This document shows, one piece after another, positions 1 to 64,000 of a stretch of DNA of 64,000 nucleotides. Position 1 is the stretch's first letter. Every line of letters begins with the position of its first letter. Source of the stretch: Patescibacteria group bacterium (GTDB taxonomy: Bacteria > Patescibacteriota > Patescibacteriia > XYB2-FULL-38-15); assembly GCA_041653675.1 (NCBI GenBank), contig JBAZEY010000002.1, positions 12,315 to 76,314 on the forward strand, in the 5' to 3' direction. The notes beneath the pieces were generated by a model, which had not been told where the DNA came from, ran no database searches, and was given only the letters and a program-made list of their open reading frames with translations. The position numbers and the translations under genes were made by a program.

Positions 1-129
1 AACGATAACCGCGCGATTACCATTTTTAATAAAATCCAAAATCGCCCGACGAAAATTTTTTAAAAAAATCGTGTCCACTTCGTCTGGCACGATAACCGAT
101 CCGCCAAGAGAAACGATCAATGTTTTCAT
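1..129 (-). CDS. amino-acid kinase family protein (archaeal-type UMP kinase-like), N-terminal fragment running off the window
   Basis: ATG at 129..127. Translation MKTLIVSLGGSVIVPDEVDTIFLKNFRRAILDFIKNGNRAVIV resembles the GGS-containing N-terminus of amino-acid/UMP kinases. Confidence 0.4.
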   Translation of the reverse strand, partial: MKTLIVSLGGSVIVPDEVDTIFLKNFRRAILDFIKNGNRAVIV

Positions 130-159
130 GATTTATAAATAATTTTTTTAACGTCACGG

Positions 160-285
160 CTAAATTTTCTTTTTAGCATAAATTTTATCTCTCTTCGCCC
201 TTTCTGCGGCCATAACTTTAAACGGCGACGGAGTACGATACCGCGTTCTTCCCTTTCCACACCTGGCGCAAGAATATTTTTTCAT
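160..285 (-). CDS. hypothetical small basic CxxC peptide (41 aa)
   Basis: ATG 285..283, TAG 162..160. Translation MKKYSCARCGKGRTRYRTPSPFKVMAAERAKRDKIYAKKKI. Below the ORF-track size cutoff. The start codon directly abuts long-stem element copy 1. Confidence 0.3.
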   Translation of the reverse strand: MKKYSCARCGKGRTRYRTPSPFKVMAAERAKRDKIYAKKKI

Positions 286-286
286 A

Positions 287-416
287 CCCCGTAGTAGAAA
301 TTTGACTTGTATTTTACAATACAAATCTTAATAGTATATTAATTTTTATTATAAATAATACTTATTGCCAAAACATCTAGTCGCCGCTGACGACTTGTCA
401 AATTTTCACTACGGGG
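287..416 (-). repeat. 130-bp long-stem element, copy 1 (20-nt terminal inverted repeats CCCCGTAGT..GAC / GTC..ACTACGGGG)
   Basis: Arms at 287-306 and 397-416 are complementary apart from one conserved A.C mismatch. Same ends and same length as the copies at 12169 and 52870; the interior is unrelated. Confidence 0.8.
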
Positions 417-423
417 CATAAAT

Positions 424-1017
424 TTAAAATGTTTTTTCTACTCCGCCCACGGTAATTACCGCTCCGCCAATTTTAGAAAACTCTTTCGCGGTTTGGAAAA
501 GCTGCGCCTTAAACATTTCGGCCCGACAATTATCCGCGCCCAAAACAAATACTTCTGGAGAAAAATCAATATACGCCATGCCGATCATAATTTTGACACT
601 ATTGATTTTTACTGTGTCCCCATCGTACGGCGCCTGGCCTGACTCATTTTTTTTCTGCTCACGGTAATTTATCATTTCTTCTTTACTCGGTAAGGCGGAA
701 TAATAACCTTGCGCTGCCTCAGCGGCAGTTGGACCAAGCAAAATTTCTTCAAACGCCCGGCGCTTTACAATAAGATCGTTCGGAACTGTTCGCTCTGTCG
801 GAAAAACTGCTTTACAGTCGTTTGAATTTTTATTCAAATTTTTATTGCCAAAAAATATTCTTACCGTCGTTTCTTTCGCTTCAACCTTTTTTGCTTCCTG
901 AACTGCATTTTTCAAATCAGCGCTAGCTTCTTTCATACCGCCAATATAACCAAAAAGCATCGCTCCTGCTGCGGCGGTTGAAATGATAATAAAAACTATT
1001 GCGATCTTCTTTTTCAT
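424..1017 (-). CDS. GerMN domain-containing secreted/membrane-anchored protein
   Basis: N-terminal TM/signal segment. Pattern VRIFF...FEEILLGPT...GYYSALP...AYIDFS...VITVGG matches the GerMN layout by eye. Confidence 0.55.
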   Translation of the reverse strand: MKKKIAIVFIIISTAAAGAMLFGYIGGMKEASADLKNAVQEAKKVEAKETTVRIFFGNKNLNKNSNDCKAVFPTERTVPNDLIVKRRAFEEILLGPTAAEAAQGYYSALPSKEEMINYREQKKNESGQAPYDGDTVKINSVKIMIGMAYIDFSPEVFVLGADNCRAEMFKAQLFQTAKEFSKIGGAVITVGGVEKTF

Positions 1018-1036
1018 AATTAAATATGAAACCGAT

Positions 1037-1065
1037 TTGACTTTCTCCTAATATTATTTTAATCT
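1037..1065 (+). promoter_or_regulatory. putative sigma70-type promoter for the small hydrophobic peptide
   Basis: TTGACT (1037-1042), 17-nt spacer, TAATCT (1060-1065). Confidence 0.35.
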
Positions 1066-1136
1066 GAATTTAAACTTCGGGCAATGGCGGCATATAAATA
1101 ATCTCGGGGAGGGATGGAAAAGGAGGGCTGGAGATT

Positions 1137-1262
1137 ATGCGCGAGGTTCTTGAAATTCTTGGCGGTGGCCTTCTGATCTTGGTACTTGCGGTCATGGCGG
1201 CAGCGCCGCTCTTCCTGCCGACTTTCCTGAAATATATCCAGGAGGAAAAGAACGAACAGTAG
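1137..1262 (+). CDS. small hydrophobic single-TM peptide (41 aa), GC-rich cassette
   Basis: AAGGAGG 8 nt upstream of ATG 1137. Translation MREVLEILGGGLLILVLAVMAAAPLFLPTFLKYIQEEKNEQ. Followed by the terminator at 1288-1320. Not in the ORF track (<60 aa). Confidence 0.45.
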   Translation: MREVLEILGGGLLILVLAVMAAAPLFLPTFLKYIQEEKNEQ

Positions 1263-1287
1263 TTCAACGACAAAAAGGAGGGTCAAA

Positions 1288-1320
1288 AGCTCATGGCAAT
1301 CGCCGTGGGCTTTCTTTTTT
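1288..1320 (+). terminator. intrinsic terminator after the small peptide gene
   Basis: 10-bp stem (1288-1297 / 1302-1311, two G.U pairs), loop AATC, then TTCTTTTTT. Confidence 0.6.
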
Positions 1321-1325
1321 AATCT

Positions 1326-3251
1326 TTATCCGGCACTTGATCCGCCTCCGCCTCCACCTCCGCCGGCTCCCCCGCCTCCGCCAAATCCAGACGAACCAGA
1401 CGGACTGCTGTAGCTGACGACGGAATTCATATGTGAAGTCACACCCGCTAAAGAATTTGCAAAAATAACACTATTAAAACTGCTAAACGGCGTGGAACTT
1501 TGATACCAATCCGGCTGTGTTTTATAGATATCAGCAAATCTCTCCGCCCATTTTTGTTCCACCCCTAAAACTATGGCGTAAGATAAATATTTTTCAAATG
1601 TTTCCGGAGTACACGCCCCAAGTCTGAATCTTTCCGCAACTTGCAAATATTCCCTGAAGCCAAGCGCGTGCCATTTTACCTCAACTCCTTTTTCTGTAAG
1701 CGGCGGGGGTTTAATAACTAAATAAATAAACCATAAACCTAGCGAGATTAAAATTGCTGCTAACATTGAAAAAGAAAAATTAGGAAATAACGCTACGACC
1801 ATTGAAATAAAAATACCGGCTGCGAATAATACCAACAAAAAACTCATTTCACGAGCCAGGGGCATAGATCTAAAATATCCTTTTTCTTTGACCAATTTTT
1901 CCAAAACTTCTTTCGGTAACTTGGTAATCATTTTTTGAAAAGAAGTTTTGCTCGCCATATCTCGCAGATCGCTTAACTCAACTGTCTCGCCTGCTCCGAA
2001 AATTGCTTCTAAAAATTCTGCTTCGTAATCGGAGAGACTGGAATCACCCGCAAACTCCTTTCTCTTCGTTAGCGAATATTTTTTACTTTTCACCCATAAA
2101 GTTTTTTCTTCTCGCTCAGAAATTTTTAAATAACCGCGATAGGCCAGATCGATTAGCGTGGCCGTGAAGTCTTTAGAGCGGACGCTATTATAGACAAGTC
2201 CGCCCACTTCAGCCGGAAGCAATTTCGCCGGTGGATCGTATTGGGCAATAATCGTTTTTTTAAGTTTTGGCGCGCTTTGGTATTTCTTAAAAAGAAAAAT
2301 CCCGAGCAGAATCGGAATGAGATAACTCAATTTATCTAAAACATAAAACCACGTTGTTTTTTCCAGTTTAAAATCAGAGGTTATAATTTTTCCTGTTTCA
2401 AGCTTAATAGTTTTTTCTTTTTCTCCCGTAATTTCCCAACCAAATTTTTCTAGAGAAATTTTGTGCTCACCCAAAGAAATTTCATAATTTTCTTCAAGCA
2501 CCGCCGGGGTACGAAGATTGGTTTTTTCTCCGTCCAAAATTACCGCCGCCCCCTCGGGTTCAGAATTAACTTTCAAAACTCCGGCAGAGAAAACGATTCC
2601 TTTGGGCCAACCGGCGACAATCGTAAAATTTTCATAAGCCGGAATATCGCTCCCCCAAAATTTAAGAGTTTTTCCATCAATAATTTCGTAAGTTTCCGAA
2701 GTAGTCTTGGCTCCCGTTGCTCCGACATAAAGCATCTGTTTTAAATCACTAACCTCCGCTGCGCTCGGCAGATGAACTAAAACTTCCACTTCTCCGATTG
2801 GCACATCGCGATTCTCGGAAACCGCGTTCCAATAAAGTTCGTCATAGTCGAGAAAATATCCCAGACCGCCATGCACCTTATACTCAAATGTCCAAGTTTT
2901 TTGTGTGTCAACTAAATCAAAATTAATTTTAATAATAACCTGAGACGTATTTTCCGTTATTTCTATTTCCGGCGGTGCGAGTTCTCGGCCATCTTCATCA
3001 AAAACTTTTATATCACTAACCGCCCGAACTTTATTTTTAGAAATATCCCTGACCGTCCAGTGAAAATTTCCGTGAAAATTAAAAACCTGTGTTTCGCGAA
3101 CGACAAATGTGCTATCCTCATTTATATTTATATCCGCCGACCATTTTTCAAAATCCCACCATTTACTCGGAGTTTCCTCCGCCAAAACCGAACTGCCGGA
3201 AAATAAAAATAATGTTACTACCGCCGCGAGCAAAAATGCTTTTTTAAACAT
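1326..3251 (-). CDS. DUF2207-like membrane protein with Gly-rich C-terminal tail
   Basis: Signal peptide, large extracytoplasmic N-domain, central TM segments and a terminal GSSGFGGGGGAGGGGGGGGSSAG tail, as is typical of DUF2207 proteins. Confidence 0.6.
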   Translation of the reverse strand: MFKKAFLLAAVVTLFLFSGSSVLAEETPSKWWDFEKWSADININEDSTFVVRETQVFNFHGNFHWTVRDISKNKVRAVSDIKVFDEDGRELAPPEIEITENTSQVIIKINFDLVDTQKTWTFEYKVHGGLGYFLDYDELYWNAVSENRDVPIGEVEVLVHLPSAAEVSDLKQMLYVGATGAKTTSETYEIIDGKTLKFWGSDIPAYENFTIVAGWPKGIVFSAGVLKVNSEPEGAAVILDGEKTNLRTPAVLEENYEISLGEHKISLEKFGWEITGEKEKTIKLETGKIITSDFKLEKTTWFYVLDKLSYLIPILLGIFLFKKYQSAPKLKKTIIAQYDPPAKLLPAEVGGLVYNSVRSKDFTATLIDLAYRGYLKISEREEKTLWVKSKKYSLTKRKEFAGDSSLSDYEAEFLEAIFGAGETVELSDLRDMASKTSFQKMITKLPKEVLEKLVKEKGYFRSMPLAREMSFLLVLFAAGIFISMVVALFPNFSFSMLAAILISLGLWFIYLVIKPPPLTEKGVEVKWHALGFREYLQVAERFRLGACTPETFEKYLSYAIVLGVEQKWAERFADIYKTQPDWYQSSTPFSSFNSVIFANSLAGVTSHMNSVVSYSSPSGSSGFGGGGGAGGGGGGGGSSAG

Positions 3252-3316
3252 AAAATTAAATTAAAATTACTTTCTCAATTATACCAAATTTTCTGCCAAA
3301 AATCCACCGCCAGCTC

Positions 3317-3345
3317 TTGACAAAATCAAAACTAAATGACAAGAT
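3317..3345 (+). promoter_or_regulatory. putative promoter of GC-rich cassette A
   Basis: TTGACA (3317-3322), 17-nt spacer, CAAGAT (3340-3345). Confidence 0.4.
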
Positions 3346-3372
3346 AGGGCGAGGGAAAAGGAGGAAACTTCC

Positions 3373-3771
3373 ATGAATCAACCGGAAAATGAACCGGAAT
3401 GCCCGCGGATCATGTACCTGCTTTCGACCTGGCGGCCTTCGTCGGACAAGAAGGCGCCTGATCTCAAGGTGAAAGCCAGCGAAGAACGATGGATCTTCAC
3501 CGACAAAAAAAGGGGCGGCCTAATGTCGTCCAGGGCGAAGGCCAAACGGAGGATCGAAGAAACCAGGAAGAAGCTTCCGCCTGGTTGGGAACTCAAGGTC
3601 ACGGTGGAAGAATTTTCTGTCACACATGGTGCACCGGGATTCGTCCCTGTTCCTTGCCCGAACGCTTCTTGCTCCAAATTCGGCAAGCCCGCCGGACTGT
3701 TCTACTGCGGAACTTGCCGCGAGCCGCTTTCGCCCAAGATGGCCCAAAACGAGATGGAGGAAGAAGGGTAG
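3373..3771 (+). CDS. hypothetical protein, GC-rich cassette A (C-terminal Cys4 zinc-ribbon-like motif)
   Basis: AAGGAGG 8 nt before the ATG. CPNASC...CGTC motif. Own terminator. Overlapping alternative-frame ORFs on both strands are probably GC artefacts. Confidence 0.5.
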   Translation: MNQPENEPECPRIMYLLSTWRPSSDKKAPDLKVKASEERWIFTDKKRGGLMSSRAKAKRRIEETRKKLPPGWELKVTVEEFSVTHGAPGFVPVPCPNASCSKFGKPAGLFYCGTCREPLSPKMAQNEMEEEG

Positions 3772-3779
3772 CGCTTCAC

Positions 3780-3838
3780 GAACCCCGAACCGATTGGCTG
3801 AGTCACGACTGACTCGCCGTCGGTTCGGGTCTTTTTTA
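3780..3838 (+). terminator. intrinsic terminator of cassette A
   Basis: ACCCCGAACCGA...GTCGGTTCGGGT stem followed by CTTTTTT. A second hairpin at 3847-3867 serves the convergent gene. Confidence 0.65.
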
Positions 3839-3878
3839 AAACAAAACCGGACTCATGATGAGTCCGGAATTTTTAATT

Positions 3879-4205
3879 CTATTCTTTTTTTAATTCTTCC
3901 AAAATTTCCGGCGGAATAGGAATTTCTTTCACCGGACTTATTCCCGGATATCGCCAGGCAACAATAATTTTTTTCTGTCCGCTTTTTCCTTTTTGCCACA
4001 TCACCCAAATTTCGGTCTGCCGTTTTCCTTTACCAACTTTTTGCATCATAGCCACTGTTCCGGCCGCGATCCCCTCTTCGGTCCGGTCTGGCGCGCGAAA
4101 AATCTTTTTGACGCGGCTCGGCGCGAGTCCGTAAAAAAACATTTTGGCAATTGCGTGCTTGGTCCAAAAAAATTCCCTGGTTTCCTTAAACTTTGCCAAA
4201 TCCAT
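3879..4205 (-). CDS. hypothetical basic protein (possible toxin-like partner of a two-gene module)
   Basis: 108 aa, Lys-rich. Separated by 3 nt from the upstream acidic 71-aa ORF. Confidence 0.5.
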   Translation of the reverse strand: MDLAKFKETREFFWTKHAIAKMFFYGLAPSRVKKIFRAPDRTEEGIAAGTVAMMQKVGKGKRQTEIWVMWQKGKSGQKKIIVAWRYPGISPVKEIPIPPEILEELKKE

Positions 4206-4208
4206 AAA

Positions 4209-4424
4209 TTAAACTTTCTTTTCTTTCAAATAATCTTCCCACCTTACCTCCAACGCTTCCATAATTGCTTTAATGTCCTCTTCGGGAGAAATTTTACCCA
4301 ACTCTGTTAATTCACCAATCGCGGCCTCGGCCTCTTCAATAAAGGCTTCGTGGCTTTCGGGTACGGCATAATCAAAACGCGCAAGCAGTTCTTCCCAAAT
4401 TGAATCGATGTCTGGCATTGGCAT
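4209..4424 (-). CDS. hypothetical small acidic protein (possible antitoxin-like partner)
   Basis: 71 aa, strongly acidic (many E/D). Immediately upstream of 3879..4205 on the same strand. Confidence 0.5.
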   Translation of the reverse strand: MPMPDIDSIWEELLARFDYAVPESHEAFIEEAEAAIGELTELGKISPEEDIKAIMEALEVRWEDYLKEKKV

Positions 4425-4459
4425 AATTAAATTTTAGATTTAAAATTTTAGATTTAAAA

Positions 4460-4939
4460 TTACGGCGCGGTAAAACGGAAAGTAGAAATTATAAGTTCCC
4501 ATTCCTCAGCTACGGCCGGATCGCTTGGATCAGAATTGTAATCAACCGTCACCCAATTTTTCCCGTTCGGATGTTCTACAATAAAAGCCGGATCGCGGCT
4601 ATAGGTCGCGCGAAATTCACCCTCGCTATCCCAAGTTTCAATTTGTGCCCGATAAGATTGCGTACCCGGAACCGCTTCAATAAAATGTACCAAAGAGTGC
4701 GGCCAGCCGTAAGTATCAAAAATCGTTTTATATTTCGCGGGATATTTCATTTCAATCGCCCACGGAACGCTTTCGTAAACCTCCCAACCAGCGGTCGGAT
4801 CAGACGGCGCATTAACATTTGTCTCGGTCGTCAAAGGCGCATTTGTAGCCTCCTCTTCAGCCGGAAACCACGCGCACCCAGCTCCGGTCAAAATTAATAC
4901 TGCCAAAACCGCCACTGTCGGAAAAATAAATTTTTTCAT
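4460..4939 (-). CDS. hypothetical lipoprotein/secreted protein
   Basis: Signal peptide with lipobox-like LTGAGC. Confidence 0.55.
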   Translation of the reverse strand: MKKFIFPTVAVLAVLILTGAGCAWFPAEEEATNAPLTTETNVNAPSDPTAGWEVYESVPWAIEMKYPAKYKTIFDTYGWPHSLVHFIEAVPGTQSYRAQIETWDSEGEFRATYSRDPAFIVEHPNGKNWVTVDYNSDPSDPAVAEEWELIISTFRFTAP

Positions 4940-4964
4940 AAATTAACCATTAATTACTAACTTA

Positions 4965-5300
4965 TTATTTTGTAAGCGCGTTTGTAATCCAGCCAACCAC
5001 CCACAAAATTAATGCTCCTAAAAATGCGGCAACAAAATTTTTGACATCAAAACCTTTAACGATTGACGAGACGAGCCATAACATCAAAGCGTTAATCACG
5101 AGCGTAAAAAGTCCAAGAGTCAAAATATTTACTGGCAGGGTCAATAAAATTATAAGCGGCCTAATCACGGCATTTACCAAACCCAAAACGAGCGCAGCAA
5201 GCAACGCCGAGTAAAAATTTTTCACGGAAATACCCGGCACGACGTAGGTTAAAAGCATAATCGCTACGGCATAAATTAGCCAACGAATAAGGATACCCAT
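4965..5300 (-). CDS. phage-holin-family / DUF360-type small membrane protein
   Basis: Four hydrophobic segments. The MGILIRWLIYAVAIMLLTYVVPGI... pattern is typical of the YvlD/DUF360 family. I prefer ATG at 5300 over the TTG at 5360 used in the ORF track. Confidence 0.6.
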   Translation of the reverse strand: MGILIRWLIYAVAIMLLTYVVPGISVKNFYSALLAALVLGLVNAVIRPLIILLTLPVNILTLGLFTLVINALMLWLVSSIVKGFDVKNFVAAFLGALILWVVGWITNALTK

Positions 5301-5427
5301 AAATTTTATGTTATTTATTAATTCTTCTTTAATTTTACCGCTATTGACTTTTAGCGTCAATAAATAAAAAATGAAGACAGGTGAAATTTTTTCTCAATAA
5401 GCCCGTTTTAAGATAAAAGGCAATTAT

Positions 5428-5997
5428 ATGGATCGCGAATTAGAGCGACAATTAATCAAAAAAGCCCAGGAAAACGCCGCCGCTTTTGAGGAGTTGTATA
5501 GCCACTATCTCCCTAAAGTATACGGCTTTCTCCTAAATCGCACCGGCCAAAAAGAATTGGCCGAAGATTTGACGTCCGAAGTTTTTGCTAAGGCTCTGGC
5601 CAATATTTCTAAATTCAACGACCGAGGCGTGCCTTTTGCCGCCTGGCTTTTCAGAATAGCAAGAAATACATTAATTGATTGGAGTCGTAAAAAAAGAGAG
5701 ATTCTAACCGACGCCGTGGAAATGTATGAACCAGAACCAGATCATGCGGAGACGGGAGCCGTAGCCGGGCTTGTGCAGGACGAGAGAAAAATATTTATTA
5801 GAAAAACCATGAAAAACCTTCCGGAAAAATATCAGACCGTTTTATCTTTAAAATTTTTTGAGGAATTAGATAATGATGAAATCGCCGATATTCTTGGCTG
5901 CCAAAAAAATGCCGTGGCCGTAAGAGTTCACAGAGCTCTTCGTTTAATGAAAAAGCATCTGATCGGCAATCCTGAATTTTTGGAAATCAATTTTTAA
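5428..5997 (+). CDS. RNA polymerase sigma-70 family (ECF-type) sigma factor
   Basis: Region 2 (FEELYSHYLPKVYGFL...WLFRIARN) and region 4 (LPEKYQTVLSLKFFEELDNDEIADILG) motifs. Confidence 0.85.
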   Translation: MDRELERQLIKKAQENAAAFEELYSHYLPKVYGFLLNRTGQKELAEDLTSEVFAKALANISKFNDRGVPFAAWLFRIARNTLIDWSRKKREILTDAVEMYEPEPDHAETGAVAGLVQDERKIFIRKTMKNLPEKYQTVLSLKFFEELDNDEIADILGCQKNAVAVRVHRALRLMKKHLIGNPEFLEINF

Positions 5998-6002
5998 TAG
6001 CC

Positions 6003-7871
6003 ATGTTTCAATTTTTAAATAAAAAATCAAAAAAATTCGCCAAGGCCTGGGAAGAAAAAAAACCGGCGGAACTTAAGGCTGAAGAAAAAATACTCTACGC
6101 CCTGGCGGGAAAAATCCAGAATGCGCGGCTCGCGCGGCCAGGAGAAGTTTTAATTTCTGAAATGGAAAAAAATCGCATCAGAGAAAATTTTTATCATAAA
6201 TATTTTGATCTTGTCGGCTCTGAAACACCTGCTCAAAATTTAATAAAGCAGGAAAATGGAGCTAAAGAATCAAGAAAGGAAACTTCTATGACTCTGCCTT
6301 GGAAATTTAGTAAAACGACCCTCGCCTGGGCTGGCGCAGCTGTAATCGTTTTGGCCTTAGCTCTTGGAGTTTATTTTACCCGCGGGCCTGGCGGAACAAA
6401 CGGAATTTTTAACGGAGCTCTCGCGGCGCATCTTTCCGTAGCTGACGGGCAAGTAGAAACCTGGAATGGAAGCGATTGGCAAAAAATAGAAACTGGAACT
6501 ACTATTGCCAGCCAGTCGCAAATCCGAACCGGAGAAAATAGTAAAGCAGTTTTAGAATTTGACGAAGGCAGCGCTCTTCGGCTAGACGAAAACACTCATA
6601 TAATTTTAGAAGAGATCAACAACAAAAATATTTCTGTCGCGCAAGTAGTTGGCGAAACTTATAGCCGCGTTAATAAAACTTCCGGCTTAACTTATAAAGT
6701 AAAATCTGGAGATGCGGAAACAACAGCGCTCGGCACAGCTTTTGGTGTAGCCACGGAAAAATCAAACTGGGTTAAAAAAGGTGAGAAAAAAGTTATTGTT
6801 AAGGTTGTGGAAAGCAAAGTAAAAGTAAAAATCGTAAAAAATGACGAGACATTAGAAAAAGAAGTGAGCGAAGGTGAAGAATTAATTGTTGATATGACAA
6901 AACCGATTGAAGATATTGCGAAAAAAATCCCTTTACCAAAAGAAGAAACCGCGCAAGATGGATTTTATGTCTGGAACCGAACAGAAGACAGCGAAAAATC
7001 TTATCCTCTAGGAGTTCTCTCTGACGTTACTCCGCCGGAAATAAATATCTCCGAACCTTTGGACGGAATTGAAACAGAACTCTACCGTGTTGCTGTCCGC
7101 GGCGCGACCGAAGCCGGAGCAAAAGTTTTTGTGAACGGAACTCTGACGGAAAATAAAGATGGATCCTTCGAAAAAATCATTGATCTAAAAGTTGGCGCGA
7201 ATACGGTTGAAGTGAAAGCAAAAGATGATTCTGGAAATGCTACTACTAAAAAAATTACCGTAACAAAAAAAGGCGAAGTCGTTCAAGCTTCACCGCTCTA
7301 TCTCAAAGGCTGGGCTGATTCCGAGGGCATACATCTTTCATGGTCACTTTCGGGAATTACCGCGCCAAAAGGATTTAAGCTTGTAAAATCACTCACGGCT
7401 TATCCGACTTACCCTGGCGATTCAGCGGTTTATCTAAATCCTGATACCAGAAGCTATCTCTGGCAAATCAATGATGGCAAAACTTGGCACTTCAGAGTTT
7501 GCGTCTACGAAGGCGGCGCCTGCGGTACTTACAGTAATGATTTAAAAATAGTTGCAAAATCAACTAGCACTTCTAGCAATGAAATTTACGGAACTCTTGC
7601 CCTGACCGGTTGGATAAAGACAGGAAAAATAGTCGTTCTCTCCTGGGCGCTTACCGGCAATTCTCCTTACGGATACAAAATAGTAAAATCTCTTGAACCA
7701 AATCCCGTTTATCCCGGCAATGAATATGTTTATCTTTCTTCGCCGGACATGAAAGGCAGCTATACCTGGGACGTTGGAGAGGCTGGCACCTACCATTTCC
7801 GCGTTTGCGCTTATAACGGCGGAGGTGGATGTGTCTTTTACAGCAACGACTATTCGGTAACCGTTCAATAA
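6003..7871 (+). CDS. FecR-domain membrane protein (putative anti-sigma/sensor) with two tandem C-terminal beta-rich repeats
   Basis: 5 nt after the sigma gene. One TM segment. FecR-like stretch GQVETWNGSDWQKIETG...AVLEFDEGSALRL. Two about 90-aa repeats each end in HFRVC.Y.GG.C..YSND. Confidence 0.6.
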   Translation: MFQFLNKKSKKFAKAWEEKKPAELKAEEKILYALAGKIQNARLARPGEVLISEMEKNRIRENFYHKYFDLVGSETPAQNLIKQENGAKESRKETSMTLPWKFSKTTLAWAGAAVIVLALALGVYFTRGPGGTNGIFNGALAAHLSVADGQVETWNGSDWQKIETGTTIASQSQIRTGENSKAVLEFDEGSALRLDENTHIILEEINNKNISVAQVVGETYSRVNKTSGLTYKVKSGDAETTALGTAFGVATEKSNWVKKGEKKVIVKVVESKVKVKIVKNDETLEKEVSEGEELIVDMTKPIEDIAKKIPLPKEETAQDGFYVWNRTEDSEKSYPLGVLSDVTPPEINISEPLDGIETELYRVAVRGATEAGAKVFVNGTLTENKDGSFEKIIDLKVGANTVEVKAKDDSGNATTKKITVTKKGEVVQASPLYLKGWADSEGIHLSWSLSGITAPKGFKLVKSLTAYPTYPGDSAVYLNPDTRSYLWQINDGKTWHFRVCVYEGGACGTYSNDLKIVAKSTSTSSNEIYGTLALTGWIKTGKIVVLSWALTGNSPYGYKIVKSLEPNPVYPGNEYVYLSSPDMKGSYTWDVGEAGTYHFRVCAYNGGGGCVFYSNDYSVTVQ

Positions 7872-7924
7872 TAAAAATAAAATAAAACACGGCCCTAAGT
7901 ACCCGGGGCCGTGTTTTTTAATTT

Positions 7925-8197
7925 CTATTTTGCTTTTCCCCAAAATGCATCCGCTTCTTTTTCCATTTTATCCAATCTCGTGTAATAATCAGAAAATTCA
8001 TTCAGATGTGCTAGAGCAATTTTCCCAGTCGTAAGCGGATCATCGTTTGTGACATTTGTATCTGGACTTCGAGTGCCGTGTTCCAATTCAACATCCATCC
8101 CCATCCGGAATTGTTCGACATCAAATTTGCTCCAATCGATGCCTAACTCCTCGCCAATTTTTTTCGCCTCATCGGCGGTAAAATTTTCTTTAGCCAT
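7925..8197 (-). CDS. hypothetical small protein (conserved VELEHG motif)
   Basis: 90-aa ORF. No family assigned with confidence. Confidence 0.5.
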   Translation of the reverse strand: MAKENFTADEAKKIGEELGIDWSKFDVEQFRMGMDVELEHGTRSPDTNVTNDDPLTTGKIALAHLNEFSDYYTRLDKMEKEADAFWGKAK

Positions 8198-8198
8198 A

Positions 8199-8849
8199 TT
8201 ATTTTTTCTCCTTTCTATACATTAAATAACTATAAACTGTAGTGATGATCACAACGGTAAACACGCTCGCAATTAAAACGACAAAGCTAGCAACGCTGCC
8301 AAAAAAAGCAGCCACTAAACTCGCTACCCCGGCTAGGACAAAAACCTTCCCGCCAAAATCGTGTGTCTTCTTCCAATTTTCATCCGAAACGAGAGTCCAC
8401 GGCGTCTTAATTCCAATAAAAAAATTTCTTTTAAGTTGTGGCAAAATCCATCCGATAAAACATAAAAGCAAAGAAAATGGAATTGCAAACATCAAGCTTC
8501 CTTGCGGCGGGCTAAAACGGACTGACGAGTAAAGCAAAAATATTTCTAAATATATAAAGAAGAACGCCAGAAAAATTTTAAAGTAAAGATACGGTTTGGC
8601 AAATTTTTCGTAATTTTTGCGAAAGGGGTCAATCAGCGGCAGAAACGACATAAGAAGATATGCCGCGAGAGCAATGCTTGGCATCAAAAATAAATTAATG
8701 TATTTTGATCCCCAACCATCAACCTCTCCCCTAATATTCCAATGTGTCGGCACGCGGTCGGCCATAGCAGGCGCCATATAAATTCCTACTGCGAAAATCA
8801 CAAGAATAAAAAAAATCATCAGCCAGTCTATTTTTCTCCAAAGTTTCAT
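8199..8849 (-). CDS. DUF1648/SdpI-family membrane protein
   Basis: N-terminal TM segment followed by VPTHWNIRGEVDGWGSK (DUF1648 signature), then further TM helices. Confidence 0.6.
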   Translation of the reverse strand: MKLWRKIDWLMIFFILVIFAVGIYMAPAMADRVPTHWNIRGEVDGWGSKYINLFLMPSIALAAYLLMSFLPLIDPFRKNYEKFAKPYLYFKIFLAFFFIYLEIFLLYSSVRFSPPQGSLMFAIPFSLLLCFIGWILPQLKRNFFIGIKTPWTLVSDENWKKTHDFGGKVFVLAGVASLVAAFFGSVASFVVLIASVFTVVIITTVYSYLMYRKEKK

Positions 8850-8905
8850 AAATTTATATTTATTTTTTAACCCATTCCTTTTAAAATTATATCATAATAT
8901 CGCGA

Positions 8906-8934
8906 TTGACAAAAGCGGACCCGTGTTCTAAAGT
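8906..8934 (+). promoter_or_regulatory. putative promoter of GC-rich cassette B1
   Basis: TTGACA (8906-8911), 17-nt spacer, TAAAGT (8929-8934). Confidence 0.5.
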
Positions 8935-8957
8935 TAAAAACCGGAAAGGAGGGAAAA

Positions 8958-9413
8958 ATGGACAACGAGGAAGAAGGGACGTTTGACGTAGAAGGACGGC
9001 GGGCGTTCGTTAGCCAACAGCTCCAAGATTACCGGATGTGTAACCCCGAGATTCGGCAAATCATCTACAAAATCTGGGGGCTGAACTCAATCCCCCAACG
9101 CCATGATTTCCTGGCGGCGATGTGGCCCCTCTTTCTAGGGCTGAAAAGCGTCACGAAGCTCTTGGGCGAACTCCCGATCATCCAAAAAGCCTCGGCCGAC
9201 CAGACCTGGACTGAACTCTACGAAGCTCCCGACAACGCTTTGGATGGTGAAGACTTCGATGAATTCCGCATCCCCATCGAAGTCGAATTCAAGATGAATC
9301 TGGCAGTATCGGTTAAGTCACCCGACGTCAAGCGGCGGGTCGAGCGTAACTTCGCCATGATTCTCCGGATGATCCAGATCGAACGGGGCGCGAAACCCAA
9401 CTCGTCCGTCTAG
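8958..9413 (+). CDS. hypothetical protein, GC-rich cassette B1
   Basis: AAGGAGGG 6 nt before the ATG. 151 aa. Terminator hairpin at 9433-9458 plus T-run. Confidence 0.55.
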   Translation: MDNEEEGTFDVEGRRAFVSQQLQDYRMCNPEIRQIIYKIWGLNSIPQRHDFLAAMWPLFLGLKSVTKLLGELPIIQKASADQTWTELYEAPDNALDGEDFDEFRIPIEVEFKMNLAVSVKSPDVKRRVERNFAMILRMIQIERGAKPNSSV

Positions 9414-9514
9414 CCAAGGAGGAACACGTACCGAGAGGCACCCCACGGGGCAGCCTCTTTTTTATTATTGAATGAGCGCCAATTACACGAAGTATTTTTC
9501 TAATATTCTTTCCC

Positions 9515-9543
9515 TTGACAAAAAAGATAAAATGATTTAAGAT
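9515..9543 (+). promoter_or_regulatory. putative promoter of GC-rich cassette B2
   Basis: TTGACA (9515-9520), 17-nt spacer, TAAGAT (9538-9543). Confidence 0.5.
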
Positions 9544-9571
9544 TTTTAGTTCCCTCGAAAAGGAGGATGCG

Positions 9572-10039
9572 ATGGAAACCATGAATAGCACGAAGCGCCA
9601 GAATTCCACTCGGAGCCAATACGACAATCTGTACGCTACCTTGCAAATGGAGGAATCTGCCGTGGCCGCGTGGCTTGAAGATACGCGGAACGGACTGATC
9701 GATATCTTCGGAGCGAATCCCGGCGAGGTCTGGGAAAATCTCGCTTTTCTCTACTATCTCTGGGTGCTCATCGATACTGTCCAGCAGATGCGCGAACGGA
9801 GGATGTTGCCCCAAATCAGCGATGACGTCTATGGACAGGCGTCGTCGGAATGGGACGACAAGGAAGCGCGAAGCATGGTGAAGCGAGAGATTCTCCATGC
9901 CCTGAACACCTTCCGGCACAATCTTTTCGCCAACTTCGAAGCACTGCTTCAAGGCAGCCCGGTCGAGAACGGCGGCGCCGAGGCGTACTGCCGAGGCGCG
10001 TTCACCAAGCTGCTCCGCATGGTCAGACTCTCTCAATGA
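9572..10039 (+). CDS. hypothetical protein, GC-rich cassette B2
   Basis: AAGGAGG 6 nt before the ATG. 155 aa. Terminator AGCATCC...GGATGCT (10078-10101) plus T-run. Confidence 0.55.
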   Translation: METMNSTKRQNSTRSQYDNLYATLQMEESAVAAWLEDTRNGLIDIFGANPGEVWENLAFLYYLWVLIDTVQQMRERRMLPQISDDVYGQASSEWDDKEARSMVKREILHALNTFRHNLFANFEALLQGSPVENGGAEAYCRGAFTKLLRMVRLSQ

Positions 10040-10116
10040 GATCAAAACCATCGAAGAAAGGAGGACAAAACAAAAGCATCCCCGCTTATGAGGATGCTTA
10101 TTTTTTACTTTTAAAT

Positions 10117-10515
10117 TTATGCCGCTCTTTTACCGCTAATTCTTTCTAACGTTGCTTGATGGGCTGCTTCTCGAGCCTTTTCTTTTTCTGTCGGCCCTTT
10201 CCTTTCTTTTAACATTTTAACCGCGGCATCGTAAACGCCTTTTTCAAATTCTTCCGGAGTAATTCTTCCTTCGTCGAGTTGTTTAATCCAAAACTCTTTA
10301 ATGCTGTGGGCGGCCATCGCGACTCGGCGTTCGTCTCCGCCTTCGCGCGCTAAAACTGATTTCGCAAAATCTTCCGGAGTCATTAATCCAGCAAGTAAGC
10401 TACCGACGTCGGTTTCTCTTTCCGCACTAGCGGCCTCGTGTTTTGATTCCATATTTTTATCTCCTTTCTTAATTAATTCCGGATCAAGTACTGGGGGCAT
10501 TCCTTCCCTAAACAT
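10117..10515 (-). CDS. hypothetical protein
   Basis: 132-aa ORF, charged/helical composition. Confidence 0.5.
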   Translation of the reverse strand: MFREGMPPVLDPELIKKGDKNMESKHEAASAERETDVGSLLAGLMTPEDFAKSVLAREGGDERRVAMAAHSIKEFWIKQLDEGRITPEEFEKGVYDAAVKMLKERKGPTEKEKAREAAHQATLERISGKRAA

Positions 10516-10578
10516 ATTTTATAAATTAAAAATTAGGAACATTTTATAATAGCACAAATTTAAAATTTTGACAAGACC

Positions 10579-11952
10579 CTAGGCCGCTCTTCTTTTCGCC
10601 GGCTTTCTTTTCTTCAATTCCATAACTTTTTCCGGCTTCATTTCCGGGGCTTTTTTCAAAACATCGATCGCGCCTTTTGTCTCGGCAATCCATTTTTTCA
10701 AGGCTTTTTCATCTTGGGCGGAAATTTCTTTAGCTGCCTTTTGCGATGCATAAGCCTCGCCAACTTTTTCCAGAGAATCCAGCATACGTTTCAGCTGCGC
10801 TTTGTTGCCTTTATCTCCCCTAGCGAAGAAAAGAGATTCTTCCATTATTGCCGAAAGATCTGGCTGGCGATCCTGAAATCCAGCAGAAATTTTTGGCGCC
10901 CATTGCCCAGTTTCTATTTTCTTTCGGTCCGCCGCAGAAATTGTTGCCGGTTTTACTTCTTCCCACTCTGGCGGCAATTCTTTTCCGGCTTTTTTCATTT
11001 TATCTAAAGATACTGGTTGAACTTCTGCTTCTTTCATTTCCTTTTTCACTGCATAAGCGCGCCCAATTTCTTCAAATTCTTCAGCTGGTGGCAAATCCAC
11101 CTTTCCAGTTTTTTTTGGTTCCCTTAGAGCGACGGGCTGAACGCTTGCTTTTTCCATTTCTGTCTTGACTTCATATTCTTTAGCTATCGCCTCGAATTCT
11201 TCAGCTGGTGGCAAATCTTTCGCACTTATCCTTTCGTCTCGAGTAGGTAACCCCAAATTTTCTCTTCCCGAAGGAGATTTTATTTGTTCCTTTTCTTTTT
11301 CTTTTTTAATTTCTACCAAAATATCTCTCTCGGCTTCGAGCAACTCCCGCATGTCTAGATTTTTTTCCAACCTTATATTACTTTCCAAACTTTTAATTCT
11401 TAAATCTACATCTCTTGCTGGCCTATCTTCATATTTTTCTTTGAGCTCATCTTCCATTGATCCTTTTTCAAGAATTTCTATATCCTCTCCTAAATCCGTT
11501 TTTGCCGCTTCCGCCTCTTGTTCAATTTGCGCCGCTTCGGCTTTTACTTCGGCAACAACCGGAGCCGCCTCTTCTTCTCTTGCTCCGGCGCGCGCCGCGC
11601 TCTCTAAAATTTTTGTCGGCATCTTCGCGCCCGCTTCTTTTACGGCGCTCACTTTCTCTTCGGCCGCGGCCTTTATGTCCCCTGCTGTTTCCTTGCTCGC
11701 TTCCCTTTCAGCCTCTTCTTTTTCCATCTGCTCTTCTTGTTCAAAATAATCATTCAAACGCTCCCAATAATTTCCAATGCCAAATTGATTAAAAAATCTG
11801 GAAACAGATCCTGGCTTCTTTAATTTTTTTTCTTTGCGGGCTATCTCAAATTCCTTCTGTTCAGCCTCAACGCCACCAGCATTTTTTGTTTCCTCTTTTT
11901 CTTTTTCATATTTATCCAATGCTTCATCTAATTCAAATTCTCTGGGTGACAT
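10579..11952 (-). CDS. hypothetical Glu/Lys-rich protein with internal repeats
   Basis: 457 aa. The repeated unit DLPPAEEFE.I...Y.VK.EM..A.VQPV.L occurs twice, plus a degenerate third copy. Confidence 0.6.
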   Translation of the reverse strand: MSPREFELDEALDKYEKEKEETKNAGGVEAEQKEFEIARKEKKLKKPGSVSRFFNQFGIGNYWERLNDYFEQEEQMEKEEAEREASKETAGDIKAAAEEKVSAVKEAGAKMPTKILESAARAGAREEEAAPVVAEVKAEAAQIEQEAEAAKTDLGEDIEILEKGSMEDELKEKYEDRPARDVDLRIKSLESNIRLEKNLDMRELLEAERDILVEIKKEKEKEQIKSPSGRENLGLPTRDERISAKDLPPAEEFEAIAKEYEVKTEMEKASVQPVALREPKKTGKVDLPPAEEFEEIGRAYAVKKEMKEAEVQPVSLDKMKKAGKELPPEWEEVKPATISAADRKKIETGQWAPKISAGFQDRQPDLSAIMEESLFFARGDKGNKAQLKRMLDSLEKVGEAYASQKAAKEISAQDEKALKKWIAETKGAIDVLKKAPEMKPEKVMELKKRKPAKRRAA

Positions 11953-11984
11953 AGTTTTTATTTAAAAAAAATTAAAATATAAAT

Positions 11985-12167
11985 TTAACTAAGGTTTAAA
12001 TTTTTGCGGATTTTTTCTATCTGCTCTGCTTCTATTTTTTTTATCGCCTTTTCCAAAACTGTCCTCTGGCGAAGCGATAAATCAGCCATAATTTTAGAGA
12101 ACTTTCGATAAGCCCCTTCTGCTTTTAAAATTTTCTCTTTTATAGATAAGTTTTTTTCTTCTGCCAT
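11985..12167 (-). CDS. hypothetical small coiled-coil-like protein
   Basis: 60-aa ORF. The ATG at 12167 directly abuts long-stem element copy 2. Confidence 0.4.
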   Translation of the reverse strand: MAEEKNLSIKEKILKAEGAYRKFSKIMADLSLRQRTVLEKAIKKIEAEQIEKIRKNLNLS

Positions 12168-12168
12168 A

Positions 12169-12299
12169 CCCCGTAGTAGAACTTCTACTTATTTATGAGA
12201 TTAAATTATTTCACTATACACCCGCATTAAAATCTTCGACACCATCATCTGCTCTTCCATTTGTTCGCCGAGGCGAACTGTCGAAGTTTCACTACGGGG
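12169..12299 (-). repeat. 131-bp long-stem element, copy 2
   Basis: Arms at 12169-12188 and 12280-12299. Contains a compensatory U-A to C-G change relative to copies 1 and 3. Confidence 0.8.
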
Positions 12300-12357
12300 C
12301 ATACTTGTGGATAGATATTATATTTATCTATTTTATCATATTTTTGAAAAGATGAGG

Positions 12358-13383
12358 CTATTGTAAATATTTTAATTTATTTGCCTTGTGCTCATCAAAA
12401 CTCCGGCTGTAAATTGTCTGGCCATCTTTGGCGTGTAAAAAATACCAATAGTCGTTGGCCTTTGGATAAACCGCCGCTCGAATAGCCTCTATCCCGGGAT
12501 TCCCAATCGGCCCCGCGGGCAAACCTCGATATTTGTAAGTATTGTAAGATGAATTAATTTTCAAATCATCGAGACTCGGCTGAGTTTCATATTTTCCGGT
12601 TGCGTAGTTTACGGTGGCATCAGATTGCAGGGCAATCCCCTCGTCTATTCTTCGCCAAAAAATATCGGCCGCCATGGCCATATCTTCTCCTCGCGCTTCT
12701 TTTTCAATAATCGAAGCCATCGTCACAATTTCAAAAATAGTTTTTTTCTGCCGCGAGATTTCCGTTCGAAAATCTGCCGTTAACCTTCGATCGAAATTTT
12801 CCAACATTTTTTTAATAATATGCTCGGCTACGGCAATATCTTCATCCTTATTGCCCAAAAGTTCCGCAGGAAATTCTTTATAAATCCGATACGTGTCGGG
12901 AAATAAATAACCCTCTAGTGTCGCGCCATTTGGCCTATCCTCTAAAAATTCATAATTAGTATTTTCTGGCTCATACTTTTTGGCCGCTTCCAGAAAAATA
13001 TCTTTTTTAACAACATCCTCATTTTCAAGATAGCTACCAATTTCTTGGTTGTTCCATCCTTCAAGAATTTTTATATCGCGCTCATTTATTTCACTAATCG
13101 AGGTCAAAACCGGAACTATTTCCCAAACTCTCATATTTTGTCGCAACTTATGTTCACCTGCCTTAAAATCACTCTGCACCTTTTTCAACCAAACATACGT
13201 TTCAAAAATAAATTTATTTCTAATAAAATTTTGTTCTGCTAGATGCTGACTAATTTCATGGACCCCTTCACCTTTTTCAATAACAAAAATTTTTTCCGCG
13301 GAATCATCGGACGGCGGTACAAAAATAAGCCAGGTGGAAATTATTAAAACAACAAGCACCACTAAAAAAATAATTTTTTTCAT
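12358..13383 (-). CDS. mltG: endolytic murein transglycosylase MltG (YceG-like)
   Basis: N-terminal TM segment. YceG motifs LEGYLFPDTY and YNTYKYRGLPAGPI.NPG. Confidence 0.9.
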   Translation of the reverse strand: MKKIIFLVVLVVLIISTWLIFVPPSDDSAEKIFVIEKGEGVHEISQHLAEQNFIRNKFIFETYVWLKKVQSDFKAGEHKLRQNMRVWEIVPVLTSISEINERDIKILEGWNNQEIGSYLENEDVVKKDIFLEAAKKYEPENTNYEFLEDRPNGATLEGYLFPDTYRIYKEFPAELLGNKDEDIAVAEHIIKKMLENFDRRLTADFRTEISRQKKTIFEIVTMASIIEKEARGEDMAMAADIFWRRIDEGIALQSDATVNYATGKYETQPSLDDLKINSSYNTYKYRGLPAGPIGNPGIEAIRAAVYPKANDYWYFLHAKDGQTIYSRSFDEHKANKLKYLQ

Positions 13384-13394
13384 AAAAATAAAAA

Positions 13395-14456
13395 TTACAA
13401 ATATTTTTTTAATCCTCTCTTCCCTAACTCATCTACAATTTTTTTTACCTCCCCTGCCCTATCTTTTGGACAAACAAGAAGCGCATCTTCGGTCAAAACA
13501 ACCACGATATCCTTCAAGCCAACTGCCGCGACCAATTTATCCTTCGGACCATACACTAAACAATTTTTCGTATCTATCAAAATATTTTCCCCTTTTGTTA
13601 CGTTCCCGTTTTTATCTCCCGGAATCATTTTTGAAATAATTTGCCATTTGCCCAGATCGCTCCAAATAAATTTTTCCGAGACGGCAACGGCAATTTTTGA
13701 TGCCTTATTTGTAATCGCTGATTCTATGGAAATTTTTTCTAGTTTAGCATAACTTTCCCCGCTCCCTCCGGCCGCTAACTTTTGACACGCACTGTACATC
13801 TTCGGCTGAAATTTTCTAAATAAATCAAGAACTGTTTTTAATTTCCAAATATACATTCCGGCGTGATAAAAATATTTTCCCGATTTAATTAAATTTTTAC
13901 AGCGATTAAGTTCTGGTTTTTCAATCCAGCCGCCAACTTCAAAAATTTTAGTTTTTCTGCTGCCATCTAATTTTTCGCCAATTTTTATATAACTGTATCC
14001 CGTGTCCGGCGAGTTCGGCTTCGCACCCGGGGTGACAATGTAGCCGGGATATTTTTTTAAAAAATTTTCCGCCGCGGCAAGCATCTCTCGGAAGGCGGCG
14101 GCATCGGAAATATAATCATCTGAAGGCAAACTCGCGATAATCGCCTCTTCCCCAAAACGGCGAGCTAAAACACAACACTCAAGACATATTGCTGGTCCAG
14201 TATTCCGCCCCGCTGGTTCCAAAATAATATTTTTGGTCGGCAATTCCTTAATTTCCCTTTTTAGCCTTACGGCCATTTTTCGATTTACGGAAATAAAAAA
14301 ATCTTCCTTATTTTTAAGAAGTGGTTTTACACGATTTACTGTGTCGCGGATAAGAGTGTTTTCCCCAACCAGAGCCTGAAATTGTTTTGGGTTATTCTCG
14401 CGCGAAGACGGCCAAAGCCTTGTCCCCGATCCCCCAGCCCTAATTACAATTTTCAT
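13395..14456 (-). CDS. mannose-1-phosphate guanylyltransferase / sugar nucleotidyltransferase
   Basis: MKIVIRAGGSGTRLWPSSRENNPKQF N-terminal nucleotidyltransferase signature. Confidence 0.8.
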   Translation of the reverse strand: MKIVIRAGGSGTRLWPSSRENNPKQFQALVGENTLIRDTVNRVKPLLKNKEDFFISVNRKMAVRLKREIKELPTKNIILEPAGRNTGPAICLECCVLARRFGEEAIIASLPSDDYISDAAAFREMLAAAENFLKKYPGYIVTPGAKPNSPDTGYSYIKIGEKLDGSRKTKIFEVGGWIEKPELNRCKNLIKSGKYFYHAGMYIWKLKTVLDLFRKFQPKMYSACQKLAAGGSGESYAKLEKISIESAITNKASKIAVAVSEKFIWSDLGKWQIISKMIPGDKNGNVTKGENILIDTKNCLVYGPKDKLVAAVGLKDIVVVLTEDALLVCPKDRAGEVKKIVDELGKRGLKKYL

Positions 14457-14459
14457 GAT

Positions 14460-14981
14460 TTAAATATTAAATATTTTTTTCCAATTAATTTTATTTACGG
14501 CATAAACCGCGAGTCCGGCCAAAACTATCCCTCCTAAAATATCCGTCGGGTAATGAACGCCGACATAAATTCTTGAAACGCTGACAAGTGCCGCAGAAAT
14601 TAATAAAACTATTCCTAGTTTTTTATTATACAAATAAATTCCAAATGCCATAGCAAAAGATAAAAAAGTATGGGCTGAAGGAAACGACCCGTCGGAAATT
14701 TTTCCTATCAAAAGATTGACATCGTGCACAAAAAATGGCCGCGGCCGGAAATAAATTAAATTAATTACAATTTTTGTTAGATAACTGAAAAAAGCCGCTA
14801 AAATAATTTCTAAAATTATAACTGTATCCGCGCGCCGATTGTTTTTATTAAAAATTGTCCAGGCGATAATCACAAAAGCCATAGCAAAAATTAAATATTC
14901 GGCACAAAAAATACCAAACCAATCTAGCGGCCACCACTTACCAGCGAAATTATTTATAAGCTGAAATAGATAAAAATCCAT
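14460..14981 (-). CDS. PAP2-family phosphatase (undecaprenyl-diphosphatase-like)
   Basis: PAP2 motifs SFPSAHT and SRIYVGVHYPTDILGG. Multiple TM segments. Confidence 0.85.
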   Translation of the reverse strand: MDFYLFQLINNFAGKWWPLDWFGIFCAEYLIFAMAFVIIAWTIFNKNNRRADTVIILEIILAAFFSYLTKIVINLIYFRPRPFFVHDVNLLIGKISDGSFPSAHTFLSFAMAFGIYLYNKKLGIVLLISAALVSVSRIYVGVHYPTDILGGIVLAGLAVYAVNKINWKKIFNI

Positions 14982-14988
14982 AATTAAT

Positions 14989-15807
14989 TTATTTCTGGCA
15001 ACTAGGACAAAAACTTGTCCCTCGCCCAGCCAATTTAATTGTTTTTACTTTTCCCCGACAACCAATGCACGGTTCTCCTTCGCGGCCATAAACTTTTAAA
15101 AATGGCGCATAGCCGCCCTTTCTTCCCGAAGCATCAACATAGGAATCAATCGAAGAACCGTGGCGCTCTATCGCGGCGGCAATAATTTTCCGCAAACAAA
15201 CATAGAGATTCTTAATTTCCGAGGCGGTTAGAGTAGAAACTTTTCTTGCCGGTAAAATTTTAGCACAAAAACATGCTTCTTGCGCGTAGATATTGCCAAC
15301 TCCGGCAATAAATTTCTGATCCATTAAAAGCGGCTTGATTTTCGCGTTTGGTTTTTTTGCCAATAAATTTTTAAAATCATCTTCAGAAAATTTTTGATCT
15401 AGCGCCTCTGGCCCAAAATTTTCCTTGGCCAAAAATTTTTCTATCTCATTGGTTTTCACTAACTTCGCGTAACCAAAAAGGCGAAAATCATAATGCCTTA
15501 ACTCATACCCATCAGAAAAAGTGTAAATAATATGCGGCTTGCCAGTCCCCTCTTTACCGTCGTAAATCAATTGCCCTGTCATTTTCAGATGAATCACAAC
15601 ACTCCAACCGTTGGATAAATCTAAAATCAAAATTTTAGCTCGACGCCTTAAATCCGTAACGCTTGCTCCGGTAACACTTTTTTCAAATTCTTTCGCCGGC
15701 ACATTAACCATTCTTGCTAATTCAACTTTAACGGATTTTATTTTTTTCCCTTTTATCCTGGCGATGAGCTGCCTTCTTATTGTTTCTACTTCTGGCAATT
15801 CGGGCAT
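14989..15807 (-). CDS. mutM: formamidopyrimidine-DNA glycosylase
   Basis: MPELPEVETIRR N-terminus. C-terminal zinc finger CIGCRGKV...FCPSCQ. Confidence 0.9.
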   Translation of the reverse strand: MPELPEVETIRRQLIARIKGKKIKSVKVELARMVNVPAKEFEKSVTGASVTDLRRRAKILILDLSNGWSVVIHLKMTGQLIYDGKEGTGKPHIIYTFSDGYELRHYDFRLFGYAKLVKTNEIEKFLAKENFGPEALDQKFSEDDFKNLLAKKPNAKIKPLLMDQKFIAGVGNIYAQEACFCAKILPARKVSTLTASEIKNLYVCLRKIIAAAIERHGSSIDSYVDASGRKGGYAPFLKVYGREGEPCIGCRGKVKTIKLAGRGTSFCPSCQK

Positions 15808-15819
15808 AGATATAAAAAT

Positions 15820-18471
15820 TTACAAATTCGCCGATTCATCAACAACTCGCATTGATGTCTTTTTTCTTCTAGTAATAAAAATGTATTTTACCACTTCAAT
15901 CAAAAGTATATTAATAATACCAAAACCAATGAGTAAAAGCCATTCATTTATTCCAAGCGGGACAGTCTTAAGAATTTTTTGAAAAAATGGAGTATATAAC
16001 GCCAAGGCCAACATCAGGAGACCTAATAAAACAGAGGCATTAAGAAATTTATTTTGGAAAGGACTATTTCCCCAAAGCGGGTGGCGCAATGTCCGGCAGG
16101 CATAAACATAAAAAAGCGAATCAATGCCAAGTCCAACAAAAACCATGGTGCGCGTATAGTCTAGGTCGCCCGTGATTCTCCAAAAATAATAGAAAAATCC
16201 AAAGAGAACTGAAATTGTAAATAAGCTGATGACAGTGATGATTATTTTCATTTCCAAATCAACAATCGGCTCATCTCTTCGCCTCGGCCGGCTTTGCATA
16301 CCCCCCCCCTCGCCCGCGTCAAAAGCCAGGGCCATGCTCGGCGGACTGTCTTCAATTAAATTAATCCATAAAATTTGGGCGGCAAGAATCGGCAAGGGAA
16401 AACCAAAAAATAAACTCGCGACAATAAGCGCCATCTCGGTAAATATATCTGAAAAAAGATATAAGATAACTTTTTTTATATTTTCAAAAATTATTCTTCC
16501 TCTTTCTACCGCTTTAACGATTGAATTGAAATTATCATCTAGAAGAATTATGTCTGCGGCTTCTTTGGCAACTTCCGTCCCGGAACCGAGGGCGACGCCT
16601 ACATCGGCCTTTTTAAGCGCCGGAGCGTCATTTACTCCATCACCGGTCATAGCAACCACTTCACCCTTTTTCTGCCATGCTTCAATTATTCTCATTTTGT
16701 GCCGAGGTTCAACGCGCGCGTAAACATCAATATTCTTTAAAATTTTAACAAATTCTTCATCGCTCATTTTATCCAAATCTTCCCCCTCTAAAATATTTTT
16801 TTCGCCAATGTCAAGTCCGATTTCCCCAGCAACCATTTGAGCGGTTAAGCGGTGATCGCCCGTAACGAGAATTGGCCTGATCCCGGCCTCCCGGCACATC
16901 TTTATCGCTTGAGCAGATTCTTTTCGCAAAGGGTCGCGAAGGGCAAGAAAGCCAACAAAAATCATTTCACTTAAATCACTTTCATCAATTTTTTCTTGCG
17001 CCGTATTTTTATGGGCAAAGGCCAAAATTCTAAGGCCCTTACCGGCTAAATCATCAACTTCCTTTTTAATTTTTTTTACTTTCTCGTGTGTTAACTTTTC
17101 TGTTTTTCCGTTAATCTCTAACCATCCGGACATCGCCAAAACTTTCTCTGGCGCGCCTTTAACATAAATCAAATTATTAATTTTAGATTTTGAATTTTTG
17201 ATTTCGTGCAGCGTTGCCATGTATTTTCTCCCCTCGTCAAAAGGAATCTCCCAGAGCCGAGGAAAAACTTTTCTAATTTCTTTTTGATCAACGCCTCCCT
17301 GCACTGCCGCCAAAAGCAGCGCCTGCTCAGTCGAGTCGCCAAAAATAATCCAATCTTCAAGTTTATCTTCCGGATTTTCAATTACCGCGTTATTACAGAG
17401 CAACCCCATTTCTAAAATTTTTGTTTTTGTTTCCTCGCTTCCAGTTTCCGTAAAAATATGGTCAACCATCATTTTCCCGAGAGTTAGTGTCCCGGTTTTG
17501 TCCGTACAAATAATCGACGTACTGCCAAGCGTTTCGGCCGCGACAAGTTTTCTGACCAACGCTTTTTCTTTCAAAATTTTTTGCATGCCAATAGCCAAAA
17601 TAACCGTTACTGTGACAATCAATCCTTCTGGTACGGCAGCCACGGCGGCAGCGACCGCGACGGTCAGCATTTCAACAAACGATCTCCCCTGCAATAATCC
17701 GATAATAAAAATTACAAAACAAATTGATAATAAAACAACTGAAAGCCGACGGGCAAAAGATGCTAATTTTTTCTGAAGTGGAGTCTGCTCTTCGGGCGCG
17801 CTACCAAGCATTAGGGCAATTTTCCCAATTTCCATTTCTTTACCAGTGGCGACAACAACCGCCAACCCGCGTCCGCGCACGACATTTGTCCCGCAATAGA
17901 CCATATTTTCCCTTTCAGCTAAAACCGTCCCAGGAACTAATTCTTTAACCGATTTTATTGAAGGCACAGCTTCGCCGGTTAGCGCCGCCTCTACAATTTC
18001 TAAATTTGTCACTTTAAAAAGTCTCGCGTCAGCCGGTATTTTGTCGCCAGCCTCAATTACAATCACGTCACCCGGAACAACTTCTTCGGCGCCGATCTCT
18101 CGTTCTAATCCATCGCGTAAAACCCTTGCCTTATGATCAATCACTTCTTTTAATTTTTCTATTGTTTTTTCCGCCTTTCTTTCCTCAAAAAATCCGATAA
18201 AAACATTTAAAAAAACTGCCGCCAAAATTATTCCCGTATCCATAAATTCGCGGAGAATAATTGTGATCCCTGCGGCAAACAACAAAACATAAACTAAGGA
18301 ATTTTTTAATTGATTAAAAAAAATACGACTATTGGTTAGCCGCTTTGCTTCGGGCAATTTGTTTGAGCCGTATTTTTCTAATCTCTTTTTCGCCTCGTCA
18401 AAACTTAAACCGCTTTCCGCGGTTTTAAATTTTGTAAAAATTTCGTGGATTTCTCTCGCGTGCCAATCCAT
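15820..18471 (-). CDS. P-type (type II, Ca2+/cation-transporting) ATPase
   Basis: CTDKTGTLT phosphorylation motif, TGDGVNDAPALKKADVG hinge, about 10 TM segments. Confidence 0.9.
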   Translation of the reverse strand: MDWHAREIHEIFTKFKTAESGLSFDEAKKRLEKYGSNKLPEAKRLTNSRIFFNQLKNSLVYVLLFAAGITIILREFMDTGIILAAVFLNVFIGFFEERKAEKTIEKLKEVIDHKARVLRDGLEREIGAEEVVPGDVIVIEAGDKIPADARLFKVTNLEIVEAALTGEAVPSIKSVKELVPGTVLAERENMVYCGTNVVRGRGLAVVVATGKEMEIGKIALMLGSAPEEQTPLQKKLASFARRLSVVLLSICFVIFIIGLLQGRSFVEMLTVAVAAAVAAVPEGLIVTVTVILAIGMQKILKEKALVRKLVAAETLGSTSIICTDKTGTLTLGKMMVDHIFTETGSEETKTKILEMGLLCNNAVIENPEDKLEDWIIFGDSTEQALLLAAVQGGVDQKEIRKVFPRLWEIPFDEGRKYMATLHEIKNSKSKINNLIYVKGAPEKVLAMSGWLEINGKTEKLTHEKVKKIKKEVDDLAGKGLRILAFAHKNTAQEKIDESDLSEMIFVGFLALRDPLRKESAQAIKMCREAGIRPILVTGDHRLTAQMVAGEIGLDIGEKNILEGEDLDKMSDEEFVKILKNIDVYARVEPRHKMRIIEAWQKKGEVVAMTGDGVNDAPALKKADVGVALGSGTEVAKEAADIILLDDNFNSIVKAVERGRIIFENIKKVILYLFSDIFTEMALIVASLFFGFPLPILAAQILWINLIEDSPPSMALAFDAGEGGGMQSRPRRRDEPIVDLEMKIIITVISLFTISVLFGFFYYFWRITGDLDYTRTMVFVGLGIDSLFYVYACRTLRHPLWGNSPFQNKFLNASVLLGLLMLALALYTPFFQKILKTVPLGINEWLLLIGFGIINILLIEVVKYIFITRRKKTSMRVVDESANL

Positions 18472-18482
18472 ATATTACATTG

Positions 18483-20060
18483 TTAAATTAGCGCCGCTCC
18501 AGTCATTTCATCTGGCTGCTTAATGTCCATTATTTTCAAAATTGTCGGAGCGACATCGGCTAAAACCCCAACCGAGGGCATTAAACTAAGATCTGCTTCT
18601 ACCGGAGGAATCGCGGCGATCTGATCCTTTAATTCTCGCCCGGCCAGGATAAAGGGCACAGCATTGGTACTATGTTCTTTATCAATATCTCCGGTTTGTA
18701 AATTAAAAACTTCTTCAGCGTTCCCATGATCCGCGGTAAGCGCCAAAACTCCGCCCATTGGAATTATTATATCCGCTATCTGGCCTACGCACTTATCTAC
18801 GGTCTCCACGGCTTCCACGGTCTCCTTATATTTCCCCGTGTGCCCAACCATATCGGCGTTCGCAAAATTAACCACAATAAAATCGTATTTCCGCGCCATA
18901 ATTTCCTTAATTAATTTTTCAGTAATAATTTTGGCGGACATCTCGGGTTTTTGATCGTAAGAAGCGACGTGCGGTGAAGGAACAATAATTCTGTCTTCTC
19001 CAGAAAATTCTTCTTCTCTCATGCCGTTAAAAAAGAACGTTACGTGAGCATATTTTTCCGTTTCCGCTATGTGAAGTTGTTTTAATCCGGCATCACTTAT
19101 AATTTTTGCCAGGCAAATTTTTACTTTTTCTGGCGGAAAAATAACTTCGACCGGCAAACCCTCTTCATATTCCGTCATTGTGGCGAAAAATAATTTTGGG
19201 AAAAATTTTTCTCTCTTAAATTTATCAAAATCTTTTATAACAAAAGATTTGGTCATTTCTCTCGCGCGGTCAGCGCGATAATTGAAAAAAATTACCGCGT
19301 CATCTTCCGAAATTGTGGCGACTGGTTTTTTTCTTTCCGTAATCACAACTGGAACAAACTCTTCGTCATAAATTTTCTTCGCATATGACGCTTCGATTGC
19401 TTTTATTGGATCAGAAAAATATTCTTCGCTTTTCCCTTCGGCAATGGCTAGATAAGCTTTTTCCGTTCTATCCCAACGATTGTCGCGATCCATCGCGTAA
19501 AAACGTCCGGAAACGGTGGCAATTCTTCCCACACCATACTCTTTAATTTTTTCTTGTAATTTTTTAATAAAATCGGATCCGCTGTTATAAATTGTATCTC
19601 GCCCATCAAGAAAACAATGGATGTAAACATTTTTTATTTTTTGCTCTTTGGCAAATTTCAGCAACGCATAAAGATGCTCACTTGTTGTATGAACGCGCCC
19701 GGTACTCACAAGACCCATCAAATGAAGACTTGATTTATTTTTTTTAACATGTGCGGCGGCGTCTCTTAAAGCTTTATTACTAAAAAAAGAACCGTCACCG
19801 ATGGCTTTATTAATTCTAGGGAGCGTTTGATAAAAAATTCGTCCCGTACCCAAATTCAAATGGCCAACTTCTGAAGTCCCCATTTCTCCCCAAGAAAGGC
19901 CTACTTCATCCCCAGAAGCCCGTAGGGTCATCGCGGGATATGTAGCTATTAATTTATCAACATTCGGCGTTTTAGCGCCTGAAATGGCATTCCCCTTTCC
20001 TTTCGGAGCAACCCCCCATCCGTCTAAGATAGCAAGCACTACTGGTTTTGGACGATTCAT
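18483..20060 (-). CDS. gpmI: 2,3-bisphosphoglycerate-independent phosphoglycerate mutase (copy 1)
   Basis: ILDGWG...SEVGHLNLGTGR...FLDGRD...ADHGN motifs. Confidence 0.9.
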   Translation of the reverse strand: MNRPKPVVLAILDGWGVAPKGKGNAISGAKTPNVDKLIATYPAMTLRASGDEVGLSWGEMGTSEVGHLNLGTGRIFYQTLPRINKAIGDGSFFSNKALRDAAAHVKKNKSSLHLMGLVSTGRVHTTSEHLYALLKFAKEQKIKNVYIHCFLDGRDTIYNSGSDFIKKLQEKIKEYGVGRIATVSGRFYAMDRDNRWDRTEKAYLAIAEGKSEEYFSDPIKAIEASYAKKIYDEEFVPVVITERKKPVATISEDDAVIFFNYRADRAREMTKSFVIKDFDKFKREKFFPKLFFATMTEYEEGLPVEVIFPPEKVKICLAKIISDAGLKQLHIAETEKYAHVTFFFNGMREEEFSGEDRIIVPSPHVASYDQKPEMSAKIITEKLIKEIMARKYDFIVVNFANADMVGHTGKYKETVEAVETVDKCVGQIADIIIPMGGVLALTADHGNAEEVFNLQTGDIDKEHSTNAVPFILAGRELKDQIAAIPPVEADLSLMPSVGVLADVAPTILKIMDIKQPDEMTGAALI

Positions 20061-20102
20061 AAAACTTATAACTTAAACTTGTCCGCCTTTGGCGGAAAAC
20101 TT

Positions 20103-21665
20103 TTAACTTAATAAACTTTTTTTTGTCATTTCTCTCGGTGCCGTCACTCCCATTACGTCAAGAACGGTCGGCGCGACATTAGCCAAAACTCCTTTTGGCA
20201 ATTTTTTTCTTTTCGGATTTTTAAAACGCGGACCGACCACAATAAATGGCACGGGATTTCTGGAATGTTCGGTGTCAATTTCTCCGCTCCTTGAGTTTAT
20301 CATTTCCTCAATATTTCCATGATCTGCCGTAATAATTGCTGTTCCTTCCCTTCTCCAAACGCCACGAATTATTTTTCCAAGACATTTATCGACTATTTGC
20401 GCCGCCCTGATTCCCGCGGCTAAATTTCCCGTGTGGCCAATCATATCCGGATTGCAAAAATTAACTGCCACAAAATCGTATTGCCCACCATCAATCGCCC
20501 GCCTAACTTCAACAGCAACTTTTTCCGCGTTCATTTCTGGTTGATCTTCATAATGCGGCGTCATGGGCGACGGAACTTTTATCCTCTCTTCTCCATAAAG
20601 CGCGTCGGCATTGCCACCGTTAAAAAAATATGTGACGTGCGCGTATTTTTCCTCCTCAGCAATATAAATTTGCTTCTTATCGCGAAGAACTGCCGGCAGA
20701 GCGCTCAAAATATTGCGCGAGGGATACGCTGTTAAAATATGGGGTAAATCCGGACCGAAATCAGTCATCGCCGCGAAAACAATATTTTTAGGAAATTTTC
20801 TTCTTCTGAACGACCCTGGATTTTTTTTAGTAAAATCTTTCTGTACAAAAGTTTTGGTTATTTCTCTTGCTCTATCCGAACGTAAGTTAAAGAAAATTAC
20901 TACATCGTCGTCGCCAACCGTTGCGATTGGTTTATGGTCATTCGTGACAACCGTGGGCATAATAAATTCATCAGTTTCTCCGCGGTTGTAGGCAGAAGAA
21001 ATCGCCGCTTCAGCCGATTCCGCCGTCGCCCCTTCGCCAAGAACCATAGCATTGTAGGCCGCCTCAATTCTCGGCCATCTTTTTACGCGATCCATCGCGT
21101 AGAAACGCCCCATAATGGAAGCTATTCTTTCGCCGTTATGAAAATGCGTTTTTAATTTTGGCAATAATCTAATCGCGGCAAAACGCGAAGAGTCGCGGCC
21201 ATCCGTAAAAAGATGTAAAAATATTTTTTTAACTTCGCTTTGGTGCAGCAAATCCAAAACTGCGTAAAGATGACCCGGGGAAGAATGGGCACTCTCGCCG
21301 TTTGAAAGCAGCCCCATTACATGAACCTTGCTGTTATATTGTTTGGCATGCCTTATGGCTTCAAGAAAAGCTGTATTTTTATAAAAAGTTCCGTCTTTAA
21401 TACTTTCGTTGATGTACATCGCGTCCTGTTTTACAATCCAACCAGCGGATAGATTCATATGCCCGGCTTCTGAATTCCCTTCTTGATCGTTTGGCAAACC
21501 AACAAACTTTCCGTGAGCGGAAAGCAAAGTATGGGGGAATTCTTCCCAAAGCGCAGTCATCGTTGGGGTTTTCGCGAGGGTTATGGCATTACCCGGCCCC
21601 GGCGGCGCTACTCCCCACCCATCGAGAATAACAAGCACGGTTGGTTTTTTATGATTTTTATCCAT
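20103..21665 (-). CDS. gpmI: 2,3-bisphosphoglycerate-independent phosphoglycerate mutase (copy 2, divergent paralogue)
   Basis: Same motif set as copy 1 (ILDGWG, SEAGHMNLSAG, FTDGRD, ADHGN), but the sequence is clearly diverged from it. Confidence 0.9.
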   Translation of the reverse strand: MDKNHKKPTVLVILDGWGVAPPGPGNAITLAKTPTMTALWEEFPHTLLSAHGKFVGLPNDQEGNSEAGHMNLSAGWIVKQDAMYINESIKDGTFYKNTAFLEAIRHAKQYNSKVHVMGLLSNGESAHSSPGHLYAVLDLLHQSEVKKIFLHLFTDGRDSSRFAAIRLLPKLKTHFHNGERIASIMGRFYAMDRVKRWPRIEAAYNAMVLGEGATAESAEAAISSAYNRGETDEFIMPTVVTNDHKPIATVGDDDVVIFFNLRSDRAREITKTFVQKDFTKKNPGSFRRRKFPKNIVFAAMTDFGPDLPHILTAYPSRNILSALPAVLRDKKQIYIAEEEKYAHVTYFFNGGNADALYGEERIKVPSPMTPHYEDQPEMNAEKVAVEVRRAIDGGQYDFVAVNFCNPDMIGHTGNLAAGIRAAQIVDKCLGKIIRGVWRREGTAIITADHGNIEEMINSRSGEIDTEHSRNPVPFIVVGPRFKNPKRKKLPKGVLANVAPTVLDVMGVTAPREMTKKSLLS

Positions 21666-21744
21666 TTTTTATAAAAATACAAGAACAAAATAACATAAAA
21701 AATAATTTTGTTATTTTGTCCCCTTTTTTATTTTTTTATTTTTA

Positions 21745-22521
21745 TTACTTTATCTCGTAACTCACGGTTACATTAACAAGAATATCCATGCTTCCGCTTT
21801 CAACTGTCGGCGCCGCCGCTTCTTCCCCACCGCCCATTCCGCCCAGATCATAAGATTTATACGCAGAATATGGAGTTTGCGCGTACTCGCTGAAAGAGAC
21901 TATTTTACCAAGACTAACACCTGCCACGCGAGCCAGGGCATCTGCTTTTTCCTTAGCATTTTCCAAAGCTTTCACTCTTGCTTCTTGCCGCAAAGCTTCG
22001 GGATCATCAATATTAAATGACAAACCACTCACTTGGTTAGCTCCTCCTTCACCAGCCGCCGCTAAGATGTCTCCAATTTTGCTCAAATTTCTAATTTTTA
22101 CCGAGACTCCCTGACTTACTTGATAACCTCTTAAAACTTGCTTCCCATTTGGCCAATCATACTGCGGATAAATATTGTAATAACTTGTTTGAATGTCTTT
22201 GCTCTCTACTCCTAAATTTTTTAAATTCGTGATAAGTCTGTTCATTTTTGTCGTATTTTCGAGTTGAGCGCTTTTCACGTCTGATTTTTCCGTCATTAAA
22301 CCTACATCAATCGTAGCAATGTCGGGGATGGCCGTCACTTTCCCTTCGCCAGAAATGGCGATAGTGTCCCGTTCAGCTGAAGGCTTACCAATGTACTGAT
22401 AATTTTTAATATTGTTCGCGACGATAGTCCCAAATACCGCGAAAAGTCCGACCATTACAAGAACGAGAACCACCGTGAAAAGTTTGCTGCTTTTCCACGT
22501 TGGCCAACAACAGTTGTCCAT
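21745..22521 (-). CDS. SIMPL (DUF541) domain protein
   Basis: TM anchor followed by the ISGEGKVTAIPDIATIDVGL... SIMPL-like pattern. Confidence 0.65.
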   Translation of the reverse strand: MDNCCWPTWKSSKLFTVVLVLVMVGLFAVFGTIVANNIKNYQYIGKPSAERDTIAISGEGKVTAIPDIATIDVGLMTEKSDVKSAQLENTTKMNRLITNLKNLGVESKDIQTSYYNIYPQYDWPNGKQVLRGYQVSQGVSVKIRNLSKIGDILAAAGEGGANQVSGLSFNIDDPEALRQEARVKALENAKEKADALARVAGVSLGKIVSFSEYAQTPYSAYKSYDLGGMGGGEEAAAPTVESGSMDILVNVTVSYEIK

Positions 22522-22592
22522 ATTTTTTTACAAACGACAGATGACTCGCGATAAACAAAATGTTAACCGCGAACTTAGTCGTTAGTTGTTAA

Positions 22593-23789
22593 TTATTTTA
22601 ATAATGGTTTAATCCCAGGCAAAATTTTTCCTTCCAAAAATTCGAGCATCGCTCCGCCGCCCGTAGAAAGGTGATCAATATATTCCGACATGCCAGTTTT
22701 GCTAACAGCTTCAATTGTTTCTCCTCCTCCAACTACGCCAAAAACCTTTCCTTTTGATCGCGCGGCAATAAGCCTTCCGAGCGCCACACTGCCATGGCTG
22801 TATTTTGGAATTTCAAAATATCCCATCGGTCCGTTCCAAACAATAGTTTGCGCTTTTCTAATAATTTCAGAATATTTTTTTATTGTCTCTGGCCCAATAT
22901 CTAAAAGGGCATACGGTTTTTTACAAAGCACTGCCTTTTTCTTAGGAACACTGACGACCCAGGCTTTCTTTCCCTTAAAATCCCCCACCACAAAATCAAT
23001 TGGCAAAATAATTTTTTTATTTTTCAAAAGTTTTTTTGCTGTTTTCAATTCCTTCGGTTCATATACCGAGGCGCCGATGCCATAGCCTTTCGCCGCCAAA
23101 AAATTATTTACCAGGGCTCCACCCAAAATAATTGAATTAACTTTTTTCAATAAATTTTCTATCACCGAAATTTTTGTGGAAATTTTCGCTCCGCCGATTA
23201 AACCGATAAACGGTTTTGATGGTTTTCCTAATAAACTACTAAGCACATTAATTTCTTTTTTCATCAAAAGCCCGGCATAGCTTGGCAAAAATTTCGGCAC
23301 GCCGACAATTGAAGCATGCGCCCGATGCGCCGCGGCAAAAGCATCATTTACATAAATATCCGCCAAACTCGCAAGCCCCGCAGCAAATTTCTTATCATTT
23401 TTTTCTTCACCTGGATGAAAACGCAAATTTTCTAGCATCATCACTTCGCCGGATTTCATCGCATCAATTTTTTTCAAACCCTTCTTCCCTTCCCAGTCAG
23501 CGGGCGCCGTTCCCTTCATTAGCAAAAGTTTTCCAAGCGTTGCGCCAATCGGTTTCAAACTTAAATTATTTTTTACCTTCCCGCCCGGATCGCCCAAGTG
23601 GCTCATCAAAATTACTTTTGCTCCTTGTCCCAGAAGATATTTTATTGTGGGCAGCGCCGCCCGAATTCTCGTATCATCAGCCACGACGATTTTTGCTCCG
23701 GATTTTTTAAGCGGAACATTAAAATCAACCCGAACCAAAACCCTTTTGCCTTTTAATTTTTTTATTTCGTCAATCGTTCGAAGTTTCAT
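22593..23789 (-). CDS. pgk: phosphoglycerate kinase
   Basis: RVDFNVP, SHLG.P.G and GGGD/STGGGA-type motifs across the full length. Confidence 0.95.
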   Translation of the reverse strand: MKLRTIDEIKKLKGKRVLVRVDFNVPLKKSGAKIVVADDTRIRAALPTIKYLLGQGAKVILMSHLGDPGGKVKNNLSLKPIGATLGKLLLMKGTAPADWEGKKGLKKIDAMKSGEVMMLENLRFHPGEEKNDKKFAAGLASLADIYVNDAFAAAHRAHASIVGVPKFLPSYAGLLMKKEINVLSSLLGKPSKPFIGLIGGAKISTKISVIENLLKKVNSIILGGALVNNFLAAKGYGIGASVYEPKELKTAKKLLKNKKIILPIDFVVGDFKGKKAWVVSVPKKKAVLCKKPYALLDIGPETIKKYSEIIRKAQTIVWNGPMGYFEIPKYSHGSVALGRLIAARSKGKVFGVVGGGETIEAVSKTGMSEYIDHLSTGGGAMLEFLEGKILPGIKPLLK

Positions 23790-23801
23790 AAATATTTTTT
23801 A

Positions 23802-24059
23802 CTATTTATCCCCCTCAATTTCTTCGAGTTCCCATGAGTCAGCTTTTATACTTTTCACTATCACTTCCGCGCCTTCAACTTTTGTCCCCCGCGCCAAAAC
23901 GCCAATATTAAATTTCAAATTTTCCGGATTTATTTCCGAACCATGTTCAATCACGCTGCCAAGGCCGACAACAATTTTTGTCACGGTTTTCAATTTATTT
24001 TTCTCGGCGTGATCTAAGACTAGCTTCAGGATGCGATCAGCCTCATGTAAATCATGCAT
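23802..24059 (-). CDS. HypA-like hydrogenase nickel-insertion protein lacking the zinc-finger module
   Basis: Has the MHD/MHE N-terminus and a HypA-like first 80 aa, but ends at 85 aa with no CxxC pairs. Confidence 0.4.
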   Translation of the reverse strand: MHDLHEADRILKLVLDHAEKNKLKTVTKIVVGLGSVIEHGSEINPENLKFNIGVLARGTKVEGAEVIVKSIKADSWELEEIEGDK

Positions 24060-24150
24060 AAATAGTATTTTGTATTTAGTATATAGTATCTAATATTTGG
24101 TATAAGTTAAAAATCAAATACTAAATACAAGATACAAAATACCAGATACC

Positions 24151-25416
24151 TCAATGTGTCGCACACGTCATACACGGATCGTATGCCCTGACCATCATAT
24201 TTATTTTCCATTTTCTATCACGATCGTCTTTAATATTTGCCTCATTTAAATATTTTTCTAAATCATTTTCTAAATTATCCAAAAATTGAGCCGTTGGGGT
24301 AATAATATTGCAGGCGCGGATAATGCCGTATTTATCAATTTTATAGTAATGATAAAGCGTACCGCGTGGCGCTTCCGTCGCTCCGAGCCCTTCGCCGTTT
24401 TTCAAAGTGTATTTTACCATTAAATTTCTTGATTTGTCGCGCAAATATTCTTTAAGCAATTTTCTTACTTCTTCAACACAATGAACGAGCTCCACTGACT
24501 GAGCGTAAATATTATGGAAAGTGTTATGTGTTAAAACCTTGCCATTCGGTTTTGGAAAAAACGATAAAAACTTTTTTGCTTCGGGATTCAAATAACGATG
24601 GCTCAAATTCAACCGCGCAATCGCGCCCGGCATAAAACTTTTACCAAGATGGCTTGCCCGTTTGGTCGGATCATCTTTAGTTTGTTTTTCCGAAAGTTCA
24701 TTATAAAACTTTTTCACCGGACGAGTCGACTCCACAGTTGATCCGATTACGCCATCATAAAACGCATATTCGCGCGGCGCAACAAGTCCGGCAAATTCCA
24801 CCTTACGTTCGTATTTTGGATAATCAAGCGCCCGAAAAAATTTCGCCACGCCAATCGCCGCTTCCAAGACCGGCTCGGTTTCATCAATCAATTTTTGAAT
24901 AATTTTATCGTCCAACACTCTTCGAAATCCTCCAATTTCCGTCACAATCATGTGCATATCCCGGCCGCCAACCACATCTTTAATTTTATTTCCAAAATCG
25001 CGGATCAAAATAATTTTTTTCGCGAGATCGGGATATTTTTTTATCAAATCAACATCGCTTTCATATTTGAAAAAATCCGACAAAGACAAAAAGAAAAGAT
25101 GCGCCGCGTGGCTTTGGATCGGCTCGGCGAGGACCAAAACTTTTCGGAGCCGCTCAATCTGCGGATTGATTTTTACGCCAAGCGCGTTTTCAATCGCCTT
25201 GATACTCGTGATATTGTGCGCCACGGAGCAAATGCCGCAAATTCGCGAAGTAACAATCGGCGTTTCAATATAATTGCGGTTTAAAATTATTGACTCAATC
25301 AAACGCGCGCCAATTACAATTTTCAATTTGGCGTTTTTAATATCGCCGGCGAGCATATCGGCAAAAAAACTAGCGTGCCCTTCAATTTTGGCGAGGTGGC
25401 TTATTTTTATTTTCAT
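24151..25416 (-). CDS. [NiFe] hydrogenase large (alpha) subunit, group 3-like
   Basis: N-terminal RICGICSVAH and C-terminal DPCMTCATH nickel-binding motifs. Confidence 0.85.
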   Translation of the reverse strand: MKIKISHLAKIEGHASFFADMLAGDIKNAKLKIVIGARLIESIILNRNYIETPIVTSRICGICSVAHNITSIKAIENALGVKINPQIERLRKVLVLAEPIQSHAAHLFFLSLSDFFKYESDVDLIKKYPDLAKKIILIRDFGNKIKDVVGGRDMHMIVTEIGGFRRVLDDKIIQKLIDETEPVLEAAIGVAKFFRALDYPKYERKVEFAGLVAPREYAFYDGVIGSTVESTRPVKKFYNELSEKQTKDDPTKRASHLGKSFMPGAIARLNLSHRYLNPEAKKFLSFFPKPNGKVLTHNTFHNIYAQSVELVHCVEEVRKLLKEYLRDKSRNLMVKYTLKNGEGLGATEAPRGTLYHYYKIDKYGIIRACNIITPTAQFLDNLENDLEKYLNEANIKDDRDRKWKINMMVRAYDPCMTCATH

Positions 25417-25418
25417 AA

Positions 25419-26177
25419 TTACTCTTCAATTCTCAAAAAATCATCTTCCGCGCCGTAGGTCTCCATAATTTCCCTGAGATATTTTTTCCCAACCAATTTT
25501 TCAATATTTTTCAAATGCTTCGTAATTTGCGGCCCAGCGCCCTTAAGCGGCCCGCGGCAACCATAACAAAATCTTTTGCTCCGAAGACAAATCGCTTTGC
25601 ATCCGCCGATCGTAATCGGCCCCATGCACGGCTCACCTTTTTGCAGGAGACACTCGTATCCGCTCGTCTGGCATTCGAAACATACCGGCCGGAGGGGAAT
25701 TTTCGGCGCGCGGCCGAAAGCAAGGTCGGAAATGACGCGATAAAATTCATCTTCATTAATCGGACATCCCGGAACAGTATAATCAACTTTTACAACCTTC
25801 CAAACCGGTACGACGGTCGGATTTTGTATCCGCTGATATTTTGGATAAACGTATTTTACTTTTTCATCCTTATCTTTTTCGGCATAATTTTTTATCTCCT
25901 GAACCCCGCCCAAATGAGCGCAACTGCCGATGGCCACCAAAATTTTTGATTTTTTCCGCAGTTCTTTTAGATATTTTATATCTTCCTCGGTTAACGGTGT
26001 TCCTTCAACTACGGCGATATCATAATGTGGGCGTTCCCGTTTTTCTTCCGCCCAGGCAAAATTTCCCAAATCAAAAACTTGGAAAATGTCTAATAACCTT
26101 TTCCCTAAATTTAGAATCTCCACCTGGCACCCTTCGCAACAAGTCATACTGGCGATTGCAAGAATCGGTTTCGGCAT
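25419..26177 (-). CDS. [NiFe] hydrogenase small (delta) subunit
   Basis: MTCCEGCQ N-terminal cluster motif. C-terminal Cys clusters (CFECQ..C, GPITIGGCKAIC). 2 nt upstream of the large subunit. Confidence 0.8.
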   Translation of the reverse strand: MPKPILAIASMTCCEGCQVEILNLGKRLLDIFQVFDLGNFAWAEEKRERPHYDIAVVEGTPLTEEDIKYLKELRKKSKILVAIGSCAHLGGVQEIKNYAEKDKDEKVKYVYPKYQRIQNPTVVPVWKVVKVDYTVPGCPINEDEFYRVISDLAFGRAPKIPLRPVCFECQTSGYECLLQKGEPCMGPITIGGCKAICLRSKRFCYGCRGPLKGAGPQITKHLKNIEKLVGKKYLREIMETYGAEDDFLRIEE

Positions 26178-26231
26178 ATATTATTCATTTATATTATAGC
26201 ACTTTCCGCAAAACCTGAAAAATTGATATAA

Positions 26232-26885
26232 TTGGCGTATATGATATTCAAAAATCGCGTAGACGCCGGCCAAAAATTAGCCGAAACGCTCGGAAAATTC
26301 AAAGACGCCAAAGACACGATTATTTTGGCGCTCCCGCGCGGTGGAGTTGTTGTCGGATATGAGGTGGCGAAAAAATTAAATCTGCCGCTTGATATTGTCG
26401 TCCCCCGAAAAATCGGCGCGCCGGGAAATCCGGAATTTGCCATTGGCGCCGTGGGCGAAACCGGCGAAGGAATTTTCGAGGAAATGGTAATCGGCGCCTA
26501 CGGCATTACCGAATCTTATTTGCAAAATGAAATAAAAAAAGAAAAAGCCGAAGCGGAGCGGCGGCTGAAACTTTATCGCGGTGCTCGTCCACCGCTTGAT
26601 TTAAAAAATAAAACCGTCATTCTAGTTGACGACGGCCTGGCAACGGGACTGACAATGCGGGCGGCCATAAAAACTGCTAAAAAATTCGGCGCAAAAAAAA
26701 TTATTGTATCCATCCCCGTCACCTCGCCCGAAGCGGCGGAATTAGTTAAAAAAGAAGTTGATGAAATAATTTATCTTGAAGCTCCGGCCTTTTTCGGCGC
26801 TGTCGGATCTTTTTACGAAGAATTCGGCCAAACAACGGATGATGAAGTAATTGACCTATTAAAAAATGCATGGTTCGGAAAATAG
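26232..26885 (+). CDS. phosphoribosyltransferase-family protein
   Basis: PRPP-binding motif VILVDDGLATGLTMRAA. Confidence 0.8.
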   Translation: MAYMIFKNRVDAGQKLAETLGKFKDAKDTIILALPRGGVVVGYEVAKKLNLPLDIVVPRKIGAPGNPEFAIGAVGETGEGIFEEMVIGAYGITESYLQNEIKKEKAEAERRLKLYRGARPPLDLKNKTVILVDDGLATGLTMRAAIKTAKKFGAKKIIVSIPVTSPEAAELVKKEVDEIIYLEAPAFFGAVGSFYEEFGQTTDDEVIDLLKNAWFGK

Positions 26886-26996
26886 AAAATTAAAATATTT
26901 TTCACAATAAACTCCGCCACATCCGGCGGAGTTTTTAAAAAAATAAAAAGGGGCTAGCCCGAAAGCTAACCCGCAAATGTCGTGATGGGATTTACC

Positions 26997-27731
26997 CTAC
27001 TTGTTGAAGTACGCAAGCGTCCGCTTGGTCCAGTATTCGAGCCGCCGCGCCGCGTCTTCATCAATGATCTCGACCACTCTCGCCCAGTGGAAGGCGACGA
27101 GATCACCGACTGAAACGCGCGGAAAAAGCAGCGGATCGCGCGGGACGGAAACATTCCTCTCTTCTTCCTCGAGTTCGGACAAAATCCTGCCGCCTTGGCG
27201 CCGCAATGACTTTGCCGAAACGGTGAGCGTCCCGTTCTTTCCGACGCCGACTACTCTTCCCCAGCCGATGCGGCAAAGATCCTGGCCAACCGAACCCCGC
27301 TCCACCTGGCCGGAGAGTCCGCCAATTACCATGACATGGAAGCTGTGATGCGGCCGGTGCTGATAGTGAACGCGGGCGGCCGCTTCTTTCGCCGCTGGCG
27401 CAGCCATCTTGCCTTCGGCCGCCAGGTTGAGAATCATCGTCTTTAAATCCTCGGGTCGGACGCGGTTCAAAAGGTCGTTCCCAATCCAGTAGGCGTCAAC
27501 TACCCGCAAATCAAGCCAGTCCTCGATACTGTTTGAGGCCGCGATCAACTTCAGGTAGGCCGCCGCCGCGGTAAACTGCTCGAGCAGTTTTCTTGCCTGC
27601 CCGTCACTCACCTTTTTTTTAGTGGTGAGATACTGGTAGAGCTTACCCTTCTCGCTGCCCCGCGGCCCGCAAAGACCGAGTTCGTTCGGATAGAGGGCGT
27701 AACGCGCCGCCCGTGCGTAAATCTTTCCCAT
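26997..27731 (-). CDS. hypothetical protein, GC-rich, translationally coupled to hypC
   Basis: 244 aa. The ATG is 1 nt after the hypC stop, with GGGAGGAGG embedded in the hypC 3' end. Own terminator downstream. Strong composition shift relative to hypC. Confidence 0.6.
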   Translation of the reverse strand: MGKIYARAARYALYPNELGLCGPRGSEKGKLYQYLTTKKKVSDGQARKLLEQFTAAAAYLKLIAASNSIEDWLDLRVVDAYWIGNDLLNRVRPEDLKTMILNLAAEGKMAAPAAKEAAARVHYQHRPHHSFHVMVIGGLSGQVERGSVGQDLCRIGWGRVVGVGKNGTLTVSAKSLRRQGGRILSELEEEERNVSVPRDPLLFPRVSVGDLVAFHWARVVEIIDEDAARRLEYWTKRTLAYFNK

Positions 27732-27732
27732 T

Positions 27733-27963
27733 TTATTCCTCCCTCCCCCTGCTTTTCTCTAATTCACTAAATACAGCAAGGCACTCTTTGGCTTCCCTTT
27801 CGGAAACTTTCTTCATCCCGATATTGCCTTGCACCAATATCCAATCACCTTTTGCCGCTTCCGGCAAGAGTGAGGTGTCAATATTAAAAACTTTGCCACC
27901 ATTTTTAACGGTGGCTTTATTTTTTTTAATCTTTTCAATTTTACAGGGAATCCCAAAACACAT
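27733..27963 (-). CDS. hypC: hydrogenase assembly chaperone HypC/HupF family
   Basis: MCFGIPCKI N-terminus (MC-x-G-x-P signature). 76 aa. Confidence 0.85.
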   Translation of the reverse strand: MCFGIPCKIEKIKKNKATVKNGGKVFNIDTSLLPEAAKGDWILVQGNIGMKKVSEREAKECLAVFSELEKSRGREE

Positions 27964-27969
27964 AACAAA

Positions 27970-28869
27970 CTAAACCTGGCTTGTTTTTATTTCCTTAATT
28001 TTTGAAATCAAATCCACAGCCACGACAACCCCCACAAACATCAGCAAACTTCCGGAAAAAATCTGCCAATCAAAAATTCCTTTTTGCGCCATTTCAAGTA
28101 AACTCGTTACTGGCGCGCCGAGCGATAAAATGCATACCGCCGTTGAAACTTTAATATATTTCAAGCCCGAATACCAAGTCAAAACATAACCTAAAAGAAA
28201 AACGGCCGTTATCCAAACCCAACTCAATTCCGCCGCTCCTACGCCACTAAGCAATTTTAGTTGACCCGTCGCCGCCCAAAAAATAAAAATAAATAAAAAT
28301 CCAAAAAACATCCTCCCCCAAGCAACAATTTTTGGAGAAATATTTTCCAACGCTTTTTTGGAAATAATTTGCTCCGCCGCCCAAAATAAAGTAGCAAGCA
28401 AAACTAGGAGCTCGCCATAACCAAACTGAAATCCGCCAAAAATTTTTAAAATCAACATATTGCCCAACAAAAGCAAAGACGCGCCAATCACCAAATTCTT
28501 GTTAATTTTTTCTTTCAAAAATAATATCGCCAAAATTATTACATAAACAAACATCGTCTTATGGACGAAAGAAGTAGTAGCGCCACCAGTCAAAGTCAAC
28601 CCCTTGAAAAAAAGTAAAAATGGAATACTGCCGCCAACAAGACCGATCAAAACTAAAGTCAGCCACTCTTTAACTTTTAATTTCGCCAATAATTTCCATT
28701 CTTTAAACCAAAAAATAAGACATAGCAAAATTACAGCCACAACTATATTTTTTAAACCTGTAAAAATATCTGAATTAACAACCTTAACACCGAATTGATT
28801 TACAAAAATGGAAACGCCGGAAATTATTGCCGTCCCTAAAACTAACAAATATCCTTTATTTTTATTCAT
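27970..28869 (-). CDS. EamA/DMT-family transporter
   Basis: 10 predicted TM helices in two EamA-like halves. Confidence 0.7.
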   Translation of the reverse strand: MNKNKGYLLVLGTAIISGVSIFVNQFGVKVVNSDIFTGLKNIVVAVILLCLIFWFKEWKLLAKLKVKEWLTLVLIGLVGGSIPFLLFFKGLTLTGGATTSFVHKTMFVYVIILAILFLKEKINKNLVIGASLLLLGNMLILKIFGGFQFGYGELLVLLATLFWAAEQIISKKALENISPKIVAWGRMFFGFLFIFIFWAATGQLKLLSGVGAAELSWVWITAVFLLGYVLTWYSGLKYIKVSTAVCILSLGAPVTSLLEMAQKGIFDWQIFSGSLLMFVGVVVAVDLISKIKEIKTSQV

Positions 28870-28879
28870 GTTTTTAATA

Positions 28880-29698
28880 TTAAATCGCTCCTTTTATATC
28901 TTTCAACTCCGCCCAGGAAAAAACCGGACCGTCCTGGCAGACGAAGAAACTTCCAACCGCGCAATGGTTGCAAACGCCGACACCGCAGTGCATCCGCCGC
29001 TCAAGCGATAGATATATATCTTCATTGCTAAATCCTGCTTTATTTAATTTTTCCAAAACAAATTTATACATCACCGGCGGACCGCAGAGAAACGCCACTG
29101 GATTTTCCGTAAGCGGCGTCTTTTCAAACAAAACCGTAACCAATCCCTGAATTATCGGGCAAGATAATTTAAATTTATCCGTAGGCTTATCAAGGCACAA
29201 ATGAAAATCAATATCATTTTTCATCCAGGTTTCGTATTCATTGCGGAAAAGCAAATCATCCTCGGTTCTCGCTCCGTAAAAAATTTGAACTTTTTTATAT
29301 TGATCACGATTTTTTACGATTTCAAAAATTGCCGTGCGGACCGTTTCCAAACCAAGGCCGCCGACAACAATCAAAAGATTTCTATTTTTAGCGAACTCGA
29401 GCGGAAACGGCCGGCCGTATGGCCCGCGCACACCGACTTTATCCCCTACTTTCAGGGCATGCATTGCCTTGGTTACTGTTCCGACATTTCTCGCGCAAAC
29501 CTGGAATTTATTTTTTAATGAAGCATCTGAGCAAAGACAAAAAGGCGCTTCGCCAAATCCCGGCAGAGAAATTTCCGCGAATTGCCCGCTTCGAACGCTA
29601 AATCCGCGCGGGGCATCAAGCGTAAATAATTTTGAATTTGAACCCTCATTTTCAACTTTCAAAATTTTTACTGATTGTGGTTGGTATTGATTTTTCAT
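28880..29698 (-). CDS. hydrogenase gamma-type subunit (FAD/NAD(P)-binding oxidoreductase with 2Fe-2S)
   Basis: Ferredoxin-reductase-like fold pattern. C-terminal C-x-GVGVCNHC cluster. Confidence 0.7.
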   Translation of the reverse strand: MKNQYQPQSVKILKVENEGSNSKLFTLDAPRGFSVRSGQFAEISLPGFGEAPFCLCSDASLKNKFQVCARNVGTVTKAMHALKVGDKVGVRGPYGRPFPLEFAKNRNLLIVVGGLGLETVRTAIFEIVKNRDQYKKVQIFYGARTEDDLLFRNEYETWMKNDIDFHLCLDKPTDKFKLSCPIIQGLVTVLFEKTPLTENPVAFLCGPPVMYKFVLEKLNKAGFSNEDIYLSLERRMHCGVGVCNHCAVGSFFVCQDGPVFSWAELKDIKGAI

Positions 29699-30687
29699 AA
29701 CGCCGCCAGCACTTTAAAAATATTTATTCCCACGGGACATGCCTTCGCGCACCGGCCGCAGCCGACGCAACCCATAATCTGAATCTGATCCGGAATCCGG
29801 ACAAATTTATGATAATACCAAAAATGAATTCTTTCAGCCGTAGTTTTCAAAAATTTATGTCCGCCGCCAACTTCTGAAAAATCATTATAAAAACAGGCGC
29901 CCCACGTTCGCTTCCTCGTGCCGCCAAGCCCCACCAAATCCGGCTGGTCTTTTATGTCAAAACAAAAACAGGTCGGACAAACGAGCGTACACTTTCCGCA
30001 TTCAATGCAACGCGCGCCAACATCTTCTTCCCAAATTTCTTTTTTATAAGTTTTCCGAAGCGCGTCGCGGTATTTTACCATCATCGGATCCAAACCTTCT
30101 TCTTTGATCGGCCCGGCGTAGGCAATGTGTTCATAATCTTTGTAACCAAATTTTTCCAAAACGCTTTGCCCCTCTTCCGAACCGGTATAAACAAAATATT
30201 TATTCTTCTCGCCTCGCTTCGCGGTCGAAGCGGGTTGCACTTCCAGAAAAATATCAAATTGCAAATGTTCCAAAATATCTTCTTCGTATTTAATTTGGAA
30301 AAGATTCTGCTCCACATTTTCAGGAATCAAACTTTGGCCAATGATAAGCGTCCGCCGCATGCGCTCTTGGTACCAGGGATCACGCTCAAAAATTTGATTT
30401 AGCATCACGACGGCTTTGAGGTCGACAGGATTAATGCCGAAAATTACTTGCTTTTCCGCCTTTTTCACTTCGGTCATCTTGTCTTTCTTGTATTCAAAAA
30501 GTGTTTCCTCTGACGGAACTAAAAATCTTTTGAATGAATGCAGCGGCGGTTCGGAAATTAGCTTCACCTTTTTCGCATTTTCCACTTCGGCATAAACGAC
30601 TTCTTCTGGCCGTTTTTCCGGCGCCCACACTTTGTAACCGCTCTTCATCAAAAATGCTATGAATTTTTGTAACTCGCCTTGTGTCAT
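29695..30687 (-). CDS. hydrogenase beta-type subunit (4Fe-4S dicluster protein)
   Basis: CIECGKCTLVCPTCFC and CVGCGRCAKACP motifs. Overlaps the gamma subunit start by 4 nt. Confidence 0.7.
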   Translation of the reverse strand: MTQGELQKFIAFLMKSGYKVWAPEKRPEEVVYAEVENAKKVKLISEPPLHSFKRFLVPSEETLFEYKKDKMTEVKKAEKQVIFGINPVDLKAVVMLNQIFERDPWYQERMRRTLIIGQSLIPENVEQNLFQIKYEEDILEHLQFDIFLEVQPASTAKRGEKNKYFVYTGSEEGQSVLEKFGYKDYEHIAYAGPIKEEGLDPMMVKYRDALRKTYKKEIWEEDVGARCIECGKCTLVCPTCFCFDIKDQPDLVGLGGTRKRTWGACFYNDFSEVGGGHKFLKTTAERIHFWYYHKFVRIPDQIQIMGCVGCGRCAKACPVGINIFKVLAAL

Positions 30688-30778
30688 AAAATCATTTAAA
30701 CATCAAAACATTTAAACATTATAGCATAAAAAAGAACGGGTATAAACGCCCATCTGACATGCCACAACCAACCCATTC

Positions 30779-31390
30779 TTATTTTTTCAACCATTTTTTA
30801 TTCCAACCAACCCAATTCTTAAAAATTAAGACGCATCCGATAAAAACTCCTAAGGTATCGGCTGATAAATCATTTGCCACGTCAACTATTATATTTTGAT
30901 TGGAGTCGGAAAACATATGTGTCCCCCACCAAGTATCTCCTTGCTTTTGAAAAAATTCCCAAAAAAATGACAGCAACAAAACTAAAACACCACTAATTAA
31001 AATAACTTCCATCTTTTTCGGTACACCTTTCTTTATTTTTAAAATTCCATAAAACATCGCCCACATTATTACAAAAGAAGCTGGAATAACCACGTGGGCG
31101 ATTACATCATATTCAAAAAATTTTATGTAATGATAAAAATAAATCGTGCCGAGAGAAGTCGTAAAAAAAATCAATCCGCCGAGACCGAGCAACGTGTTAC
31201 CAAAAAAATCATTATAATATTTTTTTACAAACGCTGATTTCTGAAAAAAATAAAGAATAAGCAGGGCTAAGGCTCCCAAAATAAAACTGTTTAACAAAAA
31301 AATATTCCCTCGCCAGCCATAAAACGCGGCCGCCGCCAAGGCCGACCAAAAAGCTGACCAAAAAATTACCCTTATCACGCGACGGAACAT
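30779..31390 (-). CDS. hypothetical polytopic membrane protein
   Basis: 203 aa, 5-6 hydrophobic segments. Confidence 0.5.
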   Translation of the reverse strand: MFRRVIRVIFWSAFWSALAAAAFYGWRGNIFLLNSFILGALALLILYFFQKSAFVKKYYNDFFGNTLLGLGGLIFFTTSLGTIYFYHYIKFFEYDVIAHVVIPASFVIMWAMFYGILKIKKGVPKKMEVILISGVLVLLLSFFWEFFQKQGDTWWGTHMFSDSNQNIIVDVANDLSADTLGVFIGCVLIFKNWVGWNKKWLKK

Positions 31391-31470
31391 ACTTCAACAT
31401 TATTTATTTATATATTATAACATAAAAAACAAAAAGCCGGCTTTTCGGAGCCGGCCTTCTTGAACACTAT

Positions 31471-32484
31471 TTATTTTAACTTTTTCCCCACCATTTCCGT
31501 GAATTCCACAAGCCGCGTGCTGTAACCCCACTCGTTATCGTACCAAGCAATGACTTTGATAAGGTTTCCCCCGACGGCCATTGTAAGCTCGGCATCCACC
31601 ACTGAAGATAAAGATGATTTTCTGTAGTCAATGGAAACTAGAGGTTCATCGGAAATGCCCAAAATTCCTTTTAATTCTTTTCCCGCGGCGGCGCGTAAAG
31701 TATTGTTAATCTGGTCAACTGTCGCGTCACGGCCAATAACTAATGAAAAGTCCAAAAGTGAAACTGACGGCGTCGGAACGCGAATGGACAAACCGTTTAA
31801 TTTGCCTTTCAAATCAGGAATAACTTTTTCCACGGCTTTGGTCGCCCCGGTTGTCGTCGGAATCATGGAAAGGGCGGCGGCGCGGGCCCGGCGAAGATCT
31901 TTATGCGGAAGATCAAGCAAGCGCTGGTCGTTTGTATAACTATGGCAAGTCGTCATCGTGCCTTTCAAAATTTTAAATTTGTCGTTCAAAACTTTCGCGA
32001 TCGGCGCCATGGCATTTGTCGTGCAGGAAGCCATGGAGATTACAACATCTTTTTTCGGATCGTATTTTTCTTCATTGCAACCAATCACGTAAGTCGGAAT
32101 ACCCTCGCCTTTACATGGCGCGGAAATTATAACTTTTTTCGCGCCAGCTTTTATGTGCGCCGACGCGCCAACGTAGTCGGTAAAAACGCCAGTTGATTCC
32201 ACAACAATATCAATTCCTAATTTTTTCCAAGGCAAAACGCTCGGATCTTTTTCTGCAAAAATTTTTATTTTCTGCCCGTCAACTTCAATAAAATCTTTTC
32301 CGGCCGCGACTTTTCCCGGATGAACTCCATAGACTGAATCGTATTTATAAAGATGAGCCAGGGTTGCCGGGTCCGTTAGGTCGTTAACCGCGACAATATC
32401 AAGATTCGGATAGTCCTGGGCGATGGCAAAAAATTGTCTGCCAATTCGGCCAAAACCATTAATCGCGACTTTGATTTTTGGCAT
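31471..32484 (-). CDS. gap: type I glyceraldehyde-3-phosphate dehydrogenase
   Basis: INGFGRIGR and SCTTN motifs. I prefer ATG at 32484 (GGGAGGA 4 nt upstream) over the track start at 32496. Confidence 0.95.
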   Translation of the reverse strand: MPKIKVAINGFGRIGRQFFAIAQDYPNLDIVAVNDLTDPATLAHLYKYDSVYGVHPGKVAAGKDFIEVDGQKIKIFAEKDPSVLPWKKLGIDIVVESTGVFTDYVGASAHIKAGAKKVIISAPCKGEGIPTYVIGCNEEKYDPKKDVVISMASCTTNAMAPIAKVLNDKFKILKGTMTTCHSYTNDQRLLDLPHKDLRRARAAALSMIPTTTGATKAVEKVIPDLKGKLNGLSIRVPTPSVSLLDFSLVIGRDATVDQINNTLRAAAGKELKGILGISDEPLVSIDYRKSSLSSVVDAELTMAVGGNLIKVIAWYDNEWGYSTRLVEFTEMVGKKLK

Positions 32485-32511
32485 ATTTCCTCCCAATTTA
32501 ATTATATTAAA

Positions 32512-33303
32512 TTATTTTTTAATAGGAACTTCAATAATCGTCCCCTCTTCTAATTTTACTATAACCGACTGTTTTAGGGTATGCCACCCAATTACTTTCC
32601 CCCGGCCGTGGTCGGTTCGGACGTTCGTGCCAATTGGCGGAAGTTTTTTTGCCGCTTCTTCATAATTTTTTTGCTCATACGCTAGGCAGCACATCAGTCG
32701 GCCGCAAACGCCGGTCAGGCGATCCGAGCCGCGATGAGCGATTTGTTGAAGATCGGCTAAGTCCGAAGAAATATTTCCCAAATCTTTTTTAAATTTTTGG
32801 CAGCAAAGATGGCGGCCGCAAGCTCCGACATCGCCGGAAATTTTTGCTTCATCGCGAATGCCCAGCTGCTGGAGACGAATTGATTTTTGAAAACTCTTAG
32901 TCAGATCTTTTACTAAATCGCGAAAATCAACCCGCCCATCAGCCACAAAAGCAAAAGTAAGACGCCCACCATCAAAAGAAAAGTGAGCGTCAATTAATTT
33001 TATTGGCAAATTATATTTCTTAACCAGCTGTTTGCAAACCGTCATGGCTTCTTTTTTCTGCTCTTCTTTTTCTTTGAATTTTATCATGTCGGCCGTGCTG
33101 GCTTTTCTGAAAATCGGTTTGATTTCAAGTTTTGCCGCTTCAACTTCTTTGGCGCCAATTTCTTTTACACCCACAATTTTTCCCATTTCCACTCCTAAAT
33201 CGGTTTTTACCACCACAAAATCACCCACCGGAAGATTTAACTCCCCGGCGTCAAAATCGTAAATTCTCCCCCAGGGCGTGAATTGGACTTCAACAATTTT
33301 CAT
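32512..33303 (-). CDS. PSP1 domain protein (RicT/YaaT-like)
   Basis: PSP1 C-terminal pattern with CGR.LCC and CGRLMCCL Cys motifs. Confidence 0.8.
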   Translation of the reverse strand: MKIVEVQFTPWGRIYDFDAGELNLPVGDFVVVKTDLGVEMGKIVGVKEIGAKEVEAAKLEIKPIFRKASTADMIKFKEKEEQKKEAMTVCKQLVKKYNLPIKLIDAHFSFDGGRLTFAFVADGRVDFRDLVKDLTKSFQKSIRLQQLGIRDEAKISGDVGACGRHLCCQKFKKDLGNISSDLADLQQIAHRGSDRLTGVCGRLMCCLAYEQKNYEEAAKKLPPIGTNVRTDHGRGKVIGWHTLKQSVIVKLEEGTIIEVPIKK

Positions 33304-33309
33304 GGCAAC

Positions 33310-33900
33310 TTAAATTTGGAATCTTACAAATCTTTTTATTTCAATTTTTTCTCCGATCTTGGCGATTTTTTGATTTACCAATTCTTCAATCGTGATGTCT
33401 TCGTCTTTAACAAACGGCTGTTTATTAAGACAAATATCTTCAAAATATTTTTCTAATTTTCCTTCAAGAATTTTTTCCACCACCGCCGGAGGTTTTTCCT
33501 GACCCTGCACTTCTTCAAGATACATTTGTTTTTCTTTGGCAACCACCTCTTCGGACACATCTTCCGGTTTTACGTATAAAGGGTTCGTCGCCGCAACCTG
33601 CATGGCAATATCATGAACTAACGCCTGAAATTCCTCAGTGCGCGCCACAAAATCTGTCTCACAACTAATTTCCACCATTGCTCCGACTTTACCGTTTGCG
33701 TGGACGTAAGCGTGGATCAAACCTTCTTTGGCCGTCCGTTCCGCCGATTTTTTCGCTGCCTTTATTTCGCCTTTTTTTCTCAAAACTTCAATTGCTTTTT
33801 CAATATCTCCATTCGCCTCATCTAAGGCATTTTTACATTCAACAATACCTGCGCCGGTTCGTTCACGGAGTTGGACTACGAGTTTTGGATCTAATGCCAT
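33310..33900 (-). CDS. tsf: translation elongation factor Ts (short form)
   Basis: LRERTGAG..ECK.AL N-terminal UBA-like motif. Downstream of rpsB. Confidence 0.9.
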   Translation of the reverse strand: MALDPKLVVQLRERTGAGIVECKNALDEANGDIEKAIEVLRKKGEIKAAKKSAERTAKEGLIHAYVHANGKVGAMVEISCETDFVARTEEFQALVHDIAMQVAATNPLYVKPEDVSEEVVAKEKQMYLEEVQGQEKPPAVVEKILEGKLEKYFEDICLNKQPFVKDEDITIEELVNQKIAKIGEKIEIKRFVRFQI

Positions 33901-33993
33901 ATTTTAATATTCCAATAGCTATTTCTAATATCGAATATCTCAAGAATATTTGATACTAGTCCTCGCACCATTGGTAACAAAAATTTTTTAATT

Positions 33994-34773
33994 TTACTTT
34001 TTCTCTTCTTCCACAACTGGAGCCGGCACAACTGGAGCTGGGGCCGGAGCCGCCGGTTTTTCCGGAGCCGCACCTCTTTTTGATTCAAACTCCGCTTTTC
34101 CCTCTTTTGCAGCCGCAGCGAAAAGGCCTACCATCATTTCAATCGCCTTTACCGCGTCATCATTTGAAGGAACCGGATAATCAATATTCTCCGGATTGAT
34201 ATTTGTATCGCAAAGCGCGACAACCGGAACTTTTCTCTTTCTCGCTTCAGCCACCGCGGTTTTTTCCGCCCTGACGTCAACGACGAAAATCGCTTCCGGT
34301 AATTTCTTCAAAGTTTCAATGCCGCCGACCAATTCTTCTAACTTCACAATTTCTTTCTGAAAATTCAACTGTTCTTTTTTCGTGTACTTCGCGAGTCCGC
34401 CGGTCGCTGTTTTATTTTTTAAATCAGTGAATCGGTCGGTCACGCTCTTGATGGTTTTGAAATTCGTGAAAGTTCCGCCGAGCCATCGGGTTGTGACATA
34501 CGGCATGCCGGCATCTTTCGCGTGGCGCTTCACAATTTCTTTAGCCTGTTCCTTTGAACCAACAAAAAGAACAACTCCGCCCGCGGCTGTTGTTTTTCTG
34601 ACAAAATCTAACGCCTCTTTTAATTTTTTTGCCGTTAACTCTAAATTGAGAATGTGGACATCGCTCCGCTCTCCAAAAATAAACGGCTTCATTTTTGGAT
34701 GCCATTTCGAGGCCTTGTGCCCAAAATGAACACCTGCCTGGAGCATTTCCAGCATTGATGGAATTTCTGACAT
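33994..34773 (-). CDS. rpsB: 30S ribosomal protein S2
   Basis: LLEAGVHFGH-type motif (MLQAGVHFGH). I prefer ATG at 34773 over the upstream TTG at 34854. Ala/Pro-rich C-terminal tail. Confidence 0.95.
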   Translation of the reverse strand: MSEIPSMLEMLQAGVHFGHKASKWHPKMKPFIFGERSDVHILNLELTAKKLKEALDFVRKTTAAGGVVLFVGSKEQAKEIVKRHAKDAGMPYVTTRWLGGTFTNFKTIKSVTDRFTDLKNKTATGGLAKYTKKEQLNFQKEIVKLEELVGGIETLKKLPEAIFVVDVRAEKTAVAEARKRKVPVVALCDTNINPENIDYPVPSNDDAVKAIEMMVGLFAAAAKEGKAEFESKRGAAPEKPAAPAPAPVVPAPVVEEEKK

Positions 34774-34952
34774 AATTTTTTCCTTTTTTGCCTCTGTTTC
34801 GCCAAAACTTGCGGGTCCGGCGAGCGCCGGATCAGGAGCAAGTTTTAAGGGCAAAACATGTGAGATTACTATTAATTAATGACTTTCATCTATTTTTACA
34901 CAAAACCAAAAAATGCGCAAGGGTTTAGTTTATTTAAAAAATGTTGTTTCCA

Positions 34953-35744
34953 TCATTTTCTTCTCAATACTACTATATTGCTGTTTATCTTTTTGGCTCT
35001 CTCTAATTTTTTATTCAGATACCATTCATTAAGTGATCCTGGCCACCATCCCAAAAATTCAAAAGTGCCGCTATTCTCAAGCAACGTCTTCAATTCTTGG
35101 GGAAAGAAAAATCTTAGTCTTCTTGACGTTCTAATTTTTTTTATAAATTTCACCCCGCTTACAACTAAAGACAAATTTTCCTTATAAAATTGGCTAATTT
35201 TATCTACAAAAAACCAGTCAAAAGTAGTTTTAATTTTAATGTCCCCTCTTTTCATAACCCAACTTTGCTTACTATTGTCCTGCCAATCCAGCAGCTGATT
35301 CTGAATCAAATAAAGACCGCCTTTGCGTAAATTTTTAGCAACCGAATCAAGGTGTTTTAGCAAATCTTCCTTGGAAGAAAAAGTAAAAGAACCCATCATA
35401 ATAAAGGAAAAATCAACCTTGCGCTCCAATTTAAAATCACGCATGTCGCCCCTAATCGCCCCTACCTTAACTTGCTGCTTCTTGGCTTCATTTAACAAAT
35501 AATTAATCATCGCTTGACTAATATCTAGGCCGATGGCTTTGTATCCCCGTTTGGCTAATTCGATCAATTGAGGACTGGGACCACAGGCAATATCCAAGCA
35601 ACTTTTTACTTTAATACTGCTAAATTTTTTAATAATTTTCCCAAAATTTTCTACCTGCTTCTTTGGGTCGACAAAGCTAAAGGCAATGTCATAATACAAA
35701 GGAAAGTTATATATATTCATGTATATAAATTTATGAATTACCAC
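34953..35744 (-). CDS. class I SAM-dependent methyltransferase
   Basis: Motif I LDIACGPSPQLIELAKRGYKAIGLDIS. Alternative ATG start at 35720. Confidence 0.7.
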   Translation of the reverse strand: MVIHKFIYMNIYNFPLYYDIAFSFVDPKKQVENFGKIIKKFSSIKVKSCLDIACGPSPQLIELAKRGYKAIGLDISQAMINYLLNEAKKQQVKVGAIRGDMRDFKLERKVDFSFIMMGSFTFSSKEDLLKHLDSVAKNLRKGGLYLIQNQLLDWQDNSKQSWVMKRGDIKIKTTFDWFFVDKISQFYKENLSLVVSGVKFIKKIRTSRRLRFFFPQELKTLLENSGTFEFLGWWPGSLNEWYLNKKLERAKKINSNIVVLRRK

Positions 35745-35767
35745 TTAATTATAACAAACTTTGTCAA

Positions 35768-35800
35768 AATAAAAAGGGGCAACACGCGCGGTGTCGCCCC
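35768..35800 (-). terminator. intrinsic terminator of the rSAM operon
   Basis: On the minus strand: GGGGCGACACCGCGCGTGTTGCCCC followed by TTTTTATTTT. Confidence 0.65.
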
Positions 35801-35824
35801 GGAGATCATGGTCTTCCGCAACCA

Positions 35825-35941
35825 TCAGCCCTTCTGAGTCTTCTTGACCCTCTTCCTGGTGGTGGTCTTCGGGGCCTCCTTCGCCCGAACCTTGATCTCG
35901 CTGATCTTGGCGCTGTCGAGCACGCCCTTGCACTTCGACAT
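35825..35941 (-). CDS. possible internally initiated 38-aa Lys-rich peptide (same frame as 35825..36604)
   Basis: AAGGAGG (35949-35955) lies 7 nt upstream of the in-frame ATG at 35941. Translation MSKCKGVLDSAKISEIKVRAKEAPKTTTRKRVKKTQKG. Confidence 0.25.
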   Translation of the reverse strand: MSKCKGVLDSAKISEIKVRAKEAPKTTTRKRVKKTQKG

Positions 35942-36604
35942 GATTCGACCTCCTTTGCAGTCAAAGAAAGGAACAAACGACCCCAACTTCCTGTGCTGTT
36001 TTTCTGTCCTGCACCTCCCTAAGGTAAGATACCGGTTGGGCCCTTCCGGGAATCGGGTGACTTCGTCAACCACCCGATAGCAACGCAGTATCTCTCGCAA
36101 TAAGACGGCGGGCACTGAGGAAATTATAGCACAGATCTCTCCGCAAAGACAACTGAGCCGACCGTTGTCTCTGAGCGTGCGCACCAACCGACAATTCTCG
36201 TGCAAGGCCCAAACTACTAGACCTTCAGCAGTTGTCTCGAGCCCAGCTGGATAGATGTGACAAACAAATGGTCGTTTGCCATACAGACGGCACCTTCGCC
36301 CCAGCCGACACGCCAACGGACAGTCGGGATGACGAACCCCCAAATCGTATCCGCCGTCGGACTTCTTCGGCAGGCAGTGTATGAAATCGGCCCGACGATT
36401 GAGCTGCAAGATTGGCACACCCGCACGATAAAGCCTTCCAACTTCCGGCGGCAAAAGCCAAATGAAGCCCTGGCAATCCGGATCTCGACAACCAACGCAA
36501 TCCAAACCGTAACGACGGTAAAGAAGGTCAAAAGCCTCGCTGATTTGGCCGATCGCCTTCAAGGTGAGGGCTGATTGCTTTTCTTTGTTGGCTCTACTCT
36601 TCAT
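35825..36604 (-). CDS. YkgJ/CxxCxxCC-like cysteine-cluster protein (variant) with Lys-rich C-terminal tail
   Basis: CVGCRDPDC near the N-terminus and CRLYGKRPFVCHIYP (C.Y..RP..C pattern). ATGA overlap with the rSAM stop codon. GC-rich. Confidence 0.45.
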   Translation of the reverse strand: MKSRANKEKQSALTLKAIGQISEAFDLLYRRYGLDCVGCRDPDCQGFIWLLPPEVGRLYRAGVPILQLNRRADFIHCLPKKSDGGYDLGVRHPDCPLACRLGRRCRLYGKRPFVCHIYPAGLETTAEGLVVWALHENCRLVRTLRDNGRLSCLCGEICAIISSVPAVLLREILRCYRVVDEVTRFPEGPNRYLTLGRCRTEKQHRKLGSFVPFFDCKGGRIMSKCKGVLDSAKISEIKVRAKEAPKTTTRKRVKKTQKG

Positions 36605-37944
36605 CTGACCACCTCGTCAAGGGCATGAACTTGGAGCAGGCGGCTGACGAACAAACGGATTTCAACCGCTTCGATTTCGTCAGCGAATTGCCGAACCAGG
36701 TCAACCTCGTTGAACTCGCTCTGGCCCAAGATACACTGAGCCACCCTCAAAGCCGTCGGATCCAGTTTCACGGTCTGGTAACGAGTAACCAAGTATTTAT
36801 TCGGATACTTGGTCAGCAGCTTCATGTACCGATTCGGCCTGAGACGACGGTAAACTGTCGGATATCTCTCGGCCAACTTAGCCGATGTCCGGCGACGCGG
36901 CAGGCGGATCGGCGGCTTGCGCATTCCGCGTACGGCATAATCGACGCAAAACTGATTTGAGCAGTTCACGTCGACCTTACAACCGCAAGTACACTCAAGC
37001 AGCAATGGACAATCCCTACATGGTTCGGTGACCCAAGCCAAGTCGCGATAAACGTCAAGAGACCGGCTGTTCCAAATCTCGGCCAGAGTTTCTTCCAGCA
37101 CGTTGCCGAAAATGAGTTGGGACTGATTGCAGATGCGAAACTCGCCGCGAGGGTTGATCGCCCCGAACGAAACGCCAACTCCGCAGTTCGACGTGAGACC
37201 TTCTCGGATCAGTCTTTCGTCGAGGCAGTACGGTATCGCAGTCCCAAAGCCGACCCGGCCGCCGAGTTCAGGAAAATCTCGGCGAGCCTGAAGCATTTGA
37301 CCGACCGCGACGCGGAACTCTTCAAGGCTGGGCTTAAGCTTGGGGTGACTGGCATTCTTCGCCCCCAGCCCGCCGTCTTCGTAGCGATCCACGTAGATGG
37401 ATTCCATGCCGAGACTGACCGCGATCTTGATGATCCCGTATATCTGATCAAAGTTGTACCCAGTCAACACTGGAATGCAGCGCACATCGTGTCCCGCTTC
37501 GACGTAGGATCTGATAGTTTCAAGAGTCCTATGAAATCCTCCAGGAATTCCTGTGTGCATCTCGTGCGTCTGCGGATTATCGCCATGAAGGGGCACACCA
37601 AAACAGGCGATCTTGGGTGAAACTCCCCTCATTACAATGAGGCCGTTCGTGACGATAGTCACCGACGAAGTCGGGCTAAGCAAATTCACATAACGGTTGA
37701 TCCGCTCCACGGGAACGAGACTGGGTTCTCCTCCGATGAGATAGACGTGAGGAATTTGATCCTCTGCCACTCTCTCCACGATGCTGTCTACGACCGAGGG
37801 ATCGAAGTGTCTATTCCTCTCCGGGTTGTAACAAAAAATGCACCTGCTATTGCAAGCGTAACTCATCTCAATGTGGACCAGGTGCGGAATAGAGCCGTGC
37901 CGAACGCGGATAGCCCTAACCATTTTTTTACTGCGTGGCTTCAT
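36601..37944 (-). CDS. radical SAM enzyme with SPASM domain and C-terminal PqqD-like (RRE-like) extension
   Basis: CNSRCIFC (Cx3Cx2C). SPASM Cys pattern C..GEFRIC (Gx4C), then CRDCPLLLECTCGC (Cx2Cx5Cx3C). The about 110-aa C-terminal tail YRRLRPNRYMKLL...VKLDPTALRVAQCILGQSEFNEVDLVRQFADEI...LFVSRLLQVHALDEV resembles PqqD-type peptide-binding domains. Confidence 0.75.
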   Translation of the reverse strand: MKPRSKKMVRAIRVRHGSIPHLVHIEMSYACNSRCIFCYNPERNRHFDPSVVDSIVERVAEDQIPHVYLIGGEPSLVPVERINRYVNLLSPTSSVTIVTNGLIVMRGVSPKIACFGVPLHGDNPQTHEMHTGIPGGFHRTLETIRSYVEAGHDVRCIPVLTGYNFDQIYGIIKIAVSLGMESIYVDRYEDGGLGAKNASHPKLKPSLEEFRVAVGQMLQARRDFPELGGRVGFGTAIPYCLDERLIREGLTSNCGVGVSFGAINPRGEFRICNQSQLIFGNVLEETLAEIWNSRSLDVYRDLAWVTEPCRDCPLLLECTCGCKVDVNCSNQFCVDYAVRGMRKPPIRLPRRRTSAKLAERYPTVYRRLRPNRYMKLLTKYPNKYLVTRYQTVKLDPTALRVAQCILGQSEFNEVDLVRQFADEIEAVEIRLFVSRLLQVHALDEVVR

Positions 37945-37946
37945 GG

Positions 37947-38267
37947 CTAGTTCCTCGTCCCGGCGACAACTCTCGTAGATAGTTGCACTACGAGGGCCAT
38001 GTCATCCGTGGGAGATGTCTTGTTGTTCTTGATCATCCCGCATTTTTGACAACGATGCACAATTGCGTACTTGCCACCCTTAATTTTTACGCCAATCGGC
38101 TCCATCATCCCCCGGCATTCGGAAAGTCTGTCGCCAGGGAACGCATCAACGTGTTTGCTCCACAGACATCGCGGACAGTGGTTGGTGTAGCCATCACCCC
38201 TGACCTTGGCTCCACAATTTTGGCACCGAAAGTCTTCTTGACGGCGTTCGAATCTTTTTGTCTCCAC
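37947..38267 (-). CDS. RNHCP-domain zinc-ribbon protein
   Basis: FRCQNCGAKV...YTNHCPRCLWSKHVD (RNHCP-type motif with T in place of R) and a second CQKCG pair. AAGGAGG 6 nt before the ATG. 2-nt gap to the rSAM start. Confidence 0.6.
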   Translation of the reverse strand: METKRFERRQEDFRCQNCGAKVRGDGYTNHCPRCLWSKHVDAFPGDRLSECRGMMEPIGVKIKGGKYAIVHRCQKCGMIKNNKTSPTDDMALVVQLSTRVVAGTRN

Positions 38268-38422
38268 CTGCTCCTCCTTCTTCTATGCAGATTTTCAAAG
38301 AACGTTGAGTCAACTTAACGCAAGTTTAACTCTGAGTCAAGCAGTAAAAATAACCCATTTCTCCAGCCCTTGATTTTTAAACCCATTTGTGCTAAATTAA
38401 ATACACAATTGTTCATCAAAAT

Positions 38423-38851
38423 ATGAACCCGCTACAAACGGAAAAATCAAACGACAAAATCTGGAGGCAACTTTCCAATCTCTGGACTTTCGCGGCCATG
38501 GGATTTTTCATGTTTGATTTTTTCACAAACGACAAATACAGCGGATACGCCGCGGCAATCTCAATTATTTACATTTCTATCCTTGGCCTTTATGCCGGCA
38601 CAAAAGAATTTGATCGCTGGCAAGATTCCCATTTTCCAAAACGCAAGGGCGAATTTTTCGTTATCCTCTGGACAGTTTTAATCTTTTTCTTTATCATTAC
38701 CGCAATAGTCTCTGGTGGAAAATATAAGATGCCTTCGGAGTTTACGGCAACCTATATCGCGCTTTTATCCATCTTCGCCTTGACACAAAGGTCAAAATTC
38801 CTGCATAATCAAAAAGAGCAAAATATTATTAATCAAAACAATAATCAATAA
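38423..38851 (+). CDS. hypothetical membrane protein
   Basis: 142 aa, 4 hydrophobic segments. TTGATT-17-TAAATT promoter-like sequence upstream. Confidence 0.55.
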
Positions 38852-38853
38852 TT

Positions 38854-39111
38854 ATGAAAAAGGACACCCATCCAGAATATTATCCAAAAGCAAAGGTGAC
38901 TTGCGCCTGCGGCAATTCTTTTACTGTTGGCTCGACCACGAAGGAAATCAAGGTTGAGTTATGTTCTGCCTGCCATCCATTTTACACTGGCAAACAAAAA
39001 CTCGTTGACTCGGCGAGACGCGTCGAGAAATTCAAAGAAAAAATGGAAAAGAAGGCAGCCATTTCCGCGACGAAAAAAGAAAAGAAGCCGAGAGCGAAAA
39101 AAACAAAGTAG
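38854..39111 (+). CDS. rpmE: 50S ribosomal protein L31
   Basis: [10 protein letters not shown]...C.CG...[12 protein letters not shown]. Confidence 0.9.
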
Positions 39112-39187
39112 TTATTCCAATCATAAAAAACATGGTGACATTTTTGTTATCATGTTTTTATGTTAGAATAAACTAATAAATTTAATT

Positions 39188-40225
39188 ATGATTCCGGAAA
39201 TCATTAAAGCTGAAGAAAAATTCAAGGAACTTGAGGCCGAGCTCGCTCGCCCCGAGGTGGTTTCTGATCGGGAAAAGTTAAAAAAAGTTTCCCAAGAATA
39301 TAGTGATTTGAAAGAAGTAATGGAAAAAATAAATAAATTCCACGCGCTGGAAAAAGCCGCGGTTGAAACGGAAGTTATCGCCAAACAAGATGTTCCCGAA
39401 ATGGCCGCGATTGCTAAAGAAGAATTGGAAAAAATTCGGCAAGAAAGATCAGTGCTCGAAGCGGAAATCAAAGAAGAGCTGACGCCGAAAGATCCGCTGG
39501 ACAAAAGAAATATTATTGTGGAAATCCGCGCCGGTGCCGGCGGCGACGAAGCCGCGCTTTTTGCCGCGCAACTTTTCCGAATGTATTCCAGATTTGCTGA
39601 ACGAAAAGGTTGGCAGGCAAGGTTAATTTCCGCCAACCGCACCGATCTTGGCGGGTTTAAAGAAATTATTTTTTCAGTTATTGGCAAAGGCGCGTGGGGA
39701 AATTTAAAATTTGAAAGCGGTGTGCATCGCGTCCAGCGCGTTCCGGATACGGAAAAAAGCGGCCGCGTCCATACCTCCACCGCTTCCGTCGCCGTCCTTC
39801 CCGAAACTGAAGAAATTGATATTAAAATTGAACCAAAAGATTTGCGCATTGATACCTTTTTATCCGGCGGCCACGGCGGGCAGAGCGTGCAAACGACATA
39901 TTCCGCGGTGCGCATTACTCATATTCCGTCAGGCCTTGTTGTCGCCTGCCAAGACGAACGCTCCCAGCAGCAAAACCGCGAAAAAGCCATGCAGGTTTTG
40001 CGTTCCCGCCTTTTTGTAATGGAGCAAGAAAAACGCCAGGCGGCGGAAGTCGCGGCGCGGCGTTCACAGATTGGTTCGGCAATGCGCGCGGAAAAAATCA
40101 GAACATACAATTTTCCTCAAGACCGCGTTTCCGACCATCGCGTCAAAGAAAGCTGGCACAATATTAATAACGTAATGGACGGTGAGCTAGATCAAATTAT
40201 TGAAGTACTAAAAAAGGAAATATAA
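39188..40225 (+). CDS. prfA: peptide chain release factor 1
   Basis: GGQ motif ([12 protein letters not shown]), RVQRVP.TE..GR.HTS segment. Followed by prmC, the canonical partner. Confidence 0.9.
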
Positions 40226-40241
40226 AAAATTAAAAAATAAT

Positions 40242-40264
40242 CCGGCCGCAAGGCCGGTTTTTTG
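40242..40264 (+). terminator. prfA intrinsic terminator
   Basis: CCGGCCGCAAGGCCGG followed by a T-run. Confidence 0.7.
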
Positions 40265-40280
40265 ATATAAATTTTGACAT

Positions 40281-40593
40281 AAAAAAAGAGTCGGTCGAAC
40301 GAGGTGTTCGACCGACGGGCACAACGCGAAACGTAGCGGTGTGCAAAGAAGGGTGACCTCCGTACCCGCTAAAAGCGGATTTGGAGGATCGAAAACGCGG
40401 GGGAGATTTCAGCCCACCTGCATAACAGGCAAGCCGGGTTCCTGCTGGCCACCCCTGGGTCCTTCCTCCACGAGATCATCCGCGCTTCAACGCGCGGCTT
40501 CCACTCGAGGACTCCGGATTTGGGATGAGAAAAAATTACCCACGACGCCAGTGCGCTGCCGGCATCAACCGAACAGGACTCCCCTTTACCCTG
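40281..40593 (-). ncRNA. unclassified structured GC-rich RNA (about 310 nt) with its own promoter and terminator
   Basis: Promoter: TTGACA (40628-40623), 17-nt spacer, TAAAGT (40605-40600). Terminator: hairpin GTCGGTCGAAC/GTTCGACCGAC (40290-40316) plus U7. A 5'/3' closing helix pairs GUGCA..AAGGGG with CCCUU..UGCAC. Several internal GC hairpins, for example CCGCGC-GUUGAA-GCGCGG. Confidence 0.5.
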
Positions 40594-40620
40594 CACTGCA
40601 CTTTAACATAATTATCAAAA

Positions 40621-40643
40621 TTTGTCAAGAGTCTCTTGACAAA
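40621..40643. promoter_or_regulatory. perfect 23-bp palindrome carrying two divergent TTGACA -35 boxes
   Basis: TTTGTCAAGAG-T-CTCTTGACAAA. The left -35 serves the ncRNA. The right -35 (40636-40641), with a 17-nt spacer and TATTAT (40659-40664), serves the 71-aa ORF transcript. Confidence 0.6.
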
Positions 40644-40788
40644 TTCATCTTTTTGTAATATTATAAAAACATCAAAACAGGGTGGCCTTGTGTTCTTGGC
40701 GCGTGCCAGAAACGCAAGGAAGGTGGCCCTAAGCCTCGGCCTGATGGACAGGACGAGTTGATAATAGGGAAGGTAGTGGAGGACAGAG

Positions 40789-41004
40789 ATGTCGAGTAGT
40801 GTTTTCTGGGACGACGGTACAAGGCTCTCAGCGGACGGTGTCCCCATCATCCCCGATGGTGCGGGACCGCGCGAGATTTCACAGCGCCGCAGGACGAGCA
40901 GACAGCTCGACGACTTCTTCCCCGACTGGGAGGAGGAACACCGCCGGAACGAGGAAGCCAGGCGGCGCGACCGCGACCGCCGTCGTGATGGCGTCCGCTG
41001 CTAA
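40789..41004 (+). CDS. hypothetical Arg-rich small protein (71 aa), GC-rich
   Basis: GGAGGACAGAG before the ATG. About 118-nt 5' UTR from the TATTAT promoter. C-terminus RRNEEARRRDRDRRRDGVRC. Confidence 0.4.
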   Translation: MSSSVFWDDGTRLSADGVPIIPDGAGPREISQRRRTSRQLDDFFPDWEEEHRRNEEARRRDRDRRRDGVRC

Positions 41005-41162
41005 CACCAGCCCCAGCCCACCCACCAACAACGTGAGAACGCGCGAGCAATCGCTCGTCCTCCGTCCGAATTTACGCCGCCCCTCCCGGACTCGGCGTAA
41101 GAGCCCGCGTAGCGGATCGCAGGGGACATGAGTCCCGCCTCCCTCCCCGCTGCCGGGCGACC

Positions 41163-41220
41163 AGCCCGTGGATTGTTTTGGAGACCTCCCCTCCTCCGAA
41201 CAATCCACGGGCTCTTTTTT
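41163..41220 (+). terminator. intrinsic terminator closing the GC-rich locus
   Basis: AGCCCGTGGATTGTT...AACAATCCACGGGCT (15-bp stem) followed by CTTTTTT. Confidence 0.7.
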
Positions 41221-41380
41221 ATTATCAAGCGAGTGAGAGAAATGAACTTATTCATTTCCGAGCGAGCGCAGATAACACGGAGTATTATCAAGCGAGTGAG
41301 AGAAATGAACTTATTCATTTCCGAGCGCCCGGCCTCGCCGAAGACGGCAAGTCGAGGCGGGAGCGCAGATAACGCGCAGT
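41221..41380 (+). repeat. 63-bp tandem direct repeat (2 copies; copy 2 carries a 34-bp GC-rich hairpin insertion)
   Basis: 41221-41283 repeats at 41284-41327 plus 41362-41380. Each unit contains the palindrome GAAATGAA-CTTA-TTCATTTC. Confidence 0.85.
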
Positions 41381-41396
41381 ATGTTATAATGATCCT

Positions 41397-42257
41397 ATGA
41401 CTATCCAAAAATATTTAATTTGGGCGATAAAAACTTTACAAAAAAATAAAATCGTCTCCCCAGCTCTCGATGCCGAGGTTCTTTTATCTTTTGTTATAAA
41501 AAAACCAAAAGAATTTTTATACGCGCATTCTGAAAAAAAATTAACTGCGGTACAAATTTCAAAGTTTAAAAAACTCATTATCTGCCGAGCAAAGCACGAG
41601 CCGGTCGCCTATATTATTAGCCACAAATATTTTTACGGCTTGGATTTTTTTGTAAATAAAAATGTTTTGATCCCCCGCCCGGAAACGGAAATATTAGTTG
41701 AAACCACGATAGAGAAAAAACCAACCACGATTATTGACGTCGGAACGGGCAGTGGCGCCATTGCCGTAACGCTTGCACATAATTTACCCAATGCAAAAAT
41801 TTTCGCCACAGAAATCTCTTCGGCCGCTGCCAAAGTAGCGCAAAAAAATGCACGACATCACAAAACGAAAATTACATTTTTGCACGGCAATTTATTGCAA
41901 CCGTTTTCAAATCTAAAATCAAATATCACAAATCTTAAATCTTTGACGATAGCTGCCAATCTCCCCTATCTCACCACAAAACAATGGCAAAAATCCCAGC
42001 TAGAAATAAAAAAATACGAACCGCGGACGGCACTCGACGGCGGCGCGGACGGTTTAAAATATTATCGCGAACTTTTACAACAAATAGAATTGCTAATCAC
42101 TAGCCACAAATTATCCATTACTTCCGTTTTAGAAATTGATCCTTCCCAAAAAAAATCTATTGCGAAATTAATCAAACGCCGTTTTCCCTCCGCGAAAATA
42201 GAAATAAAAAAAGACCTCGCCGGCCGAGATCGAATCGTTATTTTTAAAATAAATTAA
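41397..42257 (+). CDS. prmC: release-factor glutamine N5-methyltransferase (PrmC/HemK)
   Basis: SAM motif IIDVGTGSGAIAV. Catalytic motif is N-L-P-Y (variant of NPPY). Adjacent to prfA. Confidence 0.8.
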   Translation: MTIQKYLIWAIKTLQKNKIVSPALDAEVLLSFVIKKPKEFLYAHSEKKLTAVQISKFKKLIICRAKHEPVAYIISHKYFYGLDFFVNKNVLIPRPETEILVETTIEKKPTTIIDVGTGSGAIAVTLAHNLPNAKIFATEISSAAAKVAQKNARHHKTKITFLHGNLLQPFSNLKSNITNLKSLTIAANLPYLTTKQWQKSQLEIKKYEPRTALDGGADGLKYYRELLQQIELLITSHKLSITSVLEIDPSQKKSIAKLIKRRFPSAKIEIKKDLAGRDRIVIFKIN

Positions 42258-43354
42258 AATTCAATTTCTGTTCCAATTGGCACCACTTCAACCCAAGTCA
42301 CTCCCGGGTTGAATTTTATTTCCGCACCGCCTTCATCATAAAATTTCGTCCGATCTTCGCTCGTCTCTTTCTGCCAAGTTCCGTCTATCCGAACGCCATC
42401 TTGAAAAATAATTGCCTCACCAACGCCAGTTGTTTCAATATCTTTTCGCCCCACTCCGTCCAAAACTACCATCTGAGTAAACTGCACGGCAATATTTTTT
42501 GCCCGAACTTCCTCGCCATTTCTGTCTTGCTGAATTACGCCGGCTTGATATCTTAAATAATCGTTGCTTTCGCGGTCATATTGCCAGCCGACTTCATAAG
42601 TTTTTGTGGAAAAATAAACTTTAATTCTTTTTTCTTCTTCGGGGCGCGACTCTTCTGTCGCTTCATCTTTAAACTGCCAGGGCGTGAAACTTTTTATCTC
42701 GCCATCTTTCGCCGCAAAAGCTTCATTCAACAGTCCCGTTGATGTGTAAAGATTGTGTGGCATATATCTTGCTTTTGATCGCCAGAAAAATATGCCGTTT
42801 GCAAATTCATTCAAATCCCAAAAATCATATTGCGGAATCAAACGCAGCGCCTCTGGACTTCCTCCCGAATGAACATAAAGCGCACCAAATTCTTCGGCCC
42901 AATCAAGAAAATACGGCCGCGCGCTCCGAACTGGTCCGATTTCCGAAACTTCTCCGTTCGCCGCGTAAACCGCTAAAAATCTTGTGATGCCGGCCTCGGC
43001 TAAAGTTTCATAAACCAAATTAGCGCGGGCAACTCCGGAAAGCGGCCGAGCATCAATCATGTTTTCAATTTGCACGGCAAAAAGCGGCGGATTGATTTTT
43101 GTTTCATCTTCCATTTCCGCTCCATCAATCAATCGGTGAAATCCAGGGAGAGATTCTTCTTCACTCTGTTCAATATTCTGCTGTGTTTTTTCTTTTGAGA
43201 AAAAATCTAAAAAGGAAGTCCGGGACAGAAGAAAATATCCGCCAATAGCAACCACAAAAACTGAAATTAAAAGCAAAGAAACAACCAGCCAGATCGGCGG
43301 TTGTTTCTTCACAAAAGCAATTATTCTCAAAAATAATTCCTTTATAAATTTCAT
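42254..43354 (-). CDS. DUF3048-like secreted/membrane-anchored protein
   Basis: TM anchor. ARPLSGVARANLVYETLAEAGITRFLAVYA matches the DUF3048 core pattern. Confidence 0.7.
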   Translation of the reverse strand: MKFIKELFLRIIAFVKKQPPIWLVVSLLLISVFVVAIGGYFLLSRTSFLDFFSKEKTQQNIEQSEEESLPGFHRLIDGAEMEDETKINPPLFAVQIENMIDARPLSGVARANLVYETLAEAGITRFLAVYAANGEVSEIGPVRSARPYFLDWAEEFGALYVHSGGSPEALRLIPQYDFWDLNEFANGIFFWRSKARYMPHNLYTSTGLLNEAFAAKDGEIKSFTPWQFKDEATEESRPEEEKRIKVYFSTKTYEVGWQYDRESNDYLRYQAGVIQQDRNGEEVRAKNIAVQFTQMVVLDGVGRKDIETTGVGEAIIFQDGVRIDGTWQKETSEDRTKFYDEGGAEIKFNPGVTWVEVVPIGTEIEF

Positions 43355-43365
43355 TTTGACTTTGG

Positions 43366-44076
43366 TTATTTTTTCTCTTCTTTTTTCTCGGTCTTTTTCT
43401 CGCCCTGAGCTTCCGGAGCAGCAGCCTCTTCCTCGCCCTCTTTCTTTTCTTTTTCCACAACGCCAACTTCTTCAACTTTCTCCACAATCGGCGTTTCGAG
43501 TTCAGCCTTTAATTCTTCCTCGGTCAAAGGCGCTTCAACCGCGGCGATAGTCGCGTTCATGTCAGATAAAATTTTCACACCGGAAGGCACTTTCAAATCT
43601 TTAATATGAATCCTGTCTTCAAAAGTTTTAAGTACAGAAAGATCAATTTCAATTTCGTGCACCAAATCTTGCGGCAAACATTCAATCTCTATTTTTTCCA
43701 TGCTATGCACAAAAGTACCGCCCAATTCTTTAACTGCCGGCGACTCATTAATAAATTTCAAGAGTGCGTCCACTTTGATCTTTTCCGTCATCTTAATTTG
43801 GCGGAAATCAACGTGCGCGAGTTTCCCGGTTAAGGGGTCTGCTTGCACTTCCTGAATCAAAACTTTAACCGGCGCAGTTTCATCAATTTTTAAATCGATA
43901 AGTGTGCTTTCTCCGGCTTCTTTATAAAGTTTATTGAAAGGAAGATACTCCACAGCCAAATTTTGGGACGGCACGTCTTTACCGTAAATAACGGCCGGAA
44001 TCAAATTTTGCTTACGGAGATTCTTTACTCCCTTTCCAGTCACCTCTCGTTTTTTGACATTTAGACTCAAGGTCAT
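43366..44076 (-). CDS. rplY: 50S ribosomal protein L25/Ctc with acidic/Lys-rich tail
   Basis: R...GKG..R.LR..G.IPAV.YG N-terminus and two-domain Ctc layout. Confidence 0.85.
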   Translation of the reverse strand: MTLSLNVKKREVTGKGVKNLRKQNLIPAVIYGKDVPSQNLAVEYLPFNKLYKEAGESTLIDLKIDETAPVKVLIQEVQADPLTGKLAHVDFRQIKMTEKIKVDALLKFINESPAVKELGGTFVHSMEKIEIECLPQDLVHEIEIDLSVLKTFEDRIHIKDLKVPSGVKILSDMNATIAAVEAPLTEEELKAELETPIVEKVEEVGVVEKEKKEGEEEAAAPEAQGEKKTEKKEEKK

Positions 44077-44146
44077 AAGAATTCTCTGTTAACGAATTAA
44101 TTAATAATGATTAGATTCTAACAACAAACCCTAAAATAGTCAAGAA

Positions 44147-45241
44147 TTATGATCTTGCCGCGATACTCTCCAGAATTCCCACCATCGCCAAGTTTATGAC
44201 CAAAGCACTGCCGCCATAGCTTATAAAAGGCAGTGAAATGCCTGTCACTGGCGCCACGCCAACTGTCATTCCAACGTTAATAAAAATCTGAATCAAGAAG
44301 ACTATTGCCGTGCCAGCCGCAAAAAATAAGCTGAAATCATCTCGAGCGCGCCGCGCAATTCTAACAATCCGCCAAAAAATAACGCCCCAAAGAGCAATAA
44401 TTAAGGCCGATCCTAAAAAACCCAATTCTTCGCCTAATACGGCGAAAATAAAATCCGTCTGGCTTTCCGGAACAAAGCGCAATTGGCTTTGCGGCCCAAA
44501 ACCAATGCCGCGGCCAAGTATTTGCCCCGAACCCACGGCAATTTGCGCCTGAGTAATATTATATCCCCGGCCGAGCGGATCGCGCGAAGCGTCTAAAAAA
44601 CTTAAAATTCTTTCTTTTTGATAATCTTGAAATACAAAAAACCATGAACCAGCAAAAAGCGTCGCGACTAAAAGTAAAAGCAAGGCAAGATGAGACCGCT
44701 TAATGCCAATTAATAATAACATTCCGAGCCAGAGGAAAAAAAGAACTAGGGACGAGCCAAAATCCGGCTGAAGCAAAACTAAACCAATCAGTACGGCTGA
44801 AAAAAAACCGCTTATCGCGATGTGTTTAAAATTAAAAATCTCATGCGCCCCGCGGGAAAAATATTTCGCCAAAAAAATAATCATGGCGAGTTTCGCCAAT
44901 TCCACCGGCTGAAAATTAAACCATCCAAAACCAAACCATCCTTGCGTTCCGCGGATAACCCGGCCGAAAATCAAAACAGCGACGAGGAGCGCCGCGGCAA
45001 AGCCATAAATCGGAAAACTATAAAATTTCAGCCACTTATAGTCAATAATGCTCGCGATAAAAAACCCAACTAGGCCAACCAAAATAAAAATCGCTTGTTT
45101 TTTTAAATTTAAAAAATCTGGATCAGCCTTGCTTAGAGAAATGCTGTAAAGCGCGACCAAACTTAAAACCAAAAGCAAAAAAACTGAAGTGGCAAGCACC
45201 CAGTCAAAACGTTTTAAAAATGAAAAGTATCGGGAAAGCAT
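44147..45241 (-). CDS. FtsW/RodA/SpoVE-family peptidoglycan glycosyltransferase
   Basis: 10-TM SEDS pattern. PESQTDFIFA..GEELGF and LPFISYGGS motifs. Confidence 0.85.
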   Translation of the reverse strand: MLSRYFSFLKRFDWVLATSVFLLLVLSLVALYSISLSKADPDFLNLKKQAIFILVGLVGFFIASIIDYKWLKFYSFPIYGFAAALLVAVLIFGRVIRGTQGWFGFGWFNFQPVELAKLAMIIFLAKYFSRGAHEIFNFKHIAISGFFSAVLIGLVLLQPDFGSSLVLFFLWLGMLLLIGIKRSHLALLLLLVATLFAGSWFFVFQDYQKERILSFLDASRDPLGRGYNITQAQIAVGSGQILGRGIGFGPQSQLRFVPESQTDFIFAVLGEELGFLGSALIIALWGVIFWRIVRIARRARDDFSLFFAAGTAIVFLIQIFINVGMTVGVAPVTGISLPFISYGGSALVINLAMVGILESIAARS

Positions 45242-45301
45242 GATATTAAAAGCGAATTAGAAAAATAGCTAATTCGCCAATCAACTTCTCAATTAATTAA
45301 G

Positions 45302-46168
45302 CTAGTCCACCGGCATGAATACTTTCGGATCAAAAATATTCACTTCGGGCACAACTTTCACTTGCGTGATGGAAGGCAATGTTTCAAACCAACTTACTTC
45401 AACCAAACGATTTTGTCCAGAACGAAATTCTTCTAACGTGACGTAATTTATGCTGGCGATAGAACTCCCTCGATAAAGAAAAATTTCAAAACCAACATCC
45501 CAGAAACTGAAAGCTGTCGCATTTCGGACGGTAAAAGATGCTCGGCTGATGGGGATACTTTCGGCGACCGCAGCCGGTGTGAATTTCACGTCAGTGATGG
45601 GAAAATTTAAATGGTCATTTTGCCAGGCGGGATAATCGGAAATTTCGTGAGCGTCAATCCTTTGCCATTTTAAATTTTTTATTTCTAAAACTGCTTGCCG
45701 GGGTTTCGTTCCTGCCGAAACGCCAAGATCAAAAAGATATTTTTCCTCGCCCGGCAGAATAAATCCGCTCTTATCCGGCCGCGCCACGCCGTCCACTAAA
45801 AAATTGTAAGTAAATTCGGCGCGCCAATTCAAGGCGGAATTAAAAATTTTCCCGGAAAAATCATATCTTCCTTTTCCCGAAGAAAAAATCGTCGTTGTCC
45901 CTATCTCAATCCCTTTTGGCTGAATCGCGCTATTTATGGCGGAATAATCAACTCCGCGGCTCAATTCTCTCATCGCCAAATTAAAACTAGGGCCTTCAAT
46001 AAAATAATAATTAATCAAGCCGTAAAGGCCAAGTCCCCAAAAAATCGCGCAAAGAGAAATCAAAAAACCGATAAAAATTTTCTTCAACAAAATTTTATGG
46101 GAAACATACCACGAAGCGACTTTTAATTGACTTTCTGTAAAATCTGTCGGCTGATCTTGGATGGCCAT
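45302..46168 (-). CDS. hypothetical membrane-anchored protein
   Basis: 288 aa. One TM segment near the N-terminus, beta-rich ectodomain. Confidence 0.5.
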   Translation of the reverse strand: MAIQDQPTDFTESQLKVASWYVSHKILLKKIFIGFLISLCAIFWGLGLYGLINYYFIEGPSFNLAMRELSRGVDYSAINSAIQPKGIEIGTTTIFSSGKGRYDFSGKIFNSALNWRAEFTYNFLVDGVARPDKSGFILPGEEKYLFDLGVSAGTKPRQAVLEIKNLKWQRIDAHEISDYPAWQNDHLNFPITDVKFTPAAVAESIPISRASFTVRNATAFSFWDVGFEIFLYRGSSIASINYVTLEEFRSGQNRLVEVSWFETLPSITQVKVVPEVNIFDPKVFMPVD

Positions 46169-46183
46169 ATTTTTATAATTAAT

Positions 46184-47047
46184 TTAATGCAATGATTTTG
46201 GCGCGGCTGAAGCAATAAATTCTAAAACATCCGCGTGAGATGAGACTATGCCTCTTGTTTTTTCGTCCAGATCTTCGCCGTGCTTTGCCATAAATCCTAA
46301 AACCTCACCAAAGTTTTTTAATTCTCTCCCCTCACCCAAGAATCCTTCGCGAATCAGAACATAGTTAATCGATTTCAGTAATTGTTTTTGGGCCGAAGTT
46401 ATAAACTCGTATTTTTCCCGAGCGTCTTCCACGGCATTTGACGGATCAGTCATTAATTTTTGCAAAGCAACCGTTTTTTCCGGACTTAATTCCAAAACAA
46501 TTCGCGGCATTTCCGCCTTTCCCCTGTTTCCATCCTGATCTTCAAAATATTTTATCTCGGTCATTTTTCCCCTGCCGAGTTTTTCAAAAATTTTATCCGT
46601 CTTGCGGAAGAGAACTTTTTCATCCGAGGAAGTCGTCGCGTCGATTGCGAGATGAACAAATTTATCAGTATCTTCGTCATGAAATGTCACGACAAAATCC
46701 GTACCATTCATTACGTCATCATATTCTGAAGTTTTTTCTACGGAAGTAACGCCGTCGCTAAACCAGCCATGAACTTTTATTCCTTCCATTAAAACATATT
46801 CCAAGGCGACCGCCTCGCTCCTCCGCTCATAAACATAATCCGGAGATTTTTTTATTTCCCCTACTCTTTTCATATCCCCCGCCACAACTTCCCGCGTGTA
46901 AGGCTGGCCGATAAATTTTTCCGGATTTGGCGATGAATTTTTCCAAGGCCGAGCGATTTCACGATTAAAATTTTCGTCGTCAGTTTGTCCCCAAACTCTC
47001 CGGCGATCCAACTCCGCCGCCATTCTGCCTTCAATTCCTACTGCCAT
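46184..47047 (-). CDS. hypothetical protein
   Basis: 287-aa ORF with backbone-like composition. No family recognised. Confidence 0.5.
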   Translation of the reverse strand: MAVGIEGRMAAELDRRRVWGQTDDENFNREIARPWKNSSPNPEKFIGQPYTREVVAGDMKRVGEIKKSPDYVYERRSEAVALEYVLMEGIKVHGWFSDGVTSVEKTSEYDDVMNGTDFVVTFHDEDTDKFVHLAIDATTSSDEKVLFRKTDKIFEKLGRGKMTEIKYFEDQDGNRGKAEMPRIVLELSPEKTVALQKLMTDPSNAVEDAREKYEFITSAQKQLLKSINYVLIREGFLGEGRELKNFGEVLGFMAKHGEDLDEKTRGIVSSHADVLEFIASAAPKSLH

Positions 47048-47093
47048 AATTAGAAAAATTAGATTGCGCTTTAATTATATCACAAAAATTTGG

Positions 47094-47154
47094 ATAAAAA
47101 AACGGCCCCGCTTCATTTCCTTTGCTTTGTGAGCATCAGATTTGAAGCGAGGCC
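47094..47154 (-). terminator. putative terminator of GC-rich cassette H
   Basis: On the minus strand: GGCCTCGCTTCA...TGAAGCGGGGCC long hairpin followed by GTTTTTTT. Confidence 0.45.
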
Positions 47155-47179
47155 ACGATCTACCTCCTACTTGAGCGCC

Positions 47180-47752
47180 CTAGACGGCGAGCTTGCGGAG
47201 GACGAGCCACCCGAAGTTCGGGCTGAAGTCGCGGTCGAGGCAGTTCAGGCCCAAGTCGCGCTCGCCGCCGTGCCGGCGCGCGACCGGCGCGTACCAGACG
47301 CCGTCCTGAATCTGCCAACGGGCCGTGATGATGAGCGGATGGTCGAGCTGGATATCCGGGTGGGCGGCGATGAACTCCATCGCCCGGCGCAAACCGCCAA
47401 GCAACCGGTAGCCGAGTTTCTCGAGTTCCGCGAAGGCCTCTTCGCCGGTCATCATCCGGTCGAAGTGGTGCTCGTAGACTTCCCAGTAGTGCTCGTCGGG
47501 AGCCACCGGCTCCAAGGGACAGTTCGCCTCGTTGAAGTCGGGGTTGACCCAGTCCTGCTTGCACATGTCGAGCAGCCGCCGGAAATTGATGACCGGCAGA
47601 CTTGCGGCCAACGCGCCCTTGAGCGCCAACTCCAACTCGAAGTTGTGGATGATCCAATACTGAGCCATCTCGGGCGTAATTCCCCGCGGCAAATTCCGAA
47701 TCACCGCCGCCGCAAGTTCCGCGAACTGATCCGTTTTGATCTTCTTTCCCAT
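47180..47752 (-). CDS. hypothetical protein, GC-rich cassette H
   Basis: AAGGAGG 6 nt before the ATG. 190 aa. The longer ORFs overlapping on both strands lack start signals. Confidence 0.55.
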   Translation of the reverse strand: MGKKIKTDQFAELAAAVIRNLPRGITPEMAQYWIIHNFELELALKGALAASLPVINFRRLLDMCKQDWVNPDFNEANCPLEPVAPDEHYWEVYEHHFDRMMTGEEAFAELEKLGYRLLGGLRRAMEFIAAHPDIQLDHPLIITARWQIQDGVWYAPVARRHGGERDLGLNCLDRDFSPNFGWLVLRKLAV

Positions 47753-47885
47753 CGTTTCCTCCTTGGCTTATCCTGGTCCATCTCTTCCGAGAGGCAGGAC
47801 TTACCAAAAGCGGCTGGAACCCATTCCCAGCCTTGTTTTGAAGGTCATAAAACCGCCAAAAGAAAGCAAGGATTTTCAACACTTT

Positions 47886-47914
47886 ATAATAGCCCACTTT
47901 TGCCATTTTGTCAA
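47886..47914 (-). promoter_or_regulatory. putative promoter of cassette H (about 127-nt 5' UTR)
   Basis: Minus strand: TTGACA (47914-47909), 17-nt spacer, TATTAT (47891-47886). Confidence 0.5.
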
Positions 47915-47928
47915 CCTCTCTCCCCCTT

Positions 47929-48061
47929 GTCCCGGTTAGAGGTCCTCGGCATAATTTTTTTAGAAAAAAAATTATGCTCAGTTTTAATAAGCATAGAAGT
48001 CGCCAAATCTCCCACCCTGAAAACCACCTAAAATAAAGACAAGACAGACCTCTAACGGGAC
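47929..48061 (+). repeat. 133-bp element closed by 15-16 nt inverted repeats, with a nested AT-rich palindrome
   Basis: GTCCCGGTTAGAGGTC (47929-47944) pairs with GACCTCTAACGGGAC (48047-48061). Nested palindrome GCATAATTTTTTT-AG-AAAAAAATTATGC at 47949-47977. Confidence 0.7.
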
Positions 48062-48161
48062 TTGTTTTCATAAAAACATTATGTTATAATAACTTAATAA
48101 ATATTAGCGAATTTCACCTCGTTTTCGCCTCTGGCGGGAGGGGTTAAGTTTTTTTGTTATT

Positions 48162-50195
48162 ATGTCTCCAAAAGTTAAAGCCAAAAAAGAAGAATACGGC
48201 GCAAAACAAATTACCGTACTTGAAGGCCTTGAAGCGGTCCGCCGCCGACCTGGTATGTACATCGGTTCAACCGGTCCTGAGGGTTTGCATCATTTAGTTT
48301 GGGAAGTGGTTGATAACTCCATTGACGAAGCTATGGCCGGCCACTGCACGGAAATTGAAGTCCGTCTTCTCTCGAACAGCCGCGTTTCAGTCTACGACAA
48401 CGGCCGCGGCATTCCGGTTGATATTCATAAACAAACGAAAAAATCCGCTTTGGAAACCGTTTTGACAATCCTCCACGCCGGCGGAAAATTCGGCGAAGGC
48501 GGATATAAAGTTTCCGGCGGTCTGCATGGCGTCGGCGTTTCGGTTGTGAACGCCCTTTCAAAATACATGCGCGCCGAAGTGAAACGCGACGGAAAACTTT
48601 GGATGCAGGAATATGCCAAGGGAAAACCGCAGGGCAAAGTAAAACCTATTGGAAATGCCCGCGGTACCGGCACAACAATTATTTTTGAGCCAGATCCGGA
48701 AATTTTTACCACAACCGAGTTTGATCTGCAAACCATTCTCACCCATCTCCGCCAACAGGCCTATCTCACCAAAGGCGTAAAAATTTTCATCTTTGATGAA
48801 CGAAAATCGGAAAAAGGAAAAAAGAAAGACCAACCAACTTACGCCTTTTATTTTGAAGACGGCGTTGCTTCTTACGTCGGTTTTCTAAATCATCATAAAG
48901 AAGTAAAACAAGAAAATGTTTTTTACGTTCAAAAAGACTCCGCGGGCGTTGGCGTGGAAGTTGCCGTACAATATACGGCTGATTTTAAAGAAACTGTTTT
49001 TGCTTTTTGTAATAATATTTTCAATCCGGAAGGCGGAACGCACATGGTTGGTTTCCGTACCGCACTCACCCGTGTTTTGAATAATTACGCGAGAAATAAG
49101 GGATATCTGAAAGAAAAAGATGAAAATCTGACTGGTGAAGACGTGCGCGAAGGTTTGACCGCCGTCGTCTCCGTCAAAGTTAAAGACCCGCAATTTGAAG
49201 GCCAGACAAAAGCCAAACTCGGAAACCCTGAAGTCCGGCCGGCGGTTGACACAATTTTTTCCGAAGCTTTCACGACATTTTTAGAAGAACATCCTCGCGA
49301 CGCCGAAGGAATTATTGAAAAAAGTATTTTGGCCTCCCGCGCGAGAAACGCGGCCCGCGTCGCCCGCGAAACAATTTTAAGAAAAGGCGTGCTTGAAGGA
49401 TTGACTTTGCCGGGAAAACTTTCCGATTGTTCAAGCCGCGAAGCGGAAAAAACCGAACTCTATATTGTTGAGGGCGATTCCGCCGGCGGCTCGGCCAAGC
49501 AAGGCCGCGACCGAGATTTTCAAGCGATTCTCCCGCTCCGCGGAAAAATCTTAAACGTGGAACGGGCCCGGCTTGATAAAATGCTCGCGAACAATGAAAT
49601 AAAATCTTTGATTATCGCCATGAGAACAAACATTGGCGAACAATTTGATATCACGGGTTTGCGATACGGAAAAATTATTATTATGACTGATGCTGACGTT
49701 GACGGCGCGCACATCCGAACCCTGCTTTTGACTCTTTTCTTCCGTTATTTCCCCGAACTGATTAATAAGGGACATATTTATATTGCCCAACCGCCGCTTT
49801 ACAAAATCCAATCGGGCAAAGAAGCCCATTATGTTTTCAGCGATGAAGAAAAAGATAAGGTTGTCGCCGAATTTCAGAAAAACAAAAAACCTGATGCTAA
49901 AAAATTAAAAAAAGAAGTTGAAGAAAAAGTGGAAGGCGAAGTTGTGGAGGGCGAAGAAGCAGCCGCGACCGTTTCCGGCATTAATATCCAGCGCTACAAA
50001 GGTTTGGGCGAAATGAATCCTGAGCAACTCTGGGAAACAACCATGGATCCGGCGAGACGCCTAATGAAACAAGTAAACGCCAACGACGCCAAAGCAGCCG
50101 ATGAAACTTTTAGTATTTTGATGGGCGACGAGGTTGAGCCGAGAAAGAGATTTATTCAAACCCACGCGAAAACGGTAAAAAATTTAGATATATAA
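48162..50195 (+). CDS. gyrB: DNA gyrase subunit B
   Basis: GHKL ATPase motifs (GLHHLVWEVVDNSIDE, GGLHGVG), Toprim EGDSAGG and the PLRGKILNV motif. Confidence 0.95.
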   Translation: MSPKVKAKKEEYGAKQITVLEGLEAVRRRPGMYIGSTGPEGLHHLVWEVVDNSIDEAMAGHCTEIEVRLLSNSRVSVYDNGRGIPVDIHKQTKKSALETVLTILHAGGKFGEGGYKVSGGLHGVGVSVVNALSKYMRAEVKRDGKLWMQEYAKGKPQGKVKPIGNARGTGTTIIFEPDPEIFTTTEFDLQTILTHLRQQAYLTKGVKIFIFDERKSEKGKKKDQPTYAFYFEDGVASYVGFLNHHKEVKQENVFYVQKDSAGVGVEVAVQYTADFKETVFAFCNNIFNPEGGTHMVGFRTALTRVLNNYARNKGYLKEKDENLTGEDVREGLTAVVSVKVKDPQFEGQTKAKLGNPEVRPAVDTIFSEAFTTFLEEHPRDAEGIIEKSILASRARNAARVARETILRKGVLEGLTLPGKLSDCSSREAEKTELYIVEGDSAGGSAKQGRDRDFQAILPLRGKILNVERARLDKMLANNEIKSLIIAMRTNIGEQFDITGLRYGKIIIMTDADVDGAHIRTLLLTLFFRYFPELINKGHIYIAQPPLYKIQSGKEAHYVFSDEEKDKVVAEFQKNKKPDAKKLKKEVEEKVEGEVVEGEEAAATVSGINIQRYKGLGEMNPEQLWETTMDPARRLMKQVNANDAKAADETFSILMGDEVEPRKRFIQTHAKTVKNLDI

Positions 50196-50315
50196 CCGTT
50201 AAGGGCTTTAAACTTGCGTTATTTTCCCCCTGTGCTATACTATCAATAAATAGCCCCCAGGGCTGTTTTAAATACCATAAATTTCGCTAAAAATCGCTTA
50301 AATAAAATAAAAAAC

Positions 50316-50513
50316 ATGCAAATCTCAATCCCTCGCAACAAATTAACAAACTACTTTCGTGACTCCTATCAGGAATTAAAGAAAGTTGTCTGGCCAACAA
50401 AACGTGAAACTACAAACCATACCCTAGTTGTGATTGGCATAAGTTTAGGCGTGGCCATTTTTTTGGGAGCGCTCGATTTTCTCTTTACCTGGATCCTGGA
50501 AAAATATATTTAA
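50316..50513 (+). CDS. secE: preprotein translocase subunit SecE
   Basis: ELKKVVWPTKRET followed by a single TM segment. Immediately upstream of nusG. Confidence 0.8.
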   Translation: MQISIPRNKLTNYFRDSYQELKKVVWPTKRETTNHTLVVIGISLGVAIFLGALDFLFTWILEKYI

Positions 50514-50558
50514 TAAACAAAATTTTGATTTTTGAACTTTGACTTTTGAATTTTATCT

Positions 50559-51104
50559 ATGCCTAAACAAATAGCTCAAAGAGGCCGGCTCTGGTACGCA
50601 ATTCATACTTATTCCGGCTACGAAGAAAACGTCGCCCACAATTTGAAACAAAGAATTGAATCCATGGCGATGCAGGATAAGATTTTTAATGTCTTGATTC
50701 CTACTGAAAAAAAGATAAAGATAAAAAACGGAAAACGCCGAACAGTCATTGAAAAAATATTTCCCGGTTATGTTTTAGTGGAAATGCTCGTGACCGATGA
50801 TTCGTGGTATGTGGTTCGAAATACTCCAAACGTCACGGGTTTTATCGGCACTGGCACAATTCCTACTCCCCTTTCTGATGAAGAAATAAAAGTTCTTCAA
50901 AAAAGAATGGGCGACGAAGAACCGCAATATAAAATTGATGTCACGGTTGGCGCTCCGGTTAAAATTAATGATGGACCATTTAAGGGTTTCGAGGGAAAAA
51001 TTTCCGCTATTGACGAAGCTCGCGGCAAGGTTAAGGTGTTAGTAAATATGTTTGGCCGCGAAACTCCGGTGGAATTAGATTTCTTACAAGTTAAAAAAAT
51101 ATAA
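50559..51104 (+). CDS. nusG: transcription termination/antitermination factor NusG
   Basis: WY.....SG.E NGN start and C-terminal KOW (GPFKGFEGKI). Confidence 0.9.
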   Translation: MPKQIAQRGRLWYAIHTYSGYEENVAHNLKQRIESMAMQDKIFNVLIPTEKKIKIKNGKRRTVIEKIFPGYVLVEMLVTDDSWYVVRNTPNVTGFIGTGTIPTPLSDEEIKVLQKRMGDEEPQYKIDVTVGAPVKINDGPFKGFEGKISAIDEARGKVKVLVNMFGRETPVELDFLQVKKI

Positions 51105-51170
51105 ATAAAATTACATTGTTATATTGCTAAATGCTTCTAGTTTAGCTCTTAACTGTGTAGCGTAAAAAGT

Positions 51171-51596
51171 ATGGCTAAAAAAATTAAGACAGTAATAAAA
51201 TTACAAATTCCAGCTGCCAAGGCAAACCCGGCGCCGCCAATCGGCCCAGCGCTCGGCCAGCACGGTTTGAATATCGCTGAATTCTGCACGAAGTTCAACG
51301 CCGCCACCGCGAAAATGGCCGGCGATATTATTCCGGCGGAAATTACGGTTTTTGAAGATCGAACTTATACTTTTATTTTGAAAACTCCTCCGGCGGCTGA
51401 ACTTTTGAAAAAAGCTGCGGGGATTGAAAAGGGTTCAGGAAAACCGCTTCAGGAAAAAGTTGGAAAAGTGACTAAAGCCCAAATTCGAGAAATCGCTGAG
51501 AAGAAAATGCCCGACTTAAATGCAAATGATATTGACGCGGCAATGAGAACTATTGAAGGCACGGCGAGACAAATGGGTTTGGAAGTTATTGGCTAA
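51171..51596 (+). CDS. rplK: 50S ribosomal protein L11
   Basis: [23 protein letters not shown] motif. Confidence 0.95.
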
Positions 51597-51618
51597 AAAA
51601 TAATTGAAAATCTAATTT

Positions 51619-52053
51619 ATGGCTTTCAAATTTAGCTCAATTAGAACTGTCTATTTCTATCTAATCGCCCTGATTGCATTGATGATGATTGTCTGGGGCA
51701 CGGTTGATCTCGCGAATCTCGGACTTAGAACTTGGGTTTTTAAAAACGCTGATAAAGCCGACGACTGGTCAATGCCTATGCCGTATCTGACAGCTGAAGT
51801 GAAAATGGGAGAAACGGCGGAACGCTGCGCGGAAAAATGCGACCTTACTGATAATGATAAACAACAGATTCAAAATTGGCTTGCTGAATATAAAAATTGG
51901 CAAGACCAAAATAATTTACGCACAGCAAGAAAACAGAAAAACGCCGTTCGCGATATTTCTATGTTAGTTGTTGCTATTCCCCTATTTGTCTGGCACTGGA
52001 AAATGATCAGTAAAGAAACAAAAGAAGCAAAAGAAAACAATAAAGAAGTTTAA
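51619..52053 (+). CDS. hypothetical membrane protein inserted between rplK and rplA
   Basis: 144 aa. TM segments at both ends around a soluble Cys-containing middle. Confidence 0.5.
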   Translation: MAFKFSSIRTVYFYLIALIALMMIVWGTVDLANLGLRTWVFKNADKADDWSMPMPYLTAEVKMGETAERCAEKCDLTDNDKQQIQNWLAEYKNWQDQNNLRTARKQKNAVRDISMLVVAIPLFVWHWKMISKETKEAKENNKEV

Positions 52054-52113
52054 ATAAAATAATTAATTTCGTGGGAGTCCGCCAAAGGCGGACGTTATTA
52101 CCACCAAAAACTT

Positions 52114-52791
52114 ATGCGCGGAAAACGCTATCAGGAGGCAAAAAAATCCATTGACCCTAAAAAGAGCTACTCTCTCGCTGAGGCTGTGGACATGATTAAA
52201 AACGGTCCTAAAGAAAAATTTGATGCCGGCGTGGAAGTCCACATCAAACTCGGCATTGATCCCAAAAAAGGCGATCAATTAGTGCGCGGCACTTTAGTTT
52301 TACCGCACGGAATTGGCAAGACCAAAAAAATCGCGGCTTTCGTTGAACCGGCTTTGGAAAAAGAAGCCAAAGAAGCCGGAGCGGAAATCGTCGGCGGCGA
52401 AGATTTGATTAAAGAAATTAAATCTTCGGAAAGAGCTAATTTTGAAATCGCCGTGGCGACTCCGACCATGATGCCTAAATTGGCCCAGATCGCGAAAATT
52501 TTGGGTCCAAAAGGCTTGATGCCAAACCCGAAGACAGAAACGGTGAATCCAAATATCAAAAAAATCATTGGTGAATTGAAAAAGGGCAAAATCAACTTTA
52601 AAAATGATGATGGCGGAAATATTCATCAATTGCTCGGCAAAGTTTCCTATGATAAAGAAAAACTTTTGGCAAATCTGACAATGTTTGTTGAAGCGGTGAA
52701 AAAAGCCAAACCGGCCGCTGCCAAAGGCGTTTATATTCAAACCGCGGTACTTTGCACCACAATGGGCCCGGCAATAAAAATCGGAGTATAA
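52114..52791 (+). CDS. rplA: 50S ribosomal protein L1
   Basis: Full-length L1 pattern (RGT..LPHG.GK, MPNPK.GTV). Confidence 0.95.
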   Translation: MRGKRYQEAKKSIDPKKSYSLAEAVDMIKNGPKEKFDAGVEVHIKLGIDPKKGDQLVRGTLVLPHGIGKTKKIAAFVEPALEKEAKEAGAEIVGGEDLIKEIKSSERANFEIAVATPTMMPKLAQIAKILGPKGLMPNPKTETVNPNIKKIIGELKKGKINFKNDDGGNIHQLLGKVSYDKEKLLANLTMFVEAVKKAKPAAAKGVYIQTAVLCTTMGPAIKIGV

Positions 52792-52869
52792 TTCAAAATC
52801 TATACAGCAAAAACACCCTGGAAAACGGGGTGTTTTTAGTCTGCTTTTTGGCGCTATTTCCCCTCTTGA

Positions 52870-52999
52870 CCCCGTAGTAGAATTTCGACTTTACTATTAT
52901 CTTTTATTGTTTCTAGATTTACGTCGCGCAATAAAGATTTTGTATTTTTCTCGTTTTATTTGGCCCGCAGAGCGGGCTTGTCGAAATTTCACTACGGGG
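52870..52999 (-). repeat. 130-bp long-stem element, copy 3
   Basis: Arms at 52870-52889 and 52980-52999. Same ends and length as copies 1 and 2. Interior hairpin GCCCGC-TCT-GCGGGC. Confidence 0.8.
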
Positions 53000-53143
53000 T
53001 TGATTTTTAATTGCCTATTCTTTTTCGTTTTGCTAAAATATAAGGGCTTAAAAGCCCGTGTTGGCTCCTCGGCTCGGAAATGTGAAACCACATTTCTCTC
53101 GCTCTACGTCGCCAATAGGGACTAACTAACACATAAAATCTAT

Positions 53144-53674
53144 ATGGGAAATTTACAAAATCCTAGAAAAAATCGCCTGTCTTGGGACGAAACTTTTATG
53201 AATATGGCGCTGATTTTGGCGCAACGCACCGCCTGCAAGTTTCATACCGCCGGAGTCGTCTTGGTTGATAATAATAAAAGAATTGTCTCGGTTGGCTATA
53301 ATGGCCCGACCGCTGGCGATGACCATTGTTTGGAAGTCGGCTGCGCCAAAGTTGACGGCGATCCTGTCACGGGAAAATTAAAACGCTGCCGCGGTGCGCA
53401 CGCTGAAATAAATAGCATTATCAACGCGCAAGACACGAGGAGGCTGGTGGGCGCGACGGTTTATACCGCGCTTTATCCTTGCTACGACTGCATGAAAGCG
53501 TTTAACAACGTCGGCGTCAAAGAAATAGTTTATTTTGAAAAATACGAACGGATAAAAACCGGCGGTGAAGGAAAAGAAGAAGAAAATGAAGCGCAGGAGT
53601 TGGCTGACAAGCGAGGAATTAAAATCAGGAAATACGACGGCCCGGTTTATTGCAACATTGATTTTACTAAATAA
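53144..53674 (+). CDS. dCMP deaminase (ComEB-type cytidine/deoxycytidylate deaminase)
   Basis: Zinc motifs HAEINSI and PCYDCMKAF. Confidence 0.85.
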   Translation: MGNLQNPRKNRLSWDETFMNMALILAQRTACKFHTAGVVLVDNNKRIVSVGYNGPTAGDDHCLEVGCAKVDGDPVTGKLKRCRGAHAEINSIINAQDTRRLVGATVYTALYPCYDCMKAFNNVGVKEIVYFEKYERIKTGGEGKEEENEAQELADKRGIKIRKYDGPVYCNIDFTK

Positions 53675-53696
53675 ATTATTGACGGAAAAATAAAAT

Positions 53697-54245
53697 ATGA
53701 TTCTCGGAATAAAAAAATTACACGAATTAGTTAAAGAAATTAATTTAGTGGAAAATTTATGCGACCGGGAAATGAATAATCCCGAGGGCGCCGGTTTTGA
53801 TTTGCGGCTCGGAGAAATTTATGAGCTTGAAGGCGACGGATTTTTAGGCGTGGAAGAACGAAACACGCCGGCCATAAAACTTGTGGCAAAAAATGAGGAA
53901 GGAAAATCTGAACAGGAAAACTCTTTTGTTTTTGAACCGGGAAAATATTATTTAGTGAAAACTATGGAAAAAGTAAACTTGCCGGTGACAGTTTCCGGAA
54001 TTATTTTTCCGCGCACCACGCTATTCCGCTCCGGCTTGGGACTTTTTAACGGCATTGTTCAGCCCGGCTACCAAGGCGAACTCACTTTCGGACTTTGCAA
54101 TCTAGGAAAATCAAATATCAAAATTTCTTTCGGCGCGCGAGTCGTGCACATCACTTTTCATGAAGTGCTGGGCGAAGGCAACCAATACCGCGGCCAGTGG
54201 CAAGGCGGCCGAGTCGCGACTGGTGGCAAAGAAGTGCAAGTGTAA
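53697..54245 (+). CDS. dCTP deaminase/dUTPase-fold protein
   Basis: GIVQPGYQGELTFGLCNLG core. C-terminal Y.GQWQGG tail. Confidence 0.65.
   Translation: MILGIKKLHELVKEINLVENLCDREMNNPEGAGFDLRLGEIYELEGDGFLGVEERNTPAIKLVAKNEEGKSEQENSFVFEPGKYYLVKTMEKVNLPVTVSGIIFPRTTLFRSGLGLFNGIVQPGYQGELTFGLCNLGKSNIKISFGARVVHITFHEVLGEGNQYRGQWQGGRVATGGKEVQV
54183..54245 (+). repeat. direct repeat DR1 (authentic 3' end of the dcd-like gene)
   Basis: CAATACCGCGGCCAGTGGCAAGGCGGCC...GGCAAAGAAGTGCAAGTGTAA. Repeated at 55141-55203 and, partly, at 54607-54642. Confidence 0.85.
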
Positions 54246-54268
54246 CAAACCACTTAATATAAACTGCT

Positions 54269-54595
54269 ATGGAGCCAAGCGGCGAACAAAATAAAGATAC
54301 GGAAATTGCGCGCAAACCACATGCATATCTTGAATTTGGTTCGTCTGGGCACGAAACAGAATATCTTTTCACAATTCAAAAAGATAAATACAGCGAAGCT
54401 CGAGAATTGCCGTTTGAATGGGAATCTAAACTATTTAAAAAGTTAGGACCAGGTTGGGGTGTCGCAAATAGAGGAGCAAGAATTGAAATTATTCCACCGG
54501 ATTCAAAACGCACTCCCGAGACTGACGTGAAAGTTAAAGAGACTATAGGATCTTTACTTGGCAATGAATATGAATTTGTTGAAAAATCACAATAA
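54269..54595 (+). CDS. hypothetical protein (cassette between DR1 and DR2)
   Basis: 108-aa ORF. No family recognised. Confidence 0.5.
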   Translation: MEPSGEQNKDTEIARKPHAYLEFGSSGHETEYLFTIQKDKYSEARELPFEWESKLFKKLGPGWGVANRGARIEIIPPDSKRTPETDVKVKETIGSLLGNEYEFVEKSQ

Positions 54596-54606
54596 AAAAA
54601 TCTATA

Positions 54607-54642
54607 GGCCAATATCGCCGCTGACGGCAAAGAAGTGCAAGT
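54607..54642 (+). repeat. direct repeat DR2 (degenerate, internally deleted copy of the dcd 3' end)
   Basis: GGCCAAT...GACGGCAAAGAAGTGCAAGT. Its relic stop codon overlaps the GNAT start codon (GTATGA). Confidence 0.7.
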
Positions 54643-55143
54643 ATGATAAAAATTAGAAAACATTTACAAAAAGATATTCCCTACCGTGTAAAATGGTTAA
54701 ATAATCCCGAGGTAAACAAATTTATTGGTGACGAGATGGGACAAAAGACAAATCTGAAAAAAGAAAAAGAATGGTTTTCTAATTATCAAAAAGCGAAAAA
54801 CAAAAAATTTTTTACTATCTGTGACGATTCCAAACCAATAGGTTTTATGGGATTATCGCATATTAGCAAGTCCAATAAAAACGCTGATTTATTTATTGTT
54901 ATCGGCGAAGATGATTATCGCGGCAAGGGAATCGGGAAAATTGCCATAAAATGGTTGATTAATTATGGATTTAAAAAATTAAAACTCCACAAAATCAATC
55001 TCGGTGTCGTTAGAGACAACAGCCATGCAATTAAAGTATATCGAGAATTGGGTTTTATTATTGAAGGAAAAATGAAAGACGAAATTTTTTATAAAGGTAA
55101 GTATCACGATTTTTTGTCCATGGCAATTTTTAATAGAAATTAA
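54643..55143 (+). CDS. GNAT-family N-acetyltransferase (cassette between DR2 and DR3)
   Basis: Acetyl-CoA motif YRGKGIGK. RimJ/RimL-like layout. Confidence 0.8.
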   Translation: MIKIRKHLQKDIPYRVKWLNNPEVNKFIGDEMGQKTNLKKEKEWFSNYQKAKNKKFFTICDDSKPIGFMGLSHISKSNKNADLFIVIGEDDYRGKGIGKIAIKWLINYGFKKLKLHKINLGVVRDNSHAIKVYRELGFIIEGKMKDEIFYKGKYHDFLSMAIFNRN

Positions 55144-55203
55144 TACCGCGGCCAATGGCAAGGCGGCCACGTCGCAACCGGCGGCAAGGAAATACAAGTT
55201 TAA
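55141..55203 (+). repeat. direct repeat DR3 (about 80-85% identical copy of the dcd 3' end, relic reading frame preserved)
   Basis: TAATACCGCGGCCAATGGCAAGGCGGCCAC...GGCAAGGAAATACAAGTTTAA encodes YRGQWQGGHVATGGKEIQV* after the GNAT stop codon. Confidence 0.85.
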
Positions 55204-55235
55204 AATTAAAAAAATAATTATTAACTTACAAACCT

Positions 55236-55550
55236 ATGGAACAAAAAAAATTCAACCCTATGGAACAAAAAAAAATTGAACAAATACCACTTCCGGAAAT
55301 CACACAATGCAAAACATCTGAAGACTATGAAAAATTAACAGACAAATGGTATGCCGAAGGATTCAGAATCGCCGGAAAAGAAGAAAATGGAACAAGACTT
55401 CAATCGTTAGTAGACGCCTATCGCGGAGATCCGGAGATAACAGACATACGATTAACTACTTGTTACATACCGGGTACTTCGCAAAATGATTATAGAAGCG
55501 TGGAATTGGCGGGATTCACCGCGGTCTGGATCAAAGAAAAAAAGAAATAA
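55236..55550 (+). CDS. hypothetical protein
   Basis: 104-aa ORF. The N-terminus contains a duplicated MEQKK segment, which makes the start codon ambiguous. Confidence 0.45.
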
Positions 55551-55551
55551 T

Positions 55552-56550
55552 ATGGATAAACATCCTGAATACCAATATCTTGACCTCGCGCAAGATATTT
55601 TAGATCACGGTTCGGACAAAAAACTTTTTTTCACTCCCGAAGTTTTGGAGGAATATAAAAAGAAAGGCGAAGAACCGCCGTTTATTCGTTCGGTTTTCGG
55701 TCGGCAGATTAGATTTGACCTGTCGCAAGGTTTTCCGCTTTTGACCACGAAAAAAACTTTTTTCCGGGGAATTTTGGTTGAACTTCTTTGGTTTTTATCG
55801 GGAAGCACAAATATTAAACCACTGCTTGATCAAAAAGTTCATATTTGGGACGAATGGGCATGGAAACGTTACCATAAATATTGTGTTGCCTCGGCGCCGA
55901 CGGAAGATCTGACGCAAGAACAATTTATCGCGAAACTGGAATCGCTTCCGGCGGACGATGAATTTGTAAAAAAATGGGGCGACTTAATTATGGTTTACGG
56001 AAAAATGTGGCGGCGCTGGCCGGCCTCGGACGGCCGGGAAATTGATCAGCTCGGCTGGTGCATTCAAGGTTTAAAAGAAAAACCATTTAGAAAATCTTAT
56101 GTTGTTTCCGCCTGGAATCCGGATTTTATTTATGCCATGGCGAGCAAGGGTAATGCCAACGAAGTTCCGCCGTTTTGCCACACCACTTTTCAATTTCAAA
56201 CTACGGCTGACGGAAGATTGAATCTTGGACTTTATCAACGCAGCGCCGATTTATTTTTGGGCGTGCCGTTTAATATCGCGAGTTACGCCATGCTTTTACT
56301 AATGGCTGCGCAAATTACGGGACTTAAACCCGGAGAATTTGTCCATACTTTTGGCGACGTGCATATTTATTCAAATCATTTTGAACAAATTAAAGAACAA
56401 CTCTCGCGAAAACCATTCCCCTTCCCTACTCTAAAAATTAATCCTGATATAAAAAATATCGACGATTTCAAGTTTGAAGATTTTGAATTACAAAATTACG
56501 AATCTCATCCGGCGATCAAAGCGGAAATCGCAAACATCGGAGGATTTTAA
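55552..56550 (+). CDS. thyA: thymidylate synthase (ThyA, with an internal insertion)
   Basis: [15 protein letters not shown], catalytic FCHTTFQF and [17 protein letters not shown] motifs. I prefer ATG at 55552 ([12 protein letters not shown]) over the track start at 55486. Confidence 0.9.
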
Positions 56551-56553
56551 TTT

Positions 56554-57051
56554 ATGACAATTTCAGCCATCGCGGTTACAAATAAAAATCGGGCAATTGG
56601 TTTTAAAAACAAATTGCTTTGGAAGCTTCCGCCCGACTTGGAACATTTTAAAAAAATTACTGCCGGCCATACAATAATTATGGGCGGCAATACATATCTA
56701 TCTCTCGGCCGCCCGCTTCCAAACCGCGTGAATATTGTTATAACTAAAAATAAAGATTTTTCCGCGCCAGGATGCATTATCGTTTCTTCTCCGGATGAAT
56801 CCCTGACTCGCGCGAAGGCTGAAGAAGAAAAACTCGTCAACACACAAAAAGAAATTTTTGTAATCGGCGGGGCTTCAATTTACGCGCAAATGCTGGCTGT
56901 GGTCAACAAACTGTATCTCACAATTGTAGATGATGCGACAATAGAAGCTGATACTTACTTTCCGGATTATTCTGAATTTAAAATTACGAACGAATCAGAA
57001 AATCAAGAATACAGCGGATTGAAATATAAATTTATTGAACTAGTGAGATAA
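56554..57051 (+). CDS. folA: dihydrofolate reductase
   Basis: IGFKNKLLW.LP.DL..FK..T.GH.IIMG..T and VIGGASIY motifs. Confidence 0.85.
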   Translation: MTISAIAVTNKNRAIGFKNKLLWKLPPDLEHFKKITAGHTIIMGGNTYLSLGRPLPNRVNIVITKNKDFSAPGCIIVSSPDESLTRAKAEEEKLVNTQKEIFVIGGASIYAQMLAVVNKLYLTIVDDATIEADTYFPDYSEFKITNESENQEYSGLKYKFIELVR

Positions 57052-57058
57052 ATTTTTT

Positions 57059-57634
57059 ATGAATAAAATCGTGGCTATCGTCGGGATGCCCGGCGCGGGA
57101 AAAAGCGAAGTGGCCGATGAATTCATTAGACGCGATTATCAATACATTCGTTTTGGCCAAATTACTTTGGATGAAGTGAAAAAACGCGGTCTTGAACCAA
57201 CAGAAGAAAACGAGCGGCCAATCCGCGAAGAGCTCCGAAAGCAATACGGCCCGGGTGCGTTTGCTATTTTGAATATTCCAAAATTTGATGAAGCTCTAAA
57301 AACCGATAATGTAGTGGGTGACGGACTTTATAGCTGGTCGGAATATAAAATATTAAAAGATAAATACGGGGATAATTTAATTGTCATTGCGGTTTACGCT
57401 CCGCCAAAATTAAGATATGAAAGATTGGTTGGCAGAGCTGCGCGACACGGCGCTGATCCAAAATTAAAATATCGCTCCTCTACTCCCGAAGCGGCAAAAG
57501 CGCGCGACTTCGCAGAAATCGAAAACATAGAAAAAGGCGGGCCAATCGCCATGGCTGACTACACAATTTTAAATACTAGCACGATAGACGAACTACTGGC
57601 CGACACAGAAAAAATTTTTAAGGAAATTATATGA
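57059..57634 (+). CDS. P-loop nucleotide kinase-like protein (dNMP/dephospho-CoA-kinase-like)
   Basis: Walker A motif GMPGAGKS. Located in the thymidylate operon. ATGA overlap with the next gene. Confidence 0.5.
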   Translation: MNKIVAIVGMPGAGKSEVADEFIRRDYQYIRFGQITLDEVKKRGLEPTEENERPIREELRKQYGPGAFAILNIPKFDEALKTDNVVGDGLYSWSEYKILKDKYGDNLIVIAVYAPPKLRYERLVGRAARHGADPKLKYRSSTPEAAKARDFAEIENIEKGGPIAMADYTILNTSTIDELLADTEKIFKEII

Positions 57635-58353
57635 AAAAGGGCATCTTCGTTATGGTCGACGGCATTGATGGCTCCGGTAAAGCCGCCGTTATTAAATCTC
57701 TGGCTGATTGGGCCGAGGCCAAAAAATTAAAAATTTTAGATTTAAAGGATTATTGCAAAACAAAGCGCACGTTCCCGGAACCAGAAGAAATTTCAAAATA
57801 TGATTGTTTAATTTCCGCCGAACCGACTTATTCCATGGTCGGCCAGGCAATTCGCGAAGAAATTATCCGTGATAATAATCGCCCATATTCGGCCTGGACC
57901 ACGGCTGAAGCCTTTTCCCTTGACCGTGAAATTCTTTACCGCCGCGTCATCATTCCGGCGTTAGAACAGGGAAAAATTATTTTTCAAGAACGCGGCGTCA
58001 CGACCTCTATCGTCTATCAACCAGTTCAAAAAGAATCGTTGGAACTTGAAAAAATTTTAGATTTATCCGGCAATAAATTGGCGCTGGAGTACCGGCCGGA
58101 TTTAATTATTATCGCCCTTGTTGATCCGAAAGAAGCCGTGAAGCGCCTGGCCGAACGCGATAAGAAAGATAATGTTATCTTTGAAAAACTTCCATTTTTA
58201 GAAAAAATCGCCGAAAGATTTTCCGCCCCGTGGTTTCGAGAACTTATGGAAAAACATGGAAGCAAAGTTGTTTATTTAAAGACAGATAAGACCGTTTATG
58301 ATACAATGGAAGAATCAGTTAATATTTGGGAAAATTTTAAAAAACATAATTAA
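57631..58353 (+). CDS. tmk: thymidylate kinase-like protein
   Basis: VDGIDGSGKAA P-loop typical of dTMP kinases. Longer and more divergent than canonical Tmk. Confidence 0.6.
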   Translation: MKKGIFVMVDGIDGSGKAAVIKSLADWAEAKKLKILDLKDYCKTKRTFPEPEEISKYDCLISAEPTYSMVGQAIREEIIRDNNRPYSAWTTAEAFSLDREILYRRVIIPALEQGKIIFQERGVTTSIVYQPVQKESLELEKILDLSGNKLALEYRPDLIIIALVDPKEAVKRLAERDKKDNVIFEKLPFLEKIAERFSAPWFRELMEKHGSKVVYLKTDKTVYDTMEESVNIWENFKKHN

Positions 58354-58386
58354 TCGCGAATTCCTTTTAAAATTCGCTAAAAAACT

Positions 58387-59118
58387 ATGATTATTCAAGT
58401 CCGTGACTTAATGCGCGAAAGTTGGGCTCTCTACAAAAACAATTTTTCTCTTTTCACAAAAATTGTAGTTTGGCTAGTTGTTCCCACTGTCATTCTTTCA
58501 CTCTTGCCCTTCTTTATCTCAAACCCTGTTATTCTGGCGTTGTTAAATTTTTTCCTCTCTCTTATTTCCGGAATTTTCAGCGTGTTTATTACCATTGCCC
58601 TGATTCTAACAATGGATGCTGTACTTAAAAAAGAACCCGTTAATCTCAAATCAATTTATAGTCTGAGTTACTCTAAAACGTTTTGGGGCATCGTCATCTC
58701 AATCTTGGTCACTTTGGCTGTCTGTCTTGGCACGCTCCTCTTGATTATCCCTGGCATAATTTTTTCCGTCTGGTTTTCTTTCAGTCTTTACATTTTTATT
58801 TTAGAAAACAAAAAAGGAACAGAAGCGCTTTCTGCGAGCCGCCAATTAGTAAAGGGAAAATTTTGGCCCGTTCTCTGGCGTTGGATTGCTCCGAATTTTG
58901 TTTATGGGATAATTCTTCTCATAATCATTTTAATCCCAATTTATATCATTGATTTTGCTACTGGCCAACCCGGAGCAAGTTTTACCGCAACTCCGCCTTG
59001 GTTGTCATTACTTATCGCAAATGTTATCCCCGTTTTCGTCACTCCCCTGTTTTACGCTCTTGGTTTTATTCTCTACAACTCTGTTAAAAAAGAAAAAGCT
59101 GCGAATCTGCCGCAATAA
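58387..59118 (+). CDS. hypothetical polytopic membrane protein
   Basis: 243 aa, about 6 TM segments. Confidence 0.55.
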   Translation: MIIQVRDLMRESWALYKNNFSLFTKIVVWLVVPTVILSLLPFFISNPVILALLNFFLSLISGIFSVFITIALILTMDAVLKKEPVNLKSIYSLSYSKTFWGIVISILVTLAVCLGTLLLIIPGIIFSVWFSFSLYIFILENKKGTEALSASRQLVKGKFWPVLWRWIAPNFVYGIILLIIILIPIYIIDFATGQPGASFTATPPWLSLLIANVIPVFVTPLFYALGFILYNSVKKEKAANLPQ

Positions 59119-59147
59119 TTCTGCGGCTCGGATCGTCGCGAAATTTT

Positions 59148-60692
59148 ATGCATCTTGTCCCGGTCATTGGACTTGAGATCCATATACAATTGAAGACAAA
59201 ATCAAAGATGTTCTGTGGCTGTGATAACACGGGCGAAGATCAGGCGCCGAACACGACAGTTTGTCCAATCTGCATGGGCCATCCCGGCACGCTTCCGGTT
59301 ATAAACGATCAGGCGCTAGATTGGGCTGGTCTTATGGCTCTGGCTTTGAATTGTAAAATTCAAAAATTTTCAAAATTTGACCGTAAACAATATTTTTATC
59401 CTGATCTACCAAAGGGTTATCAAATTTCTCAATACGATAAACCCGTCTGTTTGGACGGCTATTTGGAAATTGATATTCCTACCAAAGACGAAAATAAACA
59501 ACGACCTTGGGCAAAAATAAAAATAACGCGCGTGCATCTTGAAGAAGACGCGGCAAAACTGCTTCACGGCGAGGATGGAAAACATAGCTTGGTTGATTAC
59601 AACCGCGCTGGCACGCCACTCCTGGAGATTGTCACTGAACCGGACATTGCTTCACCGCTTGAAGCAAAAATTTTTATGCAGGAATTGCGCCTCATCGCCC
59701 GCTATCTCGGAATTTCCGACGCGGATATGGAAAAGGGACATCTCCGCTGCGACGCGAACATTTCTCTTCGGGAAGTTCTCGATAATCCAGCTAAAGAAAA
59801 AAAATTGATAAAACTTAACCCCAAAACAGAAGTTAAAAATATAAATTCTTTCCGGGCAGTAGAGCGCGCGCTGGAGTATGAAATAAAAAGACAAACCGAA
59901 CTTTGGGATTCCGGTAAACCGCCGAAAATTCTCGCGACTCGCGGCTGGGATGATGTTAAACAAATTACCGTGGAACAACGCACTAAAGAAGAAGAGCAAG
60001 ACTACCGCTATTTCCCCGAACCAGATCTCCCGCCCCTTGATTTAAGCAAATTGGAAGCTAGGGTTAGGAGTGAACTCCCTGAACTGCCTCGCGCTAAAAG
60101 AATTAGATTTGTCGCTCAGTACGAATTTACTGACGAAGAAACAAAAATTTTGACTGAAGATAAAAAATTATCTAGCTACGCGGAAAATGTCATCTCTGAA
60201 CTGCAATCTTGGCTTATCTCGCTTGAAGAAGTCGAGGGTACGGAAAAGGAAATTTGGGAAAAACATAAACACAAACTTATCCGCCTTGTCGCCGGATGGC
60301 TCATAAATAAACTTGGCGGCCTGATGGCAGACAATAAAATTGACATTCGCCGCCTGAAAATAACTCCGGAAAATTTTGCCGAATTTATAACCTTGATTTA
60401 TCAAAATAAAATTTCAGGACCCACGGCAATAAAAATTCTTGAGGAAATGATGATGACCGGCGGCGATCCGTCGCAGATAATGGAAAGTAAAAATCTTGGT
60501 CAAATAAGCGACACCGGAGAAATAGAAAAAATAATTGACGGCCTGATTGCTGAATATCCTGGCGAAGTTGCGGAATACAAACAAGGAAAAATTGCCCTGC
60601 TCCAATTCTTCATCGGCCAGACAATGAAAAAAACTCAAGGCAAGGCAAACCCGAAGATAGCCGAAGATATTATCAAAAATAAATTAAAATAA
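59148..60692 (+). CDS. gatB: Asp-tRNA(Asn)/Glu-tRNA(Gln) amidotransferase subunit B
   Basis: IGLEIH.QL.T.SK.FC.C N-terminus, RCDANIS and the C-terminal GatB/YqeY domain. Confidence 0.95.
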   Translation: MHLVPVIGLEIHIQLKTKSKMFCGCDNTGEDQAPNTTVCPICMGHPGTLPVINDQALDWAGLMALALNCKIQKFSKFDRKQYFYPDLPKGYQISQYDKPVCLDGYLEIDIPTKDENKQRPWAKIKITRVHLEEDAAKLLHGEDGKHSLVDYNRAGTPLLEIVTEPDIASPLEAKIFMQELRLIARYLGISDADMEKGHLRCDANISLREVLDNPAKEKKLIKLNPKTEVKNINSFRAVERALEYEIKRQTELWDSGKPPKILATRGWDDVKQITVEQRTKEEEQDYRYFPEPDLPPLDLSKLEARVRSELPELPRAKRIRFVAQYEFTDEETKILTEDKKLSSYAENVISELQSWLISLEEVEGTEKEIWEKHKHKLIRLVAGWLINKLGGLMADNKIDIRRLKITPENFAEFITLIYQNKISGPTAIKILEEMMMTGGDPSQIMESKNLGQISDTGEIEKIIDGLIAEYPGEVAEYKQGKIALLQFFIGQTMKKTQGKANPKIAEDIIKNKLK

Positions 60693-60699
60693 GCGACGA

Positions 60700-60723
60700 C
60701 CCGCCAATCTTTGGCGGGTTTTG
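60700..60723 (+). terminator. gatB intrinsic terminator
   Basis: CCCGCCAATCTTTGGCGGG followed by TTTTG. Confidence 0.65.
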
Positions 60724-60789
60724 ATATAGATAAGGATGGGCAGGCGTCGAAATTCTTTTGCTCTCTTGGCATAGAAAGGAGAAGCAGCC

Positions 60790-61032
60790 ATGGGCGCGAA
60801 AAGAAGGAAAGTCTCGACCGATCCGAACCAGCCGAGGTGCAAGCACCAATTCCCCTGGGGTGAATGTCCGTCTTGCCGCGGGAAATTCGGCGAACTGGTC
60901 ATTGATCTTGACCGTTTGCTCTGCGGTCCGAAACCGCCGCCCGAATTTCTGGGCAAGGAAGTCACGGACGCCCTCCGGAGGATGCGCGTCAGAAAGGAGG
61001 AAGGAACCCACGTTGAATCAAGTTCTACCTGA
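60790..61032 (+). CDS. hypothetical small Cys-containing protein, GC-rich cassette I
   Basis: AAAGGAG 8 nt before the ATG. 80 aa with C-x9-C-x2-C. Bidirectional terminator downstream. Confidence 0.45.
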   Translation: MGAKRRKVSTDPNQPRCKHQFPWGECPSCRGKFGELVIDLDRLLCGPKPPPEFLGKEVTDALRRMRVRKEEGTHVESSST

Positions 61033-61054
61033 CAGTACCGGGCTGGACCAAAAA

Positions 61055-61092
61055 GGGCGTAGTGCTAACTGCATTACGCCCCTCATTTTTTT
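61055..61092. terminator. bidirectional terminator shared by cassette I and miaA
   Basis: GGGCGTAGTGCTAACTGCATTACGCCC is flanked by an A-run upstream and a T-run downstream. Confidence 0.6.
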
Positions 61093-61993
61093 ATTTCAGC
61101 CACTTTTTTATTTTATTTTCTGCTTCTTTATAATTTTTTATCCACCTTATTCTTTTGTCACGGCGAAACCAGGTCATTTGCCGTCGGGCATAAGCGTGCG
61201 TCCGAAATTTTATTTTCTGAACCGCTTCTGCCAAATCATCTTTTCCACTGAGATGCTCCCCTATTTCTTTATAGCCGATTCCACTCATTGAGGGAAGGCT
61301 TGGACTATATTTTTTTAATAATTTTTTAGTTTCATTAACTAAACCTTCTTTTATCATTTGCTCCACGCGCTGATCAATATTTTCATAAAGTTTTTTCCGC
61401 GGAAGATTGATACCAATTTGCAAAACATCAAATAGCGGTTCGCCCTTTTCTCGTAATTTTGAAAATGGCTGACCGGTCGCGAGGCACACTTCAAGCGCCC
61501 TGATGATCCGTCGCGGATTTTTGGCATCCACTACTTTGACAGCGCCTGGATCTAACTTCAATAATTTTTTATACCACTTCGCGAGTGCTCCCGGATTTTT
61601 AATTTCTTTTTCAAATTGCGCCCGCAATTTTTTATTCGGTGGCACAGCCGGAATCTCTAAATTGTCTGCCACGGATTGAATATATAATCCGGTTCCGCCG
61701 ACCAAAAACGGATTTTTATTCCGCTTCAAAATATCTCGAATCGCCGCCACGGCTTTCTTTTTATAATCTGCCAAAGTAAATTCTTGATCAGGATTTACAA
61801 TATCGAGCAAATAATGTTTCACGCCTTTTTTATCAACCACTTTCCCGGTCCCGATATTCATTCCTTTGTAAATCTGTCTTGAATCGGCGTTCACAATTTC
61901 TCCACCAAATTTTTTTGCCAATTTTAAAGACATGCCCGTTTTTCCCGAAGCTGTCGGACCTAAAATTACGATTAGTTTTGGCAGTGTTGACAT
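61091..61993 (-). CDS. miaA: tRNA dimethylallyltransferase
   Basis: ILGPTASGKT P-loop. RQIYKGM.IGT and YAKRQ.TWFR-type motifs. Confidence 0.9.
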   Translation of the reverse strand: MSTLPKLIVILGPTASGKTGMSLKLAKKFGGEIVNADSRQIYKGMNIGTGKVVDKKGVKHYLLDIVNPDQEFTLADYKKKAVAAIRDILKRNKNPFLVGGTGLYIQSVADNLEIPAVPPNKKLRAQFEKEIKNPGALAKWYKKLLKLDPGAVKVVDAKNPRRIIRALEVCLATGQPFSKLREKGEPLFDVLQIGINLPRKKLYENIDQRVEQMIKEGLVNETKKLLKKYSPSLPSMSGIGYKEIGEHLSGKDDLAEAVQKIKFRTHAYARRQMTWFRRDKRIRWIKNYKEAENKIKKWLK

Positions 61994-62036
61994 TTTATAT
62001 TTTTTATATTAATTTAAAGGCAGTAAAGGAGGAGTC

Positions 62037-62291
62037 ATGAACGTCGTCAGAAAAATCTGGAGTGTGATCGTCGCGATCGCATTTCTTTCGCTCGCGGCAA
62101 TCTGCGTCCGCGCTTCCATCGGCCTGGTGAGTATTGACTCTAATCTCACCACCTTCCAAAAAGCATACTCGCTGGTATTGTCGTTCTTTATGGCAATTAT
62201 CTTGCTCTCGCTCGCCGCAAACCGCATTCGCGTCGGTTGGCGAAAAGAACGACCGCAGCAACAAGAGGAGGACGAAGAAGATGATGTCTGA
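62037..62291 (+). CDS. hypothetical two-TM membrane protein with acidic tail, GC-rich cassette J (gene 1)
   Basis: AAAGGAGGAG 5 nt before the ATG. Two hydrophobic helices. C-terminus QQQEEDEEDDV. Confidence 0.5.
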   Translation: MNVVRKIWSVIVAIAFLSLAAICVRASIGLVSIDSNLTTFQKAYSLVLSFFMAIILLSLAANRIRVGWRKERPQQQEEDEEDDV

Positions 62292-62547
62292 AACGTCGGC
62301 TGAACAATACCGCGGCCACCTGATTTCTTTCATCGTGCCGAACCCAAATCGTCATCTTCCGAGTGACGATCCTTGGATCGGCTGGATTGGAGAAGTGATC
62401 TCGGTCTACAGTTCTGTCTTTCATCTCGCACCCTGCGACTTCAACCACCCCCACAATCGATTGTGTGTGGAAACCCAGTGGTTCGATATCCGGAACGTCG
62501 ACGACGCGAGAATCGTGGGTGTTGTTAGCCCCCGAACCGCGGCGTGA
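62281..62547 (+). CDS. hypothetical protein, GC-rich cassette J (gene 2)
   Basis: GAGGAGGA upstream of the ATGATG at 62281. Overlaps the gene 1 stop by 11 nt. 88 aa. The track ORF 62134..62547 extends further upstream with no start signal. Confidence 0.45.
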   Translation: MMSETSAEQYRGHLISFIVPNPNRHLPSDDPWIGWIGEVISVYSSVFHLAPCDFNHPHNRLCVETQWFDIRNVDDARIVGVVSPRTAA

Positions 62548-62594
62548 CAGCAGAACAGGTATGGCTCCACCTTAAACGGGCCATTTTTTTATTT

Positions 62595-63872
62595 TTACCC
62601 TTCCAAAATCCACTCAAACGCTTTTTTTATTTTAATATTAAAAATCTTTCCAATCATATTCTTCTTGCCGTTGAATCTCACTCTTTTCATTTCCCGCGAA
62701 TTTCCAATGCACTTTCCATTTTTATATTCGTCTACTAAAACTGACACAACTTTCCCAACATATTTCTGATTCTTTTCTAAAACAATTTTCTCCATTAGGT
62801 TTTGTAAAATATCCCGCCGCCGCTTTTTCTCGGCGCGCGGCACATCGTCTTTCAATTTTGCCGCCACAGTCCCCTCCCGCGGCGAATATATTGCCAAATA
62901 CGCAATATCAAAATCTGCTTTTTTATAAAGTTCCACGGTATTTTCAAATTGTTTTTTTGTCTCTCCCGGAAATCCAACAATAATATCTATGCCAAGGGCA
63001 ATGCCCGGCTTTTTTTTATTTATTTTTGCGACGAGTTTTAAATAATCTTTCGCCGTATAACTGCGATTCATTTTTTCTAAAACTTTATCATCCCCGGCCT
63101 GAAGCGGCAGATGAAGATAATTTACCATTTTGGGCAAAGTTAGGGCGTCAATTACTTCATTTGTCATGTCGCGCGGATGAGGCGCGGTAAAAAATATTCG
63201 CCGAATTCCGGGAATTTGGTTTACCTCCCAGAGCAGCGCGGCAAAAGGATGTTTATATGGATTTTTCTTGGAAAAATTTTTCCCGTCAGCCGGTCGGTAA
63301 GCATTTACATTTTGTCCCAAAAGCGAAACTTCGAGACACCCATTTTCCGCTAAATTTTTTATTTCAATCATCACCTCGGCAACCGGCCGACTCACTTCCC
63401 GACCGCGCACGTACGGCACGGCGCAATATGAACAAAAATTATTACAGCCGGTCATAATTGGAACAAACGCGGAAAATTTTGTTGAATATCGCGGCGCAAT
63501 TTTAAAATAATGTTCGTGCCAACTTTGGCAATAATTTTTAAATTTTTCCAAATCAGTAATTTGCTTCAAGTCTAAAACTAAATCAAATTTATCAATAAAT
63601 TTTTTCTTATCTTGCGGCAGAACACAACCGGTCAAAATAGTTTTAAAGTCGGGATTGATGTTTTTAATTTTGTTTAATTCTCGCGCCCGGCCATATAAAC
63701 GGTCCACCGCCGCCTGACGAACCGAACAAGCGACCAATACGGCTAAATCAGCCTGTTTTTCGCTTTTAACGGGCTTATAGCCGATCTTTTCCAGTATAGT
63801 CGCCACTCGTTCCGAGTCGGATTTATTCATCTGGCAACCATAAGCAATAATGTAATATTTTTTATTGAGCAT
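62595..63872 (-). CDS. miaB: MiaB-family radical SAM methylthiotransferase
   Basis: UPF0004 N-domain (YGCQMN), rSAM motif CNNFCSYC and a C-terminal TRAM-like domain. Confidence 0.8.
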   Translation of the reverse strand: MLNKKYYIIAYGCQMNKSDSERVATILEKIGYKPVKSEKQADLAVLVACSVRQAAVDRLYGRARELNKIKNINPDFKTILTGCVLPQDKKKFIDKFDLVLDLKQITDLEKFKNYCQSWHEHYFKIAPRYSTKFSAFVPIMTGCNNFCSYCAVPYVRGREVSRPVAEVMIEIKNLAENGCLEVSLLGQNVNAYRPADGKNFSKKNPYKHPFAALLWEVNQIPGIRRIFFTAPHPRDMTNEVIDALTLPKMVNYLHLPLQAGDDKVLEKMNRSYTAKDYLKLVAKINKKKPGIALGIDIIVGFPGETKKQFENTVELYKKADFDIAYLAIYSPREGTVAAKLKDDVPRAEKKRRRDILQNLMEKIVLEKNQKYVGKVVSVLVDEYKNGKCIGNSREMKRVRFNGKKNMIGKIFNIKIKKAFEWILEG

Positions 63873-64000
63873 AAAAATATTTTAACAAAAATCCTTTCTT
63901 TTTTCAACCCTTGACCCCCACACCTATTAAAAAATAAATTGTATAAAATTGGTGGTCGTTTTTAAACAATAGGTATGGGGGTTGACAAATTTGTGATATC

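Follow-up and report, generated by a model that had tools for sequence, protein, structure and literature searches.

Three loci in a 64,000-nucleotide stretch of DNA from a Patescibacteria group bacterium (GCA_041653675.1, JBAZEY010000002.1:12315-76314; the whole stretch is referred to as the window) bear the same ends around dissimilar interiors. This raises the question of whether such ends close an RNA structure that acts on the neighboring genes or delimit a piece of DNA that moves. An earlier note, made from the sequence alone, took the conserved ends, length, and fold as signs of a functional RNA or DNA structure, and suggested that its stem sequesters the translation start of the adjacent gene. 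Our preferred answer, to which we assign a probability of roughly 0.7, is that the three loci are nonautonomous, MITE-like members of a Patescibacteria-wide family of hairpin (TIR) mobile elements, whose coding relative is about 310 bp long and encodes an 88-aa GIY-YIG nuclease related to Ssn.

Three copies with common ends and a common fold

The lineage of the window lies near Candidatus Falkowbacteria, as placed from L1 and MltG homologues, and the window holds no tRNA genes. All three elements lie on the plus strand: copy 1 at 287–416 (130 bp), copy 2 at 12169–12299 (131 bp), and copy 3 at 52870–52999 (130 bp). In copy 1, the left arm (287–306) reads CCCCGTAGTAGAAATTTGAC and the right arm (397–416) reads GTCAAATTTTCACTACGGGG. 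The 13-mers CCCCGTAGTAGAA and TTTCACTACGGGG occur three times each in the window—always paired, 130–131 bp apart, and in one orientation. With up to two mismatches there are 8 matches against about 0.7–1.2 expected by chance, a number that none of 100 shuffles reaches, and the matches gained by allowing two mismatches are unpaired chance ones only. The existence of three loci with their ends in common, as first noticed from the sequence alone, is thus confirmed.

Both strands of these copies fold with a 20-bp closing helix, with folding z-scores from −3.8 to −7.1. Positions 10–11 of the helix bear an A.C mismatch and a G.U/G.T wobble—in that order on the plus strand and swapped on the minus strand—and a short GC hairpin sits beside one arm in every copy (379–395, 12263–12278, and 52963–52977). 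Folding hence reproduces both the helix with its two irregular pairs and the hairpin as they had been described for all copies.

The interiors had been called unrelated, which stands within the window: they are 54–59% identical to one another against a background with a mean of 48% and a 95th percentile of 56%. They are not arbitrary, however, as the interior of copy 3 is 84% identical to element L055—at a nonorthologous site in another metagenome-assembled genome (MAG)—and that of copy 1 is 70% identical to element L041. Interiors shared with nonorthologous elements imply that the interior moves along with the arms and that distinct subfamilies coexist.

Target-site duplications and empty sites

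A 4-bp direct repeat, which had previously been missed, flanks all three copies: CATA, CATA, and TTGA. Around copy 1, CATA is found at 283–286 and at 417–420. The left repeat reads TATG on the minus strand and contains the start codon of a 41-aa ORF (160–285), and the right one and the stop codon of the upstream gene on the minus strand (424–1017) are 3 nt apart. Around copy 2, the left CATA (12165–12168) is, as TATG on the minus strand, the start codon of a 60-aa ORF (11985–12167), and the right CATA (12300–12303) is followed by the native upstream region of this 60-aa gene, in which a TATAAT box lies 14 nt before the distal ATG. Copy 3 is flanked by TTGA at 52866–52869, downstream of the rplA terminator (52809–52837), and by TTGA at 53000–53003, which lies 7 nt upstream of a promoter-like site (53011–53039) preceding the dCMP deaminase gene (53144–53674). 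Among the 84 copies listed, about 80% bear an exact 4-bp flanking repeat, and the remaining ones show mostly 3- or 5-bp repeats or a one-base mismatch.

These repeats account for the observation that had suggested a regulatory role, namely, that in copies 1 and 2 an arm ends 1 nt before an ATG. The spacing is real, but it is simply the duplicated TATG: the gene strand reads TATG-element-TATG.

For copies 2 and 3, sites without the element are found in relatives. Copy 2 is absent from a strain whose YceG/MltG is 98% identical (L190) and from a more distant relative (L189). The empty site in L190 reads ...ATATAATATCTATCCACAAG-TATG-GCAGAAGAAAAAAAC... with one TATG only, and its alignment with the window is interrupted only once, by 135 nt (131 + 4), with near-identical flanks to either side. 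Copy 3 is absent from a sibling whose L1 is 96% identical (L186), in which 134 nt (130 + 4) are missing from the spacer between the rplA and dCMP deaminase genes. For both copies, the occupied site minus the empty site is exactly the element plus one 4-bp duplication. Flanking 4-bp repeats in combination with precise empty sites mark the loci as mobile DNA and not as a cis-regulatory RNA family. MITE behavior of this kind, accompanied by a matching transposase, had been named in the earlier note as evidence against its own reading. The behavior is largely what is found; as to the transposase, a protein-coding partner with the same ends does exist, but it is a GIY-YIG nuclease and not a classical transposase, and none is seen in the window.

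Contigs with identical proteins all carry the elements, and several of these contigs end at or beside them. Independent assemblies of one organism stop in or just past elements (contig ends L184, L185, L181, and L182), which indicates that the repeats break short-read assemblies of CPR genomes.

The same regions differ between relatives in other ways as well. In the spacer between the rplA and dCMP deaminase genes that also holds copy 3, a second indel of 74–75 nt relative to the sibling L186 covers window positions 53048–53121. It has inverted repeats of its own (TTGGC..GCCAA and GAAATGTG..ACATTTC), is bordered by AGGG on both sides, is unrelated to the element family, and may represent a further small element, mobile or structured. 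In L190 (3361–3890) and L189 (3527–4050), yceG/mltG and the 60-aa gene are separated by an extra small gene that is missing from the window (12304–12357). Gene calling gives it 127 aa on the minus strand in L190 and 108 aa on the plus strand in L189, and the extra L190 ORF has no Pfam match.

A family spread over the Patescibacteria

A scan of one genome per species, in which both exact 13-mers were required, returned at least 79 further loci outside the window with lengths of 120–146 bp—a set that is, by construction, ascertained by its exact 13-nt ends. Essentially all hosts are Patescibacteria/CPR MAGs: Nealson-, Uhr-, Buchanan-, Portnoy-, Andersen-, and Taylorbacteria, Saccharibacteria, and Paceibacterota. 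A few loci labeled Gammaproteobacteria or plain "bacterium" are taken to be mislabeled or unclassified CPR bins. Single-arm matches also turned up in viral contigs; five of the six are chance matches inside coding sequence.

The constant length of 130–131 bp holds for the window but not for the wider family, whose lengths are bimodal (120–150 bp and 300–330 bp), with additional forms of 32–110 bp. Very short members of about 32–80 bp, which consist of two arms and a small loop, are seen at L020 1289–1430, 3439–3517, and 6426–6457, at L071 89–150, and at L001 ~5085–5140; among them is one copy nested in another, with compensatory CCCTG/CAGGG ends. Copies can also be adjacent, head-to-tail or head-to-head with one shared 4-bp repeat between them (L052 6156–6444, L025 7305–7570, and L033 7032–7187), and such tandem copies suggest that an element end with its flanking word is itself a preferred target.

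Element length plus duplication covers all three residues modulo 3, and the reading frames are closed in the start-type copies tested; in-frame peptide insertion in the style of the Rickettsia RPE is ruled out by these two findings. Two protein families recur beside the elements. A protein of 220–250 aa that combines a sigma-70 region-4-like HTH with a LAGLIDADG-like motif is found in 4 of about 80 loci (L083 671–1351, L017, L035, and L032)—in L083 at about 130 bp from an element—and a PaaX/Cas2-like protein is likewise recurrent in 4 loci. Neither is arm-bounded, and both were rejected as partners of the family.

The closing stem is a selected structure

Conservation of the stem was assessed on 99 distinct arm pairs, taken from 130-bp and gene-bearing elements together. 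In this set, which was preselected for at least 17 of 24 complementary positions, standard pairs fill 93% of the cells; this value falls to 29–52% when the partner columns are slid, and slid and shuffled controls all score far below the real arm pairing. Compensatory double changes occur at 16 of the 20 stem pairs. The irregular pairs are nearly invariant, with A.C at pair 10 and G.T at pair 11 each retained in 97 of the 99.

Stem positions 14–20, on the other hand, tolerate all four Watson–Crick pairs. This freedom, together with the conserved mismatch, suggests that a structure is recognized and not a transposase-binding sequence. G.U/G.T pairs are rare at the variable positions and no commoner there than other mismatches; the rarity of G.T outside pair 11 fits a constraint at the level of DNA, acting on both strands, and not one on RNA. 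The data thus support the stem as a selected structure and not as a decayed repeat. To this extent the earlier claim of a functional structure is upheld, whereas its reading as a functional RNA is not.

Insertion at start codons and promoter edges

Insertion is highly site-specific: the elements sit almost exclusively at the start codons of genes that lack a Shine–Dalgarno (SD) motif or at the upstream edge of promoters. Where the duplication is of the type N+ATG or N+GTG, it falls on the start codon of a long ORF. For TATG/CATA, this is the case in 25 of 27, where about 33% would be expected if all noncoding TATG sites were equal (p = 1e-10). Of 31 cases from L001–L083 and window copies 1 and 2, 17 show a −10-like TAnnnT at a distance of 5–10 nt before the distal ATG, and only one shows an SD-like motif. 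A −10-like box so near to the ATG and the near-absence of SD motifs indicate that the targets are probably leaderless or short-leader genes, a hint that these lineages commonly initiate translation without a leader or independently of an SD motif.

Duplications of TTGA/CTTG form the first bases of a promoter-like −35/−10 pair in 22 of 28 cases, compared with 11% of other intergenic TTGA sites (p = 1e-16); copy 3, 7 nt upstream of its predicted promoter, is a looser case of this promoter-edge type. Just before a TTGA/CTTG duplication, GGGG or the GC-rich stem of a terminator is frequent (e.g., L015, L078, L055, L052, and L044). Such a left flank looks like the junction ...CGGGG|TTGA of the element itself and may contribute to target recognition. 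In the subfamilies compared by eye (e.g., four Buchananbacteria copies and the TCCAAAATTT-arm group), members keep to one target type. Both element orientations are found at start-codon and promoter-edge targets alike, and there is no orientation bias relative to the gene strand (26 versus 34) or to GC skew (28 versus 43). A lagging-strand ssDNA route like that of IS200/IS605 might have given such a bias.

A further target is a tRNA gene. The element at L013 764–888 splits the host tRNA-Gly(CCC) gene in the anticodon arm, duplicating C36–G39, and its interior consists of a second, distinct tRNA-Gly(CCC) gene that is intact and runs in the same direction—what looks like a self-compensating insertion.

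Three possible roles of the interior were considered and rejected. As a guide to the target it fails, since interior–target similarity is no better than in shuffled pairings (p = 0.17) and only the tRNA-bearing L013 stands out. As a replacement promoter it is no more convincing: promoter-like sites in start-type interiors number seven forward and seven reverse, and the window copies show nothing convincing. Translational coupling through the 130-bp copies is not seen either, as the frame that begins at the distal ATG is closed at a median distance of 75 nt upstream of the proximal one.

A coding relative with a GIY-YIG nuclease

At L060 1204–1519, a 316-bp element consists of the arms enclosing only an 88-aa ORF, which fills the interior exactly. 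PF01541 (GIY-YIG) is the sole domain of the encoded protein, for which hundreds of close homologues exist in CPR bacteria, and three more independent genomic contexts show a GIY-YIG ORF between these arms. In a metagenome set of 80 loci that was collected by protein similarity alone, the ORF is arm-bounded in about 74, with a unit of about 310 bp. The sense of the ORF varies relative to the AG/GA asymmetry of the arms. The 64-kb window itself holds no arm-bounded GIY-YIG gene. Orthologues of the genes next to the GIY elements (recA/efp, ruvX, and murJ) are also absent from the window, and no empty site for the coding element was therefore obtained.

The residues Y5, Y16, G18, R26, H30, and E62, which are catalytic, are invariant in the GIY-YIG protein. 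Among solved structures, UPF0213 proteins and SLX1 come nearest to it, and it shares 40% identity (E = 2e-13) with a homologue that has NTS-like repeats on its flanks (L187). The latter is a 97-aa GIY-YIG gene at L187 3890–4270, between the dCMP deaminase and dCTP deaminase genes of a relative whose L1 is 88% identical. It is flanked by classic NTS/SRM-like hairpins (TGTCATTCCCGCGAAAGCGGGAATCC), and the window has a 22-nt spacer only at this place (~53674–53697). Both kinds of GIY-YIG element hence circulate in this lineage.

Coding elements, too, have their duplications on start codons, as in TATG|CCCC...GGGG|TATG. In ATGAA|TCCC...GGGA|TGAA, the terminal A plus TG restores an ATG, and in GGTGGA|CCCC...GGGG|TGGA, a GTG is restored. 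The coding element has no room for a promoter or ribosome-binding site of its own. A usable host ATG/GTG is present in 36 distinct GIY upstream regions. The mini-ORF that begins at this host codon ends 9–12 nt short of the GIY ATG in 12 of them and 21–23 nt short of it in six; in four, it runs into the GIY ORF as an in-frame fusion. This spacing, along with the lack of room for own signals, makes it appear that the coding element borrows host start signals.

Relation to known systems

The closest likeness is to the Ssn proteins. The parts of the account by Chenal et al. (2025, PMC11893778) considered here describe single-domain GIY-YIG ssDNA nucleases that bind and cut hairpin repeats flanking their own gene, with further repeats scattered over the genome; they point out the IS-like repeat–gene–repeat layout and leave the mode of spread open. 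Common to Ssn with its SRM/NTS repeats and the present family are a single-domain GIY-YIG protein of about 90 aa, a gene bracketed by structured repeats, and many orphan copies. The repeats differ, though: according to the same parts of PMC11893778, SRM repeats each form their own hairpin of 20–50 nt, whereas the arms described here are not self-folding, pair together into one long-range 20-bp stem, and are unrelated to the NTS consensus CGTCATTCCCGCG..GCGGGAATC. The C-terminal third of the protein differs as well, and the 4-bp duplications, empty sites, and start-codon/−35 targeting seen here do not feature in those parts of the account.

In the window, the elements are short, noncoding, and multicopy, with TIRs, target-site duplications, and empty sites in relatives, which are the features of MITEs. 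Bacterial MITEs—such as the Correia elements of Neisseria, ERIC/IRU, RUP, and the Rickettsia palindromic elements—are noncoding, about 100–150 bp long, have TIRs and short duplications, lie in or near genes, and can fold as RNA hairpins. The present elements resemble them in size, TIRs, short duplications, and gene-proximal insertion. They differ in that the partner is not a DDE insertion sequence, that highly diverse interiors go along with 13-nt ends identical across many CPR lineages, that insertion is at start codons or −35 edges, and that the stem covaries around a fixed mismatch.

With IS200/IS605 and REP/RAYT systems (HUH Y1 enzymes acting on ssDNA hairpins), the family shares a small enzyme, irregular hairpins that are recognized—as proposed here—subfamily-specific target words, and abundant orphan hairpins. 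In contrast to these systems, the fold is GIY-YIG and not HUH, the ends are mutual inverted repeats, the flanking word is present on both sides, and orientation bias is lacking. DDE elements of the IS1380/piggyBac type offer a third comparison; IS1380 has CC ends and duplications of 4–5 bp. Ends that start with CC(C), the 4-bp duplication, and apparently seamless empty sites are alike, but no DDE gene was found with the ends described here, and the coding version measures no more than about 310 bp. In the literature on MITEs or GIY-YIG repeats in CPR bacteria, we found no description of this family.

Alternative explanations

That the elements might be ordinary MITEs of a DDE transposon (e.g., of the IS1380/piggyBac type), with the full-length copy unsampled and the GIY-YIG gene a frequent passenger or a homing-endonuclease gene that invades the hairpin loop, is the most serious alternative, though an unlikely one. 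TIRs, a 4-bp duplication, and precise empty sites are the classical signature of DDE enzymes, and GIY-YIG nucleases are not known to catalyze transposition: to our knowledge, GIY-YIG enzymes are hydrolases without strand-transfer activity, and we know of no established GIY-YIG transposase. Yet, about 190 loci (about 1 Mb) around the elements contain no arm pair at a transposase-sized spacing and none above about 330 bp, and all-against-all clustering of ORFs from L001–L079, L083, and the window gave no enriched transposase family. A passenger would also not be expected to fill the interior of its host exactly, as the ORF does in most members (about 74 of 80) of one GIY-YIG clade, and the free stem positions 14–20 next to a conserved mismatch point to recognition of a structure.

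We consider it less probable still that the family acts primarily as a cis-acting RNA, that is, as a transcribed hairpin through which the neighboring gene is regulated in its translation or stability, with mobility secondary. In favor of it are the very stable, covarying helix, which in copies 1 and 2 stops one nucleotide short of the AUG, and the GC hairpin, which in the examples listed of start-codon copies is gene-distal whatever the orientation of the arms. Elements in both orientations relative to genes do not agree with it, however, nor do the many copies upstream of −35 boxes, which need not be cotranscribed with the gene, the copy inside a tRNA gene, and the close relatives that have the same gene without the element. 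G.U pairs are not favored over other mismatches at variable positions, and Rfam offers no family: the whole window gave nothing at the gathering score, and a permissive threshold around copy 2 gave only a 16-bit chance match (E = 0.29). On these grounds—orientation, −35-upstream and tRNA sites, and empty sites in relatives—sequestration of the start codon is not supported as the function of the stem. Adjacency to the ATG is a property of the target site; the element may still affect how the gene downstream is translated, as a consequence and not as the reason for which the family exists. Folded imperfect palindromes that serve a tyrosine recombinase, that is, integron attC or Xer/dif-module sites, share with the elements conserved ends, a variable center, a conserved unpaired base, and one gene-like cargo (the tRNA). 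They are a very improbable explanation, as the ends CCCCGTAG/CTACGGGG lack the GTTRRRY/RYYYAAC core, neither arrays nor a nearby integrase are found, and cassette arrays do not account for 4-bp duplications and for single insertions scattered over gene starts.

A possible mechanism

For the MITE-like mobile family with its GIY-YIG coding relative, we infer the role of the enzyme and the route of transposition from sequence comparison. The arms would extrude as a DNA hairpin or cruciform, and the GIY-YIG protein would recognize the folded arms, with the A.C/G.T irregularity as part of the recognition feature, and would cut the base of the stem with a 4-nt offset. Excision and insertion might then be completed by host repair or ligation, and the 130-bp copies would be moved in trans. 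A coding element that lands on a host start codon would use the transcription and translation start of the host, and the duplication would give the host gene its start codon back beyond the element—in part from the element's own terminal base in the "T...A" subtype. The flanking 4-mer may be a true insertion duplication or a carried word matched at the target in the style of IS608.

Specificity for start codons and −35 elements is not obviously explained by a protein of 88 aa. It could partly reflect purifying selection in very compact genomes. Selection of the element for its own expression, selection at the level of the host, and a physical preference, e.g., for melted or underwound promoter DNA, may all be sources of it.

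A more far-reaching proposal, which we regard as tentative and at slightly less than even odds, is that of a new minimal transposon class: an autonomous unit of about 310 bp, whose single protein, the Ssn-like nuclease, would recognize its own hairpin, insert on start codons or transcription start regions with a 4-bp duplication, and borrow the promoter and start codon of the host, accompanied by phylum-wide 130-bp derivatives, some of which would carry compensating cargo such as a tRNA.

Implications

Single-domain GIY-YIG proteins (Ssn/COG2827-type) and hairpin repeats are widespread. The present family leaves clean footprints—duplications, empty sites, a coding unit barely above gene size, and orphan copies—which make the multiplication of such repeats testable, and they suggest that a GIY-YIG nuclease can drive transposon-like spread. 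In practical terms, the elements can mislead the calling of gene starts in CPR genomes, and the nuclease–hairpin pairs could extend the set of ssDNA tools proposed for Ssn enzymes. For the biology of these bacteria, borrowing host expression signals while rebuilding the start codon is a rare strategy, with a bearing on the expression of CPR genes that lack an SD motif.

Follow-up and report, generated by a model that had tools for sequence, protein, structure and literature searches.

The 131-bp hairpin element at positions 12169..12299 of the window (the whole 64,000-nt stretch of DNA that was analysed) is a mobile-element insertion, that is, the scar of a transposon at a start codon. We consider it likely that this element, the second of three copies in the window, is a MITE belonging to a tiny family of transposable elements from CPR bacteria, and that relatives of it which carry a GIY-YIG gene are autonomous and move such gene-less copies in trans. 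Several lines of evidence bear on this proposal: the target-site duplication (TSD) and the empty site that mark the insertion, membership in a widespread family, covariation of the two ends, association of the same ends with a GIY-YIG gene, and a bias toward start codons. The role of the GIY-YIG protein as the mobilising enzyme is our inference from sequence. The family, rather than copy 2 itself, is the interesting part.

Copy 2 lies on the minus strand, running 12299->12169, and is closed by a 20-bp stem; its boundaries are exactly those of the original prediction. The whole minus-strand layout is TATG-CCCCGTAGTGAAACTTCGAC-...-GTAGAAGTTCTACTACGGGG-TATG-GCAGAA, and the features of the locus and of the other two copies, all on the minus strand, are as follows.

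12330..12340, minus strand: extended -10-like promoter element TATGATAAAAT, conserved 5' of the 60-aa ORF on the related contigs L121-L124
12300..12303, minus strand: upstream copy of the TSD, TATG, matching the single TATG of the empty site in L121
12280..12299, minus strand: terminal inverted repeat, 'GTGAAA' 5' arm CCCCGTAGTGAAACTTCGAC, from the family arm alignment
12263..12278, minus strand: inner G+C-rich hairpin GTTCGCC-UC-GGCGAAC beside the 5' arm, from alignment and fold
12229..12243, minus strand: arm-like motif GGUGUCGAAGAUUUU (= GGTGTCGAAGATTTT), read from the sequence
12169..12188, minus strand: terminal inverted repeat, 'GTAGAA' 3' arm GTAGAAGTTCTACTACGGGG, pairing with 12280..12299
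12165..12168, minus strand: downstream copy of the TSD, TATG, containing the ATG 12167..12165, which is the start codon of the 60-aa ORF
11985..12167, minus strand: host 60-aa ORF, whose start codon is the insertion target, conserved in relatives without the element
283..420, minus strand: copy 1, with the element at 287..416 (130 bp) and TATG TSDs at 283..286 and 417..420, abutting the ATG of a 41-aa ORF
52866..53003, minus strand: copy 3, with the element at 52870..52999 (130 bp) and TCAA TSDs (TTGA on the plus strand)

The arms of copy 2 pair throughout except at position 10 (G·U), position 11 (A·C) and position 18 (G·A). The last of these is the additional mismatch near the inner end of the stem that had been reported earlier, with G18 opposite A; the G·U and A·C at positions 10 and 11, common to all three window copies, had escaped notice. 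The pair at position 14 is C-G in copy 2 and U-A in copy 3, in line with the compensatory change described earlier, but A-U in copy 1, so that "instead of U" is wrong for that copy; the position stays paired in all three. The inner G+C-rich hairpin is replaced in copies 1 and 3 by hairpins of other sequence at the same position, and a hairpin next to the arm is found in many long-form MITE members. The partial extra arm-like motif noted inside copy 2 is the one located at 12229..12243; by eye, GGTGTCGAAGATTTT resembles the subterminal GTCGAA(A/G)(A/G)ATTTAA at the 3' end of full-length nuclease genes, a similarity without statistical support. The minus strand of copy 2 is predicted to fold at -45.1 kcal/mol (z = -4.96, 200 shuffles), with the A and U of the AUG paired with the upstream copy of the TSD, and the plus strand folds nearly as stably. 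The sole reading frame within the copy is a 33-codon run-through from the duplicated ATG, and no Pfam or HMM signal was obtained for the element. Within the 64,000-nt window, six arm matches have 0 mismatches and every other match needs 3; we found no GIY-YIG gene and no tRNA or tmRNA genes there.

Direct repeats of 4 bp flank each window copy, namely TATG for copy 1, TATG for copy 2 and TCAA for copy 3 (minus strand). Using MltG, the gene just upstream, as an anchor, we fetched relatives of the copy 2 locus. In L121, whose MltG is 98% identical, the site is empty: it reads CACAAGTATGGCAGAAG, with one TATG and no element (...ATCTATCCACAAGTATGGCAGAAG; in longer context, ...ATATCTATCCACAAGTATGGCAGAAG...). 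The sites in L123, a Falkowbacteria genome, and in L124 are also empty, both reading CACAATTATGGCAGAAG, and each of the three relatives carries a single (T/A)TATG. Since these relatives have one TATG and no element, the window at this locus amounts to the empty site with the element and a second TATG added. The element does end 1 nt 5' of the ATG of the 60-aa ORF, and the GGGG-U-AUG junction that had been pointed out is seen in copies 1 and 2; given that TSDs flank the copies and that the empty site has a single TATG, this junction is a duplication of the target site, by which the start codon was restored. The 60-aa gene, for which there is no Pfam match, is kept as a 60-aa gene in relatives having no element. 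Copy 2 has the sequence-level hallmarks of a MITE: terminal inverted repeats (TIRs), a TSD of fixed length, a precise empty site, small size, no gene, and ends shared with a gene-bearing element. Furthermore, short-read contigs of the window's own strain (Logan) break off within the element, as contigs commonly do at repeats. No empty site was found for copy 1 or copy 3, both of which are present in all retrieved strains with identical flanking proteins.

The element family is CPR-wide. A scan with the exact arm pattern, restricted to one genome per species, yielded at least 117 loci, mostly from Nealsonbacteria, Saccharibacteria, Parcubacteria, Uhrbacteria and other Patescibacteria, and looser matching gave 88 orientable copies of 61-317 bp, nested copies included. 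The MITEs fall into two size classes of ~61-83 bp and ~117-150 bp. Perfect 4-bp direct repeats flank 34 of the 48 exact-ended copies, against an estimated chance rate of ~1% in AT-rich flanks, and 64 of the 88 oriented copies have a perfect 4-bp TSD. Family members sit at hundreds of unrelated genes; copies are also nested in or abut other copies, and some composites evidently moved as units. A search of 117 of these loci for a long partner with the same ends (0.45-4 kb) returned only coincidental or composite pairs, no transposase gene was present in the ~150 family members inspected, and all-against-all clustering of 744 neighbouring ORFs produced only housekeeping clusters, with neither a transposase nor a RAYT among them. 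Among IMG/VR viruses there were eight arm matches and one complete copy, which is not informative on viral spread.

One family member of 317 bp (L097) encloses an ORF for a GIY-YIG protein that has more than 430 homologs in CPR. A metagenome scan with the nuclease protein alignment recovered 80 loci with 83 nuclease genes, 68 of which have both family ends at fixed offsets, one or both detectable ends being absent in the remaining 15. The left end begins 25-27 nt 5' of the nuclease ATG and the right end closes 15-20 nt after the stop; some homologs without a stop read through the arm and acquire the C-terminus ...NSTTG (= AAT TCT ACT ACG GGG). The full-length members are 300-331 bp long, with one GIY-YIG gene of ~90 aa, the same ends as the MITEs, and 4-bp TSDs. 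A representative unit (L125) has the form ATGA-CCCTGTAGTGAAA...nuclease...TTCTACTACCGGG-ATGA or, in full, aacATGA-CCCTGTAGTGAAATTTTAGCTCGATT-ATG...91 codons...AGCTAA-AATTCTACTACCGGG-ATGAtaatc, where the second ATGA starts a GT11 fucosyltransferase, MIIIKLMGGLGNQMFQ, of 283 aa, the same length as its homologs. In the syntenic ortholog of this DUF268-GT11-GT2 locus (L220) the element is absent and the order is DUF268-ATGA-GT11, ...AAAAAGGGATGATTATAATT; this locus, the sole empty site for a full-length element, is orthologous at 74% protein identity and does not belong to a sister strain. Counting against a mobilising role of the nuclease, the GA/AG mismatch of the arms is seen in either configuration with respect to its gene (33 vs 23); the 15 genes with incomplete ends and the lack of a GIY-YIG gene in the window weigh on the same side.

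The nuclease itself is 84-101 aa long and matches the Pfam family GIY-YIG PF01541 over residues 1-68 with E ~1e-16. Among solved structures, it is closest to the UPF0213 proteins 1zg2 (E = 1e-6) and 1ywl (2e-6) and to SLX1 7wme (3e-4); its plasmid matches are YazA-like, and a weak NCBIfam match to group I intron endonucleases lies below the family cut-off. By sequence the protein is UPF0213/SLX1-like, and its closest functional counterparts would be the Ssn single-stranded DNA nucleases considered below. Other GIY-YIG matches in MITE-bearing loci (L024, L114, L021 and L037) proved to be distant paralogs without these ends.

The association with start codons was assessed by asking for an ORF of at least 50 codons that starts in or at the duplication. 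Among the unique contexts of full-length elements, a host start codon co-directional with the nuclease gene stands at the 3' junction in 45 of 63 cases and at the 5' junction in 1 of 63. The TSDs of these elements are mostly TATG (17), TGGA (6) and ATGA (4), and in the subfamily with TCCC...GGGA ends the TSD begins with TG and the terminal A of the element rebuilds the ATG. MITEs abut the start of such an ORF in 26 of 88 copies (27 counting the 41-aa ORF of copy 1), including about two thirds of the long forms; by the same crude definition and in the same loci, ~11% of all [TA]ATG sites and ~35% of the intergenic ones are start-like. The short MITEs favour TTGAC, with 13 of 37 reconstructed empty sites overlapping this motif versus 1.6% of random positions, so that many of them come to lie just upstream of -35-like hexamers. 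These preferences may stem from a choice of target, from the persistence of those insertions that the host tolerates, or from a dependence of the element on host expression signals. A guide-type recognition of the target, of the IS200/IS605 kind, was rejected by inspection: near-identical copies differ in their TSD and no internal 4-mer tracks them.

The compensatory change in the stem of copy 2 is one case of covariation that extends over the entire family. In a set of 96 distinct arm pairs, drawn from MITEs and full-length elements, standard pairing holds in 92.3% of arm-pair cells, and changes on both sides occur at 15 of the 20 stem pairs (236 cells). The observed covariation score of 0.357, compared with 0.108 for shuffled pairs, was reached by none of 500 shuffles, and sliding the partners gave at most 0.069. 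Even the outer, "conserved" part of the arm changes compensatorily, e.g., CCAGGAAGTG...CTTCCTGG. Pairing in the stem is under constraint: each end has to match the other, and what is kept is their complementarity rather than their sequence. Moreover, every orientable family member carries G·T at position 10 and A·C at position 11, with the proviso that these two positions were themselves used for orienting the copies and that 6 non-fitting copies were set aside.

A covarying stem next to a start codon is also what one would expect of a cis-acting RNA, i.e., a long 5'-UTR stem selected to control the translation or stability of the small ORF, and the original prediction had raised the possibility that the stem represses translation of the 60-aa ORF. 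The element probably does sit in the 5' UTR of this gene, between the ATG and the conserved -10-like TATGATAAAAT upstream, as judged from sequence conservation (a consensus promoter scan gave only a weaker neighbouring match near TATGATAAAAT); the predicted fold pairs two bases of the start codon, and over a quarter of the MITEs have an ORF start at their border. Nevertheless, the evidence does not support copy 2 as a dedicated leader of the small ORF, and we regard selection for such a function as very improbable. The same gene exists without the element in relatives, and the start-codon junction is accounted for by the TSD. Copy 3, which has the rplA terminator on one side and the dCMP-deaminase promoter on the other, is oriented opposite to both genes and adjoins no ORF start. 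Other members neighbour unrelated genes, are nested within further copies or precede -35-like hexamers. None of the Rfam 15 families reaches its gathering score in the window, the best match near copy 2 (searched with E up to 10) scoring 16 bits against a gathering score of 55.6. Finally, when stems are oriented as transcripts, by the nuclease ORF or the host gene, the mismatches outside positions 10-11 comprise 22 A·C and 8 G·U, whereas selection on the sense RNA would predict the reverse; this excess weakly hints at folding of the complementary DNA strand. A role at the DNA level is the better explanation of the covariation because of this mismatch bias, the TSDs, the empty sites and the orientation of copy 3. 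The hairpin may still reduce translation of the 60-aa ORF as a by-product of insertion; a regulatory reading is secondary at best.

Copy 2 inserted at a TATG overlapping the start of the 60-aa gene, and the duplication of these 4 bp left an intact ATG after the element. As for the mechanism, we propose that what the nuclease recognises is the self-folded element, either a single-stranded hairpin or a cruciform, with both ends brought together at its base. Folding would unite the two ends, something that duplex DNA of 61-83 bp could hardly do, and only in the folded form does the fixed G·T/A·C tandem exist. The nuclease would cut at the hairpin base, host repair would fill in a 4-nt staggered break in the target to give the TSD, and gene-less copies such as copy 2 would be moved in trans.

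The main rival to this scheme assigns mobility to an ordinary DDE transposase and reduces the GIY-YIG gene to a passenger or a homing-type selfish gene residing in the hairpin loop. The combination of TIRs and a 4-bp duplication is the classical hallmark of DDE transposases, and IS1380/piggyBac-like elements combine a 4-bp duplication with ends starting CC; furthermore, we know of no GIY-YIG enzyme that carries out integration. The interiors of the window copies add to this side of the balance: tested as deletion derivatives of the nuclease gene, they gave nothing significant by blastn-short and six-frame HMM search, and the link between the window copies and the nuclease-bearing elements consists of the shared ends and the TSD length. 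Against a DDE enzyme stand the lack of a transposase gene in the inspected members and of a partner arm at 0.45-4 kb, as well as the finding that no protein family recurs beside the elements; the nuclease gene keeps constant distances to both ends in divergent, covarying subfamilies. Moreover, conservation of pairing over sequence would be needless for a protein that reads double-stranded ends, and duplex copies of as little as 61-83 bp could scarcely be bent to form a synaptic complex. On balance, mobilisation by a DDE enzyme appears unlikely to us, although it deserves more weight than any other alternative.

The closest known system, and the precedent for the mechanism proposed above, is that of the Ssn GIY-YIG nucleases with their flanking hairpin repeats. 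These are proteins of ~94 aa (CDD cd10448) that bind and cut only single-stranded DNA next to hairpin repeats, SRM/NTS, flanking their own genes, and the authors noted the IS-like architecture of the unit as a hypothesis only (Chenal et al., 2025; PMC11893778). The elements described here share with Ssn a single-domain GIY-YIG protein of ~90 aa, a gene bracketed by inverted-repeat DNA that is also present as many gene-less genomic copies, and an apparent co-evolution of repeat sequence and protein. They differ in that each Ssn repeat is a small hairpin of its own, whereas the flanking repeats of the CPR elements pair mutually and place the gene in the loop of one long hairpin. They also have 4-bp TSDs, empty sites, nested copies and start-codon insertion, whereas no duplication, mobility or CPR members are reported for the Ssn system, and the words 'target site', 'duplication', 'start codon' and 'Patescibacteria' are absent from the text of that study (PMC11893778). 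Among named proteins, those nearest to the CPR nuclease by sequence are UPF0213/YazA and SLX1.

This parallel raises the alternative that the hairpins no longer transpose and instead are domesticated chromosomal sites at which a host single-stranded DNA nuclease modulates recombination or DNA uptake. In Neisseria, NTS repeats and SsnA modulate transformation, and domestication of an IS-like unit has been suggested (PMC11893778); that copies 1 and 3 are common to all near-identical strains retrieved would fit such a scenario. We nevertheless consider domestication quite improbable in view of the presence/absence polymorphism between close strains at copy 2 and of the nested insertions and composites that moved as units. 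Likewise, the SRM consensus HGTCWYN(0-2)YYVSBRHN(0-5)WNVSBRGN(0-2)RNCYNB finds no match in the window or in any of 94 MITEs and 56 full-length elements, and the named proteins most closely related to the nuclease are UPF0213/YazA rather than the Proteobacterial Ssn.

Taken one step further, the full-length elements would represent a new class of autonomous prokaryotic transposon, ~310 bp in length and the smallest known, in which a GIY-YIG enzyme acts on folded single-stranded DNA ends, insertion is co-directional with the target gene at its start codon, and MITEs of 61-220 bp are produced. In this version of the proposal, which we advance tentatively and with slightly less than even confidence, the 4-bp TSD, or the terminal A/G of the element together with TG, would rebuild the start codon of the host. 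No insertion-sequence family that relies on a GIY-YIG nuclease is known to us or turned up in full-text searches, and, to our knowledge, an autonomous element of 300-330 bp would be smaller than any known insertion sequence. Full-text searches, whose coverage is incomplete, likewise returned no GIY-YIG elements with inverted-repeat ends, TSDs or start-codon insertion, and none in CPR; queries on the arm sequence, on MITEs of Patescibacteria and on GIY-YIG proteins with repeats or insertion sequences led to the Ssn study as the only relevant paper.

If this proposal is correct, it provides the first evidence of mobility for an Ssn-like architecture, that is, a GIY-YIG gene with hairpin repeats. 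The CPR elements, by supplying TSDs, empty sites, nested copies and MITE derivatives, make the IS-like hypothesis of the Ssn study directly testable. Insertion at a start codon with regeneration of the ATG would mean that the parasite borrows the expression signals of the host while the host gene is not destroyed. Furthermore, these repeats break CPR assemblies and can mislead both the calling of gene starts and the discovery of non-coding RNAs, and the pairs of nuclease and hairpin may bring new specificities to tools for cutting single-stranded DNA.

Comparison with other known systems further delineates the family. Integron attC sites were rejected as a model: the arms lack the R''/R' cores (RYYYAAC / GTTRRRY), and the window copies, each with a 4-bp duplication, are separated by 12 and 41 kb. 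Free-standing GIY-YIG homing genes, such as the seg genes of phage T4 and I-TevI, resemble the full-length elements in being selfish nuclease genes located between host genes or at their edges; however, homing copies a gene into the homologous allele, with neither terminal repeats nor duplication, and homing enzymes have extra DNA-binding domains that are absent from the CPR nuclease. The nearest relatives of the nuclease by sequence, UPF0213/YazA/YhbQ and SLX1, are single-copy housekeeping or repair genes that are not known to us to have terminal repeats or to be mobile; the substrates of SLX1 are branched and stem-loop DNA.

REPIN-RAYT and IS200/IS605 elements are similar to the CPR family in their very small size, the apparent recognition of folded DNA and the spread of gene-less hairpin derivatives in the genome. 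REP elements have a conserved GTAG and form hairpin doublets, and the CCCC-GTAG contained in the arms could accordingly be taken to indicate a REP-like element moved by a RAYT, a Y1 HUH transposase of the IS200/IS605 type. To this reading we assign hardly any probability. HUH elements, whose enzyme is the Y1 HUH transposase, have no TIRs and make no target duplication, whereas a fixed-length 4-bp TSD, variable in sequence among near-identical copies, is present here and is not a product of HUH single-strand transposition; the ends of the CPR elements pair mutually and there is no fixed target tetranucleotide. In addition, no recurrent neighbouring gene is found, and the gene that the ends do enclose encodes a GIY-YIG nuclease.

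Bacterial MITEs, such as Correia/CREE of Neisseria, ERIC and RUP, offer further parallels: the CPR copies are likewise short (61-220 bp) and non-coding, have TIRs and a TSD of fixed length, are present in many copies in intergenic regions near promoters, and are transcribed into stable hairpins. They depart from these MITEs in three respects. Their ends conserve complementarity and a fixed tandem mismatch rather than sequence, they strongly prefer start codons and TTGAC sites, and their presumed autonomous partner is a GIY-YIG-only unit of ~310 bp instead of a DDE insertion sequence.

In several members of the family, a short copy is nested within another copy, in the loop of the latter's GCTGC-NNNN-GCAGC hairpin, and the target-site duplication of these nested copies is the same, CTGG or CGGG, in several genomes. 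The resulting nested composites span 141-149 bp and are themselves located at TATG start codons, so that they seem to have transposed as units.

Nested short copies, by retrieved locus
L065
L107
L113
L114
L054
L041

Many long-form MITEs, gene-less copies of the family, contain an internal motif resembling (A)CGGGG(T/C)AT, approximately 40-50 nt 5' of the 3' arm. This motif resembles a second 3' terminus in degenerate form, together with a duplication; the likeness suggests that the long-form MITEs are composites.

Copies with the (A)CGGGG(T/C)AT-like motif
L016, L018, L021, L062, L089, L102 (retrieved loci)
Window 12205..12225, within copy 2 of the element

The GA/AG asymmetry, the fixed mismatch between the two arms, allows copies to be oriented. 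In the start-codon forms, the G+C hairpin is always distal to the host gene, for either orientation of this asymmetry. Among full-length elements, both configurations of the asymmetry relative to the nuclease gene are found (33 versus 23), and they group according to subfamily; more than one inversion of the interior with respect to the ends seems to have taken place. Distant GIY-YIG paralogs that lack the family ends lie directly 5' of tRNA genes in two loci (L114, 2358..2618; L021, 6134..6493), with the tRNA sequence beginning a few bases from the stop codon of the paralog.

With respect to the surroundings of the copies in the window, the product of the ORF 3' of copy 1 (window 160..285, minus) is a basic peptide of 41 aa that contains a CxxC motif (MKKYSCARCGKGRTRYRTPSPFKV...) and for which Pfam gave no match. 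In relatives, the interval separating mltG from the promoter of the 60-aa ORF carries a gene of ~90-127 aa, whose ribosome-binding site, GGAGG, is strong; the window lacks the ~450-bp segment that holds this gene.

Region of the ~90-127-aa gene
L121 3361..3890
L122-L124 about 4030..4530
Window 12304..12357, the region compared

The window also contains other repeats, including a threefold segment of 36-62 nt (…GGCAAAGAAGTGCAAGT…; 72-84% identity) that is located where neighbouring ORFs end or beyond that point; one of these ORFs terminates in ...ATGGKEVQV.

Other repeats in the window
41220..41264 and 41283..41327, identical 45-nt direct repeats (family D16), start-to-start spacing 63 nt
54184..54245, 54615..54650 and 55142..55207, …GGCAAAGAAGTGCAAGT… segments

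A viral-classified contig (L228, IMGVR_UViG_3300009285_005821) carries one complete 134-bp long-form copy (410..543); the remaining seven viral matches consist of one arm each and could have arisen by chance.

One subfamily has TCCC...GGGA ends, the terminal pair being altered by a compensatory change. Its duplications begin with TG (TGGA, TGAA, TGTA), and thus the last A of the element restores the host ATG. The combination of CCCC...GGGG ends with a TGAA duplication yields a GTG start instead of ATG.

TCCC...GGGA subfamily
L132, L134, L135, L138, L152, L157
L017 1571..1702 and 2663..2795

Follow-up and report, generated by a model that had tools for sequence, protein, structure and literature searches.

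A predicted structured RNA gene of about 311 nt, maintained by compensatory changes beside prfA in a narrow clade of Patescibacteria

6S RNA folds as a rod with a central bubble, and SRP RNA carries a helix-8 GGAA/AGCA motif. In RNase P RNA, P4 is a long-range helix formed by CR-I (GAGGAAAGUCC) and CR-V (ACAGAAnCCGGCUUA), and the RNase P RNA gene is essential and therefore expected in every genome of a clade. The conserved sequence of the P4 3′ strand in E. coli M1 RNA we take to be ACAGAACCCGGCUUA. ROOL, GOLLD and OLE RNAs are reportedly multimeric, as described in published cryo-EM work. The genomes of Patescibacteria are very small and contain little non-coding DNA, and to our knowledge few structured RNAs beyond the universal ones have been described for this large and mostly uncultivated radiation. 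For the RNase P RNAs of CPR bacteria, sub-threshold searches were needed in 10 of 35 circular genomes (Lui et al., 2021; PMC8172020). Because such aberrant RNAs can lie below the thresholds of the models (PMC8172020), RNase P was tested directly at the locus described here.

The window (the whole stretch of 64,000 nucleotides that was analyzed) contains rpmE (38854-39111) and the plus strand gene prfA (39188-40225), followed by the RNA unit, which lies on the minus strand, by a plus strand unit that diverges from it and consists of a leader and a 71-aa ORF (40789-41004), and by prmC (41397-42257). A first-pass annotation of the same DNA had proposed a GC-rich body of about 310 nt on the minus strand, preceded by TTGACA, a 17-nt spacer and TAAAGT and closed by a canonical terminator with a U-tract, and all of these elements were recovered. 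The predicted transcript covers positions 40282-40593 of the minus strand (∼311 nt). Its ends were placed from the conserved promoter and terminator, the start 6-8 nt past the -10 box and the end within the U-tract, and the interval has a GC content of ∼61% compared to a window average of 42.4%.

The -35 box TTGACA (40623-40628, minus strand) is invariant in 6/6 homologues. The 17-nt spacer ends in TG-n, so that TG stands two bases upstream of the proposed hexamer and an extended -10 element, TGtTAAAGT, is formed (40600-40608, minus strand; TAAAGT at 40605-40600). This element is conserved in the homologues, as TGnTAnAGT in the five close members and as TGATATATT in the diverged member L011. 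The -35 boxes of the RNA gene and of the divergent unit together form a perfect palindrome (AATTTGTCAAGAG/CTCTTGACAAATT, 40619-40645), in which they stand back to back. The intrinsic terminator (40281-40316, minus strand) has an 11-bp stem, a 5-nt loop and the tail CUCUUUUUUU; the hairpin GTCGGTCGAAC-ACCTC-GTTCGACCGAC at 40316-40290 is followed by TCTTTTTTT, is conserved in the homologues, and has 100% of its pair cells paired, with two compensatory pairs. In scans for such signals, four promoter sites were found compared to 1.5 ± 1.4 expected, and eight terminator sites compared to 3.2 ± 2.3 expected.

The annotation had also described the unit as convergent to prfA and not a 5′ leader. Indeed, the unit is convergent with prfA, no same-strand ORF was found 3′ of the RNA terminator, and the next feature in the minus strand direction is the convergent 3′ end of prfA. 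Since no gene follows on the same strand and a strong terminator closes the unit, it does not represent a 5′ leader. A cis-regulatory leader or riboswitch, expected upstream of the gene that it regulates, was rejected on the same grounds.

The only sizeable ORF in the unit (40369-40596, GTG start, 75 aa) has no SD, and its start would fall 3 nt past the -10 box, as had been pointed out by the annotation. If this or another short ORF encoded a small protein, the unbroken 75-codon frame in the window would be explained, and a gene caller did assign a 142-aa ORF to the opposite strand in L100. However, the 75-aa ORF, whose conservation the annotation had considered as the alternative to an RNA, is intact in the window only. 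The four close homologues (L007, L010, L100 and L103) carry it in shortened or frame-shifted form, and no other ORF is common to the set in position and frame. Indels of 2, 5, 7 and ∼40 nt are tolerated, and the substitutions track base-pairing and not codon positions. As judged from these alignments, the small-protein reading can be regarded as effectively refuted.

Direct DNA searching for relatives of the RNA was fruitless. No match was obtained by blastn against phage and plasmid collections, a degenerate search with the ORF translation as a proxy returned nothing in viral contigs or GTDB species genomes, and exact or degenerate DNA patterns gave chance matches only in viral contigs. One metagenome scan with the terminator-proximal block TTGTGCCYGTCGGYCGRACA retrieved eight unrelated GC-rich contigs (L087-L094). 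Therefore, relatives were gathered through the neighboring genes, using the 71-aa ORF, which gave three relatives, and then PrfA searches of GTDB genomes and the protein database. Four close homologues were obtained in this way (L007:5267-5588; L010:5133-5462, source record OZ246416.1; L100:3233-3599; L103:3144-3480), and the RNA of L104 is identical to that of L103. Sequence identity is 73-85% between their RNAs and that of the window, and reaches 91% among the homologues. All four lie at the same locus, convergent with prfA, with conserved promoter and terminator.

A more diverged member, L011 (5144-5392), has the same promoter and terminator and a body almost without sequence identity. Its fold is stable (z = -6.85) and has a helix order matching that of the close members. 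R1, a covariance model built for the P2 domain, aligned L011 end to end with 20.6 bits and E ∼1e-6, with filters off; with the same setting, no credible match was found in 22 other Patescibacteria prfA loci. This locus was the only one at which the RNA was found, in contigs with a PrfA at least 88% identical to that of the window, and those close relatives that have informative names are labeled Candidatus Falkowbacteria or Patescibacteria. The PrfA of the window itself is 100% identical to a protein assigned to a Patescibacteria group bacterium, and among the six closest relatives in GTDB, two bear the label Candidatus Falkowbacteria and two Patescibacteria group. No second copy was identified in the window or in any of ∼100 loci.

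The sense strand of the window RNA has a minimum free energy of -143.7 kcal/mol (z = -4.86 versus dinucleotide shuffles), with a weaker fold for the antisense strand (z = -3.64). For five sequences, RNAalifold gave a consensus of 95 pairs in 13 helices, in which 97.0% of the 474 pair cells hold standard pairs and 13 pairs show compensatory double changes. When the 3′ partners were moved by 1-3 columns as a control, ∼36-43% of the cells were paired and 0-5 double changes were counted. Shuffled alignments gave 4.3 ± 1.5 double-change pairs and 0 of 500 reached 13, in a set where six sequences in total from one narrow clade make the covariation power modest and kinship inflates shuffle tests. The base-pair covariation that the annotation had suggested looking for is thus present beyond both controls, and the comparative evidence can be considered decisive for the signal being more than chance. 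G·U pairs occupy 69 of the 474 cells, and pairing on the plus strand would drop to 82.5%. Because these cells would become A·C mismatches on the opposite strand, the minus strand corresponds to the RNA.

The consensus consists of three nested three-way junctions, in which P1 encloses P2/P3, these enclose the P4 hairpin and the P5-P8 arm, and P9 and P10 follow; P11 and the terminator stand outside P1. Lengths vary only in the J4/5 linker, at the tip of P9 and in the P11 loop, and the indels of 2 to ∼40 nt sit in hairpin tips and linkers. Invariant unpaired nucleotides were observed in the L4 loop, in UGGG after P4, in ACC before P9 and in AAAU after P9. It is concluded that the predicted multi-junction fold is maintained by compensatory changes.

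All helices are on the minus strand. The annotation had closed the structure by pairing GUGCA with UGCAC. A closing helix does exist, but this pairing is not conserved; the actual helix is formed by AGGGU (P1 5′ strand, 40588-40592) with ACCCU (P1 3′ strand, 40350-40354), together with GGGGAG/CUCCCC of P2. The GUGC is probably located upstream of the RNA start, and GCAC on the 3′ side forms part of another hairpin, itself conserved (40344-40319). The 5′ strands of P2 (GGGGAG) and P3 (UCCUGUUCGGU) span 40568-40584, as seen by RNAalifold and pair counts, with the partners CUCCCC at 40400-40405 and GCCAGCAGGA at 40440-40449, respectively. L011 has rebuilt both of these helices from other sequence (GGAAGG/CCUUCC for P2 and GUACUUGGAC/GUCCGAGUGC for P3).

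The P4 hairpin (UGAUGCCGG/CUGGCGUCG, 40543-40567) has 100% of its cells paired and one compensatory pair, and its 7-nt loop (40552-40558) reads CAGCGCA without variation in five sequences. The P5-P8 arm (40450-40527) is composed of CAUCCCA/AGGGGUG, UCC/AGG, UCCUCGAGUGG/AUGAUCUCGUGG and the tip GCGC-GUUGAA-GCGC, and holds 6 compensatory pairs of the 13. The P9 hairpin (CGGCUUGCC/GGUGGGCUG, 40410-40436) contains AACCCGGCUU, has two compensatory pairs and ends in a variable tip, which in L100 is longer by ∼40-50 AU-rich nucleotides. Directly upstream of the terminator, P11 (GCACACCGC/GCGUUGUGC, 40319-40344) was recognized by RNAalifold and pair counts and is rebuilt with different sequence in both L100 and L011. 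The two internal hairpins of the annotation, CCGCGC-GUUGAA-GCGCGG and CCUCC..CCGC-UUUUA-GCGG..GGAGG, are present and conserved.

A candidate pseudoknot partner of the L4 loop (AGCGC) is GCGUU at 40394-40398, in the junction after P2′. Such a pairing is possible in all members, as AGCGC:GCGUU in the window, L007, L100 and L103, as GCGC:GCGC in L010 and as GCCCA:UGGGC in L011. In shuffles, the L011 match was reached in 0.4% of the cases and the match of the main family alone in 22%, the latter being not significant. The formation of this loop-to-junction pseudoknot is considered likely but unproven.

P10 (40355-40390, GAUCCUCC-AA-AUCCGC / GCGGGU-AC-GGAGGUC) is a hairpin of 13 pairs with 100% of its cells paired, and its two strands look like an anti-SD and an SD sequence paired with each other. 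This opens another reading, in which a base-pairing sRNA uses the anti-SD-like GAUCCUCC of P10 and CUCCCC of P2′ to bind the RBS of targets or to titrate the 16S anti-SD/SD. In accordance with this, these segments are invariant in sequence where other helices covary, since 10/13 pairs of P10 and 5/6 pairs of P2 never vary. Moreover, the neighbors rpmE, prfA and prmC are translation-related, and UCCUCCA is complementary, as read from the sequence, to the UGGAGGA SD of the adjacent plus strand ORF. However, complementarity to an SD is generic, the C-rich segments are hidden inside stable helices instead of being exposed in loops, and a covarying structure of 300 nt far exceeds what seed pairing needs. 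In L011, P10 is wholly missing, and in genomes that lack the RNA the neighboring leader and ORF are unchanged. A base-pairing sRNA is therefore regarded as unlikely.

The RNA matched none of the described RNA families, in agreement with the annotation, which had compared it by eye with RNase P, SRP, tmRNA and 6S RNA and had been unable to fit it to any of these. Using Rfam 15 (4,227 families), no match was found at the gathering score in the whole 64 kb, and at E ≤ 10 only noise was obtained around the locus. With cmscan at E ≤ 10, no RNase P, RNase P type T, SRP, 6S or tmRNA model was matched by the window interval 40281-40596 (316 nt) or by L010 (5133-5462); the reporting floor was low, since an unrelated family with a match of 6.3 bits still appeared in the list. 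ARAGORN identified no tRNA or tmRNA genes between 39000 and 42000, and a tmRNA or tRNA-like RNA was rejected since both programs were negative. 6S and SRP RNA were rejected because no model matched and because the consensus fold has three nested three-way junctions; in the case of SRP RNA, the GGAAGGA string of the window is also not conserved in the homologues.

Among housekeeping RNAs so diverged that the Rfam models would miss them, RNase P RNA is the most plausible. The size of ∼310 nt and the closed multi-helix architecture fit, aberrant RNase P RNAs are known in CPR bacteria (PMC8172020), and CAGGAACCCGGCUU of the window resembles ACAGAACCCGGCUUA, conserved in the 3′ strand of P4 in E. 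coli. Nevertheless, the covariance models RF00010, RF00011 and RF02357 remained unmatched even at E ≤ 10, and the string of the window is replaced by CCCGGUCC, CCCGGUUC or CCCGGUUU in the homologues, covarying with the other strand of P9 (columns 171-179 with 229-237). As it covaries inside the local hairpin P9, it is not a P4 strand, and since the bases of AACCCGGCUU both vary and covary there, the likeness to RNase P is coincidental. A P4 helix is not formed, given that the CR-V-like string varies (CCCGGUCC, UUC, UUU) and that CAGGA is the partner of GGAGUCCUG within P3. Any AGUCC candidate either forms part of P3, as does the one near the 5′ end, or lacks conservation (AGCCC, AACCC). Also the helix order is wrong, since P2 and the long-range helix are not separated by a hairpin and P2′ is not preceded by a 3′ strand, and the gene is cleanly missing at the syntenic locus of the nearest relatives. 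A diverged housekeeping RNA is thus very improbable.

The presence of the RNA gene differs between close relatives. The nearest relative by PrfA (97%; L003/L004) lacks exactly the segment corresponding to 40280-40635 of the window, and in RNA-negative relatives the prfA terminator is followed directly by TTGACAAATTCATC. At the syntenic locus, the RNA unit is missing in L003/L101, L008, L095, L097, L098, L102 and L105. In a neighbor-joining tree of PrfA, in which the window, L100, L007, L103, L010 and L011 were RNA-positive and L003/L101, L095, L097, L098, L008, L009, L102 and L105 were RNA-negative, the two kinds of lineages are interleaved. The left border of the polymorphic segment is TTGACA (40274-40279), which is repeated at the right border (40636-40641), where it coincides with the -35 box of the neighbor. 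Such direct repeats occur in 2/5 copies only, as TTGACA in the window and as TTGATA/TTGACA in L007.

This pattern would also be expected for a passenger or selfish cassette, i.e. a mobile-element remnant or other foreign DNA without cellular function in a hypervariable spot between prfA and prmC. The patchy distribution over the PrfA tree, the recurrent loss in close relatives and the TTGACA repeats at both borders of the window copy are compatible with it; in addition, the prfA-prmC region holds different GC-rich inserts in different relatives, and other GC-rich islands occur in the window. However, the element is present in a single copy in the window and across ∼100 loci, the locus is always the same, no terminal inverted repeats specific to the unit were found, and the phage, plasmid and viral collections gave no match. 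L098 retains the GGGG spacer seen upstream of the plus strand -35 box in RNA-positive relatives, which suggests the deletion of an ancestral gene over repeated insertion. The structure is evidently under purifying selection, even in the fast-evolving copies of L100 and L011. A passenger cassette is thus considered quite improbable. A MITE or other small mobile element was rejected, based on the single copy, the single locus, the missing unit-specific terminal inverted repeats and the border repeats in 2/5 copies.

The simplest history would be an ancestral gene that was lost repeatedly through small deletions, which would make the RNA accessory. It is dispensable at this locus, where several sister lineages lack it, and the recurrent loss in close relatives points to a non-essential function. 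Judged by its PrfA and flanks, L100 stands closest to the window, yet its RNA is the most diverged of the close set (73%), and its terminator, like P11, has been rebuilt. This divergence next to a close PrfA and close flanks argues for selection on shape and not on sequence.

Taken together, the observation of the first-pass annotation is confirmed and its interpretation supported, with the closing helix corrected. The locus very probably represents a real and novel structured non-coding RNA gene with a predicted transcript. The best explanation, to which a probability of roughly 60% is assigned, is a clade-restricted, trans-acting structured RNA of ∼311 nt that is probably bound by protein as an RNP via its fold. 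The RNA would be made constitutively from the near-consensus promoter. P1 would shield its 5′ end and the terminator its 3′ end, so that it is predicted to be stable, and it would probably be abundant. Since no gene lies downstream of the RNA or antisense to it, it would act in trans through its three-dimensional fold and not as a cis-regulator, and simple antisense pairing appears unlikely. The loop CAGCGCA, the junctions UGGG/ACC/AAAU and the CCUCC/GGAGG helix are candidate recognition surfaces. Covarying helices combined with an invariant loop, junctions and P10 are typical of RNAs that are recognized by proteins or form tertiary contacts, which favors an RNP or protein-sequestering role; that the RNA is the partner of a protein, as an RNP scaffold or as a sequestering RNA, is proposed tentatively, at somewhat below even odds.

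No candidate for a protein partner was suggested by the 64-kb window. A link to the nearby radical-SAM/RNHCP island was rejected, as the island is absent among the called genes upstream of prfA in L100 and L103, and so was a link to the type of downstream small ORF, as the ORFs differ between RNA-positive loci. A rather doubtful alternative is that the RNA is active in itself, as a ribozyme or as a particle that self-assembles from RNA only, and represents a new RNA class specific to CPR episymbionts. Hints in this direction are the compact, putatively pseudoknotted core and the invariant palindromic GCGC loop, which by analogy to the multimeric ROOL, GOLLD and OLE RNAs could mediate kissing-loop dimerization. 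If the RNA were catalytic or self-assembling, it would become one of the few complex bacterial RNAs whose chemistry is unknown.

Given the small genomes of Patescibacteria and their scant non-coding DNA, a 300-nt element that is held in shape by compensatory mutations is unlikely to be idle. The new family provides a handle on the unexplored RNA biology of Patescibacteria, and its presence or absence among near-identical genomes offers a ready comparison for finding a partner or a phenotype. Its general importance is limited by the narrow distribution and the repeated loss, and the finding is a new structured-RNA family and not yet a mechanistic surprise.

Compared with described systems, the RNA is similar to RNase P RNA (RF00010/RF00011 and the CPR forms, PMC8172020) in its size, in being a GC-rich stand-alone gene, in having a core closed by stacked terminal helices with several multi-helix junctions, and in the 10-nt string AACCCGGCUU of the window, which resembles CR-V. 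It differs in that neither a covariance-model match nor a P4 was found, that the helix order is unlike, that the strings resembling CR-I and CR-V are not conserved and serve other helices, and that the gene is dispensable at its locus. With 6S/Ms1-type RNAs (RF00013) it shares the organization as a stand-alone gene, in which a strong promoter of the sigma-70 type is combined with an intrinsic terminator, and it would by analogy also resemble them in being non-coding, in its presumed abundance and stability, and in acting in trans by protein binding. In contrast to the long irregular rod with an open-promoter-like bubble of 6S RNA, nested three-way junctions are observed here, and the 6S model is not matched. 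The raiA motif, OLE, ROOL and GOLLD RNAs, which were discovered through comparative genomics, are likewise GC-rich, covarying intergenic elements without coding potential, with complex multi-junction folds, variable helix tips and a patchy distribution, and their function, as here, is unknown or partly known. No match to them in sequence or structure was found with Rfam 15, and OLE, ROOL and GOLLD are larger than the ∼311-nt RNA. Whereas these orphan non-coding RNAs are more broadly distributed, the RNA described here occupies a single locus in one Falkowbacteria-like clade.

The RNA gene has a divergently transcribed neighbour on the plus strand, a conserved 5' leader (window 40668-40788), whose promoter consists of TTGACA at 40636, a 17-nt spacer and TATTAT ending at 40664. 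The leader motif can be written as GGUGGCC-[variable hairpin]-GGAAGGUGGCCCUA-[hairpin]-AGUUG...UAGGGAAGGU-SD and includes a CCCUA/UAGGG pairing; in the inner hairpin covariation could be observed, with UA replaced by CG in 6/15. The leader is kept in the contigs of every relative (L003, L005, L007-L011, L095, L097, L098, L100, L102, L103 and L105), also where the RNA is lacking, and the small ORFs downstream of it are unrelated to one another. No family match was obtained for the leader in Rfam. It has the appearance of a cis-regulatory RNA not described before, either a riboswitch or a protein-binding leader.

The -35 boxes of the RNA gene and the leader lie back to back, 7 bp apart, inside a perfect 13+13 palindrome (AATTTGTCAAGAG/CTCTTGACAAATT, window 40619-40645), and the predicted start sites of both transcripts are ∼78 bp apart. 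This back-to-back arrangement is kept in all RNA-positive loci with a spacer of 4-8 bp, which suggests that the divergent promoters are coupled or competing. In L011, which carries a divergent, shorter RNA version of ∼250 nt without hairpin P10 (5144-5392, minus strand), the RNA promoter is positioned back to back with the promoter of prs (ribose-phosphate pyrophosphokinase), in place of the leader and small ORF. A public gene call in L100 (3306-3734, plus strand) runs antisense to the RNA gene and spans the promoter region and the leader; this 142-aa 'protein' across the RNA gene is almost certainly spurious.

Behind the leader, the window contains a 71-aa ORF (40789-41004, plus strand) with a GGAGG SD and 67-70% GC. 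It has 57-74% identity to members of three other clusters, its C-terminus is Arg/Glu-rich (DGT..LS..DG..I.PDG...PDWEEE), and no Pfam domain was found in it. When the window was compared with L003, 10, 17 and 19 substitutions were counted at the first, second and third codon positions, respectively; 12 of the changed codons were synonymous and 20 were non-synonymous. On these counts, the coding status of the 71-aa ORF is plausible, but not clear-cut. A different small ORF follows the same leader in L010, L009 and L098, and the motif CQEPxCGTILRSGN..YCSxH is common to the small ORFs of L010 and L009 (two ORFs read through).

The other GC-rich islands in the window (35825-38267, 26997-27731 and 47180-47752), with 52-72% GC vs a background of 42%, are protein-coding. 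In one of them, a 259-aa ORF is accompanied by genes for a radical-SAM/SPASM protein and an RNHCP-domain protein; another holds a 244-aa ORF adjoining hydrogenase-like genes, and another a 190-aa ORF of ∼72% GC. L003 lacks the radical-SAM island. Therefore, high GC alone is no marker of RNA genes in this genome. Across window 1-64000, Rfam gave no match at gathering score, neither to tRNA or rRNA nor to any other family.

Two identical 45-nt direct repeats (TATTATCAAGCGAGTGAGAGAAATGAACTTATTCATTTCCGAGCG, window 41220-41264 and 41283-41327) are located between the plus-strand terminator and prmC at a distance of 63 nt, each containing an 8-bp hairpin (GAAATGAA/TTCATTTC); the segments 41264-41285 and 41361-41382 belong with them. 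In L011 (about 5100-5150) one copy is present in the opposite orientation, directly 3' of the RNA terminator. The outer ends of the divergent units (window 40274-40298 vs 41204-41228) are imperfect mirror images over 25 nt with 76% complementarity, and the terminators of both units end in CTCTTTTTT(T)AT-n-TCAA. These mirror-image ends may reflect a terminator design common to both units, or they may be the boundaries of a larger cassette of ∼955 bp. In some relatives, sets of short GC-rich hairpins (e.g., GGAGTCC..CTTTAG..GGACTCC) are present between the prfA stop codon and the prfA terminator (L005:320-440, L010:5040-5110 and L102:2220-2290), and these look like REP-like insertions.

Follow-up and report, generated by a model that had tools for sequence, protein, structure and literature searches.

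The DNA analysed here, called the window below, is a stretch of 64 kb from an uncultured groundwater member of Candidatus Falkowbacteria (Patescibacteria/CPR), whose prfA shares 79-91% identity with that of six MAG species representatives. The set of proteins encoded in the window was found in ERZ27247358 and SRR6484325. Between prfA and prmC it carries an island (40290-41215) of 60-67% GC, set in surrounding sequence of about 40% GC, and a palindrome lies inside this island. The genes flanking the island encode the proteins L31, RF1, PrmC, a DUF3048 protein, L25 and FtsW; still farther upstream come genes for an RNHCP protein and a radical-SAM enzyme. No transcription-factor gene is evident among the genes that flank the island. 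Base composition is also uneven elsewhere: the segment 34950-38270 (radical-SAM/SPASM, RNHCP and methyltransferase genes) has 50-60% GC, and the housekeeping genes at 38300-40200 have 32-45%. The features of the island and its borders are as follows.

39188-40225: prfA
40242-40257: terminator of prfA
40274-40279, + strand: a second TTGACA, following closely on the prfA terminator at the distal end of the RNA unit
40282-40592, - strand: stand-alone structured RNA (the left RNA), about 311 nt, about 60% GC; from folding and covariation in 7 sequences
40600-40608, - strand: candidate leftward extended -10, TGtTAAAGT, 17 nt from its -35 (hexamer TAAAGT, 40605 to 40600)
40619-40645, no strand: 27-bp palindrome made of two back-to-back -35 hexamers, A/T-rich flanks and the 7-nt centre GAGTCTC
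40623-40628, - strand: candidate leftward -35, TTGACA; from the consensus scan, kept in 8 of 8 RNA-bearing loci
40636-40641, + strand: candidate rightward -35, TTGACA; from the consensus scan, kept as TTGACAAATT[A/C]ATC in most of 15 leader-bearing loci
40659-40664, + strand: candidate rightward -10, TATTAT, 17 nt from its -35
40670-40788, + strand: structured 5' leader; from an alignment of 15 loci
40789-41004, + strand: type A ORF, 71 aa, Arg/Asp/Glu-rich, with a GGAGG Shine-Dalgarno sequence 6 nt upstream
41005-41220, + strand: structured 3' region, ACGUGAGAG-hairpin-CUCUCCGU and further elements, conserved
41397-42257: prmC

Structured RNAs, small ORFs and variable content of the island

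For comparison we used the syntenic loci of 80 genomes, found via prfA, together with 12 genuine metagenome loci found via a leader pattern; the palindrome was absent from both search patterns. The locus L008 comes from the complete genome OZ246416.1. The metagenome scan with the leader pattern gave 24 loci in all, the other 12 of which were discarded as an unrelated, apparently eukaryotic repeat (L085, L088-L090, L092, L094, L097, L098, L101 and L104-L106; records MKWU01... and JGIcombinedJ30088).

The left RNA is genuinely structured and has no family in Rfam 15. It folds far better than shuffled sequence (z = -5.0), and the alignment of seven homologues, which are 311, 320, 326, 333, 334, 335 and 361 nt long, contains 94 consensus pairs, 19 of them with compensatory double changes. 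Outside the window the homologues are situated at L005:5266-5585, L008:5133-5458, L095:9822-10154, L086:2000-2334, L108:596-956 and L103:5439-5772, and a reduced variant is present in L009 at about 5146-5395. A search of 852 kb of loci with an nhmmer profile found the RNA only at this position, together with the L009 variant. In every locus with flanking sequence it is immediately downstream of prfA and convergent with it (the short L108 contig lacks the flank). Invariant in this RNA are the motifs GGGGAGUCC, the GCAGCGCAC loop, CAGGAACCCGG and CUGAAAUCUCCCC, as well as a hairpin in which GAUCCUCCAA is paired with AAGGAGGUC, that is, an anti-Shine-Dalgarno sequence with a perfect Shine-Dalgarno sequence; its end is an intrinsic terminator with the stem 40316-40290 and a U-run. 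At the gathering threshold Rfam 15 gave nothing in the whole window nor in L005, L008, L009 and L103, and at E<=10 the 1.3-kb region and the L009 variant gave weak matches far below the gathering scores of the families. Neither tRNA nor tmRNA genes were found in the window, and a metagenome scan with a pattern from the 3' end of the left RNA gave no match.

Several known identities of the left RNA were considered and rejected. The motifs GGGGAGUCC and ACAGGAACCCGGUU recall CR-I and CR-V of RNase P; however, no RNase P match was obtained even at E<=10, the CR-I-like motif, situated 8 nt from the 5' end, lacks a preceding P1-P3, and the helices backed by covariation pair the CR-I-like and CR-V-like segments otherwise. 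The possibilities of tmRNA, SRP RNA and 6S RNA were ruled out on sequence and topology. A coding function is contradicted by the variable length of the homologues (311-361 nt), by a minus-strand ORF that is not kept in L008 and by the 19 covarying pairs.

On the other side of the palindrome stands a rightward cassette of leader, ORF and 3' RNA. The leader has three invariant elements, GGTGGCC (RNA GGUGGCC), GGAAGGTGGCCCTA (GGAAGGUGGCCCUA) and TAGGGAAGG (UAGGGAAGG), and between them two variable hairpins, both covarying in the 15 sequences; no Rfam match was found for it. The ORF of the window belongs to a family, type A, of 64-71 aa with the pattern ..VF..DGT.LS.DG..IIPDG...RRR...PD.EEE.R...ARR, which is conserved at the protein level in the window, L005, L006, L086/95, L087, L096, L099 and L100 and is tiny, with only 4 clusters in 5.8 billion proteins. 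In L007, L008, L009, L107 and L108 the same leader is followed by an unrelated ORF, type B, of 86-122 aa, Cys-rich and zinc-ribbon-like, and the same leader and the same 3' RNA thus frame two unrelated ORF families. The 3' element begins 2-22 nt past the stop codon (in L009 it overlaps the end of the ORF), its region ends in an intrinsic terminator (stem 41163-41213 and a T-run), and it matches no Rfam 15 family. A phage or mobile-element origin was also considered and rejected: there were zero matches for the leader or the left RNA in a viral contig collection, and the small ORFs have no Pfam, PHROGs or PDB match.

What lies between prfA and prmC is organised in modules and varies among close relatives. 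Between the cassette and prmC the relatives carry an extra GC-rich gene of about 180-210 aa (L005 6204-6806; L008 6189-6824; L007 about 6825-7300+; L009 about 7351-7895; L103 downstream of the cassette), which the window does not have; this gene comes with a separate TTGACAAATT promoter and with a leader that is conserved (AAGGTGCGGATAGAAAGGAC...hairpin), and it gave no Pfam or PHROGs match. In its place the window carries two copies of a 45-nt unit, TATTATCAAGCGAGTGAGAGAAATGAACTTATTCATTTCCGAGCG, at 41220-41264 and 41283-41327, 63 nt apart, with an internal hairpin GAAATGAA/TTCATTTC. Relatives of this unit stand inverted in L009 (5092-5155), directly after the terminator of the left RNA, and also after a terminator in L096 and L100; the unit seems to travel with terminators. 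At loci where prs follows prfA (L007 5055-5095; L010 5045-5075; L103 5800-5835) the TTGACA of prs is inside a terminator-like hairpin, AAAAAGAttCTGT-TTG-ACAGggTCTTTTTT, followed by a T-run, and one sequence may serve as both prfA terminator and prs -35. The prs gene is GC-rich in L007, L009 and L103 and AT-rich in L010.

Candidate divergent promoters and the palindrome between them

Two candidate promoters are predicted between the left RNA and the leader. The rightward one, TTGACA-17 nt-TATTAT, has 11 of 12 consensus matches, and the leftward one, TTGACA-17 nt-TAAAGT, has 10 of 12, with TGt ahead of the latter hexamer as an extended -10. Relatives keep the hexamers and spacer lengths (16-17 nt), and the spacer sequences and downstream genes vary. 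The leftward homologues read TTGACA, 16-17 nt and then TGnTA[A/G/T]A[G/T]T in all of the RNA-bearing loci, which total just 8, several of them closely related. The rightward layout is present in the 15 leader-bearing loci, its -35 form being retained with or without the left half and its -10 being TAT[T/C][A/C/T]T at 17 nt in most of them; L007 has a weak -10 (TACCCT). The sequence-only reading had placed two TTGACA -35 boxes here, each 17 nt from a -10, and the scan bears this out. Its proposal of divergent promoters also appears well founded, as the -35, the -10 and the spacings of both are kept in relatives, and in elements, spacing (16-18 nt) and conservation both look like housekeeping sigma-70 promoters.

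From consensus and conservation, the leftward promoter would drive the structured RNA and the rightward one the leader-ORF-3' RNA cassette. The conserved RNA sequence starts at 40592 and the conserved leader near 40670, boundaries that are consistent, indirectly, with predicted starts about 7 nt past each -10. Because each promoter has its own -10 box, separate from the other (40600-40605 and 40659-40664), about 78 bp would separate the two predicted starts. To our knowledge, no promoter of Patescibacteria has been mapped experimentally, and the site supplies well-supported candidates of the form TTGACAAA(TT), 16-17 nt, (TGn)TAnnnT. The form TTGACAAA(TT) is the usual one in this lineage: it is found at unrelated promoters of the window (3317, 8906, 9515, 35767, 47914 and 63982), and the promoter of the extra gene in relatives, TTGACAAATTTTATTTTTTAAACT, has the same form. 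Among 41 TTGACA sites with a good -10, not all of them independent since many are homologous to one another, the hexamer is followed by A at +1 in 29 and by A at +2 in 35.

The two -35 hexamers are placed back to back within a perfect inverted repeat. The 23-bp palindrome described earlier, TTTGTCAAGAG-T-CTCTTGACAAA at 40621-40643, is present exactly as claimed when the sequence is read directly, and the inverted-repeat search extended it by two more perfectly paired bases on each side, to 27 bp at 40619-40645. The whole reads AATTTGTCAAGAG-T-CTCTTGACAAATT, with 13-nt arms on either side of a central T at 40632 (13+1+13). Such a structure is rare: of perfect palindromes whose arms reach 13 nt or more and whose loop does not exceed 4 nt, the 64-kb window has only two, an arm length of 13 was attained in just one of 100 first-order Markov simulations, and TGTCAA-N0-12-TTGACA was observed once in the window against 0.05 expected. 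The palindrome is therefore not random, yet abutting promoters of the TTGACAAA type automatically give 8-10 symmetric bp per arm. Allowing up to 3 mismatches, no second copy of the 21-mer was found in the window. The one further perfect palindrome whose arms are 13 nt long, at 47949-47977 (GCATAATTTTTTTAGAAAAAAAATTATGC), is based on A/T runs and is near the promoter-like site at 47914 (- strand).

The joint in related loci

Six loci carry both the left RNA and the leader cassette, and the joints between the two -35 hexamers in these loci are the following.

Window: TTTGTCAA-GAGTCTC-TTGACAAATT, gap 7 nt
L108: centre GGATCTCC, gap 8 nt
L005: centre GGGGG, gap 5 nt
L095: centre GGGGG, gap 5 nt
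L086: centre GAGGG, gap 5 nt
L008: centre GGGG, gap 4 nt

A search for the palindrome in related genomes had been proposed from the sequence as a check, and its outcome is divided: the TTGACA and AA(A)TT arms are retained in the six joints, and the centre, the distance between the half-sites and the symmetry are not. The centre is non-palindromic (GGGG, GGGGG or GAGGG) in four of the six, and L086 and L095, which are near-identical in sequence, have different centres. Palindromic centres are found in the window (GAG.CTC) and its close relative L108 (GGA..TCC), and these differ from each other in both sequence and length.

The two halves of the joint also occur apart. The right half, cTTGACAAATT[A/C]A with its -10, is present without the left half or the RNA in L006/L091, L087, L093, L096/L109, L100 and L099/L111, all of which carry the ORF family, and in L107; variants are TTGACAATTTCATC in L102/L103 and TTGACAAACCC in L007. 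In at least 8 distinct lineages the right promoter with TTGACAAATT is retained without the left RNA, and in RNA-less loci, where it reads cTTGACAAATT[A/C]ATC...TAATATT[A/C]T, its -35 comes directly after the prfA terminator. The closest relatives of the window's own ORF, those of L096 and L100, are both RNA-less. The left RNA adjoins prs instead in L103 and L009, where the left promoter, TTGACAAA(A)TTTT, 17 nt and TGaTATAGT or TGaTATATT, stands back to back with the prs promoter; this joint is TTTTGTCAAGACCTTGTTTGACAGGGTC, and its prs side, TTGACAGGGTC or TTGACAGGATC, has no AAATT arm. Whichever promoter is the partner, the distance from -35 to -35 is always 4-8 nt. Within the 852 kb of loci the back-to-back motif was found only at left-RNA promoters, plus once in L010. 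The newly found contigs with ORF homologues were all without the RNA and hence gave no further examples of the palindrome.

It had also been suggested that the RNA and the small protein form one functional or regulatory module. This is not borne out, as each occurs without the other, and they can form no obligate module because two unrelated ORF families swap behind the conserved leader.

Interpretation of the palindrome and comparison with known systems

From all these results the palindrome is probably the joint of two independent near-consensus promoters of the sigma-70/SigA type placed back to back, its symmetry being a by-product. The units on either side of it are genuine genes, as the covariation in the RNA and in the leader and the conservation of the ORF protein indicate. 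Promoters of this lineage read TTGACAAA(TT), and an abutting pair of them therefore gives an inverted repeat of 8-10 bp per arm; promoter consensus accounts for 10 of the 13 arm bases. The last 3 bp of the arm (GAG/CTC) are specific to the window genome and its close relative L108, where they are GGA/TCC; chance, or a template switch that corrected a quasi-palindrome, is the best explanation for them, and selection for protein binding is not. Each half would be recognised separately by RNA polymerase. The A/T-rich spacer of each promoter would occupy the UP-element position of the other, divergent transcription would feed negative supercoils into the shared region, and through these spacers and the shared supercoiling the two promoters could influence each other, by competition or by stimulation. 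Specific control of the right transcript more plausibly resides in the conserved leader RNA. The sequence, the pattern of its conservation, the independence of the two halves and the RNA structure with its covariation are shown; we infer the start sites, how strong the promoters are, whether they are coupled and how the central 3 bp arose. Two observations count against the by-product explanation: the palindromic centres of the window and L108 differ in sequence and length, and could hint at lineage-specific selection for symmetry, and the apposition of the -35 boxes at 4-8 nt is tighter than compactness alone strictly requires.

The sequence-only reading regarded the site as a symmetric operator for one dimeric repressor. 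Such a repressor, of the helix-turn-helix type, would cover both -35 boxes and shut both transcripts together. We consider such an operator very unlikely, even though two symmetric half-sites are certainly there, with perfect 13-bp arms that overlap both -35 hexamers, chance seldom yields a palindrome this long, and the joint of L108 is likewise almost perfectly palindromic, around another centre. Gaps of 4, 5, 5, 5, 7 and 8 nt and non-palindromic centres, with a run of G in four of the six joints, are at odds with the fixed spacing and conserved symmetry of an operator, since a 4-bp variation in spacing among orthologous sites rotates the half-sites by about 140 degrees. Nor are the half-sites kept or lost together; they behave as independent sites, each retained when the other is absent or replaced, the right one alone in at least 8 RNA-less lineages and the left one with another partner in L009 and L103. 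Promoter consensus accounts for the conserved bases of the arms, the 64-kb window contains no second site, and the genes flanking the island include no evident transcription-factor gene. A flexible or monomer-binding regulatory factor may act at the site, and is conceivable because the regulators of uncultured Patescibacteria are essentially unknown.

The inverted repeat could also work as a nucleic-acid hairpin, either as a weak terminator or insulator against antisense read-through from the RNA gene into the right cassette, or as a cruciform that responds to supercoiling. The scan, a loose one, indeed lists it as terminator-like on the + strand, with 12 pairs and then CATCTTTTTG; its RNA energy is -12.3 to -13.4 kcal/mol in the window and still -9.4 to -9.5 kcal/mol in the two loci that retain a stem of 10 bp, L005 and L008, and the prfA terminator hairpin itself holds TTGACA in L007 and L010. 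However, A and T dominate the stem, in which just 3 pairs are G-C, the T-run begins 3 nt off the stem, prfA has its own strong terminator at 40242-40257 and the terminator hairpin of the RNA also lies between, so that a further one would be redundant, the structure is absent in all RNA-less loci and where prs is the partner, and the stem consists wholly of promoter bases, so that no separate explanation is needed; such a function is highly improbable. Another explanation, which we hold to be unlikely but somewhat less remote than the foregoing, is that mobile promoter-to-terminator cassettes were joined here by recombination, the TTGACAAATT modules serving as crossover points at which the RNA unit, the leader-ORF unit, prs and the extra gene are acquired, lost or exchanged. 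The modular island that differs between close relatives speaks for it, as does the swap of the ORF between two unrelated families inside a conserved leader and 3' RNA. The RNA unit of the window is, moreover, bracketed by TTGACA at 40274 and 40636, and the RNA-less loci L006, L096/L109 and L100 read ...tataaaNNTTGACAaattcatc, the exact product of a deletion between the two TTGACA copies; the copy at 40274 may have been left behind by gain or loss of the RNA unit, or may serve as a substrate for it. On the other hand, no locus except the window has the exact outer TTGACA (L005 shows a degenerate TTGATA, and L008, L095 and L103 lack any copy), neither a recombinase nor terminal inverted repeats nor a consistent target duplication was seen, and the leader and RNA have no match in the viral contig collection. 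The idea that the two TTGACA copies are the target-site duplication of a mobile RNA gene was likewise weakened by the other RNA-bearing loci, which are without the outer copy. A recombination joint would explain the abutment of the promoters and not the role of the palindrome, and it is compatible with symmetry as a by-product.

As a regulatory element the palindrome is thus ordinary and minor, a consequence of a known promoter arrangement. The site shows that a perfect inverted repeat can come from promoter consensus alone and that symmetry in itself is no proof of an operator. The practical worth of the palindrome is that of a signpost: it points to a pair of covarying RNA elements that lack annotation and to a small-protein family that is very rare. 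The RNA family, which is undescribed, merits follow-up, as do the leader/3' RNA cassette with its swappable ORFs and the strikingly modular prfA-prmC island. As a tentative suggestion, which we put forward as possible rather than probable, the incidental palindrome marks a hotspot of Falkowbacteria where self-contained GC-rich promoter-to-terminator cassettes, including two RNA elements absent from Rfam 15, come, go and are swapped between prfA and prmC, and where the tight apposition of the -35 boxes might couple the RNA to its neighbour via polymerase competition or supercoiling.

Palindromic operators are known from divergent regions, for example tetO between tetR and tetA of Tn10 and the BirA operator between bioA and bioBFCD; these operators are conserved as a unit, have a fixed spacing of half-sites, and their cognate regulator is encoded nearby. 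The present site resembles them as a symmetric sequence between divergent genes that overlaps promoter elements, but differs from them in its variable spacing and centre, its separable half-sites and the lack of an evident regulator among the flanking genes. Quasi-palindrome template-switch mutagenesis is a known mutational route by which imperfect inverted repeats are perfected. Like its substrates, the joint offers a 10-bp inverted repeat with a short spacer, and the product would be an extended palindrome without mismatches, which the window shows and L108 comes close to; we offer template switching only as a process that may have been the neutral origin of the extra 3 bp per arm.

The closest resemblance is to classical back-to-back divergent sigma-70 promoters, whose organisation was reportedly reviewed by Beck and Warren in Microbiol Rev in 1988: two complete promoters on opposite strands, with upstream regions abutting and cores not overlapping, and start sites several tens of bp apart (about 78 bp here, as predicted). 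Unlike in the classical cases, the -35 hexamers are here only 4-8 nt apart and both are perfect TTGACA with identical flanks, and therefore a perfect palindrome results; the host, moreover, is an uncultured Patescibacterium, for which no promoter is known to have been mapped. Bidirectional promoters (Warman et al. 2021), as described in PMC12825309, have a symmetric -10 that is shared by both directions, with starts typically 18 bp and also 10 or 23 bp apart. The present site is of another kind, as it is the -35 elements that are symmetric, the two promoters have separate -10 boxes, and the predicted starts lie well outside the 10-23 bp around a single -10. What the two arrangements have in common is that divergent transcription is tied to the symmetry of the sequence and that two polymerases may compete.
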